Origin: Squalus acanthias | Lineage: Eukaryota | NCBI GenBank assembly: GCA_030390025.1 | Contig: CM059432.1 | Span: forward strand, 51,400,001-51,464,000 | Direction of reading: 5' to 3' | Length of the DNA stretch: 64,000 nt | Shown: piece by piece, positions 1 through 64,000 of the stretch | Position numbering within the stretch: position 1 is the first letter of the stretch | Layout of the letters: the number at the start of each line of letters is the position of its first letter | Program-made: the position numbers and the translations under genes | The notes under the pieces: generated by a model | Told to the model about the DNA's origin: nothing | What the model saw: the letters and a program-made list of their open reading frames with translations, nothing else | Database searches by the model: none

Positions 1-690
1 TTAAAACTGTGCCATTAAGTGTATATTGCCTCTCCCTGTTCCTTCCACCAAAATGCATCACCTCACACTTCTCTGTATTAAATTCCATCTGCCACTTGTC
101 TGCCCATTCTGCTAGCCTTTCTATGTCCTGTTGCAGTCGATTGATATTATCATCACTGTTTGCCACACCCCCAAGTTTGGTGTCATCGGCAAATTTAGAA
201 ATTCTACTCTGTATTCCAATATCCAGGTCATTTTTATATATCCAAAAAAAGCAGTGGCCCCAGCACTGACCCTTGGAGAACACCACTGTCTACCATCCTC
301 CCGTCTGAAAAACAGCCATTTACCACAACTCGCTGTTTTCTGTCCTTAAGCCAATTCCTTGTCCAAGCTGCCACTGACCCACCTATTCCATGAGCCCCAA
401 TTTTGTTAACTAGCCTTCTATGTGGTACTTTGTCAAACGCCTTCCGAAAATCCATGTAGACAACATCCATTGCATTCCCTTCATCAATCCTCTCTGTTAC
501 TTCATCAAAAAATTCAATTAGATTAGTTAAACACGATTTTCCTTTTACAAATCCGTGTTGGCTCTCCTTAATTAGCTTAAACTTCTCCAAGTGTCCATTA
601 ATTTTTTCTTTGATTATTGTTTCTAAAACTTTACCCACCACTGATATTAAACTGTAGTTACTAGGATTGTCCTTCCACCCTTTCTTGGGC
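1..690 (-). mobile_element. CR1 (HER1-like) LINE fragment, RT region, runs off the left edge
   Basis: ORF 234..761 contains NPSNYSLIS..SQHGFVKGKSCLTNLIEFF..DVVYMDFRKAFDKVPH..GVLQGSVLGPLLF; revcomp FADDTKLG near 170-195. Same subfamily as the 40-44 kb copy. Confidence 0.95.
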
Positions 691-879
691 AGTTGACCCA
701 TATTTGTTGTAGCAACAATCAAACAGTAGCTTGCAATACTGTGGCTGCATCTTTCAGTCACTGTCTATCATATTCCTGCATACTAAAGCACAGCCGTCCT
801 GTTATTCAGCACAGTAACATCCCAGAGGTTGAGGTTTAGAGAGTGTTCACGCACTGGTTCACAACACTGTAGAACTGAA

Positions 880-1411
880 ATAAAAACAGAAAATGCTGGA
901 AATACTCAGCAGGTCAGGCAGCATCTGTGGAGACAGAAACAGAGTTAATGGTTCCGGTCGATGACCTTTCGTTAGAAGTGGAAAAGGTTAGATATGTAAC
1001 AGGTTTTAAGGAAGTACAGAGGCAGAGAAAGTGGGGGAGCAGAAAGAACAAAAAGGAAGGTCTGTGATAGGGTGGAGGGCAGAAGAGATTAAAAGACAAA
1101 AGGGATGATGGTGCAAGGCAAAAGGGGATGGTAATGGGACACGTAAAGAAACAAAAGATGGGTCTAGATGAGGTGTTAATGGGAATATCAGAATCATCAG
1201 CAACAGCTACCATCTAAAAAACTGGCAGCAGAGGTTATGGTCTGAAATTGTTGAACTCAATGTTGCTCAGAATTGACATGCAGACTGTAAAGTGCCTAAT
1301 TGAAAGATGAGGTGCTGTTCCTTGAGCTTACGTTGAGCTTCATTGCAACAGTGCAAGAGGCCGAGGACAGAGAGGTCAGAGTGGGAGTGGTCCGGAGAAC
1401 TAAACTGAATA
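880..1411 (-). mobile_element. Penelope-like element, 3' fragment (GIY-YIG endonuclease C-terminus plus 3' terminal region) with 14-bp TSD
   Basis: Minus-strand translation near 1240-1390: HSHSDLSVLGLLHCCNEAQRKLKEQHLIFQLGTLQ..NIEFNNFR. The 3' end resembles shark Penelope ends (..gatgctgcctgacctgctgagtatttccagcattttctgtttttattt). Direct repeat actgtagaactgaa at 866-879 and 1412-1425. Confidence 0.85.
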
Positions 1412-2000
1412 ACTGTAGAACTGAACATTGGCATTGAATGTGTTTCAGTACTGGTTCTACAGCTGTGCCCAAATGATATGCTCAGTGACCCTGCTTCTTC
1501 ATGTGCAAGTCAGGCTATGATACTTGCAAGTGAACATGGAAGTGAGGCAAGTAGAATTTTCATCCTGCGACAAATAGGGAAAAATCTGCATTTTGATACT
1601 TGCCTCCATCTTCAGGCATTAGTCCTTGTCCCCTAAGATCCAACTGCCTCTTTTTCCTTTCCTGCTGACTAATTCATAGATGGTGGAGTGGTGAAGGACA
1701 AAGGCATCATGAGAGCTTCCAATGCTCAGAATTGACATGCAGGATCCGTTGTTGGCCATCGCAGGCAATTTGCACAATTAGCAAGTGGATCCCCTTTCTA
1801 TTAATAAATGAGACTGGTTCCTCGAGTGGTGCCTACAGTGCCAGATGCTCTGTCTACCCAGAGTAGATCATTCTGTCACTTGCCCCCTCTGACAGAATGA
1901 ACTTTGTTTACTTTCCAGAAGTCTCCGAAATATAGAGATGCAGTACTTCTATTTTGTCCACTCTGGGCTAAAAATTCAAAAAATCCTGAAAACAGATGTG

Positions 2001-3186
2001 GGGATTGTGACAAGTGATCTGGCCGTGCCCGTTGAAAGTAGTGCAGGTAATATGCCACGTTCGTGCTGCCTGCTAATTAACATCATTGAAGCATTGAGCC
2101 CAGCGCTGAGAGCACTCTGGTTGGATGAACGCTCAGCAGGGGGTCCAAGTTCATGGGAAGTGATCTCTATTTAAAGCTAGCCTCCAGTTTGAAATACAGT
2201 CTGCACTTCTTAAAGGGAAGGTGCATTCTGAAATAAGCACCACATTGTAATTGTTGTCAAGGCAACTGTAAGGTAGCTATAGCTCAACAGGGCAGAGAAA
2301 GGGCACCTAGGTTCTCAGACGCAGCAATGTCTTCTCCAGCTGGGTCAGGATATGCAACCGTGCCTGTCCCCTGCTGTTGTCTCCTGTGATGCACCACCTG
2401 GCCTGCAAGAGAAAGGGAAATGCGTCAGTGAGTGTGGTTCAATGTGTTTGGGTGATGTGCCTGTCATGGTTTAATAGCTGGTATTGTGTGCAAGGTGTGA
2501 GATGTGGGTGTGAGGCTTGCAGCAGTGGTAAGTGCGTGAGGGTGAGGGTGACGTGAAGCTATGAATGTGAGGTATGAGTCGTGATTGATAGCGATTGCTG
2601 GTAGGTGAGTGATGGGGGTGTGGTGCATTGAGCAGTAGTGTAGTTATGGGCTATGGCATTTGAAGATGCATTCACTGACCTTGACCACTCGTGTGAGGTC
2701 ATTAAACTTCTTTCGGCACTGGATCCAGTTCCTCAAGGCAAGACTGCTGTCAGTGACCGCTTCAGCTATCCGCTCCCACTGCCTTCTTACTGTGTGTCTA
2801 GAGGGCCTCCTGCCCCCCTGCGGGTAGAGGACCTGGCTCCTCCTTTCAACCCCCTGCACTAAGGCCTCCAGTGCTGCGTCTGAGAACCGAGGTGCCCTTT
2901 CTCTGCCCTGTTGAGCCATAACTATCTTACAATTGCCTTGACAACACTTACAATGAGGTGCTGAATTCAAAAAGCACCTCCCCTTTAAGAAGTGCATTTA
3001 AAACTGGAGGCTAGTTTTAAATAGAGCTCACCGCCCACGAACCTGGACCCCCTGCTGAGCGTTCATCCAACCAGCAGTGCTCTCAGTGCTGGGCTCAACG
3101 CTTCAATCATGTTAATTAGCAGGCAGCACGAATGTCGTGTGTTGCCTGCACTACTTTCAACAGACGCGGGCAGATTTCAAGTCCCC
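2001..3186. mobile_element. Non-autonomous PIF/Harbinger derivative with about 310-bp inverted arms (foldback)
   Basis: About 2017-2327 is the diverged reverse complement of about 2873-3175; the interior carries Myb/SANT exons; no transposase is present. Confidence 0.85.
2330..2919 (-). pseudogene. Harbinger Myb/SANT-like DNA-binding protein, exon 1 (2919-2680) and truncated exon 2 (2402-~2330)
   Basis: MAQQGRERAPRFSDAALEALVQGVERRSQVLY..W..IAEAV..RNWIQCRKKFNDLTRVVK, then donor gtcagt. Acceptor tttctcttgcag at 2403. Exon 2 is frameshifted (..VVHHRRQQQGTG). Confidence 0.85.
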
Positions 3187-3631
3187 TGGTGTCTGCTTCT
3201 TCCTGGTCTCCAGTTTATGTATGTCTCTCTAGGTGTCTGTGTCCATATCCAACTGCTGATTATCTCCACCGCCCCCCCATGATCTGTCATCCTGGATCTA
3301 GTTCCTCCATGCCCTCCTCCCCACTTATCTAGTTTAAATGATTATCAAAAGCTACCTTAATGTTCTTTGCAAGTCTCTTTGTTCCTAGTTGGTTTAGGTG
3401 CAATCTCTCTTCTCTGTACGGGCCCTTTCTGTTCTAAAAATATTCCCAGTTATTTATAAAGGTAGCATAGTTGCTTTCACACTATGTTCCCAGCCACTCG
3501 TTAACATCCTCAACTTTCATTTGTGAACTTCCCTTCATTCCCAAAGCCTGGAAGTATCTCAGAGAACATTACTTTGCATTCCCTGTCTTTGAATTTTTAG
3601 GCAATCTTTGTGCATGTGCCATTTAAGGCAT

Positions 3632-4590
3632 CTTTCCAGCCCTGCCTCCGCTGCTGCTGTAAGATGTGCAATTACTGGAGGGCCACCTCCGGTTCTCTCC
3701 CTCTCTCTGTTGTTGTGGGCTCTCTTCTCCTGCAAGGAGGGAAAGAAGAGAAGTTTGAGTGAGAGTGATTGAATGAGTGTAAGCAATGGATGGGTTACAT
3801 CTGTAGAGGGTGACTATGAGGAAGTGGGGTTCCAATGCCAAATGGCCTCCTTCTGTGGTGTTAATTGCTATGATTGCATTAGGATGAGGGTTAATCAGAT
3901 GGGGATGTGAGTATCTACATAGAGCGAGAGGGATGGGTGGACATGCAAGGTATGTTGGTGTGAGGAATGATGTGCAGGAGTAGGCTTGGGAAGGCAGAGT
4001 GATGGGGATGTGTTGACAGGCACATCAGGATGAAGGTGAGTGTGGCATTGCACTCACTTTTCCTGACCTCTTCAGATCATTGAAGCTTTTCCTGCACTGT
4101 ATCCAGGTCCTCCTCACCACATCCCTGCTGCTGACCTCCTCAGCTATATCCAGCCAGGCTCTTTTTGTTGCTTGTGGAGGTCTCCTTTGCCTGTCAGCAG
4201 GGAAAAAGACTTCCCTGCCTGCTCTGACAGCCTCCACCAGAGTATGCAGCGAAGAATCAGGAACCGGGGTGCAGCCCCTCTGCCTTTGGCTATTCATCCT
4301 TCCAAAGTTTTAGCTGTACTGTGGCCTTTCTTTGACACTTTCCACCCTCCTCTGGCAATGTTCAAGAGAGTTGAGTGCAAGGCTGCTTTAAATATGGGCG
4401 CTGGAAATGAGTCATCAATGCCGTCTTCAGGTCCGCACCATTTAATAGGGCCGGGAAACGCGCATGAGTCTTTCAATTGGGGCCATTAAGTGAAAGTCGC
4501 TCTGAGCAGCGCATTGCTCAGCACATCGTGTTCCCGACCCGCTACGCTGCCCACATGCACACAATCCAACACAAAGGTGAAAATTCCGGC
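3632..4590 (-). mobile_element. Harbinger fragment: one terminus plus spliced Myb/SANT-like gene (exon 1 4297-4058, exon 2 3729-~3632)
   Basis: MNSQRQRGCTPVPDSSLHTLVEAV..AWLDIAEEVSS..RTWIQCRKSFNDLKRSGK|gtgagt. Acceptor ccctccttgcag|EKRAHNNRERERTGGGPP. Terminus aaaattccggcc at 4579-4590. Confidence 0.85.
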
Positions 4591-4718
4591 CATTGTCTTT
4601 ACTACACACTTTCCTGGACAAAGAATGTCCGATGACTAAATTGCCTTGTGACTAGTAAACTGCTTCTTCGTCTAATCTGTCCTCTCTGGTTTTCTAGCTA
4701 CCTCTTCTTCTGAGATCT

Positions 4719-5343
4719 TGGAATTGATTTTAATCCAGAGCGGGTTTCGGGTGTGCAGGGAGTGGGGTGGGTGCGAAACCCACTCACTAGTCTAAGTTTC
4801 AGTTAACTCCTGGGTTTCATTTAAATACTGCTGGTTCACTCCTTGCTTGTTCCAGGCAGGAAGAGGGTGCAGAGCAGCTACTGGAAGGTGAAGATTGGGT
4901 GCCCCTTGGCTGCATGCTGGCTTCCAGGTACATGGCGGAGCCTTGCCTTGGGAACGTCTTGCGGGAGGGAATGGGGGATTCCGGGGTAGGGGAAGCCGCA
5001 ACTTTCCTTGTGGGGCCCGAAGAAAAAGGGACATTTTTCTGGCATCTGGAGGGCCTCTTCGTTGTTCCCATTCGCTGCCGACCTGCTCCAGCTAGGCAGG
5101 AAAGCCTCAGCAGCTTTCCCGCTCAGGCCTTAGTTAAAAGGCCATTGAGGTTCTATTGACATCATAGGACCATATTAGCATTTATGCATGACGATGTCCG
5201 CCCGAGGCTGGCAGATGCCTCATCTGCCTCCAAAACTAATGGCATTAACATTGGAAATCAGTGTGAATACAGTGGGAAACAGAGCCGCTCATTTTAACTG
5301 CTCACTCACTCGTTATCACCGAGCAGGGAGAGTTAAAATTCCC
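4719..5343. mobile_element. GC-rich MITE-like non-autonomous DNA transposon (probably Harbinger-type)
   Basis: GC-rich block with degenerate inverted ends (ggaattgattttaatcc / gagttaaaattccc) and an organisation similar to 6082-7060 and 51598-52242. Confidence 0.5.
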
Positions 5344-6095
5344 TCACTTGTTTCCTTCTCCATTTATGGTTAGCACCTGGTATCTGTTCATCAATATAAT
5401 GTCATGGGTAGCTTCACATTGTTCCAACCATTCTGACTAGTTTTATGAACCGTAATCCATCCACTATCCCCACTTCTTTGGCTTCCCTCAGAACTCAGTT
5501 CTGAAACATGGCAACTCTGTCCCTGATTGTGATGGTGACTCACTTACCAAGTCTAATACTATCCATTTGCCCTCAATAATCACTTTATTTACATCTATCC
5601 TTGTATGTTCCTGTACTGTCTTCTCTAAAGCCATAATCGTTTCTCTAAGTGTATTGATCAGTAGGTAATTTTCTCATCAATTAGCCCATCTATGAAACAT
5701 CATCTTTTTCTTTTGTAAACATCCCAGAGCAAACACACCTCGTAACTTCCATCTTACTTTTACTTCTTCTGTTCCCCTTTAAATCTTACTTTTCTTGTTC
5801 GTCCCTTTTTGCTTTTGATTAATCGCTTGTGTCCGACATTTCTCTGTCGCTTCCATTTATCGTCTTTTAGTTAATATTTTGTCAGGTAAAACCTATATGA
5901 ATTTACTTCAGTCTTTTGTTCCCTTTGACTGCTCCCCAGTCTGTTACTGCTATTACCCTAGATCTTGATTTCTTCCTGGTGATTTATCTTAAACTTTGCT
6001 TCTACCTACACTTTATAAATTACTCCTTCTCTCTTTACATTTACCTACTCCGCTGAGACTTTATGCTGTTTGGGAAGCTTCGGCCTCTATTTCTA

Positions 6096-6129
<34 letters not shown>

Positions 6130-6500
6130 AGGGTGCGCTTGGGCCTGGTAGTGGGCGGTGCACCCGGAAAGGTCGGGGATGTGGAGACACTGCTGATCTT
6201 AATGGCAGGGCCTCGTTTAAACAAAACTTCTCGGCCTGCCACCCGACACCTGGCCATATGCACGATCTGGCTGGCGGGCAGGGAGCAGGAGTTTTGCTGC
6301 AGGAGGCTCCAGCCAGGGACCCCTGGGAACGGCCCCTGGCAGTCAAAGTTCCAGGGCAATCGCATTGCGTGATAAGGAAGGGCTGGAGTTTCCCTCCATT
6401 TTGCGCGATTGGGGGGGTGGGGGCGGATTGGGGAGGCCCAGGAACTGCTTGAGGGGCGTGTGGCGAGCACTCCTGCTCCTCCTCACCCACAAGGAGTTCA

Positions 6501-6800
6501 CAGAATCACCACAATGCAGATAGAGGCGATTTCGGCCCATCGAGCCTGCACCGACACATATCCCACCCTATCCCCGTAACCCCACGTATTTAATCCCCCT
6601 AACACTAAGGGTCAATTTATCATAGCCAAATCAATCTAACCCGCACATCTTTGGACTGTGGGAGGAAACCGGAGCACCCGGAGGAAACCCACGCAGACAC
6701 GGGGAGAATGTGCAAACTCCACACAGTCACCCGAGGCCTGATTCGAACCCGGGTCCCTGGCGCTGTGAGGCAACAGTGCTAACCACTATGCCACCGTGCT
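6501..6800 (-). mobile_element. HE1-type V-SINE, full length, 7-bp TSD
   Basis: Revcomp shows a tRNA-like head (tggcatagtgg A box, ggttcgaatc B box), the V domain gtgtggagtttgcacattctccccgtgtctgcgtgggtttcctccgggtgctccggtttcctcccac, and a CR1-derived tail tcgatgggccgaa. TSD gagttca at 6494-6500 and 6801-6807. Confidence 0.93.
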
Positions 6801-7060
6801 GAGTTCAAAGAGAAGGACATTTTTGAAACTTACCTTGAACTCTTCTGGCCAGTCAGCTCCTCCTGCCGTGGTTCTACTGCTGGATCTCCCCCTGCCTTGC
6901 CGTTAATATTATGTAGTGGTGCAGATGATATCATCTGGCTGCGACTTCTGCATCTTAAGTAGGTCCCCACTTGCCTTTAGCAGGAGCCTCATCTCTGACC
7001 TGAATTGCCGCCGTTAATATTATGGCAGCTATGAACATGGCGGGTTAGAGGAGGGATTGC

Positions 7061-8580
7061 ATTGGTTGTCATCTTCCAAAATTCTATAGATTATGGAACA
7101 GTTCCTGCAGATTGGAGGGTGGCAAATGTAACCCCATTATTTAAAAAAGGAGGGAGAGAGAAAACAGGGAACTACAGACCGGTTAGCCTAACATCAGTAG
7201 TAGGGAAAATGCTAGAGTCTATTATAAAGGATGTGATAACAGGACACTTAGAAAATATCAATGGGATTAGACAGAGTCAACATGGATTTATGAAAGGGAA
7301 ATCGTGTTTGACAAACCTACTGGAGTTTTTTGAGGATATAACTGGTAGAATAGACAAGGGAGAACCAGTGGATGTGGTGTATTTGGATTTTCAGAAGGCC
7401 TTTGATAAAGTCCCACATAAGAGGTTAGTGTGCAAAATTAAAGCACATGGGATTGGGGGTAATATACTGGCATGGATTAAAAATTGGTTAACAGACAGGA
7501 AACAGAGAGTAGGAATAAATGGGTCTTTTTCGGGGTGGCAGGCAGTGACTAGTGGGGTACCGCAGGGATCAGTGCTTGGGCCCCAGCTATTCACAATATA
7601 TATCTATGATTTGGATGAGGGAACCAAATGTAATATTTCCAAATTTGCTGATGACACAAAACTAGGTGTGAGGGTGAGTTGTGAGGAGGATGCAAAGAGG
7701 CTTCAAGGCGATTTAGACAAGTTGAGTGAATGGTCAAATACATGGCAGATGCCATATAACATGGATAAATGTGAAGTTACCCACTTCAGTAGAAAAAACA
7801 GAAAGGCAGAGTATTATTTAAATGGTGATTAATTGGGAAATGTTGATGTACAAAGGGACCTGGGTGTCCTTGTACACCAGTTACTGAAAACAAACATGTA
7901 GTATGCAGCAAGCAATTAGGAAGGCAAATGGTATTTTGGCCTTCACTGCAGGAGGATTTGAGTACAGGAGCAAGGATGTCTTACTACAGTTATACAGGGC
8001 CTTGGTGAGACCGCACCTGGAGTACTGTGTGCAGTTTTGGTCTCCTTATCTAAGAAATGATATAGTTGACATAGAGGGAGTGCAGCGAAGGTTCACCAGA
8101 CTGATTCCTGGGATGGCAGGACTGTCGTATGAGGAGAGATTGGGTCGTCTAGGCCTGTATTCACTAGAGTTTAGAAGAATGAGAGGGGATCTCATTGAAA
8201 CGTATAAAATTCTGACAGGGTTAGACAGACTGGATGCAGAGAGGATGTTTCCCCTGGCTGGGGGCTCTAGAACGAGGGGTCACAGTCTCAAGATATGGGG
8301 TAGGACATTTAGGACTGAGATGAGGAGAAATTTCTTCACTCAGAGGGTGGTGAACCTGTGGAATTCTCTACCACAGAAGGCTGTGGAGGCCAAGTCACTG
8401 AATATATTTAAGAAGGAGATAGATAGATTTCTAGACACAAAAGGCATCAAGGGGTATGGGGAGAGAGCGGGAATATGGTATTGAGATAGAGGATCAACCA
8501 TGATCATATTGAATGGCGGAGCAGGCTCGAAGGGCCGAATGGCTTGCTCCTGCTCCTATTTTTCAATGTTTCTATGTTTC
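7061..8580 (+). mobile_element. CR1 (HER1-like) LINE, 5'-truncated, RT to 3' tail
   Basis: ORFs 7062..7832 (NYRPVSLTS, DFQKAFDKVPH, GVPQGSVLGP, FADDTKL) and 7903..8484 (LVRPHLEYCVQFWSP); tail ..atgtttctatgtttc. Confidence 0.97.
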
Positions 8581-8624
8581 CAAGATTTTAACCCCTCATA
8601 CAACCCTTTCAAATTGAAGTCTTC

Positions 8625-9153
8625 GGGGGAAAAATTGGAATGGTTTGCACCTCTTGTTAGCGCCACTGTGATGTCATCACCGTGCGCAGCGCCCCGTTTG
8701 CGCCCCGGCCACAAACTTCGCTTGCGCCCCCTGACCTATCGGCAGACGATATGTGCGACAGGGTCAGGGGGGCATTTTGGCAGCGGTGGCGGCGCTTCTT
8801 AAAGGGCAGATGTCGGGCGGCCATTTTTATTTTGGCCGACTGCCAGCACCTGCCCTCTTTCCCTTCTTTATGCGGGGTGCCGGCCGCGATCGCTCAGCCC
8901 GACACTCCTCTTGAGTGCCAGGATGTTTCCACGGCACCCGCTCCCTGGTGGTCCAGCTTGCAGCGCTAGGCCCCTCCCCTTTAATCAGGGGAGGAGGCCT
9001 GCAATGATGTGGCGCTACGTGCCGCTGCGCGTGGTGCTGATGGTTCTAGTAGCACCCCACCTCCTGCTTGGGGCGCAAACCTTTTCGGGGCGCTAAAATT
9101 AGTGCCCTGGCGGCGTTAGCGCCCCAAAAGGGGTGCCACCCAATTTTTCCCCC
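8625..9153. mobile_element. Harbinger MITE related to the 44211-48236 element
   Basis: Perfect 14-bp TIR gggggaaaaattgg / ccaatttttccccc; 3-bp TSD ttc (8622-8624, 9154-9156); inverted homolog of 48248-48858. Confidence 0.9.
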
Positions 9154-10659
9154 TTCGAGTCTACTTGAGCTCTCCCAGCTGCAGACTATTTTCCTGATTT
9201 GATTACCTAATTTCTGATTTAGATGGCTTCTCCTGGAGTCTATCCTTTACTGTAACTAATATGCTGCTGATGAATGATCTTTGCCATTTTTCTCTTATGA
9301 TGTTTGTAGATTCTTGTATAAATCCAAATTGGGTGGCCCAAACCCTCCTGGAATGCCACTGGACCAGAAGTGGGATGGCATGTTTAAGACAATTGTTGCT
9401 TATTTGCTTAATCCATTTCTTAACAAGGCTGTTTTTTTCAGGTTAGAGAATTTGTATTTACCCTCTATGTCAGGTTATATTTTAATAATGCCACTCATCT
9501 GCACCAATTCTACGATGTTGTCTTTGCAGGAAGCACACATTGTTTAAATGTTTAGTAAATGTCATGCTGACTTCCCACATAAGCCAATAGACAGATCTGA
9601 CAAGCATGCGAACTGACTCTCCACTTTATTAGCAACAAGCAAGATTAAGTAAAGGGTGAGAATGAATGATTGGTTTTAGACAGACCTGGTTTTTACACTG
9701 GATTGCACTGACATGAACTGATTAATTGCGCATCATATGCCAAATCTGCCTTAGATATAAGGCAAAATTAATGATGCTTTATTTTTCAATGCATCCGCAA
9801 ACATTTATACGCTTAAAAAAAAATTTTTAAATTTATTTTACGAATTGGAACCCTCTAGGTCCATTTTCACAAAAAGAACTTGTACGTTTTTTTCCTTTAT
9901 CTTCTCTTTAATTTTCTCCCATTTCGCCTGCTCTTGTCATGGCAGTGACTCCTGCTGGGCTACAGCTTCACAGACACCCCCAGGTAATTTGATAAAAAGT
10001 CAATTTTTCATTTATGAACCAGTATACGTGCTTTAGGTTCTCCAAGCAAACCTGCAGGAAATTTGCAAGTTTTTTTGTTAACAGTGAGACCTGTGGCTTT
10101 GCTCATGATGAGAGGGTCTGCTACTCAGCGGAGTGCTCATCGCAGCTGAAAGAACATTTTTGGAGATGTGCTCAGAGACAGTAAGTGATGAAATGTTGTT
10201 TGATGGGTCCAAACTATTCAGGAACACTGAAAAAAATTCTTTCCTACTTACTTCACTGTTGCTGAGCACATCATGACTGGCTAAAATTTTCCACAAACCA
10301 ATCAAGTTGTGCTCAGAGACAGAAGTAAATAAGACTTTTTTTTGATTGGTTCATAGGAAATTTCAGTTAATTAAGATTCTTGGTGAACTAACACCTTGCA
10401 CGTGTGAACGACGCGTCTCAAAACTGATTATCAATGGTGTTGCTTATGGATAGTCTGAGGATTGGAACATAGTTGTGATTAACCTGTGTGTCCTTTTTAA
10501 GGCTTTTGCTCAGTTACTCCCTGTGGCCAAAGGTTCTAAATATACACATTCTGAAGTCGATTAGACGCTGATTGCTAGGGCAACTTTTGGTAAATTGGCA
10601 GCAGCTTGTAAACCCCTGGCTCCTGCCCTTGGGGACAGGCCAGGTTATCAAGGTCATAA

Positions 10660-13635
10660 AAAACAGGCTTTCTTTCACTCCAACTGCCTATCCTTTGGCC
10701 CTCCATTCACAACAATACTTCTGCAGCTTTTGATTTACTCAATGACTTCCTCATCTTCGCATTTGACGCCTTCATCACCAGAAAAAAACATTACTCTCTT
10801 CCATCCCGATCATTCCCTCAGCATGGCCCCCATCCTCTATCCCTCAAGTATAAGAGACACAGACTTGAGCATATCTACCAAAGCCATCCACTACTCCTGG
10901 ATCATCTTGGAGAGCAAAGATAACTCCTGGTTTCTTTTCACTGCTACCAACTGTCTCCTTAAACTTCTCTCCCCTGCCCCTCCATCCTCATCTCCAACAG
11001 CAAGTGTGAGGAGCTCACAAACCTCTATCACAAGGATTGAGACCATCCATTCAGCTTCCTCTGCCGCTTCTCCCCTTCCGCCTTCCCACCAAGGCAAACC
11101 TCCCTCCCCCTCATCCCCAGGCTCCTCACCGCCATAGCTATGAACCGGCATCTCTCTCTGGTATCTCTACCATCTCTCTTCATGCCCTCTCCGGGTTCAT
11201 CTTGTCCAAGAGATCCATTTCCTACTCACTTGACCACATTCTCACTTAACTGCTGACCACCCAGCTTTCCTTCCTGGCCCCCGTGCTAGCTGACATTGTA
11301 AATAGGTCTCTCTCCTCAGATATTGTCCCCTTCCTTTACTAAGATCTGTCATCATCCCCTCCTCTAAAAACCCACCCTCTGTCCTTGCAAACTAACACTC
11401 CATCTGCACACCCTCTTTCCTCTCCAAAATCCTAGAAATTGTTGTTGCCCCTTAAATCTATGCCCATCTTTCCCAAAACTTCCTGATTGAATCTTGTCAA
11501 TCAAGTATCCAGCCCTGTCACAGCTTTGAATCAGTTCTAATCCTCTGGAACTGTGACTGTGGTGCACTATCCCTTCTTGTTCTCTCTGCAGCTGTTGACA
11601 TGGTCAACACACCATCATCCTCCAATACACCTCTTCATTTGTCCAGCTCAGTGGGACTGTACTTCCTTGGTTCCGCTCTTACATTTATGATCATAGCCAT
11701 GGTATTTCCAGTAATGGCTACTCTCCACTCCCCCCACTACACACACACATTTTTACCACTGGAACACGCCCCCCCACCAAGAATCTATCATTGGTCTCTT
11801 CTTATTTTTCATCTATATCATGGCCCAAAGTGACATGGAGTCAGCTTCCACAGATGGGCTGGATTTTCCAAGCCCCGAGGAGGCGGGCATGAAGGCGGGC
11901 CAGCCGATAAACTCGGAGAAAGTGGGGCGGATGGCAAACCCGCCCCATCCCACCTCCGTGCCCTTTTGCCAGGAGGCGGGAAGATGTGCAGCTTCGGGTC
12001 CTGTCTCCTGGAGGCGGGAAAGTCATTTAATCCTTTTAACTGCCTGTTAACAGGTAGTTAACAGGCAGAAAAAAGGATTAGTGCCATTTTTCCTTCACAG
12101 GTGAAGGCTTCCCGACCTCGGAGAACCCCATTGGGTTGGAGGAGACGTGGAGGAGGTCTGCGCTGGTCGGAGGCACCTGGAAGTAAGGTGTAGAGGTGAA
12201 TGATGGGTGCAAGTGTGGAGTGGTAAGTATGTAAGGTGAGTGATAACTTTAAAAAAGTGTGCACTTACCTTGTTTTCTTTCTACAGCCTTTAGCCGCACT
12301 GGATGGGGAGAGCCGATATTTTCCTTGTCAATTTCACATAATGGCTGTTGGATCCTCCGATCTTACAGACATGTGAAATTTACAAAGTTGAAATGTTTGA
12401 TGAGTCCTCACCACAAAGGCTCATCCATCTAAAGAGAATGGCAGTGTTTGACAGCTTCACAGAGCTGTCAAATGCTGTCATTTCTTCTTTCAAGAAGTCT
12501 TGACAGATAGCACGTCTGACGTTGACGTGATCTGTTAGTGACTTCCTCCCTAATTGACCTGCTGAGCCCGCAGGGCGGGCTTAACAAGCTCAATCAGGGG
12601 AAAATCCTTCTGATTGGTCAGGCGAGGATGGAGGCGGGACATTGACATGACAAGCAGCAGTCCCACCTCCAACTTGCCTCCATTCACAAAATCCAGCCCA
12701 ATGACTACACTCAGCCCTACCTCTCCACCACCACTCTCGATCCTTCTGTTAGACTTGTCTAATATCCTGTCGTGAATGAGTTCCAATTTCCTAAAGCTAA
12801 ATATTGGGAAGAATGAAGATATTGTCTTCAGTCCCCACCACAAACTCTGTACTCTGTACCCTTGCTTCCGATTCCATCCCAGTCACTAGCAATTCTCAGG
12901 CTGGAACATACTGTTGCAACCTTATCCATATCAATTCCAGGCTGAGCTTCTGACCCCGTTAACTTCCCCATCACAAAGACCATTTACTTCCATCTCCATT
13001 ATATTGCCTGCCCTTGTTCCCCTACCTGAGCCTATCTACTGCTGAAACTCTCATTCTTGCCTTTGTTACCTCCAAACTCAACAATTCCAATGCTCTCCTG
13101 GCCAGCCTCATAGCCTCCACTCTCTGTAAACTTCCGCTTATTTAAAACTTTGCTGCCTGCATCCTATCCTGCACCAAGTCTCACATCCCAATTACCCCAG
13201 TCCTCGCGGACCCGGTTTGTCTCCTGATCCCTAAATGCTTCAAAATTAAAATTCTCATCCTCATGTTTAATCCTTTCATGGCTTCGCTCTCCCTTAATCT
13301 GTAACCTCCTGCAGCCCTACAATCTCCCTCCACCCCTGAACTATTGTTTTTTTTGACTCTGGTCTCCTATGCATTCCTCTCTCCTGTTGCCTCATCATTG
13401 CTGGCTGTGCCTTAAGCTGCTTATGCCCCTATCTCTGGAATTCCATCCCAAACCCCTCTCCCTCTCCATCTCCCTCGCCTCTTTTAAGACCCTCCTTAAA
13501 ATCCACCTCTTTGACCAAGCTTATATCTAACATCTCCGTCTATGGCTTGAGGCCAATTTTTTTGAATACACCTCTGTGAAGCACCTTGGGATGCTTTTCT
13601 ATGTTAAAGATGAAGCTATGTAAATGCAATCTTTA
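10660..13635 (+). mobile_element. Old L2-clade LINE, interrupted by a MITE
   Basis: C/T-rich L2 body collinear with the 25070-26971 and 52440-55398 copies; 3' end ctgtgaagcaccttgggatg..taaatgcaa. Confidence 0.88.
11856..12699. mobile_element. Harbinger-type non-autonomous element inserted in L2
   Basis: Perfect 12-bp TIR gggctggatttt / aaaatccagccc; flanks gat/aat (imperfect 3-bp TSD); splits the L2 RT YADD region; its right end resembles 20480-20654. Confidence 0.8.
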
Positions 13636-16600
13636 AAAAATATTTTTGACACTTTGAAGTGCGATGGCCAAAGAATGACAGCTGTGTGCTAGATGCAAGA
13701 CTTTTATGTTGACAAGTGTACATGTTACACTATTTATGTTAAGGTACTGAATACAATTATTTCAGTTTCATGCCACTGCAAAAAAAAGTAAAATAATTAA
13801 AAATGAAATTTATTTGGAGTATTAGAAACAGTTGGATCTGAACAGAACCGTAATAATTTTACTTCCAGAAACCGATAATCCTATTAGCCACAACTCCTTG
13901 TAACACATGCAGTCATGCAAACGTTTTATTTCAACAGTCCCCTTTAGGTCACCAGATGTCAGCAACCTCACAGCATAAACTAATATGAATGAAATCCTTC
14001 TACAGGCAACTCACAGGAAAGACTTACCATATATGGAACAAGTCTTGCATGACATCACTGAACTTGTGTCATGAGAAAAATATTTTACATTAAGCTTAGT
14101 AGGACAAGTAATGGTTAAGCAAAACTGCCAGCTGAATCCATCAATCTGAATGCACAATATTGTTCTGATCGAGCTGTTATTTTTAAGTTTTAAAGAAAGC
14201 TATTTTCCTAGGGCTAAGGCAATAGACTGATCCAGAATCTCCCAGGAGCTGCTGTCCATTCCAGGTCTTTGTAGCAGCCTTTGTTCCTCCATCTATATAT
14301 GTATTATTTTTTTCTCTCACTCGACATTTGGTGCTGCAGCATCACTGGCTATGAGGTGCAGGCTGTAGAGACTGTGAGAATGTGCTTCACCATTCCAGTT
14401 CAGTAAATGCTATATAGTGAATGCATCAAGCCTGCTGGTCAACTGCTGTTTACTAGACAGAGCACCGTTCAGGATTAGGTGTATTTTCTACACACGTGCT
14501 CTGAACAGAGAGTGACCCCTGTGAAGAGGTGAGTGCTTTTGTTTTTATATTAGCTGCTAAATTCAACCTTTTTGACTGTCGCCATCCTCATTCTTAAATT
14601 GCTTGAAATACCCAGACTGGGCAGGCTCAGTTCATCATTTCATTTGCACAATATTTACAGGTCCAAAGCCAGGGTGTTATAATGTAAACTCACAGCAAGA
14701 ATGTATAGGCTCTTATTTTATTCCCCAGTATAAAACACACATGTGGGGTACAAAAAAAAAGCAGAGTTTGTTTTGCCTATTGGACGATACTGTGTTTTGA
14801 AGGCATTTTATAAATGGCTCAGGTTATTTAATTTTATTTCTTTCACCCAAAGCAGAAAGTCATTCAAAGCCATACTATTTACAACTGCCCCAGGGATGGT
14901 TTTAAACAGATCATTTCAAAGTGGTGTACATGCAGAATTGATTTGGAACAATTCTTATGTAAAGCGATGAATGTATTGAATCCATTTGAAATGAAACCAG
15001 ACTAAAAAGAAGAGGAATTGATTCAGGTATGTGATGACCCAGGTCCAGGATATTCACCATTCACAAGCTAAGCATTTGTTTCCATTGTTTTAGGAAGAGG
15101 TTTTCAGCTTTGAAACAAATGCTTGATTTGTGAAGTGTGCCTGGAGCAGCCTTTGCTTTTAACATCCAGCGTGAGATCTGTAAATCCCCCTGCTGTAGAG
15201 AACGCAAATTAAAGCTGTATTCAGAAGTGCAACCCACATTGTTTAAAGGTGCAAGCTTTTTTCCTTATCAGCATATGTGTCAGAGAAAGAGGTTATAGAA
15301 TATGTGATGACAGATGAATTTCAATTTATTTTGTGTCTTCTGCTTACTCTTATCAGTTGCGTTCATTTAAATATCCAGCATCATGTATGCAGCACATGGG
15401 TGCCTACGCAATAATTAGCAGGATCTGTCAGCTTTTGATTCCAGCTCATCAGCTTTCAATTAGAAACACTGACTTCTTTAACATGCATTGTTTGAGTGTG
15501 TTGTTCAGACTGTACTCTGATGGACATGGCTGTGCATGTGCAGGGCTGTTAAGCTATCATCTATATTTCTTAAGACAATGAAGTCTGATTTTGGTATGTT
15601 TCCAAATCATTAGAGTAGAAGGTTGATCAATATAGCAAATGATCGGAGTAAATACATTCAGAAAAAATGTTCCTCAAAAATCCTGTGGGATCCGAGTGGA
15701 TAACCTAGGCAAAAATGTTGTAGGAGCTCAAAGAATTTCCCACTAAAACATGTATACAGCCTTATGAAGAATTTCTGGTACGTCCTCAGAGGTTTATTTA
15801 CCTATATTTTAAGTTATTTTATACGACAATAGAAATGTAAAATCTTGTAAGAGATTTAATCAGAATAATTGGATTGATTCAGATCCATGTAAACTGAAAA
15901 GCTCTGTTATGAATGCAATGCTTATATAAAAAAATGACTCCCCCACTTCCTTCCACCTACTTCATAAACTGGATTTTTTTCTTTCTTACCTTGCCTCAGG
16001 AACCTAGTGAAAGCAGCATCTGAAGGAAGCATGTAGTGCATTGGCTACATTTCATGTTGGTGATAGCACACACTGACAAGAGAATTAGGCTTTAACACTA
16101 ACAAAAGGCGACAGCCAGAGTGCTATCAGGACAGTTTTACCATAAAAGAGGTGAGAGCCCAGGGCAGTTGTACACGTGACTGGTGTTATCCTTTTCCTAA
16201 GCTGTGTTAATGCACTTTGCCAGTTCATGGTGTGCTGTTTGTTTGGCTGTCAAACTACAGCATTTTATTGTTTGATGAAACCAGATACTGTATAGAGCGA
16301 TAGATGGCTAGTGATGTACAGTCCTCAGCTGGTCTGGGGTCAGTATATGCAAGACTAGCATATAGTCTTTGAGTAATCCATTCAATACTTTACATAATAC
16401 CATGCATGGAGCTTGGTTTCTTTAAATTAGCCTGGTTTCCTAAAAATATGCCAAGATTTTGTCATTGTAAGTAGACTGCATGGAGAAGAAACAGGTGGTT
16501 TGTAATTAAGAGTAGCAGATGTATAATGTCAGTAGTACATAATTACAATGGATATGCGATGTCAGAGGTCCTCAATTATAATAGGTGCATAGTTAGAGAC

Positions 16601-17328
16601 ATGGAATCACAAAAGACATGATATTAGAGATGCAGAGTTAAAATGGATGCCTAGGTACAGAATAACTGAAGTCTATTCCAGTTTTTCATATCAGAACGTT
16701 AACATACGAGATTATTATTTTTCTCTAAAAAAATACTGAATAAAAAGCTATTAATTATGCTTCAGCAATCTTTTGAATGAAGAGTCAATGGAAAGGTAAT
16801 TTGTTCAGGGGGAAATGCTAAAGCTAAAGAGGCAGTAAGAAAGCAGAAACAGTTAGAATTAATAATTAGAAGCGCATTTCAATTTGGACGGTTAGTGTTT
16901 TTGATTGTTCTTGTTTCTCCACCCTATTGGATTGCTCCATCTGCTGCCTTGCAGCGCTATAGATCTTTCATTCACTAGGAGGACACAGGGCGCACTGGGC
17001 TGTGGATACCTCCACAGTTATCATCAATGCCATTTCATAGTTGGCCAATAAAACGTGTGCTTGTTTTTTTTCTCTAAACACTGTTGATTCTGGCACCTAT
17101 TCCTATTCCAACAGTTCTCCATCTATCAGCCTGACTGAGAACTGATGATACCTGCCTCAGTTAGGGAAGGCAGTTCAGATTCAGATTCAAACTTGTGGTT
17201 CTCTAGCTGGAAGCTCAATGGTATACTGCTTAAGCTGTATATTACAGATTGAGTAAGCTTCTGAAGGATAGATCTTGGCACATTTAGCATTAGCACTTCA
17301 CTGTCCCATACCAGTGTCAACCATGCAA

Positions 17329-17643
17329 TAATAACGTGCAACAGAGGAGTGACACATGTGTGTGACATCAACAGGTGCTGCACAGTATACTGTGAGGCAG
17401 CTTTCTGCTGTGGGCTGTATTTGTAGTGCAGGTGGGCTGTATTTTTATGTATGTTGTTTCATAGCAATACAAAAAAATTGCAGCAAAAGTAAGACAATTT
17501 GTAAATGAGGCAGTTTCCTACTGTGAGTGTTAGACATTGCTTGTACTATAAATACAGCCCACAGCAGAAATTTGCCTCAAGTTATACCATGCAGTACATA
17601 TTAATGTCACATACATGCGTCACTCATTTGATCCATGTTATTA
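17329..17643. repeat. Degenerate long inverted repeat (arms about 105 bp), probable ancient MITE
   Basis: 17329-17432 pairs with 17538-17643 (e.g. tttctgctgtgggctgtattt / aaatacagcccacagcagaaa; gagtgacacatgtgtgtgacat / atgtcacatacatgcgtcactc). Confidence 0.8.
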
Positions 17644-18926
17644 CTCTCAAGCATAAATACAGGGAGCTCCTAAGACTGTAATCATTACCCTTCCCCCCAA
17701 TCTGATGAAAATGTGCAGTGTGAAGCAAACTTTGATGCAAACTAATACTGATATTTTACTAGCATCAACATTGTAAGTACAGCATTAGACTGAGTAACTA
17801 TTTTCATTTCAAAACTATTTCGCACCATCTGACCATTGCTGAGGTAAAACATTCATTATTTTTGTTCCCATGTGTTGTATAACAAAAATCACCAAACACC
17901 AGTGCTCGTCACAAAATGACTGGAATTGCTGTGGCAAATTGTTAAATGGCTATGGGATGCTTGCATTCCATAGAGACTTCCTGGCAATGAAAAGATACAT
18001 TCATCTTCTGCATCATATTTCTTCTTCTGAGGCTCCTGTCTCTGGTGCTTATAAGAAGAGTAGTGCCAGGTGGAATAGACTATGACTATCAGCTACTATT
18101 ACAGGTTTATGGTACTGCTGATGTTTGCATGGGAAATCAGTGTGCAACTGTGCCCCATATTCCTTATAGAAGTAGCAATGAACAGTTTAAAAAAAATCTT
18201 TATTGCAGTCTGTATTAGAATAATCAATGCTACCATCCCATTGATCTATAAAGTGTTTTATTAATTTAAAATTAAAATGCAAGCAGCTAAGCTTCATATA
18301 GCCAAAAGGCTTTGCAGTACCCAAGGCCAAAGTTGTATGTAAACCAAGAACGTTAATTTGAATCTCCACTGATTGTTAAGTAAACAATTATCTCAACTAT
18401 TTTTGTCTAATTACAAATACTCTAATCTTAATTAATTTTTTAAAACAACACAACAGAATTATTGTACAAGAGCATAAGGACAAATGCCTTTATATATTCA
18501 TCACAATATTCAGGCTCCAGATCTGACATCAGCCTGAACTAGATAAAGGAAATAAGAAGGGTTCCAAAATCTCCTTATTCATATAAAGTTGAAACAATCT
18601 TATCTACAAGTCACTGATTGTAGAATAGAGCATTGACAAGAAAATTTCATTTTCCTGCTTTCTAAAATGAATTTCCATTTTATCTGTCATATTTCTACTT
18701 TTACCCTGTCCACTTCCAGCTGTGAGGGTATCTAGACTAAGCAGCAGACTTCTCCATGCTCAATATCAATGCTGCTATGCATTGCTATTAAGAAGCATAT
18801 ACTTTGCTGAACATGGAAGGTCTTTCTGAACATCCCTCCCCTCCATCAGGCTGCCATCCTCTACTGCCACATTATAAATGATATAGAAATGTTACTCTGG
18901 ACTTGGACCCCTGAATTAGAGTTCAA

Positions 18927-20654
18927 GGGCTGAATTTTGCCGGTGCTCATAGTGTGGGTTTGGAGGCAAGTCTGCTGTCAAAATCGAAATGATTGACAGC
19001 GGGTTGGGAACCCACTCCGAACCCACCTCCATGTAAGTTTCCAAAGTATCAGGTCTGCGATTTCAGAACAGATCCGACACCAAGCAGCAGGGGAGGCATT
19101 TAAGATACTTAACTGCTTGTTAAGTGCTTGTTACATACTATTTTGCCAGCCTTTTTCTATTTTACCACATTTTTAATGGGGTTCACGTTGTTCGGAGATC
19201 ACGTGAGGTAAGTAGGTCGGGTTCTCTATGTCTCCCCATTGCTATGAATAGGTGACAGCTGCAAAAGTGGTATGGAAGCTATCATTTCACAGCTGGTCAC
19301 TTTCCAATGTCAGAAGCTTGAGCCTTCAGGACTTGGAAGACACTTTTGAGCTGTATTTAGTTTGAAAGTGTTTGGAGTAAACTCTCTATCCACTGTCACC
19401 TCCTTGGAGCAAGCTCTCTCACCATTGACAGATCGTTTCTGTCATCTCAAATTCAGCTGCCATCTATTACAGCAACGTCGCTTCCCTTGAAAAAATCTCA
19501 CCTTGGTCCCCTGAATCCCTCCACGATCAGCCCCAACACCATCATCACCAACAACAATACCAACCTTCTCTGCAATCACCTGATGCTGCACAGGACACAG
19601 GGCATCAGCACCCGACAACATTGCTGCCCGGGAGGCCAGCGATGGCATCACTATGGCCAGATTTACTTCACTTGACGCTGTACACCCTGGCTGCCACATG
19701 ATGCACCAGGTTAACACCACCCCACACCATCACCATAAAGAATTCCTACAATGACCAAGCCATTCATTTCACACTCATCACCATTGCGGGGGGTACCGTT
19801 ATGCCTCACCATTCATTGCAACTCACTAAGACAATTCCAAGGGTGAGCACAGATCTGTCCAAGAATGCAAAGTGATGGAAATATAGATTTCAATGTTTGA
19901 CAATACATTAACAGAAACTTCACATGAACATTGGCTAAACCACCCAAATGCCTACCCTTGTGTGTTGTCAGTTCGTATGCTTGCACTAGGATGAGGGTGA
20001 ATGTGAGGGGTGGCTAGCGAGATGGGGAAGTGATAATGTAGATTGAGAGGGATGGGTGGAGGTGCAAGGTAAGTTGGTGTGAGTAAAGATGTGCAGGAGT
20101 AGGGTAGGGAAGGCAGAGTGATGTGGATGTGATGACAGGCACAGCAGGATGAGGTTGAGTGTGGCTCGGCAGTAACGTTTCGTGATCTGCTCAGATCATT
20201 GAAAGGTTTGCACCACTGCAGCCTGGTCCTTCTGACGACATTTCTGCTTTTGCTCTCCTGTGCAATGTGCAACCAGACTGCGTTGGTGTCCTGGGGAGGT
20301 CTCTTCCGCCCTTGGAAGGGAAGAGAACCTCCCTGTGGGCTGTGACTCCCTCCATAAGCATATGGAGGGAGTCATGCGAGAGCCTGGGTGCAGCCGTGCT
20401 GCAGAATACTGAAAGCACAACTGTCAAAATGAATGCGGTCGTTGTGCCTTTAAAGAAACTGACTGATGACGCATCACCAAATGACGTCATCAGACCCGCT
20501 TCCTTTTAATTGGCCGGGAACCCTGCAGGGCGGGCTTAACAAGCCCTATCAATGGAAAATCCTTTTTACAGAGCGGCTGCAGCCGGGAATGGGACTGGAA
20601 CCCGCCAACCACCTCTCCTGCCGCGATCCCGCCTCCGCTGACAAAATCATGGCC
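18927..20654. mobile_element. Internally deleted Harbinger element with decayed Myb exon 1 on the minus strand (~20400-20172)
   Basis: Degenerate TIR gggctgaattttgcc / gacaaaatcatggcc. Minus-strand frames give AAPRLSHDSLHMLMEGVTAHREVLFP..WLHIAQE..RRTRLQWCKPFNDLSRS, homologous to the 4297-4058 exon. Confidence 0.8.
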
Positions 20655-20835
20655 AAAAAACTGCATTGTTCTTCCACTGAGTAGCAGAATGAGTGATTGC
20701 ACCCATGATTACCGATATGCTGAGTTCTTGTCAGCTGTGGCATCGGGAGCAGATGTGGAATGAAGGCCAGATGCTTTGCCAGTAAGGGAGGTATAAATAA
20801 GTCATCCTAAACCAATTCCTGTACAACTCCCTTTT

Positions 20836-21163
20836 AAAAGAAAAGAAAGACTTGCATTTATATAGTGCCTTTTACAACCACCGGACTTTACAGTCAATGA
20901 AGTACTTTTCAAAGTGTTGTCACTGTTGTAACGTAGAAAACACGGCAGCCAATTTGTGCACAGCAAGCTCCCACAAACAGCAATGTGATAATGACCAGTT
21001 AATCTGTTTTTTAGTGATGTTGATTGAAGATTAAATATTGGTCAGGACACTGGGGATAACTCCCCTGCTCTTCTTCGAAATAGTGCCATGGGATCCTTTA
21101 CGTCCACCTGAGAGAGCAAACAGGACCTCGGTTTAACGTCTTATCCGAAAGATGGCACCTCAG
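20836..21163 (-). mobile_element. SacSINE1/DeuSINE-type SINE, 5'-truncated
   Basis: Reverse-complement match to 58260-58588 (Deu domain ctctctcaggtggacgtaaaggatcccatggcactatttcgaagaa; L2-like tail). Confidence 0.88.
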
Positions 21164-21429
21164 TGGAAATATGCAGGATGTGCAGAGATGTAAAACAAGA
21201 GAGAAAGGAACTTAAAAATATGTTTTTTTAAGTTATTATTTTAATCTAACATTTCAGTTGTTTCTATTGTCTTGGCGCCACTATTCCCAGGTTCTGTATT
21301 GTTCCCTTTAGATGCCGAAAAATTCTCAGGTAGGGAGGGGCCAAAATAGCAAGAAATGTAAGTTCCTGTACATTTATATCCTGACTTATAATTAGATACT
21401 ACTTGTCTCTATTTGTCAGATGTAAATAA

Positions 21430-22297
21430 TAGACAGATGACAAATAATTCGAGTGTTAAACTGGAAGAATGCAAGATACTGTAGGAGGAAATAATCAGGA
21501 TAGGACAGTGGGCAGATATGGGGCAAATGAGACTCCATATAGGTAAATGTGAAATAGTACATTTTGAGAAAACAGAGATTGCAAAATACCAGAAAAGCTA
21601 AAGTTCTCAATGCAGTGGAAGAACGGAAAGGTCTCAGAGTACAGACACACAGATCATTAAAAACCAGATTGCAGGTGCAAAATGTCATTAAAACAGCAAC
21701 TGGGATACTGAGCTTAATATGTAGTACCATTGAATACAAAAGTAAGGAGTTGTTCATGAATCTGTAGTAAATGTTAGTTAGTCTATAGTTAATGTAGTTT
21801 TAGGCACTCCCTTATAGAAAAAATATTGGAGCCATGGAAATTGTGCAAATTTGATTCACTAGGATGATGCCAGAGGTGGGAAAAATCTAGGGCTGTATTC
21901 ATTGGAGAAAGAGGAGGTTAAAAGCAGATCTAATGGTCAAAATGGTCAAAGTTTTGAAAGGGCTTGAGTGGGTAAATTGTGGAAGATTATTTTCATTGGT
22001 CAGCGAATCAGTAACAAAGGGGAATAAAATTAGGATTAGTAGGAACTGCATAAATGAGGATATTTATTTTCCTGCAAAGTGCTTTTAGAATATGGAATAC
22101 ATTGCCGTAAGTAACTTTTGAAGCCGAGTCGGATACAACTTTTAAGAGGCAATTAGATAAACATTTGAAGAAAAAGCTATTAAAGGGTATGGAGAAAGTG
22201 CAGGGAAATGGGATTAAGTAGACAGCTCTAATGTGGAGCTGGCACCAGTACAGGCACAATGGGGTCAAATGGCCTTCCTCTGTGCTAAAGTTTCTAT
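21430..22297 (+). mobile_element. Old CR1 LINE 3' fragment
   Basis: Degenerate ..ILSLICSTIEYKSKELFMNL..; 3' end ggggtcaaatggccttcctctgtgc..tttctat. Confidence 0.8.
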
Positions 22298-22432
22298 GGG
22301 GGAGATTTTCTACTTTTGTGCTTGTAGCATCTGTTCGGGACACATATCGTGAAATCAGCGATGCTAAGCCCGTGGTTTCTGCCTATTAAATTTAATTTCC
22401 TGCTGGGAGCACTGAAGCAGAAAACCTTCCTG
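22298..22432. mobile_element. Short hairpin MITE directly after a CR1 tail
   Basis: ggggagattttctacttttgtgct pairs imperfectly with agcactgaagcagaaaaccttcc. Confidence 0.55.
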
Positions 22433-23366
22433 AATAATTCTAAAAGCTACTGGTTAAAATTGCAGGAACGTAAACGCTAATCAGAAAAATACAAACATGG
22501 AAGGACAAATTAGAGATCACAATGAGATGCTCACAATTACATCGGATCCTCTTTCATGAATTGTAAATCAGACCTTGCATTCACACTCACCTGCGCACAT
22601 ACTATATACGCATACGCTCACACACCTTAAATATACATACACCTATACATATACAGAAATATACACAAACGTATATATGCACACTCACTCCTTGCACATA
22701 CACACCAGACCTTTCCCTTGCACAGTATAGAAATAAAAATGTTTTCAGCATCAGCAGGAGAGAAAATGCAGTGTAGGGGACAGCATAGCCGTATCAGGGA
22801 CTTGTTATTTCCTGAATTTGTGACGTACTTCTTCTTTCAAAAAAAAAATTGTAAACGAACTCTCAACACCAATGGTTTGGCGTGACATTAAGAAATGTAT
22901 GTGTGAGAACATGACGGTTTAAATTGCATCAGTTTCACACCCTAATGTGTAAGACATGACAGGTCGGAAACATTCACCATCAACAGCTTTTTGATCTGTA
23001 CATTATCTCCTCATAAAGTTATAAAGGACATTTCAAAATATCTTTCACTGTGCCGTTTTTAAAATTCTGTGTTAAATTGGTCCAACATTCATTTTACCTT
23101 TCACTGGTGAATCTACATCTTCATACAACCTGCAACTATAACTAGAAGGAGCATAATATGTGATTCACTGCGTGATTCAGTGCTCATCTTTTGCTTCATT
23201 TAAATCTTTATTTTTCTGCTGTCCATTGCTGTTTGACAATTTAGTTGGTGTTTTTAACCTTTATTTAAGATGAAACTGTGGGTTACAACTGATTATTTGG
23301 CAATCGCAGTATTTACTTAGCCTTTTCAATTATTGCAATTGTTGTATGTGCATTTTCTACCCTCAG

Positions 23367-24040
23367 TAAACTTGAGGTCATCCAAAGCTCTACTGCCCAT
23401 GTCCTAACTCACACCAAGTCCCGTTCACCCATCGCCCTGTGCTCGCTGACCTACATTGGCTCCCGGTTAAGCAACGCCTCGATTTTAAAATTCTAATCCT
23501 TGTTTTCAAATCCATCCCTGGCCTCACCCTTTCCTATCACTGTAATCTCCTCCAGCCCCACAACCAATGTTCCCTATAAGCTGTGCGGCCACGCAGCGCT
23601 CTGCAGTTCCCGCGCAACCGGCTCACCAGCTTTCAAATAGGAAAAACCGCGCATGCGTAGTTTTTTGAATGGGCCGCACAGCCCCTTAAAGGGGTCGCAC
23701 ATCCAAACAAAATTAAAGGGAACATTGCCCACAACCCTCCAAGATATCTGGCTGCTCCAATTCTCGCCTCTTGGGCATCCCTGATTTTAATCGCTCCACC
23801 ATTGGTGGCGTGCCTTCAGCTGCCAAGACCCTAAGCTCTGGAATTCCCTCCCTAACCCTCTCCACCTCTCTACCTCTCTTTCCTCCTTTAAGATGCTCCT
23901 TAAAATCTACCTCTATTTTGCCCTAATATCGTTTTATGTGGCTTGGTGTCAATTTTTGTTTGATAATGCTCCTGTGAAGCGCCTTTGGATGTTTTACTAC
24001 CTGAGAGGTGCTATATAAATACAAGTTGTTGTTGTTGTTG
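23367..24040 (+). mobile_element. L2 LINE 3' fragment with (GTT)n tail, interrupted by a hAT MITE
   Basis: Nearly identical to 26445-26971; ends gctatataaatacaagttgttgttgttgttg. Confidence 0.92.
23565..23727. mobile_element. 163-bp hAT-superfamily MITE
   Basis: TIR caatgttccctataa / ttaaagggaacattg (14/15 match); perfect 8-bp TSD cccacaac (23557-23564, 23728-23735). Confidence 0.92.
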
Positions 24041-24099
24041 TACCAGACCTCTTTTGTGTTGTGTACTTTGGAGAATAAAAATTGCATTCATGTGCTATT

Positions 24100-24600
24100 T
24101 TTTCTGAATCTAACATCCGTTTACACATTATTATTAATTTATTTATGTTCAAAAATCCTTGGACAAAATTGCACACCAAAGGCTGCTATTTAGGCTTAAA
24201 GTGGTTAGCATACAGGAGAAAATCCAATATTGGATATGAAGTTAGCCAAAAGGAAGTCACTGATGCTTCTTGGAGGAGTGATGTTGGAATGGGGCGTATG
24301 GAGGTCCTGAGTGGAGAGCAAATGAAATTGGTGCTGGGACCTGTATTATTACTAATTTAAATGAATGACTTAGGTTCAGAAGCTCAGTGCAAACTGTTGA
24401 TATTCATGCATGATACCAAACTGGAAGAGGCAATTCCAAAATGAGTTCATCAAAAAATGTAAGTCAGCAGAACAGTGGCTTATGAAAATGAATGCAGACA
24501 AGTGTGAAGAACTACACATTGGAAGAAACAATTCGCAGCATAGGTATTCTATAAAACGAAGTTGAAAGAGTTTTAGGTCCCTTGGTAAACTCAGTGCTCA
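24100..24600 (+). mobile_element. Very old CR1-like RT fragment
   Basis: Degenerate LVLGPVLLLI*MNDL..IFMHDTKL and aatgcagacaagtgtgaa (NADKCE). Confidence 0.6.
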
Positions 24601-24633
24601 ACAGCCCTGAAATTACAGGGAGTCTACAAAATC

Positions 24634-25048
24634 TGTGGGCCAGCATTTATTGCCCATCCTTAGTTGCCCAGAGAAGGTGGTGGTTGATCTTCTTCTTGAG
24701 TCCATGTGGTGAAGGTGCTCCCACAATGCTGTTACAAAACTTTGTAGCAGTTTGCTAGGCCACTTCAGAGGGCAGTTGAGAGACAACCATATTGGTGTGG
24801 GACTGGAGTCACAGATAAGCCACACCAGGAAACATCGGCAGGTTTCCTCCCCTAAAGGAGATTAGTGAACCAGTTGGGTTTTTACATGGTCAATTTTACT
24901 GATACCAGCTTTTTATTTCCAGATTATTTGAAAACTGAATTGAATTTCTCAAACTGCCATGATGGGATATGAATTCACATTCTCTAGATTATTAGTACAG
25001 GTTTCTGGATTACTAGTCCAGTAATATAACCACTGCACTACTGTACCC
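24634..25048 (-). mobile_element. tRNA-derived SINE with a tail shared with the 49946-51345 LINE family
   Basis: Revcomp begins ggtacagtagtgcagtggttatattactggactagtaatccaga (tRNA-like head) and ends accaccaccttctctgggcaactaaggatgggcaataaatgctggcc, matching 51266-51312. Confidence 0.75.
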
Positions 25049-25069
25049 TGAATGCACATAAGAGTGCAG

Positions 25070-26971
25070 AATCCACATAAAGCACTATCAGGTCCTGCTC
25101 TCATCTGCCAAAACTGCTCACTATTCCAGCATCATCCTGGAATACAAAGGTAGCCCATGGCTTCTTTTCTCTACTGCAAACCGTCTTCTCAAATCCCTCT
25201 CCCCTGTCTCCTTCACCCTCATCTCCAATAACAAGTGCGAGGAGCTCATGGACTTCTTTGTCGCAAAGATTGAGACCATCCGTTCAGCTGCCTCTACCAC
25301 TTCCCTCCCTTCCCCATGCCAACTGGGCTAAACTTCCTCTCAGGTTCCCCCCTGCCCTAGCCCTGAACTCGCATCTTTCTCTAGTTTCTCTCCTATCTCC
25401 CATCATGCCCTCTCCGAGCTCATCTTGTCCATGAGATCCACCTCCTGCTCCCTTGATCATATTCCCACTAAACTGCTGACCACCAACTTTCCTTCCTGGT
25501 TCCCATGTTAGCTGATGTTGCTAACGGTTCTCTCTCCTCAGGTACTGTCCCCTTCTCCTTCAAATCTATGGAGTTAGGTGACAGATCAGCCATGATCTCA
25601 TTGAATGGCTGAAAGGGTCTAGGGGCTAAATGGCCTACACCTGTTCCTATAACGCTGCTCTCATCACCCCCTCCTCAGAAAAACAACCCTTGATTCCTCC
25701 ATCCTAGAAAACTACTGCCCCATCTCCAAACTCCCTTTCTCTCCAAAGTGCTTGAACGTGTTGTCGCCTCCCAAATCTGTGCCCATCCTTCCCAGAACTC
25801 CATGTTTGAATCCCTCCAATCGGGTTTCTGCCATTGCCACAGTACCGAAAAGGCTCTTATCAAAGTCACAAATGACATCCTTTGTGACTGCACCATTACA
25901 TCTGGAGTCCCCCAGGAATCTATCTTTGGCCCCCTCCTATTTCTCATCTACATGCTGCTCCTCGGCGACATCATCCGAAAACACAGCATCAGTTTCCACA
26001 TGTACGCTGGCGACACCCAGCTCTACCTCACCACCACCTCTCTCGACCCCCCCACTGTCTCTAAATTGTCAGACTGCTTGTCCGACAACCAGTACTGGAT
26101 GAGCAGAAATTTCCACCAACTAAATATTGGGAAGACCAAAGCCATTGTTTTCGGTCCCCGCCACAAACTCCGTTCCCTAGCCACCGACTCCATCCCGCTC
26201 CCTGGCAACTGTCTGAGGCTGAACCACACTGTTCACAACCTTGGTGTCATATATAACCCCGTGATGAGCTTCCGACCACATATCTACGCCATTAATAAGA
26301 CCGCCTATTTCCACATCCGTAACATCGTCTGACTCTGCCCCTGCCTCAGTTCATCTGCTGCTGAAACCCACATCCATTCCTTTGTTAACACTAGACTTGA
26401 CTATTCCAACACACTCTTGGCCGGCCTCCCACATTCAACCCTCCATAAACTTGAGGTGAGTCAAAACTCTGCTGCCTGTTTCCTAACTTGCACCAAGTCC
26501 CGTTCACCCATCACCCCTGTGCTTGCTGACCTACATTGGCTCCCGGTTAAGCAATGCCTCGGTTTTTAAATTTTCATCCTTGTTTTCAAATCCCTCCATG
26601 GCCTCGCCCCTCCCTATCTCTGTAATCTCCTCCAGCCCTACAACCCTTCGAGGTATCTGCACTGCTCCAATTCTGGCCTCTTGAGCATCCCTGATTTTAA
26701 TCACTCCACCATTGGTGGTTGTGCCTTCAGCTGCCTATGGCCTAAGCTCTGGAATTCCCTCCCTAAACCTCTCCACCTCTCTATCCCTCTCTCCTCCTTT
26801 AAGATGCTCTTTAAAATCTACCTCTTTGACCAAGCTTTTGATCATTTGCCCTAATATCTCTTTATGTGGCTCGGTGTCAAATTTTATTTGAAACCGCTCC
26901 TGTGAAGTGCCTTGGGACGTTTTACTACCTTAAAGGCACTATATAAATACAAGTTTTTTGTTGTTGTTGTT
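25070..26971 (+). mobile_element. L2 LINE, 5'-truncated, with an internal deletion and a small CR1-tail insertion (~25568-25650)
   Basis: ORF 25748..26332 (FESLQSGF..HSTEKALIKVTNDIL..SGVPQESIFGPLLF..HMYAGDTQLY); (GTT)n tail. Confidence 0.95.
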
Positions 26972-27019
26972 CAGGGATGGAGTATAACATGGGTAGATGT
27001 AGGTTAAAGGTGACAGGAA

Positions 27020-27580
27020 TAGAGAGAGACTTGGAAGTTGTCAATGACCCAAACATTCAAACACAGTGTCAGGTGGTTGTGGCCAATGGGAACAGGCCTC
27101 TGGACTGTATTGCATGGACTGTTCAGTATAAAACAATGGCCATGATAACAGGGTTATATCAGTCTTTAATGAGATCTCCTCCGGAGTTTTGTGTATTTTT
27201 TGGTGCCCCCACCTCAAGGAAGGCATTTTGGATCTGCAGAAGTGCAACAAGAAGGATCCCAGGTCTAAGTGCATTTAACTAAAGAAATAGGCTTAGTGCC
27301 ATGGGGTTGAATTTACTGGAGAGGCGTGGATTTTATTCAGGTCTTTAAAATTGTCAAGGGCATTTATAATATAGAGGTGGATAGATTGTTTGAAGTGATG
27401 GGGCTATGTAGAACTAAAGGCCATCTGTTTAAATTAAGGAAGCAAGGAATGAGGTTGGATTTGCAGAAGTTTTCTTTTTCACAGAGGGTAACCGCCTTTT
27501 GGAACAACATTCTGAAGGTGGCAATGAGGACTGACTTCTAGCAGTCCTTCCAAAATGTGTTGGATACATTTTAGGAAGAA
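27020..27580 (+). mobile_element. Old CR1-like LINE 3' fragment
   Basis: LYQSLMRSPPEFCVFF; DFIQVFKIVKG..RTKGHLFKL..FSQRVTAFWN. Confidence 0.8.
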
Positions 27581-29527
27581 CTGTAAGGTCACCACAGAGG
27601 GAAGATGAGATTTTGTGTAATAACCAATGAATAAAGGCCTCCTGGGGCTTGTCTGATTGCCTTTCAGAGCTTGGAGAGAATTTTTTGACAAGAGGTTTCC
27701 TGAATTGGCTACGTGTTTCTGTGTGTAGCTGCCTCTTAGAGGAGGTGGGGGTGTGGAGGGGGTGCGGGGGGAGATGGCGGTGGCAGGTGGCAGGCGGCGG
27801 GGGCGTGATCCTGAGTGTATGTGGTAGTGGAGCTGTATGCAGAGTTGCTCTGGGACATATTGAAAAGGGCTATAGACTGCTGGGCACTTTCCTGCTGCTG
27901 TCTTGATCAGTGATACTGCTTATTTCTGTCTTATTAAATATAATGATTGGAACAGAATGTTCTTCTTTTGGTAATGTTATTCTCACCTGAATGAGTACAA
28001 AAAGAAAGGAATACAAACACAATTTATATTTCAATAGATTATAAATTTTCAGATTTTAAATGATCTTCCGGGAGCTATGAAAGTTCACATTAAATGTTTA
28101 AAGCTCAAGTTTTCTTTTCAAGAGTTCTGAACCATCCATCCAATTCGTAATTTCATTGTCAATAAGATCTATGATATAAATATCAAAAATTATACCCACA
28201 CATGTGAAACAGTTAGCATCAGAATACAAGTTTGCAGCACTTATTTAAAGACATGTTTAAGATTGGTCTCACATGTTAGCATTGCATGTTGATTTAGCAA
28301 ATGTAATTACTGATGCAGCGGCTTACAAACATTCTCTGATTCACGCAAAAGTTCACATGCACGGTGCTCATGACAGATGGATCTTTCATGGTTTGGAAAA
28401 AACTGTTGTAACTCACCTGTGTATTAACGCAGATTTAGAAGAGGAGCAACCTCTTAAACCTGCTGTTGAACTAAAGTGATCTCAAAGGACTGTGATTCTG
28501 CATATTGTAGAAGCAATGTCACAAAGCTTGTATGCAGAACCAGTCTGATTTCCTGACTTCCAGTTAATTGAACTGCTGCATCTTCCAAACCTCGTTTGTG
28601 TCCTCTGGCCGACTAAACTGTTTAATTACTGACTTGTGGCTATGTGAACTTTCAATTATCTGAAATAATTTGTTGTTGGAGCCGTTTGATAATAGGAATA
28701 CTGTGTACTTATTCTAGCCTGTAGGTGTTATGTGCAGTAAAGGCCTGGTACACTGCCAGAAGCTAGTGCCCTGGATGGAGAAATGAAATAGTTGTTCATA
28801 TGCATTTTCTATTTTGTGCTACAAGAACTATTAAATTGAGATAACAATCCAGGAAGGCTAATGGTAACTATGCCCAATATGTGAAATTAGGGCTGTAAAA
28901 AGATGCCAGTTTTTCATAACAATAAGTAGGACACAAAAGTAAAATAGTAAACGCAAAAGGAGATGCAGACATGTAAAACACAAGGGGAACATTTTCTGAC
29001 TAGACCTATAGGAGCCTTGCTGCACATCCTTGGTAGGTGGAGGGCTGGGAAGAAGGAGGGGTCTGGTGAACATTGCCAGCACTTCTCAAGGCTGGCCCTT
29101 GAATTTACTCCACCTGCATATTGTTACCGCACAAATTGGAATGCTTCTTTACTGCAAGTGTTCTTTCAAATTGGTGGAATATAGGTACAAAGGAGGGAAA
29201 TGTGAGGGAGCACCAAGTCCTGCCCACTTACTGTTATTTAAATATGAAAAGGTGAGCAACTGGAGGCAGTGCGATCTGCCCACAACAGGACAGGAAGAAA
29301 ATGAGCAGAGCCATTTCTGGGAGCGGGGATTCCGTGAGAGGACGTCCTGCTCCATTTTCCTTCTGTATCTGCCCTGGGACTGCCTGAAAATGAACGGCAC
29401 GACGGAAGAAAATCCACCCTATCATTTCAGTTCTATTTACATGATATAGCATTTCTGTTTGAGTCATGCGATATGAGGCAAATGTTTCGAGTTAGTCCTC
29501 CTGGCATGGAGCTTCATTCGACAAAGG

Positions 29528-29663
29528 GGCAGAGTGAAGAATCTGGTGCAGAGGTCAGTGCAACCAATTCATGACCCTCCCAATTTTCCGATTTTAATGC
29601 CCATAAAAGTGAAAGGGCCATGAACTAACTGCGCTGACCAATGCGCTACATTTTCTGGTCTCT
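29528..29663. repeat. Degenerate hairpin, probable old MITE
   Basis: ggtcagtgcaaccaattcatgaccct pairs with agggccatgaactaactgcgctgacc. Confidence 0.55.
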
Positions 29664-31638
29664 CATCCCAGTGAGTGAGAATCCACAGCAGGAGCACTAA
29701 CTTGTAATCTTTACCCCCCATATCATGTGGTATCATATTTCAGTTTAAGGCATGTGGCAAACTTGTATTTCCTCTTCAATTTTGATCACCTCTGCTTTCA
29801 GATATCTTATTCCACTATTTTTTAAAATATATTCTGTATTTTGTTTTGAAGCTTTGTGATTTTAGTGATAAACTCACTGAGACTTGCACTGTATTTTCTA
29901 TTTTGTTCAATGCATTGTTATGGCATCAATTTAAGTCACATTAAAAACTGAAAACTTTCCATGATTGCACATTCTTAAACATGCTGTGCCTAATGTGCAT
30001 GTATGATAGTTAGATGGCTTGAAACTTTAATTTTCATACTTAAAGAAGGAATATGTGGTGTGAGTGCAGTGCTTTCCTCAGATCATCATTGTTTACACTG
30101 TTTTCCACTTGTTTACACCCATTTATACATTCCGGCATATGTTATTGAGATTGGCAGGAAATTTGGGTGTAAATGGACATCAGCAAAATGGGCACACAAA
30201 TGGGTCTAAATTCGGGTGTACCTAGGATCATCATCAGTAGTGGAATAAATTGCATTGCATCTCTAATCCCCTTTGTGCATCCTCTATGTATGTAAAGATG
30301 TGGAGAATTGGAAACATGCGTATCGGAGTACGGTAGATATGTTGGTCAAATTAAATATTGGTGACAGTCCATGATCAGTTGAATTATGTACTGGCAGGCT
30401 GAGAGTTTGGCAAGATACTCCAAAAGATCAATGTGCATCTGAGTGCTAAGTCAAGTCAGCCAATTTGGAATAACATGAAAAATATCACATGAATGACTTA
30501 AAAATGGCCAAATGTCATTACTGTACTGATTTGATCATGTGCCTTTGTTTTATTTACAGTCAAAATACGATAATATTTCCTCTTTGAGGATGGGATTTGA
30601 GGTAATTTATTTGTGTTTGTATGGGATGCCGGTGCTGTGCAATGGAACGTTTTTCCACTGTTTGAATTCATGGTCAGCATAAAACATACTCAGCGTTGCA
30701 TGGATCAGATGCAGGGTATGGCGCCCTTTACACTGACCAAGTCAGAAGGCTTAATCTCAGACTTGGAAATGCACCCCATACTATACCATTCTAACATCTT
30801 TGCCCTGTGGACTGGTTGAGAATTGCAAAGCTCATTTAGCAATAGGACAGAAAGGAGACTTTCATCTGATCAGTTTTGAATCTAAGATCCAGAGAAGCAG
30901 GGAAAATATTCCAACCCAATCCATGCAGTAATAATCATTCAAATATTATGTAATATGTACAGACAGTAGCAAAGAAAACTATTAGCTCTTTCAGGGAGTG
31001 TTACTGTGCCATCATTCTTCGGACAATTTGGCCCTTTCCAGATTGCCTGCAGTCTAGCCTCTGATGTGCCGAAACTACCTGCAAAGAGGAACCTCCTGTT
31101 GACCAGCCAGATGACCAAATAATACATCAAGCCCTGTGCCTTTTCTTTCTTTAGTCACTGCTGTGCCTTATGACCCGTTTTTCGCCTTTGCTTGATTGGC
31201 TGAAAAAAAATGCTGCCAGTAAAAAACTGTGTCCAGCTTGAGACAATTAGATATTTCATAGAATATAATATAGCTTTAGATTGTGATATGACTTTTGAAT
31301 ACAGCATTTGCTTCATATTAAAAAAAAGTATGTTCACCAGTAGCATACAGTAAAAATATCAATTTGAAATAGCATGGTGCTGGCAGTTTTGCCTGAATGC
31401 TTAGGGCACAGATTCAAAACCTCCACTTCATTCAGTTCCTAACCTGCTAAGGGCAGAGACTGCAATCTCCCTCCCTGGGAAGTATATGATGCCTCCCGGA
31501 AAACAACCAAAAGGGACATTGAGTGATATCTTGGTACCAGGTCCCTGCCCACTCTCTTGGCAGCAGAAGCGTGAGTCCAGGTTTACTGAAGAAATAAGTA
31601 GCTTACTGAGGGAAAATGATGTACAAGTTAAAGATATA

Positions 31639-32380
31639 GGCCTGGAGATTTCAGCGCAATTCGCCCCAAATCGTCCAAACCAGCGCAAAAGATCGTGGAA
31701 TTTCAAGCGCAAATTACGTCCAGCGCAGATCGAGTTTCCGCAATCTTTTACACTGGTTTAAAAAAAAAAATCACGCTGGAAGCTAGCCCTACCCACAAAT
31801 CTGGCCACAGCTCCAGATCAAATTAATCACCATTGCGAGTTTCCGCTAATTGCGCCCCTTTGCTGGCCTTTGAAGAGGCTCTTAAAAATTAAGCTTTTTT
31901 TTGGCGCAAGGGCACTAATAGCCACCTTTTAAAAGCTTTCAAAAATGTTTTTTAATTTCCTAAAAACTGACTAGTGTACACCAGTGAAACTAGTCAATAG
32001 TTCTGCATAGTTTTTTAAAGTCATTTTCAGTTATTTAAAATCGAGTTACTCACAGGTGGTTGACGAGACACTCTGATTAAATTTTTTTATTTTTTTGTGA
32101 TGAACCCATTTTCAGCTGCATTAATCAAACTGCACCAGGTTATCACTCTTAAATATATCAAGAAAATATTTTTTAACGCAAAGATTTTCACTTTTTTTAA
32201 ATTACATTCTAAAACGCTGCCCAATTACACTGGTTCATGGAAGATTTTAACGATTGCCGATAGGCAAATGAGTTTTAGCGGAAAATTGGAGCAAAATAAT
32301 TCACTTTGCAAAACTAGCGTAATTCTGAGCGCAATTTGCGCCCGGATCGCCAATTGCGCCCTGAGCGGAAACTTTTGGCC
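31639..32380. mobile_element. MITE-like non-autonomous DNA transposon with CpG-rich subterminal repeats
   Basis: Degenerate inverted ends ggcctggagatttc / gaaacttttggcc; repeated gcgcaa/ttgcgc motifs at both ends; AT-rich centre. Confidence 0.65.
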
Positions 32381-33831
32381 ATTATTATGATACCAATAAC
32401 AAAATAATTTTAATATATTGGGTGGGTGATTTATTCAGGCATTTGAAAGAGGTGCACCTGTAAAAATATCAGCTGGGCTGCTCCTATTCTATGCCTAAAG
32501 TCTGATTATCTCTGACTTTCTGTAATTTGCTGATACCTATTATCCATTATTTTGTATCTAATGCTGTCACAGAATATCCTATATGGTTGATCTGGCCTGC
32601 TGCGGCTCCTCAGAGGTAAGCATCTCACTCTTCAAAAGAGCCGCAGCAATATGCTAACCTTGAGCCCAAGAGATGGAATTTACTCACCCAAGATGAGCTG
32701 ATGTGACTGCAAGGCTCATCTCCTTGCATAATGGAGCCAGTGCTTTATGGTGTTTGAGGTAAGAGGATATCTTTAACCATGGATATCAAAGGGTTCCATT
32801 CTTTTATGGATCATATTTATCCCAGTAAGTGCCCATTCTCTGGAAATGATCAACGCAAGATAGTATGGCACATTATTACTGTAAGTAGACCCTGACTGTG
32901 CACTAGTGAGAAGTGCAGTCAATTTACCACAACAGATAGAATGACTATGATGGTATTTCTGTAAAAGTCACTGATAGTCCTGCTGTGCTTATTCTACCAG
33001 TCCTAGATATATCTCCCCTGCATGCTGTAATAACATTGGTTTTGTGATCGCTATGCATTACCCTAGTGTTATTATGCATGCAACAGAATGTAAACTACCC
33101 TTTAAACCATAAGCTGAATAACTTTTCTTCATAATTTCAAAAAATTAATTAAATTTAGTGGCTAAAGAGGACATCAATTTACTCAGGTCTTGAAACTAGA
33201 GTGTGAGAACATTAGTGTTTGAATGTTTAAGGCTTAAAATAATGGGTTAATACCTCCATTAAAATAGGAAACAATGGAATTTTATGCAAATACATTAATT
33301 GCTGTATGCTAATTATCACACAGCACAATTTCAGTGCCTAAGTATATATTACATAAGTTGTCATGTCCAACAATTAAACTTGTCTCTCGTATGAAATTTT
33401 CTGCGGCAATATTTGCAGATTTACTACCATAATGTCCCAGGCTGTCTGTGTTTGAGGGTCTGTAACCGAGACTGGTACCCACTGTAAGAACTATAAAACT
33501 GGCCGTGCAGCACCCAATTTTCAGGTGCTAACTGGCCTACTAAGCCCTCAATAGGGTGGGTTGGATACGCATGCACATTTCCGACCTAATGAGCATCGCC
33601 TGCCAAATTGGGAAAGGAGGTCACGCTGGCGGCAGGAGTGCACGCTGACACCATTGAAAGTCAATAATTTATGTAAATTAGGGTCCTGTGCTTCTTGCAG
33701 GACCCATTGTAGATTTTCAATTGCTCCAGCGCTTCACTTGCCACATACTGAACTTGCACAGCATAACGTGGCTCTAATCGGCAGAAGGGCCCCCTCACCA
33801 GCACTACTTAATCATGCAGTACTTACAGGTT

Positions 33832-34418
33832 CCATAGAATCATAGAAATTTATGGCACAGAAGGAGGCCATTCGGCCCATCTTGTCCGTGCCAGCCGACA
33901 AAGAGCTATTCACCCTAATCCAACTTTCCAGCTCTTGGTCCATAGCCTTGTAGGTTATGGCACTTCAAGTGCATATCCAAGTACTTTTTAAATGTGATGA
34001 GGGTCTCTGCCTCTGCCACCCTTTCAGGCAGTGAGTTCCAGACCCCCACCACCCTCTGGGTGAAAACATTTCTCCTCAACTCCCCTCTAAACCTCTGACC
34101 AATTACTTTAAATCCATGCCCCCTGGTTATTGGCCCTTCTGCTAAGGGAAATATGTCCTTTCTATCCACTCTATCTAGGCTCCTCATAATTTTATACACC
34201 TCAATTAGGTCTCCCCTCAGCCTCCTCTGTTCCAAAGAAAACAACCCCAGCCTATTCAATCTTTCCACATAGCTAAAATTCCCCAGCCCAGGTAACATCC
34301 TCGTAAATCTCCTCTGTACCTTCTCTAGTGCAATCACATCCTTCCTGTAATGTGGTGACCAGAACTGCACACAATATTCTAGCTGCGGCCTAACAAGTGT
34401 TTTATACAGTTCAAGCAT
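33832..34418 (-). mobile_element. CR1 LINE 3' fragment
   Basis: ORF 33915..34418 (LYKTLVRPQLEYCVQFWSPHY..); tail catagaatcatagaa. Confidence 0.96.
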
Positions 34419-34571
34419 AAGTCGGTGGTTTATTATTTCAGGCTGCTGTTTGACTTCTCGGCTTTTTTGATGTGTTGTATCACTCTGAAAAGTTCACTTT
34501 GTGTAAACAGAGAGAGGTTTTGCTGGTCTTGCATTGTTGTTCTTTGCCTCAGAAATAGTCTGGCTGCAGTC

Positions 34572-35663
34572 ATGGGTGGTCTCATTGTGCTGGAGGATGA
34601 GGAAGCGAAATAAAGAAGACACCACAGAGAAGGAGAAGCTGTTAGAAGAGGGAGGAGGAGGAGGGCACTGAGCAGGAGACCGTGTCCATAGAGAGTCCTC
34701 AGGGAGTACCACTCCTACATCAACTTTAGTCAGGAGCAATGTATGAGGTGCCCTCGTTTCACCAAGGAGGCTGTCATCGAGATATGTCACCTGCTGCAGC
34801 CACAACTCAAACCCCAAACCAGGGCATGGACAGCACTACCTGTGGCTGTCAAGGTTATTGTTGCTCTCAACTTTTATGCCACGGGCTCCTTTCAGGCTGC
34901 AACAGGTGACATCAGTAACATCTCCCAGTTCGCAGTGCACTGATGTATCTGGGAGGTCACCGAGACTCTACGCCAGGAGAAGCACCTACACTCCTTCCCT
35001 ATTGACAGAGGGAAGCAGGACAAGCGAGCACTAGGCTTCACCCACATTCAGGCTTTCCCAAGGTGCCATAGACTGCACACGTATTGCCTTGCATGCTCCC
35101 TATTATCAGCCTGGCACTTGTACAGAATTTGTACATTCTGTGCCCGATATCCTGGCAACAGTCATGACTCTTTCATCCCGCGCCAATCCTCTGTGCTGCC
35201 TTTATTCCAACCTTGCTGCCAAGTAACAGGCTGGCTATTGAGCAACAAGGGCTATCCCCTCCGGATATGGCTCATGACTTTGTCAGGAAGCCGTGCACAG
35301 CTGCAGAGCATGTCTACAATGAGAGCCATACTGCCACAAGGACCATTGTTGAGCAAACAACCGTCATGCTCAAGTAATGCTTCCTCTGCCTGGACCATTC
35401 CAAAGGAGCTTTGCAGTACACCCTGAGTGGGTATCCAGATTTGTTATCATTTGCTGTATGCTACACAACTTTGCTATCCTGAGGAACCAGCCTTTACCAC
35501 CACCTGGGCAGCAACAAATGCAGAGGAGGAGCAGGAGGCAGAGGAAGTGGAGGAAAAAGAGAAAGAGGAGGAGGAGAAAGAAAAGCGTGTGAAGCAGCGA
35601 CCACCAGAGCCCCTACCTGCCCACGCTCAGAGAGATCAACTCATCAAGGAGCGCTTCACCTAA
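34572..35663 (+). pseudogene. Harbinger (HARBI1-like) DDE transposase pseudogene
   Basis: RFTKEAVIEICHLLQPQL..LPVAVKVIVALNFYATGSFQ..GDISNISQFAVH; AIDCT; ARYPGNSHDSFI; GWLLSNKGYPL; IVEQT; CCMLHNFAI; acidic C-terminus. Multiple stops and frameshifts. Confidence 0.92.
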
Positions 35664-36185
35664 ATCAGCCCTCCAATTTCCCATTCATCAACAGTCCCAC
35701 AATCCTTACAACTTTCCTTACAACCAGCATCCGATTTCCTTCCTTCACTCCAGACTTAAGGGTGTTGCCGTCACTTCACTACAAAGACAAACGCCAACAC
35801 CAAATCCAGAAGAAAAACCAAGTTTATCAAACAAATATTGTCAAATCATGTCAGCATCGACAAAAAATGAACTAATCACCTTCATGCAAGCCCTTAGTGC
35901 CTGTCTTATGTATTCATTTTCCCATCCTCGTGCTCCTACAAAGTGTTTCCCGAGTGGCTAAAGCTTAGGAGGTGGAAGGCTGCTGATCTTCCATTGAGGA
36001 TACTTCAAATGGCCTTGGAGGACAACCTCGAGCAGCTCTGGGCCTCGAGTGCCGCCCTCCCCCTGCAGACTGCAGCATCTCCACGTGGGCTGCAGCAGTC
36101 TGGGCTGGTTAGCTGAGTGCCACGATCAGGAGCACTGGCAGAGTGTCTGGAGGGGGAGCAGGCATGCTGTCATTCTGAGAGAGTT

Positions 36186-36870
36186 AGTTAACACAGAAAG
36201 TTAACATGCAGGTGCAGCAAGCAATTAGGAAGGCAAATGGTACTTGGCCTTTATTGCAAGGGGGTTGGAGTACAAGAGTAAAGATGTCTTGCTGCAATTG
36301 TACAGGGCTTTGGTGAGGCCACACCTGGAGTACTGTGTACAGTTTTGATCTCCATACCTAAGGAAGGATATACTTGCAACGAAGGTTCACTAGATTGATT
36401 CCTGGGATAAGAGGGTTGCTATATGAGGAGAGGTTTAGTAGATTGGGCCTATACTCTCTGGAGTTTAGAAGAATGAGAGGTGATCTCATTGAAACATGTA
36501 AGATTCTGAGGGGGATTGACAGGCTAGATGCGGAGAGGTTGTTTCCCCTGGCTGGAGAGTCTAGAACCAGGGGTCACAGTCTCAGAATAAGGGGTCGGCC
36601 ATTTAGGACTGAGATGAGGAGAAATTTCTTTGCTCAGAGGGTTGTGAATCTTTGGAATTCTCTACCTCAGAGGGCTGTGGAGGCTCAGTCATTAAGTATA
36701 TTCAAGGCTGAGATCGATTTTTGGACTCTAAGGGAATCAAGGGATATGGGGATCAGGCGGGAAAGTGGAGATGAGGTAGAAGATCAGCCATGATCTTATT
36801 GAATGGTGGAGCAGGTTCAAAGGGCCAAATGGCCTACTCCTGCTCCTAATTCTTATGTTCTTGTGTTCTA
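36186..36870 (+). mobile_element. CR1 LINE 3' fragment
   Basis: ORF 36374..36793; tail ttcttatgttcttgtgttct. Confidence 0.95.
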
Positions 36871-37162
36871 AGCAGGTGCCTCTCCCATTGATCCAAGGTC
36901 ACTCTACTGGGACTGCGCCTCAGCACTCCTACATTTCTGCATGAGAACAGAGTGCAGGAGTGATGTGACGTAGTGGAAGCCCCTGTCAACACTCGACCCT
37001 AGAGCCACAATGGTAGCCATCTGAGCTGTCAGCAAAGATGCCATCATTATGGGCGCCACAGTCGTGTTCATGGAGCTGACGATGTTGTACAGAATGGTCT
37101 ACAAGCTCTGCGTGAAACCACGACACAATTTGGAGCTGGACTTCTCCTTGCTCTGAGCCATT

Positions 37163-38826
37163 ATAACAACAACAACTTGTATTTATATAGCACCTTAACG
37201 TAGTAAAACGTTCGAAGGTGCTTCACAGGAGCGTTCTAAAACAAAATTTGACACCGAGCCACATCAGGAGCTATTAGAGCAGATGATGAGGTAGATTTTC
37301 AGGAGCGTCTTAAAGGAAGAAAGAGAGGTAGAGAGGCGGAGAGGTTTAGGGAGGGAATTCCAGGGCTTAGAGTCTTGGCAGCTGAAGGCACGGCCACCAA
37401 TGGTTGAGTGAATAAAATCAGCGATTCTCAAGAGGCCACAGTTAGAGGAGCGCAGATATCTCGGGAGGTTGTGGGGCTGGAGGCAATTACTGAGATAAGG
37501 AGGGGCGAGGCCATGGAGGGATTTGAAAACAACGATGGGAATATTAAAATCAAGGCGTTGCTTAACCGGCAGCCAATGTAGGTCAGCGAGCTGAGGAGTG
37601 ATGGGTGCACGGGACTTGGTGCGAGTTAGGACATGGGCAGTAGAGTTTTGGATGACCTCAAGTTTACAGAGGATAGAATGTGGGATGCCAGCCAGGAGTG
37701 CATTGGAATAGCCAAGTCTAGAGGTAACAAAGGCATGGATGAGGGTTCCAGCAGCAGATGAGCTGAGACAGCGGTGGAGACGGGCAATGTTACAGAGGGG
37801 GAAATAGGCGGTCTTAGTGATGGCGCGGATATGTGGTCGGAAGCTCATTTCTGGGTTAAATATGACACCATGTTTGCGAACAGTCTGGTTCCGTCTCAGA
37901 CAGATACTAGGGAGAGGGATGGAGTCAGTGGCTAGGGAACGGAGTTTGTGGTGGGTACCAAAGACAATGGCTTTGGTTTTCCCAATATTTAGTTGGAGGA
38001 AATTTCTGCTCATTCAGTACTGGATATCGGACAAGCAGTCTGACAATTTAGAGACTGTGGAGGGGTCGAGAAAAGTGGTGGTGAGGTGGAGCTAGGTGTC
38101 ATCAGCGTACATGTAGATGAGAAATAGAACAGGGCCAAGGATAGATCCTTGGGGGACACCAGAGGTAACAATGCAGGAGCGGGAAGAGAAGCCATTGCAG
38201 GTGATTCTCTGGCTACGCTTAGATAGATAAGAATGGAACCAAGCGAGTGCAGTCTCACCCAGCTGGACGATGGTGGAGAGGCGTTGGAGGAAGATGGTGT
38301 GGTCAACCGTGTCAAAGGCTGCAGACAGGTTGAGAAGGACGAGGAGGGATAGTTTATCTTTGTCACAGTCACATAGGATGTCATTTGTGACTTTGATGAG
38401 AGCAATTTCGGTACTGTGGCAATGGCGGAAACCTGATTGGAGGGATTCAAACATGGAGTTCCGGAAAAGATGGGCATGGATTTGGGAGGCGACAACACGT
38501 TCAAGGACTTTGGAGAGGGAGGGGAGGTTGGAGATGGGGCGGTAGTTTGCAAGGGCGGAGGGGTCAAGGTTTGGTTTTTGAGGAGCGGGGTGATGACGGC
38601 AGATTTGTAGGAGAGGGGGACAATACCCGAGGAGCGAGAATCGTTAACAATATCAGCTAACATGGGAGCCAGAAAATGAAGTTGGGTGGTCAGCAGTTTA
38701 GTGGGAATAGGTTCGAGGGAGTAGGAAGTGGGTCTCATGGACAAGATGAGCTCGGAGATGGTATGCGGGAGAGAAACTGGAGAAAGAGGTGAGTTCAGGG
38801 CTAGGGCAGGGGGGAACCTTAGAGGA
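37163..38826 (-). mobile_element. L2 LINE, RT to 3' tail
   Basis: ORFs 38092..38454 (NLSAAFDTVDH, GVPQGSILGP, MYADDT) and 37264..38013; (AAC)n tail at ~37164. Confidence 0.96.
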
Positions 38827-39632
38827 TGTTACGCAAATGCTCACTGGCAGGCTGCCCCGTGCACCTAGTATTCCCGATGTATACCCATCAGCCTTTTCAG
38901 TAGACTGATCCCTCGAAGTGAGCATCTGACTTCTCTGTAGCAGAGCTAGTATGTGATCTCGCCCTCCGCCGAGCTAGCACCTGTGGCATCGTAGCCCCCT
39001 GCACTAGATTCTGTAAACTTGTGGCCAGTGATTCATCACGTAAAGACCCTCCTCTAGCCTTCTCTGTAAAGCACATGTAGTGTCAGTCTCTGAGCTGGTG
39101 CTTTCTAGGGTCAGATTGCATGACGGTGCATCTTCGGGAAGGCTGGCCTCATCTTCCTGAAGTGTTAAGATTTCCAACACCTGAATTGAAAGAGAGGGAC
39201 AAAGGTTAGCTTTTAGTATGAAGAGAATTGGCTGGTGAAAGCAGCTGCAGTTAGATAGAAATAAGAAGGTAAAAACAGGATAAGAGAGTGAAGAAATCCT
39301 GAGCTATGTCACCTCCAGCTTTGCCATTTACCATGGCCATGACTCCCACTGCCTGTGATGGCCAGCTATTTTTCTATCCCAGGGGAGTGGATGTGCAGAC
39401 AAGCTTGGGCTCCTCTGGTGGCTGCCTCCTTGCACAAATTGTGCGCAACCATTACATGCAAGAAAGAAGGGAATGTATTTGTGACATCCTTGTGAGGTGT
39501 TTAGAAAATGTGCCTATGATAGTTGACGTGCAATGTGAAAGATGTGAGGAGTGGGGAAGTGAGGGTTGCCATAGTGGTGAGTATGCAAGTATGAGGAGAA
39601 GGAGGTGGTGGAAGTGAAGTATGATACAGTGA

Positions 39633-40020
39633 TCCTTCCTTAGGTAAGGAGACCAAAACTGTACACAGTGCTCCAGGTATGGTCTCACCAAAGCCCTATA
39701 TAATTGCAGCAAGACTTCCTTACTCTTATACTCCAACTCCCTTGCAATAACATACCATTTGCCTTCTTAATTGCTTGCTGAACCTGCATGTTACCTTTCT
39801 GTGAATCGTGTACAAGGACCCCCAAATCCCTCTGAATACCAGATGGCATCTGTCCCAGAGTGTTGAGAAAATATAGGGAGCCAATGAACATTGGGGAGAT
39901 ACCAGTAGATTGGAAACAGTACTGGGGTTCTTTTCCAGTGGAATAGAATACAAAAGCAGGAAGCAAATGTTAAATTTACATAGAACCTTGGTTAGACCAC
40001 ACTTGGAGTACTGTGCGCAT
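39633..40020. mobile_element. Two short CR1 fragments in opposite orientation (39633-39845 minus, ~39915-40020 plus)
   Basis: EYKSKEVLLQLYRALVRPYLEHCVQFWSP (minus); GIEYKSRKQMLNLHRTLVRPHLEYC (plus). Confidence 0.85.
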
Positions 40021-40408
40021 GGTTGCAATATTTGCTTACATAACAACAATCACTGCACTTCAAAGTTAATTCAGTTTATGTGTTGGTCTTTGAGACCAGA
40101 AGGAGCGGACCTGGAGGGAGCACAGCGCGAGCGGAGCAGTTAAAAGGAGCGGCAGCAACTCAACAGAGGCAGTTTTTGAAAAAGTGATATCAGAGTAAAA
40201 AAAGTGACGTCGGCACAAGGGAAGGAGCTGATTGGTGAGTAGCTGGTGAGTGTATTTTATTTTAAGTTTATAAGTTTATTTCTGCTAATTTAGTTAATAG
40301 CCTATTAAATAGAGGGAAAGAGCTGATTGGTGAGTCGCTGGGGAGTGTTTTCTGTTAAGTTTTAAGTTTATTTCGGCTGGGTTAGTTTTTTGTCTATTAA
40401 CTAGAGGT

Positions 40409-41359
40409 ATGGCAGGGCAGCTCAGTCCCGTGGAGTGCACATCCTGTGCCATAAGGGAAGTCCTGGACACTTCGTGTAGCCTGGATGACCACATGTGCGG
40501 GAAGTATCGCCAGCTACAGCAACTTGAGCTCCGGGTTTCGGAGCCTGACCGGTGGCTGGAGTCACTGCGGTGCATCCGTGAGGCTGAGAGTTACATGGAT
40601 AGCACGTTTCTAGAGGTGGTCAACCCGCAGCTTAAGAGTATGCAGGCAGAGAGGGAATGGGTGACCGCCAGACAGAAGAGGAGGACCAGGCAGGTAGTGC
40701 AGGAGTCCCCGGAGTGCATCACGCTCTCCAACCAGTATTCTGTTCTGAGGACTGGTGAGGGCGATGGTTCCTCTGGGGAGTGCTGCCAGAGTCAAGTCCA
40801 TGGCACCAAGGGTGGCTCTGCTGCACAGGGGGGGAGGAAAAAGAGTGGAAGAGCAATAGTGGTAGGGTTTTCGATAGTTAGGGGAACAGACAGGCGTTTC
40901 TGTGGCTGTAGACGTGACTCCAGGATGGTATGTTGCCTCCCTGGTGCCAGGGTCAAGGATGTCACTGAACGGCTGCAGGACACACTGAGGGGGGAGGATG
41001 AACAGCCAGAGGTCGTTGTCCATATCGGTACCAATGACATAGGAAGAAAGAGGGATGAGGTCCTGCAGGCAGAGTTTAGGGAGCTAGGAGAGAGATTAAA
41101 AAGCAGGACCTCAAAGGTAGTAATCTCCGGATTACTCCCAGTACCACATGATATGTGAATACAGGAATAGGAGGATAGAACAGATGAATGAGTGGCTGGA
41201 GAGATGGTGCAGGAGGGAGGCTTTAGATTCCTGAGGCATTGGGACCATTTCTGGGGAAGGTGGGACCTGTACAAGCCAGACGGGTTACACCTCAACAGAG
41301 CCGGGACCAATATTCTCACGGGGAGGTTTATTTGTGCTGTTGGGGAGGGTTTAAATTAG
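40409..41359 (+). pseudogene. CR1 ORF1p: zinc finger/coiled coil plus SGNH esterase domain, frameshifted near 41150
   Basis: CTSC..CGKY zinc knuckle; AIVVGFSIVRG (GDS-type motif altered), CLPGARVKD, HIGTND, and downstream DGLHLN in the shifted frame. Confidence 0.88.
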
Positions 41360-41529
41360 CTTGGCAGGGGGATGGCCACCAGCACATAGGAGTAGAAAAG
41401 AGAAATAAGGTGCATAAAAGAGTGAGTGTGTTGGATAGTACTAGAGAAGATAGTACTGGAGGCGGTAGTTGTACCATATTAGATAGGAGCAGACTAAGAA
41501 AGACTGTGAAAAATTCAAAAATGGGTTTA

Positions 41530-44140
41530 GAATGCATGTACGTAAACGCACAAAGTGTGGTGAATAAGGTTGGTGAGCTACAAGCGGCAATATGATGTTG
41601 TGGCAATAACGGAAACGTGGCTTAAAAACAGGGCACTTAATATTCAAGGGTACAAGGTGTTCAGAAAAGATAGGGAAGGAAAAAAGGGAGGTGGGGTGGC
41701 AGTGCTGATTAAGGAAGACATTGTAGTGTTGTAAAGGGAGGATGTTCTTGAGGGGACAAGGACAGAATCCATTTGGTTATAGTTGAGGTGCAAAAAGGGT
41801 ATGATCACGCTATTGGGGGTATTCTATAGGTCTCCAAAAAGTGAGAGGGAGGTAGAGGAGCAAATCTGCAGGGAAATCACAGAGATATACAAGAGCTATA
41901 GAGTGGTGATATTGGGGGACTTTAATTACCCAAATATCGATTGGGATAATGCTAGGGTAAAGGGAAAGGAGGGGGAGGAATTTCTGAAATGTGTTCAGGA
42001 GAATTTCCTTGACCAATATGTTCTTGGCCCAACTAGGAAGGAGGCATTGCTGGATCTGGTGCTGGGGAATGAGGTGGGCCAGGTCGAACAAGCGTCTGTG
42101 GGAAAACACTTGGGTACGAGTGATCATCGTATCATAAGATTTTGATTAGCAATGGAAAGGAGCAAGGAACAATCTAGAGTGGAACTTCTAAACTGGAATA
42201 GGGCTAACTTCAATGGGATGTGAAAGGATCTAGCCAGAGTAAAATGGAACCAAAGACTGACAGGAAAAACTGTAATGGAACAATGGGTGATCTTTAAGGT
42301 GGAAATACCAAATACAATAAGTTGAGAGGGGATGTGAAGATGAAAATAAGATTGGCAAAGAGAGAATATGAGAGTAGAATGGCCGCTAACATAAAAGGGA
42401 ACCCCAAAATCTTCTACCGGCATGTAAACAGTAAGCGGGTAGTAAGAGGCAGCGTGGGGCCTATTAGAGACAAAGAAGGTGATATATGCTTAGAGGTGCA
42501 GGACAAGGCTAGAATACTCAATGAGTACTTTGTTTACTAAGGAGGTCGATGCTGACAAAATATCGGTAGAAGTGGAAAAGGTAAAAGCAATGGAAGGGGT
42601 GAAAATTGATAGACAGGATGTACTAGAAAGGCTGGGTATGCTTAGAGTGGACAAGTCGCCTGGTCCGGATGGCTTGCATCCCAGGTTGCTAAGGGAATTG
42701 GGGGAGGAGATAGCGGAAGAGCTTGCCATAATTTTCCAATCTTCCCTAGATGCGGGGGAGGTGCCTGAGGATTGGAAAGTGGCAAATGTAACACCATTGT
42801 TCAAGAAAGGGTGTAAGGACAATCCTAGTAACTACAGGCTGGTCAGTTTAACATTAGTGGTGAGTAAAGTTTTAGAAACAATAATCAAAGAAAAAATTAA
42901 CGGGCACTTGGAGAGGTTTAAGCTAATTAAGGAAAGCCAACAAGGATTTGTAAAAGGCAGATCGTGTTTGATTAATCTAATTGAATTTTTTGATGCGGTA
43001 ACAGAGAGGATTGATGAAGGGAATGCAATGGATGTTGTCTACATGGATTTTCAGAAGGCGTTTGACAAAGTACCACATAGAAGGCTGGTTAACAAAATTG
43101 AGGCTCATAGGTGGATCAGTGGCAGGTTGGATAAGGAATTGGCTTAAGGACAAAAAACAGCGATTTGTGGTAAATGGCTGTTTTTCAGACTGGAGGATGG
43201 TGGACAGTAGTGTTCCCCAAGGGTCGGTGCTGGGGCCACTGCTTTTTTTGATTATATAAATGACCTGGATCTTGGAATACAGAGTAGAATTTCTAAGTTT
43301 GCCGATGACACCAAACTTGGGGGTGTGACAAACAGTGATGATGATACCAATCGACTGCAACAGGACATAGAAAGGCTAGCAGAATGGGCAGATAAGCGGC
43401 AGATGGAATTTAATACAGAGAAGTGTGAGGTGATGCATTTTGACAGAAGGAACAGGGAGAGGCAATATACACTTAATGGCACAGTTTTACAGAGTGTGCA
43501 GAGACAGAGGGACCTGGGAGTTAATGTGCATAGGTCCCTGAAGGTGGCAGGACATATTGAGAGAGTGGTTAACAAAGCATATGGGATCTTGGGCTTCATA
43601 AATAGGGGTATTGAGTACAAAAGTAGAGAGGTTATGCTGAATCTTTATAAAGCGCTGGTTAGGCCACAACTGGAGTATTGCGTCCAGTTCTAGTCACCAC
43701 ACCTTAGGAAGGATGTGAAGGCCCTTGAAAGGGTGCAGAGGAGATTTACCAGAATGGTTCCGGGGATGGGGGATCTTAGCTACAAGGACAGGTTGGAGAA
43801 ACTGGATTTGTTTTCATTAGAGCAAAGGAGGTTGAGGGGTGATTTGATAGAGATGTACAAGATTATGACGGGTTTGGATAGGCTAGATGGGGAAAGGCTG
43901 TTCCCACTAGTTGATGGTACAAGGACTAGGGGACACTGATTTAAGGTTTTGGGCAAGAGATACAGGGGGATGTGAGGAAAATCTTTTTTACGCAGCGAGT
44001 GGTGATGACCTGGAATTCGCTGCCGACGGAAGTGGTGGAAGCGGAGACACTCAATGTTTTCAAGGGGAGACTGGATAGACACTTGAGGGAAATAAATTTG
44101 CAGGGCTACGGGGATAGAGCGGGGGAATGGGTCTGACTAG
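41530..44140 (+). pseudogene. CR1 ORF2p: AP endonuclease plus reverse transcriptase, with stops, frameshifts and an internal deletion (~42310)
   Basis: CMYVNAQS, VAITETWL, GVFYRSP, LGDFNYPNIDW, LLDLVL, SDH, KSPGPDGLHPR, DFQKAFDKVPH, VPQGSVLGP, FADDTKL. Confidence 0.95.
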
Positions 44141-44570
44141 ATTGCTGTACAGAGAGCTGGCACAGACTCGATGGGCCGTATGGCCTCCTTCTGTGCCGTT
44201 ATGATTCTATGGGGGAGAAATTCGGTATTGCCCCGTTTGGGGCGCAATTATTGGCTGGGCACAAAGTTTAGCGCCTGGCGCTAATTATCGTCTCTGACTG
44301 CAACTTGGCCTCTATCGCCCCTGGAGGTAATTTGAGCGCTAAATCAGGCGCTACACATCTGTCTTAAGGCGCTAACTCCGAGGAGCAAGGCGCTACCTCA
44401 GAGCGCTGGCGAAGCTCAGGTGATATCAGTTAGCTATGGAACACAGACAGACTGGCGCCGGCCAGTTCTTAAAGGGGAGGGTCGATCTTGCTGTCCAGCC
44501 ACACCCTGCTCATTGCAGCCTTGAATCTCGGCCTGGAGAGACCTGTACATCAATTCTGCTGGAACCAACA

Positions 44571-46335
44571 ATGGAGAGGCTCAGGGAAAGAGCTCAGTGC
44601 TTCAGCGACCAGGTCTTGGTGGCTCTGGTTGGCGTTGTGGAGCGGCGAAAGGCAGTGCTCTACCCACAGAGTGGCAGGAGGCCATTGCCATGCGAATACA
44701 GAAGAGTCTGGAGGGAGGTGGCTCAGCACATCTCCTCCAGGAGCCTGGTGCCCAGGACCCACACCCAATGTCGGAAGAAGTTCAACGACCTCACTCGGGT
44801 GGTCAGGGTGAGTGGCTGCTTTTCAATACCTCTCCATCCCTCCATCTCAACTTCACTCTGTGCCCAGAGGGTTTAAAAACCCCAAATGCCCAACACTCAT
44901 CCAAGACCGATGGCCATCTCATAAAACACACACACACACATTCGACACTTTGCATACATTAAGGGCTATTCAACTATGGGAGGCACATCAGGCAAGCACA
45001 TGGCTGCACATTCACTCAGACACCGTCCTTTTTCTTGCAGGCCAAGCTATCTCATAACAGGCGGCAGCAGCAATGCACTGGAGGAGGACCAGCTGACCTA
45101 CACACCCTCAGCCATTTGGAGACGCGCATGCACAGGATCGTTGCCAGCCAGGTGATAGGTGCCGTGGCCGCTGGAGAGGTCGACCCCCTTGGGGACAACA
45201 ATGGTATGTTCATCAGCTTTCTCTCCTCTCTCATTCCACTTGCCCCTCACAACACCAGCCTTTTACACTTTCAATCCAATTTACTAAATGTCTCCAGTCC
45301 TTGCTCCCTTACTGTTCCCCTGTCCTGACACTAAAGCCACTCTTGTACCTCCCTGCTTTCAGATCGTGAACCACCAGCTGACCAGCCTGTCCCTCAACCA
45401 ACCAGTGGGAGTGACGCCCCAGGCGAGGAGGAAGAGGAAGCCGGAGCCTCACCGCCTGCGTCTCCCGAGGGAGCCCATGCCCACACTGGGACCACGCCTT
45501 CCCTAGAGGGGAGCAGGGGGGTAGGGTCTGATGAGGACAAAGCTCCGGGACCCAGCGGGCTGCAGCAATGCCATGGGAGTAGGGAAGCTCGGGGGCCATA
45601 TCCCCGGAGGGCGAGTAGGCAAGCGAGTCCTGCTGCATTGGACTCAGAGGAGGAGTGCGTCATTGCGGAAATGAATAGCCAGGCCTTGAGCTCATGGGTG
45701 CAATGGCAAGGGTGCCCGAAAGCATTGATGGACTGGCTAGGAGTGTGGAGCAGTCTGCTGCAGCACAGGCCGACGCAACGCAACCGCTTAGTGCTGCAAT
45801 TCAGTCACTGACTGCTGCCATGCCGTCTCAGACTGCTCTCATGCAGTCTCAGATTGATGCAACGCAAGCTCTGACTGCTGCCATTGTCGCTGGTTCGGCT
45901 ACATTGCCCCAGGACTCTCACGGTGCCGTAGCAGGCCATCAATCTGTGCTCGAGCAGATTGCTCCGGATGCTGATGTGCTGCCCTGTGGGAGTGCCATTG
46001 TGTCGGTCGAGCAGGGAGGTGCTGTCCTCTCTCAAGATGACAGCAGTCCTGCTCTCACCACTGGCACTTCCCCATTGCACTTGCCACGGCCTGCAACACA
46101 GCCAGCCCAGACTGCTGCCGCCCATGCAGAGTTGGTGCAGTCTGCAGCCAGGGCCTCCAGGCCCAGAGTTGGTTCAGGGCATCCTTCAAGGGCATCTGTA
46201 GTCTCTGCATCTGACATTCAGCAGTCTTCCACCAGCCTTGCTGCAGCCACTGGGGCCCCATTACGGAGGAGCAGTAGGGTGGGAAGGGGGGAAGTGCGCA
46301 GGGAATGGAGATTACCCACGAAGGGCAAACAGTAG
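44571..46335 (+). pseudogene. Harbinger Myb/SANT-like DNA-binding protein, 3 exons (44571-44807, 45041-45203, 45363-46335), exon 3 frameshifted
   Basis: MERLRERAQCFSDQVLVALV..VWREVAQHIS..RTHTQCRKKFNDLTRVVR|gtgagt; tttcttgcag|AKLSHNRRQQQCTGGGPADLH..|gtatgt; ctgctttcag|DREPPAD..EEEEE..PGPSGLQ; Ala-rich coiled-coil-like ORF 45694..46335; aataaa near 46343 and 46481. Confidence 0.88.
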
Positions 46336-46642
46336 AGGTCTAAATAAATGGTGGGAATGTTTGTAGTAAAGGTCGAGGTTCGTGTGATTACATTTGTTTA
46401 CTGTTTTGGCATTTATCTCCATCTTGTGAGAACCAGTTCTGTTAATTCACGGTTGTGTTTGTTTCTAATTGTTTGTCCTGAATAAATGACACACACAGAG
46501 TTTGTTACAGAAAAAAGGTGTTGTATTCAAAATTTACATTTTTAGCCTTTGGAATTATTCCAGCTTTGGCTGGCTATAGGGGGTGTGGGTTGCTTTCCAT
46601 GATGTTGTTCTCAATGCCAGAAGCCATCTTCTGAGTAGGGGC

Positions 46643-47785
46643 CTAGAAGCGGCTTCTTATCAGCTGTTGACGGACGACCCTTGCAGTTTCAACATTGTGC
46701 ACCTCCCTCCCACGTTGGTGCTGCTGCTGATCATCCTCCTCATCTTCCTCCTGCTCTTCCTCCTCCTAAGGTGGTGCACCAATCCCTGGTGGCATTGGCT
46801 GGGTCCTCAGGATTGCCAGGTTGTGAAGCATGCAGCACACAACTATGAACAGGGAGACTCACTCAGGAGAGTACTGCAGGGCTCCTCCTGAGTGGTCCAG
46901 ACAACGGAACCGTTGCTTCAGCACACCGATCGTCTGCTCAATTATGTTCCTGGTGGTGATATAGCTCTCATTATACCACAGCTCAGCAGGGGTGTTGGGG
47001 TTACGGAGCGGTGTCATCAGCCAGGTGCAGAGTGGATAACCCTTGTCCCCGAGGAGCCATCCACTTGGGTGATGCGGTGCCTGGAAAAGGTCTGGCGCAG
47101 GATGAAGGCATCGTGGCTGCTGCCAGGATAGCGAGCATTGATGGCGAGTATGAGCTGTCTGTGGTCACAGACCAACTGCGCATTTAAGGAGTGGTAGCCC
47201 TTGCGGTTTCGGAAAACTCTGCATTTTCATGTGGTGCCCGCAATGCCACATGCGTGCAGTCAATGGTGCCCTGCACCATGGGGAAGCCCGCTATCCTAGC
47301 AAATCCACATGTGCGTTCATGCTGTTTGGCCCGGGTCATGAGGAAACCGATGTACTGGCGTCTTCTTTTATACAGGGCATTTGTCACCTCCCAGATACAA
47401 CAATGGACAGCGAACTGGGAGATATTGGCGATGTCCCCAGTCGATGCTTGAAAGGAGCCGCTGGCATAAAAATTCAGACCAATGTCACTTTCACTGCCAC
47501 CGACAAAGACATCCTGGTCCTCAGTTGAGGCTGCAAATCTGGTTGCAGCAGGTGGCAGAGCTCAGTGACCACCTCCTTGCTGAAGCGCAGCCTGCGCAAA
47601 CACTGCTCCTCAGACAAATGAATGTAGGAGAATTGCTCCCGGAATACCCTGGGAGGGCAAAATCTCCTGTGCAGAGGCCTGTTGGCCCTCCTCCGTCTGG
47701 CCATGTTTGCCACTTTCTCTCTGCGTCTCTGATGCCTCCGATTCTGCAGGTGCAGGACAATGCCCCGAATCAGTGCAGCCCCCAA
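46643..47785 (-). pseudogene. Harbinger (HARBI1-like) DDE transposase, full-length but disrupted
   Basis: [109 protein letters not shown]. All three catalytic motifs are present. The start is TTG, and there are at least 3 frameshifts and 2 stops. Confidence 0.95.
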
Positions 47786-48247
47786 AGTCTCTTCTAAATC
47801 GATGCAAGGAAGGTCAAATCAAAAAGAATCTGCAAAGTGCTGCTCCTTCACACAGCGTTGAATCTCTCTAGAAGTCTCTCTCTCTCTCTCTCTCAGAATG
47901 CGTAGTGCAAAAATGTCGCTGACAAAAAAAGGCAGGAAGTGGCTGCCTTTAAATAGCGCTCCCCCTCTACCAGTCGTTGCTAGCGGCAGGTGGAAAGGCA
48001 GGGGGCGCTACTCAATATCCGGTCCGGGGCGCTACCGGGGTGTTGCACGCTCGACTGACGTCACGATCTGCGGGCGCAGGAGTTCGTGGCGGTAGTGTTT
48101 AGTGCCGCCGCAAAATGTCTGGTCAATTTCGCGAGCGGTGCAAACATCGCTGCGCCCGGGCGCTAGTTGCTTTGCGCCCCATTAGCGCCCTATTAGGGCG
48201 CTAACGGGAGGTGCTAATCAACCAAATTTTTCCCCCTATGACTCTAT

Positions 48248-48858
48248 GGGGTAAAAATTGGTTAGCGCCCCATTTGGGGCCAATTTTCCCAGGTAGTGCC
48301 CCGAGAGGGAGGAGGGGTGCTATTGGAAGCGGCCCGCATCCCTCTTGGGGCGCTGCGAGCCAATATCGCTCCGTGGTACTGCAGGCCTTCCTCCCCTTAT
48401 TAAAGGGGAGGGGCCTGGCGCAGCGCATCCCGGCGCCCACCTGGGCCACCAGGGATCGGGAGTGCCGGCAAACGAGTCCGGCACTCAAGAGGAGTGCCGG
48501 GCTCACGGAGAGCAACCGGCACCCCGCGGGGGCGCTTCACGGGGGACGGGGACAGCAACGGGGGCAGGTGTTGGCAGGCGGCCAGCAACAAAAATGACCG
48601 CCCGCCACCTCCCCTTTAACTAACGCTGCCCCAGCCACAGGTAGGCCCCCCTGACCCCGTCGGACATAGCGTCCGGCAGTAAGTTGGGGGGCGCCACCCA
48701 ACATTACAGCCGGGGCGTGAGCGGGACGCTGTGCAAGGCGATGACGTCATCACCGGCAGCACAGCACCACGCGGCACTAACGGTTAGCGCCGCCGCTAAC
48801 CTCCCGCTGAATTTCGCGGGTGCTAACGGGAGGTGCAAATCAACCGAATTTAGACCCC
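48248..48858. mobile_element. Harbinger MITE of the same family as the adjacent element
   Basis: Ends ggggtaaaaattggtt / aaccgaatttagacccc. Its last ~37 nt (gctaacgggaggtgcaaatcaaccgaattt) match 48200-48236. Homologous to 8625-9153. Confidence 0.88.
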
Positions 48859-49945
48859 ATGACACTATAACATTTTTGGGAGACGTGATAAGGTGCTATT
48901 TAAATGGAAATCTCTTTTATTGATGCAAAATCAACAAACTTGTATAAGTTTTGTATTCGAAATTATTCCTCAGTTGTCCTGTGAATATCTACATATTGAA
49001 ACTATCTCCAAAGATTTGGTGAGCATCTCTTTTGAACTTAAACAGTTGGAAAGAATTATGGTTAACATAATTTTTGTTGTATTTGTGTTACGTTTTGAAT
49101 ATTTTGATTACTACTTGTGAAAACTAGCTTCCCTAAACTTGACAGGTACCTAACTTAACATGCACAGTTGAACCTAAATACTTGGGTTAATAATTGTCTC
49201 TCCACCAAATTAATTCAGCTTTCTTGCACTATTGAGCTGAACTTCTCCCGCAAAATTGTGTCTTTCATCTGCTTCTCCAGGGACATGATACACGCCTAGA
49301 TTGTATTGAAAAGTTGTGCTTGTTTGTTCAATATATATATGATTAGCCAAAAATAAAAATAAATTCAATAAAATTGCAGTTAATAAGGATATGTTAAATG
49401 ATCAAGGTATAGAACACAAACTATTTCTTTGGAAAACAGATTATTTTAATGGTAAGAAAAGTGTTTGCATAGATGAGCTATTATTGTGCACAGTGAAGTG
49501 ATATTGGTAAATGTTTCAGTTAGGAAAATTATGTTTTAATTATATACATGCAAACAGCTGATTATGAAAAGCTCCTATGTTAGTAATTTAACCAGCCTGT
49601 ACTCAACAATGAGGATTTACCCATTGCTTCTCCTGCCTGAGAAACTCTCTCCCCCAGACAACATGGAACTCTACCCCTTATCTTCAAAAGTTAATTACTT
49701 GCTGAGGCAAGATTATTAGACCATAAACAGGGTCATGGAAAAATTCTGGCTTGACTTTTGGTACCTAATACTATTTCCCTCCAAGGTTATCTTTGTTGTC
49801 ACCAGAGTTAATTTCATTAGCTGTCTATCCTTGTTACAGTTGTCTACAGCTGCATCCCGTTGTTATACCTCCTAATATATAAAAAAATATTATATTTCAC
49901 GCTTCTTTCTGTACCTTTATAGATTTCTGTTGACCATGTTATCCA

Positions 49946-51345
49946 CAAAAAACAGGACAAATCCAATCCAGCCAATTACCGCCCCCTCAGTCTACTCTCA
50001 ATCATCAGCAAATTGATGGAAGGTGTCGTCGACAGTGCTATCAAGTGCCACTTACTCACCAATAACCTGCTCAGCATTGTTCAGTTTGGGTTCTGCCAGG
50101 ACCACTTGGCTCCTGACCTCATTCCAGCATTGGTCCAAACATGGACAAAAGAGCTGAATTCCAGAGGTGAGGTGAGAGTGACTGCCCTTGACATCAAAGC
50201 AGCATTTGACCGAGTGTGACATCAAGGAGCCCTAGTAAAACTGAAGTCAATGGGAATCACGGGGAAATTTCTCCACTGGCTGGAGTCATACCTAGCACAA
50301 AGGAAGATGGTTGTCGTTCTTGGAGGTCAATCATCTCAGCCCAAGGACATTGCTGTAGGAGTTCCTCAGGGAAGCGTCCTAGGCCCAACCATCTTCAGCT
50401 GCTTCATCAATGAACTTCCCTCCATCATAAGGTCAGATGTGGGGATGTTCATTGATAATTGCACAGTGCTCAGTTCCATTCACAACTCCTCAGATAATGA
50501 AACAGTCCATGCCCGCACGCAACAAGACCTGGATGACATTCAGGCTTGACCTGATAAGTGGCAAGTAACATTCATGCCACACAAGTGCCAGGCAATGACT
50601 ATCTCCAACAAACGAGAGTCTAACCACCGCATCTTGACATTCAACAGCATTACCATCGCTGAATCCCCCACCATCAACATCCTGGGGGTCACCATTGCCC
50701 AGAAACTTAAACTGGACCAGCCACATAAATACTGTGGCTAGAAGAGCAGATCAGAAACTGGGTATTCTGTGGCGAGTGTCTCACCTCCTGACTCCCCAAA
50801 GCCTTTCCACCATCTACAAGGCACAAGTCAGGAGTGTGAGGGAATACTCTCCACTTGCCTGGATGAGTGCAGATCCAACAACACTCAAGAAGCTCGACAC
50901 CATCCAGGACAAAACTGCCAGCTTGATTGGCACCCTATCTACCACCTTAAACCTTCACTCCCTCCACCCCCGGCGTACCGTGGCTGTAGTGTGTATCATC
51001 TACAAGATGCACTGTAGCAACTCGTCAAGACTTCTTCGACAGCACCTCCCAAACCCACGACCTCTACCATCTAGAAGGACAAGGGCAGCTGGCTCATGGG
51101 ACCACCATCACCTCCAAGATCCCCTCCAAGTCACACACCATCCTGACTTGGAAATATATCCCCGTTCCTTCATTGTTGCCGGGTCAAAATCCTGGAACTC
51201 CCTCCCTAACAGCACTGTGGGAGTACCTTCACCACAGGGACTGCAGCAGTTCATGAGGTGGCTCACCACCACCTACTCAAGGGCAATTAGGGATGGGCAA
51301 TAAATGCTGGCCTTGCTAGCATCACCAACATCCCAGGAATGAATT
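49946..51345 (+). mobile_element. CR1-group LINE of a distinct family, RT to 3' end
   Basis: NPANYRPLSLLSIISKLMEG, QFGF, ALDIKAAFDRV, GVPQGSVLGPTIF, MFIDNC, IYKAQVRSVREYSPLAW; 3' end gggatgggcaataaatgctggcc. Confidence 0.9.
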
Positions 51346-51597
51346 TTAAAAAATGCTATTTTATTTAGCAGATTGCTGGTGATAGAATCACAATCTCTAC
51401 CATAATACAATGCTAAATCAATCCTTCCAGAGATGTCCTCTCTGGCTCTGTTCATTTTTCTAATTCAACTTTATTACATTCATTAACAGAAACATATAAG
51501 GCTAAAACATATATGACTTGCACACTTCGAAAACCTCTTCTCTCTGAGCTCCATTGACTTCCCATGCCCTAGTAAGTTGACTTCAACATTCTTTCAA

Positions 51598-52242
51598 GGC
51601 CCAGATTTTAAAGGGGGGTGGGTACAGTGCGCGCAAGCCACAAAGTGGGCGGTGCACCCGGAAAACCTCCCAAAGTCTTGCCCGACACCCGGCTAGAATC
51701 AATACCTAGCCGGCGGGCAGGAGCAGGAATTTGACGGCAGGAGACCGCAGCCAGGGACCCCTGGAAACAGTCCCCGGCAGTCAGTGGGAGTAGGGGTCTG
51801 GAGGCAATTGCCGGTGGTCCAGTGTGATCAGGGGGGAGGCCATGGCTGAAGAGGCCCAAGGACTCCTTGCGGAGCCTGGGGAGGTCTGGGGGGCTGGGGG
51901 TGTGGGGGGGGGGGGGATCTCCTCCTCCTCCTGGCCCACAAGGAGTTCTAACAAAAGCAACTTTTTTAAACTTACCTTGGCCTCTTCTGGCCAGTTGGCA
52001 CCTCCTGCCATGGCTTTGCTGCCAGGCTGCAGACAGTGCAGGACTCCCCCCTGACATTACGGTGCTGATGTTATCATCAGGGCGCAATTTTTGAATGTTA
52101 AATAGGCTCTCGCATGATTTTGCCATCTTAAAAATTAAGGTAGCCGGGAACGCAGTGGGTAGGAGCCGGAAGCTATATTTTCAAATTTTAACCCCCCCTG
52201 CGCACTATTCTCACTGGACGAGGGGGAGCTAAAATCCCAGCC
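51598..52242. mobile_element. GC-rich MITE-like DNA transposon (Harbinger-type ends)
   Basis: Ends ggcccagattttaa / ctaaaatcccagcc; collinear with the interrupted copy starting at 6082. Confidence 0.75.
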
Positions 52243-54332
52243 ATGTCTTCACTTTCAAATAACTCTATGGCCTCACCCCACTCAACCTTAATAATCTCTT
52301 CCAGCCTTTCACCTCTGCATGCACCCTCTGTTCCTGTAAAACCAGGCTATTTCTTGTTTGTCACTCTCTCAGCTTCACTATTGGTAGCTGCTTGTTCAGT
52401 CACTGTACTTCTGCCCTCTGGAACTCCCTGCCTCCTTACTAGCAGTAACCCCAACTGCCCCATTTTACTCTCTCGCCGACCATCCCGCCCAGCGCGCCTG
52501 CTGGGGGCTAATCTTTCCTGGCTCCTTCCCGTCTAACACACCCCTCCCAATGCCGACCCTGTGAACTCTGCCAGTGGATCACCGTCCCACTCCGCATCTC
52601 CCTCCAGAATGTCCGTTCACTTGTAAACAAGGCACTTACCATCCATGAGCTTATTGTGGATGATTGCATCGACATCATGGCCTTGATGGAAATGAAGCCT
52701 CCTGCCTGGCTACACCTTCCACCACTTGCTCCGCCCAAACCGCTGCGGTGGCTGTGTGGCTCTGATCTCCAAATCGCACCTTGGTCCGTCCCCCTACTCC
52801 TCTGGCACCTTCTCCTCCTTTGAGCACCTCACTTTGTTCTAGCCCTCTTGCCTCTCATTTAAAGTCTTCATTCTCTACCGCCCACCCAGGTACCATGTCA
52901 ATTTTCTCACTGAGATACCTTCACTGCTTTCCTCTCTCAGTCTCTGCACTGAGCAACTTCTCATTCACAGTGATTTCAACCTCCAACTCAACTCATCATG
53001 CTCTCTTTCCTTTGAGTTCACTGCCCTCCTATCCTCCCTTAATCTCTCTCTCCAATAAACTCCCCTACCCATATTCACGGCCTACCCCTTGACCTTGCCA
53101 TCTCTCGTTGGCCTCGCTACTCCTATCGTGTCAATCACAGATAAGGCCATCTCTGATGACTTCCTTGTATTGTTCTACACCCACAACCCCTTTCCCCTCC
53201 CAAACCTACTCCATTTTGTGTCCGCCCCGGAAAAAATTCTCTCCCAATGCACTTTCAAAATCCCAACTGTCTAGTTTTTGGCCCTCCATTCACCACAACA
53301 TTTCTGCAGCTACCGATCTGCTCAACCACACCCTCACCTTCACCTTTGATGCCATAATCCCCATTAAAACCATTACTCTCTCTTACCCTGGTCATTCCTC
53401 CTGGTATGGCCCTCATCCTCACTCCCTTAAGTCCAAGAGATGCAGACTTGAACGTATATGGCGGACAACTGGTTTAGCCATTCATCGCCAGATCTGGCTG
53501 GACTACATAAAACACTATCAGGTCCTACTCTCGTCTGCCAAAACTGCTCACTATTCCAGGATCATCCTGGAATACAAAGATAACCCCCTGGATTCTTTTC
53601 TCTACTACAAACCATCTTCTTAAACCCCTCTCCTGTGCCTCCGCCACCCTCAATTCCAACAACAAGTGAGAGGAGCTCATGGGTTTCTTTGTCTCTAAGA
53701 TTGAGACCATCCGTTCAGCTGCCTCTGCCACTTCCCTCCCTTCCCCAGCTCACCTGGCCAAAGTTCCTCTAAGGTTCCCCCCTGCCCTAGCCGCAAACTT
53801 GCATCTTTCTCTAGTTTCTCTCCTATCTCCCCTCATGCCCACTTCGAGCTGATCTTGTCCATGAGATCCACCTCATGCTCCCTCGACCCTATTCCCACTA
53901 AACAGCTGACCACCCAACTTCCCTTCCTGGCCCCATGTTAGCTGATATTGTTAACAATTCTCTCTCCTTAGGTAAACATGCCTTTCCTCTCCAAAGTCCT
54001 TGAACGTGCTATCGCCTCCCAAATCTGTGCCCATCTTTCCCGGAACTCCATGTTTGAATCCCGCCAATCAGATTTCCGCTCCTGCCACAGTACCGAATCA
54101 GCTCTTATCAAATTCAAAAATGACATCCTATGTGACTGTGACCATGGTAAACTGTCCCTCCTTGTCCATCTCAACCTGACTGCAGCCTTTGACATGGTTG
54201 ACCACACCATCCTCCTCCAACGCCTCACCACCATCATCCAGCTGGGTGAGACTGCATTCGCAAGGTTCCATTCTTATCTATCCAGTCATAGCCACCACCT
54301 CTCTTGACCCCTCCACTGTCTTTAAATTGTCA

Positions 54333-54501
54333 AAAATGAGAAGTCGCACAACACCAGGTTATAGTCCAACAGTTTTATTTGAAATCACAAGCTTTCGGAG
54401 CTTACACCCCTTCCTCAGGTGAAGTAAAGAAATACAGAGTCGACAAAGTATATATAGATAGAGAACAATGCATGTGTAACTTACAATGGCAGACGACTAC
54501 A
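54333..54501 (-). mobile_element. Penelope-like 3' terminal fragment inserted in L2, 12-bp TSD
   Basis: TSD tttaaattgtca at 54321-54332 and 54502-54513; revcomp ..cacctgaggaagg..ctccgaaagcttgtgatttcaaataaaactgttggactataacctggtgttgtg. Confidence 0.8.
54385..54422 (-). ncRNA. Minimal type I hammerhead ribozyme motif
   Basis: UCAC-CUGAGGA-AGGGGUGUAAGCUCC-GAAA-GCUU-GUGA: core CUGANGA and GAAA, stem I UCAC/GUGA, palindromic AAGCUU at stem III. Confidence 0.65.
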
Positions 54502-57500
54502 TTTAAATTGTCAGACTGCTTGTCTGGCATCCAGTACTGGATGAGCAGAAATTTCCTCCAACTATAAATTGGAAAGACCAAAGCCATTGTCTTTGGTCCC
54601 CACCACAAACTCTGTTCCCTAACCATCGACTCCATCCCTCTCCCTGGCTACTTTCTGAGTCTGAACCAGACTGTTCATAACCTTGGTGTTGTATTTGACC
54701 CAGAAATGAGCTTCTGGCCACTTATCCGCGCCATCACTAAGACTGCTTACTTTCACCTCCGTAACATCACTTGACTCCACCACTGCCTCAGCTCATCTGC
54801 TGCTGAAAGCCTCATCCATGCCTTTGTTATTTCTGGACTTGACTATTCCAACACACTCCTGGCTGGCCTCCCACGTTCTATCCTCCGTAAACTTGAGATC
54901 ACCCAAAACTCGGCTGCCCATGTCCTAACTCATACCAAGTCCCGTTCACCCATCACCCCTGTGCATGCTGACCTATGTTGACTCCCGGTTAAGCAACACC
55001 TCAATTTTAAAATTCTCATCCTTGTTTTCAAATCCCTCCATGGCTTCACCCCTCTCTATCTCTGTAATCTCCTCCAGCCCTACAACACTCTGTGATATCT
55101 GCTCCAATTCTGGCCTCTTGAGCATCCCCGATTTTAATCGCTCCACCATTGGTGGCCGTGGCTTCAGCTGCTGAGGACCTAAGCTCTGGAATTCCCTCCC
55201 TAAACCTCTCTGCCTCTCTACCTCGCTTTCCTCCTTTAAGACGCTCTTTAAAACCTACCTCTTTGACCAAGTCTGCCCTAATATCTCCTTATGTGGCTTG
55301 GTGTCGAATTTTGTTTGATAACACACCTATGAAGCACCTTGGGATGTTTTACTACCTTAAAGGTGCTATATAAATGCAAGTTGTTGTTGTTGTTGTTGCC
55401 TACTTCTCCTCCATTTGCATTTTTATTTCCATACATTTGTCCATGACAATCCTGACCGAGGATTGAAGCGAGGAGCAGTATTCCTTTAAATTATTTAAAT
55501 TTAAATCACGCAGATGAGGCTCAACCATGAAATCAGTTTGGGACTCCCACTGGTGATCAGGCAGGTGGTGCAGTCAATCCGCCCACCGCCCACCTGCTGT
55601 GCATCCAACCCTAAAATCGGCCTCAATATGTTTAAAATAGACAGGTTAATGCCAGTATTAAGATACTGGGGAGAGGAACCTGATGTGACAATATTAAGCG
55701 TGTATATGATAACATCAGTGGCAGATATTTCCAAGACATAGAAAGCAATTTTTACTGTTGTCATACCAAACAAAGTGTTAGTAGGCTTTGAAGACTGGAA
55801 AAGCCTTCCAGTGATCGAAGAGCTGAAGGAATGTTTTGAAATACACCATAAAAATAAAGACATGCTGCTGATCACTGTAATATACCAGCATGTTTTACCC
55901 CCATCTAATACCTTCCCTAATTAGGGTAATGGAGCAGACACTTCAATTGGTAACAAATGATAGCTGCAGGGATGCAACTTGCTGGTACATCACAGTGATT
56001 GACAAGCACTCCCTGTAGTTACATCACATTTTAAAAAACAATTCGATAAGTATAAGTACTTTAAACCTTAAATAATTGATAGGGATGCACGAGGGAAGAT
56101 TAGAATGCCCAGCAGCTACAGTGTTATTGCCCTAGGCTCCAACGTGGTGGCTATGAATTTAAATCCTGGCTTTGATAGATATTCAAATCTGTTTTCCCCG
56201 TGGGTAACTTTGGGCAGTTCTCAGCAGAACTGCTAGTCAGAGGATTTCACTGTAGTTAAGTGTTCCATTTAAGTGGCTTCAGGGATGGAGGTAAAAATGG
56301 GCATGAGTAGTTATCCTGCCTCACACATCATATCTCCTATTTGCTTCTATTGGCAATATTGGTGATAATTGTAAAGAAGTGTGCTCTAGTACATCCTGTC
56401 CTCCAGTCATAAGGAGGCATTGGGAATAGGGACATGAAAGGTGAGAAATAATTAAAAGAAGACAGAGTTAGGATGCATGACCAGTAAATGAATTTAAGGG
56501 TTATAAGGCAAGACAGTTTTAAATGGAAAAATATAATCTTGTTTTTTTGCGAGAAACCTCAAGTATACTGAGGTCTAGCCACAGGGGTCTAAGTCAGTAT
56601 GATAAGCCTTAGCAAAAAAGTTTAAAAATTAGACTCATCCGCAGTTAATGGCACTAGGAAGTGATGGCCAAGTGCATGCAGATTTTTGAAATGCCTATTT
56701 TAGAATGTGATAGTTAGAGCTGGCAGCAGGGGTTGCTTCATCACTGCATGGGGTCAGACAGAAAAACTCAGAACTCCTGCTCTGTTACTTCATCATCTGT
56801 TTCAGCAGAGACAGAAGGACTGGCATACTGACAATGGGCTGAGGAGGGACAGAATGATGAATGACACGGCTCTCTCCTCCATTCGCATGTTTCTTTCCAT
56901 ATGTTTGTCATGACAATCCTGACTGGGGAGTGGAGCGAGCAGCAGCTTTGATTTTGAGTACCAGTACAATTACAATCGCATTACACATGTTTTGGGATGT
57001 GAAGCATGGTGTTTCATATCTATTATCTGTACTGAGCTAATGCTGCCACTTTTGTTTCTCATTGCGGTTTCTTGGTTGCCTCTTGATCAGTTTGTTTATC
57101 TGTGGAGTGAGCGCAGAGACGAGGAGTACCTGGGCAGCCTTCGGACCTGAAAGGCTGAGGTCAGACAGGTTCCATTGGTGGTGCTTATAGCCCACTATGT
57201 GCTTTATGGATGGCATACATTTGAAGGACACACATTGTCATCTGAGAGATGCCAGATATGCAAGATCACACCAAAACATTATGGGAGTCTCCAAGAAGTG
57301 CTGCTTTGTGCTTTACCAGTATTTGCTTATCTCTCCTTTTCTCTCTTTTTTGGCTTTCTCTCGCCTAGAAATTACTATTGGTGACTGTAAACGACTGCTA
57401 AACACACTAGTATGACATTCCTCCATCTGTTATTTTAATGCAGTTGTTAACCTGTTCTATTTTAATAAGTTAATACCTCCACTAAGATATTGAACAGAGG

Positions 57501-57574
57501 AATCTCATATGAATATATTAAGCGTTTGTTTGCTAATACCGCCAACAGTAATTTCTAGGCTCTTGTTATTCTTG

Positions 57575-57800
57575 ACCTTTCTCTCTCTGTTTTACTCTTT
57601 GTCATTCTCAGCTTGTTCTGTTTTCTCTTTCTTTCTATATTCCTCTCTCTGCTACATTTTTCCTATGTCTCTCTCTCTCTGTTAATCTGTACCTGTCTTA
57701 CTTCCTCTCTGTGTGTCTCTTTCTGTCACCCTATTATATCCTTGTTTCTCTCTTTCCTTTTCTTTTTCCTCTCTTTATCTCTTTGTTACTCTCTTCTGAA
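57575..57800 (+). repeat. Long CT-rich low-complexity (polypyrimidine) tract
   Basis: About 225 nt dominated by C/T. Confidence 0.85.
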
Positions 57801-58139
57801 ACAGATCTGCAGGAGGGAGGAAAGGAGCTACCAAGATTTCTTTTTCCATATGTGATCATTTATATTTAATTTTACCCACCAGATCTTACAATTTCCCATG
57901 CCCCATCGCGCTCCCCGCTCCCAGCCCCTCTTCCTCCTCCTGCTGAGTTCCCAAAGCAAGCCCCAGTGTGGGCAGGAAGCTTGCTTGTGCTATGCAAATA
58001 AAACTGATCCTATAAAATCAGGTGGGATCAACATTATAGCAGTTGATAGATGTTCATAACACAACATCCGACCAATGCCCAATTAGAAAAACTACCCCAA
58101 TATAAGTTAGCACTGGACTGCGAGCACTATGTTACTATA

Positions 58140-58588
58140 TGTCAGCTGTGGCTCAGTTGGTAACACTCTTGGCCCTAAGTCAGAAGGTTGTGGGTTCAAG
58201 TCCCACTCCAGAGACTTGACATTCCAGTGCAGTATTGAGGGTAGTGCTGCTCTGTCAGAGGTGCTGTTTTTCGGATGAGATGTTAAACTGAGGCCCTGTC
58301 TGCTCTCTCAGGTGGACGTAAAAGATCCCATGGCACTATTTCGAAGAATAGCAGGGGAGTTATCCCCAGTGTCTTGGCTAATCTTTATCCCTCAACTAAC
58401 ATTACTAAAACAGATTATCTGGTAATTATCACATTGCTGTTTGTGGGAGCTTGCTGTGCACAAATTGGCTGCCGCGTTTCCGACATTACAACAGTGACCA
58501 CACTTCAAAAAGTACTTCATTGGCTGGAAAGCACTTTGGGATGTCTGGTAGATGTGAAAGGCGCTATATAAATGCAAATCTTTCTTTT
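58140..58588 (+). mobile_element. SacSINE1/DeuSINE-type SINE, near full length
   Basis: A box tggctcagttgg, B box ggttcaagtcc, Deu domain (ggatgagatgttaaactgaggccctgtctgctctctcaggtggacgtaaaagatcccatggcac), L2-like tail ggcgctatataaatgcaaatctttc. Confidence 0.9.
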
Positions 58589-58590
58589 TA

Positions 58591-59958
58591 GACCAATTGC
58601 CAATGCCACCAGACTGGGAGCTGTATGTCAGTACACCACTGGGCAATGCCACCAGATTGGGATAGAATCATAGAATGATTACAGCATGAAAGAAGGCCAT
58701 TCGGCCCGTCGAGCCCGTGCCAGCTCTCGGCAAGAGCACTTCAGCTAGTCCCACCCCCCCCCCCACCCCCATTCCCTGTAGCCCTGCAAATGTTGTTCCT
58801 TCAAATATTTATCCAACTCCCTTTTGAAAGCCGTGATTGAGTCTGCCTCCACAACCCTTTCAGGCATTGCATTCCAGATCCTAACCACTCGCTGAGTAAA
58901 AAAGTTTTTCCTCATGTCGCCTTTGGTTCTTTTGCCAATCACCTTAAATCTGTGTCCTCTGGTTCTCGACCCTTCAGCCAATGGGAAAAGTTTCTCTCTA
59001 TCTACTCTGTCCAGATCCCTCATGATTTTGAACACCTCTATCAAATCTCCTCTCAATCTTCTCTGCTCTAAGGAGAACAACTCCAGCTTCTCCAGTCTAT
59101 CCATGTAACTGAAGTCCTTCATCCCTGGAATCATTCTTGTAAATCTTTACTGCACCCTCTCTAAGGCCTTCACATCCTTCCTAAAGTGCAGTGCCCAGAA
59201 TTGGAAACAATACTCCAGTTGAGGCCGAACTAGTGTTTTATACAGGTTCATCATAATTTCATCGCTTTTGTACTCTATACCTCTATTCATGAAGCCCAGG
59301 ATCCCATAAGCTTTTTAACTGCTTTCTCAACCTGCCCTGCCATCTTCAACAATTTGTGCACATATACCCCTAGGTATCTCTGTTCATGCACCCCCTTTAG
59401 AATTGTACCCTTTAGTTTATATTGCCTCTCTTCATTCTTTCTACCAAAATGTATCACTTTGCACTTTTCTGCATTAAATTTCATCTGCCACGTGTCCGCC
59501 CATTCCACCAGCCTGCCTATGTCCTCTTGAAGTCTATCACTATCCTCATCACTGTTCACTATACTTCCAAGTTTTGTGTCATCTGCAAATTTTGAAATTG
59601 TGCCCTGTACACCCACATCCAAGTCATTAATATATATCAAGAAAAGCAGTGGTCCTAGAACTGACCCCTGGCGAACACCACTGTATACCTTCCTCCAGTC
59701 CGAAAAACAACTGTTCACCACTACTCTCTGTTTCCTGTCACTTAGCCAACTTCGTATCCATGTTGCCACTGTCCCTTTTATTCCATGGGCTTCAACTTTA
59801 CTGGCAAGCCTATTATGTGGCACTTTGCCGTATGTCAGTACACCAATAGAAAATGCCACCAGATTGGGAGCCAAATGCCTGTACACCAATAGGCAATGCC
59901 ACCAGATTGGGAGTACTATGTCAGTACACCAATGGGCAATGCCACTCAGACTGGAACT
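58591..59958. repeat. About 42-bp minisatellite (58591-58662 and 59829-59958) split by a CR1 insertion
   Basis: Unit approximately tatgtcagtacaccaatgggcaatgccaccagattgggagcc, about 5 copies in total. Confidence 0.85.
58663..59828 (-). mobile_element. CR1 LINE, 5'-truncated
   Basis: ORFs 59287..60057 (from KVPHNRL; FADDTKLG) and 58745..59134; tail tagaatcatagaat. Confidence 0.96.
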
Positions 59959-60110
59959 TTTGCACAATTTGTGTTGTGCTGTGGGGTGCCTACTGGTTGA
60001 TCGCGCACAAGCAATGTAATTTTGCGTTCTTAGTCCTCTGCCATAAGAAAAGCCCAAAGTAACCCTTTGATTCTTGATGGATTATTCTCCAAGTAGTTTT
60101 AGTGAAATAT

Positions 60111-60663
60111 CTCTTTCTTAGGCAGTCCCTCGGAACCGAGGATGACTTGCTTCCACATTAAAAATGAGTTCTCGGGTGACTGATGTGTACAATGCGGGAC
60201 CTACAGTCTCTGTCACAGGTGGGGCAGACGGTGGTTGAAGGAGCGGGTGGGTGGGGTGCTTGGGTTGACGTGCGCTTCTTGCGCTTGGCTTCCGCTTGCT
60301 CCCGGCAAAGAGATTCGAGGTATTTGGTGCCTTCCCGGATGCTTCTCCTCTACTTTGTGCGGTCTTGGGCCAGGGATTCCCAGGTATCGGTGGGGATGTT
60401 CAAGGAGGCTTTAAGGGTGTCCTTGAAGTGTTTCCTCTGCCCACCTGGGGCTCTCTTGCCGTGTCAGAGCTCCGAGTAGAGCGCTTGTTTTGGGAGTCTC
60501 GTATCGGGCATGCGGATGATGTGACCCGTCCATCGGAGCTGATCGAGCGTGGTCAAAGCTTCGATGCTGGGGATGTTGGCCTGAGCAAGAACACTGACGT
60601 TGATGCGCCTATCCTGCCAATGGATTTGCAGGATCTTGTGGAGGTAGCGTTGGTGGTACCTCT
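60111..60663 (-). mobile_element. RTE-clade LINE 3' fragment flanked by a 169-bp direct repeat
   Basis: ERYHQRYLHKILQIHWQDRRINVSVLAQANIPSIEA..QLRWTGHIIRMPDTRLPKQALYSEL; RTE-type 3' stem-loop gcaagtcatcctcggttccgagggactgcc. Confidence 0.92.
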
Positions 60664-61840
60664 CCACTCAGACTGGAACTTTTGCACAATTTGTGTTGTG
60701 CTATGGGGTGCCTACTGGTTGATCGCGCACAAGCAATGAAATTTTGCGTTCTTAGTCCTCTGCCATAAGAAAAGCCCAAAGTAACCCTTCGATTCTTGAT
60801 GGATTATTCTCCAAGTAGTTTTAGTGAAATATAGAGCTGCAAGCTCAAACACACAAAGTCAGTGACAAAACAGAACCACAATATAGAACTAGGTACCCTA
60901 GGCTTGACATGAAGGAAAGATCTTTCAGTAGAGAGGAGGGGAGGGCACAAATCCTGTGTCTGAAGAGATCCACGCTGAATTATAATGCCCACTGCATGAT
61001 TTCCTGAAAAATGCCAGCAGGAGTTTTGGCTTCCCATTGTTCAGTCACATCTGTTTCTCCAGGCGATGCTGTACAGCGATGAATGCAAATTTGAAGACAG
61101 TTGTTATTAGTGAGGGAGAGAAGACAATGTATATTGAATAGGTTTGGACAGATGAAGGAGTGCATAACTAGACAGACTTTCATCCAACAGAACTTTATCA
61201 GTACTTAAACTGTGAGCTACTGCAGTGCTTTAACTAGAATATGCAGGGTAATGAAATAAGAGAATGTAATATAAAGACATATCAACACATATCATTTTAT
61301 TTTTATTACCGCATATCAGCAATATATCACTGTACATAAAAAGGAAGAGGGCATAGTTGAGTAGCAGCATGTCTCCTTGTTTGAAAGAAAAGTAGCAATG
61401 AGTCACACCTCATACGCAATAGAGGAATTGTGTTACGCCTTGGCATGATTACATTGGTGTTCACACATCATTCCACCAGCTCAATGAAGGAAAATGATTT
61501 TCAAGCTTTACATTTGCAAATAAAAACAGGGAATGACAGCATTTCATTCATACATGAATAGAATTTGTAAACACACATTTGCATTTACATTTATCAATTT
61601 GTCAATTCTTTTCTCTTTCACACACACACACAGGTTAGAGATGGAGAGGAATAAAAAAAACTATCACAAAGTTATGGATGCAATTTGGTGTGTTCACAGT
61701 AAAACAGTGAGTGATAACTTTCACCCACACTACTGACATTGTTTCTGGAGGTAAACACATGCGACTCATATTAATGTACTGACCCTGTGTTAAGGGTGCA
61801 GTTGCTTGCAAGAGCTTGTTAAGGAGCAGTTAAATAGTTT

Positions 61841-63535
61841 TCATAGAATCATAGAATGGTTACAGCACGGAAGATGGCCATTCGACCCATCGAGCCCGTG
61901 CCGGCTCTCGGCAAGAGCACTTCAGCTAGTCCCACTCCCCCACCCGTTCCCCAAAGCCCTGCAAATTTCTTTCCTTCAGGTACTTATCCAACTCCCTTTT
62001 GAAAGCCGTGATTGAATCTGCCTCCACCACCCTTTCAGGCAGTGCATTCCAGATCATAACCACTCGCTGCGTAAATTTTTTTTTTTCTTACGTCGCCTTT
62101 GGTTCTTTTGCCAATCACCTTAAATCTGTGCCCTCTGGTTCTCGACCCTTCTGTCAATGGGAACAGTTTCCCTCTATCTACTCTGTCCAGACACCTCATG
62201 ATTTTGAACAACTTCTATCAAATCTCCTCTCAATCTTCTCTGCTCTAAGGAGAACAACCCCAGTTTCTCCAGTCTATCTACATAACTGAGGTCCCTCGTT
62301 CCTGGAATCATTCTCGTAAATCTTTTCTGCACTCTCTCTAAGGCCTTCACATACTTCCTAAACTGTGGTGCCCAGAATTGGACACAGTACTCCAGTTGTG
62401 GCCGAACCAGTGTTTTATACAGGTTCATCATAATTTCCACACTTTTGTACTCTATACCTCTATTTATGAAGCCCAGGATTCCGTAAGCCTTTTTAACTGC
62501 TTTCTCAACCTGCCCTGCCACCTTCAACGATTTGTGCACACATACCCCTAGGTCTCTCTATTCGCGCACCCCCTTCAGGATTGTACCATTTAGTTAATAT
62601 GTCCTCTCCTCATTCTTTCTATCAAAATGTATCACTTCACACTTTTCTGCATTAAATTTAATCTGCCATGTGTCCACCCATGTCTTCCTGAAGTCTATCA
62701 CTCTCCTCCTCACTGTTCACTATACTTCCAAGTTTTGTGTCATCTGCAAATTTTGAAATTGTGCCCTGTACACCCATGTCCAAGTCATTAATATATATCA
62801 AGAAAAGCAGTGGTCCTAGAACCGACCCCTGGGGAACACCACTGTATACCGTCCTCCAGTCCGAAAAACAACTGTTCACCACTACTCTCTGTTTCCTATC
62901 ACTTAGCCAATTCCGTATCCATGCTGCCACTGTCCCTTTTATTCCATGGGCTTCAACTTTGCTGGCAAGCCTATTATGTGGCACTTTGTCGAACGCCTTT
63001 TGGAAATCCCCGTACACTACATCAACTGCATTACCCTCATCAACCCTCTCTGTTACCTCATCAGAGAACTCAAAGAACTTAAACATGATTTGGCTTTAAC
63101 AAATCCATGCTGGCTTTCCTTAATTAATCCACACTTGTCCAAGTGACTGTTAATTTTGTCCCTGATTACTGTTTCTAAAAGCATCCCCACTACCGAGGTC
63201 AAAGTGACTGGCCTGTAGTTGCTGGGTTTATCTTTACATCCTTTTTTGAACAAGGGTGTAACATTTGCAATTCTCCAGTCTTCTGGCACCACCCCCATAT
63301 CTAAGGAAGATTGGAATATTATGGCCAGTACCTCCGCGATTTCCTCCCTCAATTCCCTCAGTATCCTAGGATGCATCCCATCTGCTCCTGGTGATTTATC
63401 TACTTTAAGGACAGCCAGCCTTTCTAAAACCTCATCTTTATCAATTTTTATCCTATCAAGAATCTGCACTACCTCCTCCTTTACTATGTCTATCCTCTTC
63501 CTTGATGAAGACAGATGAAAAGTACTCATTTAGCA
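61841..63535 (-). mobile_element. CR1 LINE, 5'-truncated (same subfamily as 58663-59828)
   Basis: ORFs 63053..63529, 62658..63086 and 62174..62539; tail tcatagaatcatagaat. Confidence 0.96.
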
Positions 63536-63546
63536 CCGACATGACA

Positions 63547-64000
63547 ACATAAGAAATCAGAGCAGGAGTAGGTTATTCAGCCCCTCGAGCCTGCTCTGCC
63601 ATTCAATAAGATCATGGCTGATCTGATCTTGGACTCAACTCTGCTTTCCTGCCCGTTCCCCATAACCCTTGATTCCCCTGTTTTTCAAAAGTCTGTCTAT
63701 CTCCGTCTTGAATATATTCAATGACGCAGCCTCCACAGCTCTCTGGGGCAGAGAATTCCAAAGATTCACGACCCTCTGAGAGAAGAAACTCCTCCTCATC
63801 TCTGTTTTAAATGGGCGACCCCTTATTCTGAAACTATGCCCCCTAGTTCTAGATTCCCCCATGAGGGGAAACATCCTCCCTGCATCTACCCTGTCAAGCC
63901 CCATCAGAATCTTATTTGTTTCAATAAGATCACTTCTCATTCTTCTAAACTCCAATGAGTATAGGCCCAACCTGCTCAACCTTTCCCCATAAGAGAACCC
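63547..64000 (-). mobile_element. CR1 LINE 3' end, continues beyond the window
   Basis: ORF 63635..63979 (RLGLYSLEFRRMRSDLIE..FFSQRVVNLWNSLP); tail cataagaa. Confidence 0.95.

Follow-up and report, generated by a model that had tools for sequence, protein, structure and literature searches.

The closest described system is Harbinger3_DR, an element reconstructed from zebrafish, in which, as in Ping/Pong, two proteins are needed according to the passages of PMC2836001 and PMC9179366 drawn on here, and the Myb-like protein binds both the element ends and the transposase, which it also carries into the nucleus. The target preference of vertebrate Harbingers is an extended palindrome of 15 bp in the consulted part of PMC2836001, and for Harbinger3_DR it is given as AAACACCWGGTCTTT in that of PMC3016246. 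The excerpts of PMC4482050 used here divide the wider set of PHIS elements into PIF/Harbinger, NuwaI and NuwaII groups, set apart by their target site duplications (TSDs), and state that such elements are absent in sharks; the corresponding part of PMC9179366 reports none in elephant shark and calls for other cartilaginous fish. For the grey reef shark, the accessible text of PMC12498223 names Tourist/Harbinger as the commonest DNA transposons, at class level only and without family structure or target site, and that of PMC5381603 has nothing further on shark Harbingers. In a full-text literature search, which excluded most subscription journals and Repbase Reports, nothing came up on how elasmobranch Harbinger families are built, on insertion into CR1 tails or on stacks with an 11-bp spacing.

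We analysed a 64,000-nucleotide stretch of the Squalus acanthias genome (hereafter ‘the window’, to whose numbering all coordinates refer), in which a Harbinger element with two convergent genes occupies 44211-48236. Its 16-bp terminal inverted repeats (TIRs; left, 44211..44226 on the plus strand; right, 48221..48236 on the minus strand) agree at 14/16 positions when the ends are compared, just as an earlier, sequence-only reading of this DNA had proposed, and at 15/16 in the family consensus; they are shorter than the 25-50 bp described as usual in the sections of PMC9179366 consulted. A three-exon Myb gene on the plus strand faces a single-exon DDE transposase on the minus strand, again as that reading had it, and this pairing of a DDE with a Myb/SANT open reading frame, the 3-bp duplication and a length close to the ~4.1 kb quoted as the mean are all shared with PHIS elements as portrayed in the available part of PMC4482050. 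With its DDE transposase, separate Myb/SANT gene, TIRs, 3-bp TSD and palindromic target, the element belongs to PIF/Harbinger in the broad sense; the architecture is textbook, and the family adds to a known superfamily. Both genes are broken in the window copy, which is a dead, ordinary member of a once-active two-gene family. Beyond what was first noticed at this locus, we describe its insertion in the tail of a CR1-type LINE, a second element 11 bp downstream and a target preference for the family as a whole. Our overall account, in which we have good confidence, is that a dead PIF/Harbinger copy, likely of a shark or ray family, lies in a CR1-type octamer tail beside a second Harbinger-like element, and that such tails accumulate members of the family at 11-bp intervals; the probable reason is that the palindrome preferred for landing is matched by the tail once in every 8 bp.

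The element is not a chance arrangement, since a DNA search of the animal's own genome (3.7 Gb; 37 of 36,611 candidates scored) found near-full-length matches at 86-91% identity in 20 of the 36 other scored candidates, most of which run to the same ends. Of 30 loci examined for a consensus, 14 were dropped because their best alignment missed one end, which left 16; the majority consensus of these is 4,098 bp long, with copies 94-97% identical, the window copy at 95.8%, and 8 of the 16 full copies flanked by a 3-bp TSD. The expectation that a consensus with open frames could be rebuilt was right as to the frames, which are open in both genes; the rebuilding itself drew on other genomic copies and not on this copy alone.

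Within the Myb gene, exon 1 (44571..44807, plus strand; 237 nt, phase 0) carries the ATG, present in 16/16 full copies, and the Myb domain, for which Pfam Myb_DNA-bind_5 (PF13873) gives the match that had been asked of it (E 5.4e-7, above the curated cut-off). Exon 2 (45041..45203, plus strand; 163 nt, phase 1) has its AG/GT kept in 16/16 copies, and exon 3 (45363..46335, plus strand) holds an acidic stretch, 21-nt (7-codon) repeats at 45771-45884 and a low-complexity tail. Both introns are GT..AG, the window's spliced frame is open through both junctions, and the four splice-site dinucleotides are conserved in 14, 16, 16 and 16 of 16 full copies, which substantiates the canonical, phase-compatible splicing that had been suggested; the spliced majority consensus is open for 462 aa. 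Among contigs built from four of eight sequencing runs presumed to be RNA, one contig from run X3 gives a weak hint of splicing, in that exons 2 and 3 are joined in it at the expected GT..AG, its short side being only 23 letters; the intron-1 joint is absent among the 15 of 53 contig joints listed. An annotated sawshark model (P0010) gives an ungapped 47% match across junction 1, and a search for longer annotated Myb relatives gave a single match (P0121, 45% over exon 1). The repeats in exon 3, five in number, have a 7-residue period, and on that basis suggest a coiled coil.

The transposase (46643..47785, minus strand) is a single exon whose frame is open for 386 aa in the majority consensus of the 16 full copies. 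In the window copy the ATG has been lost (the start reads TTG), two stops are premature, and the frame is shifted three times, by losses of 1 bp near 47478 and 47216 and of 13 bp near 47091. Myb exon 3 has also lost 13 bp, near 45688, which puts it out of frame, and a further 1-bp deletion lies near its stop. These frameshifts, stops and the missing ATG, read against the 16-copy consensus with its open frames, uphold the view that this copy is disabled and belongs to an autonomous Harbinger family with two genes. The catalytic D, D and E, within IDCTH, GDKGY and IEQTIG, are retained here as had been recognised, and in 14, 14 and 16 of 16 copies. Pfam DDE_Tnp_4, proposed as a check, matches two window fragments (E 3.5e-12 and 7.5e-9) and the open frame of another copy, L005 (E 2e-33). 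Pfam gave nothing below E 0.001 for Myb exon 2, Myb exon 3 or the transposase N-terminus, and a PDB sequence search gave no meaningful match (best E 0.024). A further copy, L004, was considered as an intact element, as its frames look intact; it was rejected because the transposase start is missing.

We also weighed whether the locus might be a domesticated host gene pair of the HARBI1/NAIF1 type, or an element that still functions. Database relatives are named ‘putative nuclease HARBI1’, the catalytic triad is kept, and the pooled ratio of non-synonymous to synonymous change (pN/pS) falls below neutral. Against this stand the TIRs and the duplication, over 100 nearly complete transposase frames at other places in the genome, and the broken state of both genes here; where domesticated HARBI1 and NAIF1 are single-copy, TIR-free, intact and under selection, this locus is none of these. 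The depletion itself becomes clearer once non-CpG changes across the 16 copies are divided into those private to one copy and those shared: private changes give 1.12 for the Myb gene and 0.78 for the transposase, shared ones 0.59 and 0.29, and the neutral expectation, taken from the non-coding parts with all sites counted, is 0.90 for the Myb gene and 0.86 for the transposase. With private changes near neutral and shared changes depleted, we read this as selection on the source elements followed by decay after insertion, and we give the host-gene or functional-element explanation next to no credence in comparison with a dead copy of a formerly mobile family.

As for the named relatives themselves, nearly all of those among the 120 protein matches listed (of 241) are shark or ray models of ‘putative nuclease HARBI1’, the closest listed being from Pristiophorus japonicus (75% over 79% of the query); many other elasmobranch models lie at 50-66%, and teleost and lungfish models at 41-50%. 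None of the 120 listed exceeds 75% identity to the query. The models are automatic, many per species, and are probably other Harbinger families rather than a host gene. The proposal of an elasmobranch family is thereby supported, an elasmobranch host being likely because the protein relatives are nearly all shark and ray models. Sequencing runs from three further organisms contain 0.42-0.44 of the words sampled from 44211-48236, which we note as a lead that the family is common to several species.

A protein search (107 candidates scored) returned full-length candidates 86-91% identical to L005, its own locus aside, many of them with a transposase frame free of stops; no copy among the 107 is closer than 91% to the L005 protein, and nothing thus points to a very recent burst within this subfamily. 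A sister subfamily lies at 85-88% to the consensus and looks younger, as many of its members are 98-99% alike; it occurs at L207, L214, L220, L224, L230, L238, L239 and L240, stacked beside older copies. The exact 25-nt left end is found 2,281 times in the genome, mostly on deletion derivatives of ~890 bp that join consensus position 388 to 3597. In a sample comprising the first 100 sites of a 30-nt end pattern on one contig, an exact end match being required, 63 sites are this derivative, 19 are long and 18 are other. Its breakpoints correspond to window positions 44597 and 47772 and fall in a short shared TCAG, and the same joint is present in contigs of public sequencing runs.

Other Harbinger remains lie in the window. 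At 34590-36200 is an older relic of the same convergent layout, with a plus-strand transposase that is ~51% like the family consensus protein and matches Pfam DDE_Tnp_4 over 34944-35426; DNA resembling Myb exon 3 spans 35919-36183 and is cut off by a LINE fragment. In the region 1625-2904 the minus strand carries both a Myb exon-1-like stretch (2680-2904, 63%) and, at 1625-1901, fragments of a transposase, which is unlike the convergent layout and points to either a rearranged relic or another family. More Myb-like fragments, together with a 74% relative of the MITE described below, lie at 4067-4258, 20186-20320 and 8669-9003.

The TAT noted earlier does flank both ends of the window copy; it is no signature of the family, the TSD of which is variable. 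Right ends could be located for 63 of the 100 sampled sites (one call, at 116 bp, is probably spurious), with a perfect 3-bp duplication at 33 of the 63 and without one at 30. The 33 comprise 17 different triplets, 31 of them with a central A or T (N-W-N). TWA, which marks the narrow PIF/Harbinger group in the excerpts of PMC4482050, accounts for 4/33, and CWG, which marks NuwaI, for 2/33, so that there is no clean fit to these TSD-defined groups. The target information is concentrated in the six bases that adjoin the duplication on either side, the flanks being palindromic (about A-R-A-S-W-Y, duplication, R-W-S-T-Y-T; majority AAACAC...GTGTTT). From 93 non-tail sites (7 tail-like ones removed) we built a target matrix of 151 half-sites, the majority half-site beside the duplication being AAACAC.

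Harbinger3_DR, as represented in the sources quoted above, is similar in having a DDE transposase and a Myb-like gene, non-autonomous derivatives, a 3-bp duplication and a 15-bp palindromic target. The left six flanking bases of that target (AAACAC, then CWG, then GTCTTT) are the majority half-site here, and the whole scores ~2,200x on this family's matrix; the centre is CWG in the zebrafish element as opposed to a variable triplet here. As judged from these sequences, there is a flank code common to the two, and the centre differs. For Harbinger3_DR, the consulted passages of PMC3016246, PMC2836001 and PMC9179366 describe neither tail targeting nor stacking.

The window copy sits at the 3' end of a LINE (at least 40334..44199, plus strand) comprising ORF1, endonuclease, reverse transcriptase and 3' UTR, which we take to be CR1 from its domain layout and tail. 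Pfam places an esterase-like ORF1 at 40334-41158 (Lipase_GDSL_2/OSK, below curated cut-offs), Exo_endo_phos_2 at 41783-42145 and RVT_1 at 42494-43693. The octamer tail unit TATGATTC and the left duplication TAT (44208-44210) together span 44200..44210 on the plus strand, and a remnant of the tail (48859..48870, plus strand) resumes past the inserted elements. Further LINE tail 10-mers at 33834, 58662 and 61843 lie beside fragments like the 3' end of the host LINE, with neither this element nor the 611-bp MITE matched alongside.

Across the genome, the tail 10-mer precedes a left end 54 times in one orientation (ATGAYTCTAT) and 45 times in the other (TAGARTCATA), in total 99/2,281 (4.3%), ~96% of left ends having no exact tail 10-mer before them. 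ATGAYTCTAT occurs 117,257 times, for which uniform placement would give 0.036 left ends against the 54 seen, a ~1,500-fold excess (one orientation). In the observed phase the matrix gives the tail a score of 409x (C type) or 91x (T type), as against less than 2x in each of the other seven phases. With the C/T split taken from the first 100 listed tails, the independent-position matrix predicts at most ~6.5 hits against 54, and sequence fit as modelled therefore leaves ~8-fold unexplained; C-type tails make up 43 of the 54, against 66% predicted. This excess over the upper bound of the matrix gives room for active recruitment, in which insertions would be attracted, beyond base preference, by the shape of the DNA, by the chromatin of CR1 3' ends or by Myb protein bound to the end of a resident element. 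The matrix, however, has been blunted by post-insertion mutation and by its size of 151 half-sites and should for these reasons underpredict the best sites; moreover, the phase, the C-over-T bias and the 8-bp offset discussed below all follow from a matrix made without tails.

Downstream of the big element, an 11-bp spacer, TATGACTCTAT (48237..48247, plus strand), comprises its right duplication, five tail bases and the left duplication of a second Harbinger-like element, a non-coding 611-bp MITE (48248..48858) whose right duplication lacks one base. The MITE belongs to another, multi-copy family (among the 40 of 9,123 candidates that were scored, 39 are further copies at 83-90% identity), is 93.6% identical to the majority of 15 copies, and over its last ~230 bp is 67% like the right end of the big element. 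Such neighbours are recurrent: an end-to-end pattern allowing 0-14 free bases gave 746 matches, against 0 in a reversed control, and 51 of the 60 distinct junctions among 100 listed rows have an 11-bp spacer. Scaled up, this amounts to an estimated ~450 stacked junctions, where random placement of up to 100,000 ends would give fewer than one at any one spacing. A matrix from 91 sites, neither tail-borne nor stacked, gives a second insertion its highest score, 6x, at offset 8, against 3.3x and 1.6x at the adjacent offsets; an offset of 8 corresponds to an 11-bp spacer.

By hand count, 30 of the 60 listed spacers are identical to the tail 11-mer, TATGA(C/T)TCTAT, 16 are within two changes of it and 5 are unrelated. 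Such uniformity could also arise if pairs had moved as composite transposons with the spacer inside, or had been duplicated. In the 40 stack loci fetched, which cover 44 of the 60 junctions and mostly 11-bp spacers, the partners instead differ in family, age (identity) and orientation, each having its own duplication; in 21 of the 40, an element end is bordered immediately on its outer side by the 3' end of the host LINE, and at the window locus tail sequence is present to the left and right of the pair. A strict motif test found no LINE end in the other 19, in part because the outer ends lay outside the retrieved DNA. We thus consider a composite or duplicated origin very improbable and favour independent insertion. 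Three of the loci (L212, L214 and L231) are triplet stacks, and these, together with the number of junctions relative to chance, again lend something to the suggestion of active recruitment to tails, which on balance we regard as a possible, rather unlikely, contributor beside simple sequence match.

At L206 (586-2394), two inverted ~890-bp derivatives enclose an 11-bp spacer whose direction is the reverse of that of the tail sequence flanking the pair at left and right, a pattern that would result if recombination between the inverted copies had turned the segment round. The stack at L218 (1535-2460) lies in a different tail-like repeat, of ATAGAAAC units, which suggests that other tails are also used.

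Drawing on these observations, and by analogy with Harbinger3_DR and Ping/Pong, we propose the following sequence of events. The Myb protein would bind the element ends and recruit the transposase, both proteins presumably being required in this family too; the transposase would then cut and join with a 3-bp stagger, and intact source elements would have moved the window copy and the ~890-bp derivatives in trans. We infer that each insertion into a tail spares the next unit, so that a later element may land 8 bp further on and leave a spacer of 3+5+3 bases. More speculatively, and with slightly less than even credence, we suggest that this is an undescribed elasmobranch Harbinger lineage that has kept the flank code of Harbinger3_DR and relaxed the central triplet, and that the self-overlap of its target at 8 bp makes CR1 tails into renewable ‘landing strips’, where older and younger families queue at 11 bp (the ~450 junctions), perhaps aided by recruitment to resident ends.

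The analysis offers a fully resolved Harbinger family, likely of a shark or ray, with thousands of ends, as against the surveys that report absence in the parts of PMC4482050 and PMC9179366 consulted. Its 15-bp target, with flanks like those of the zebrafish element around a different centre, could help to show how Harbingers choose their targets, and the tail preference and 11-bp stacks present a case in which one class of transposon builds hotspots for another. Should the wider reading be true, the stacks would record the order in which the families were active and would provide a handle on which protein reads the target.
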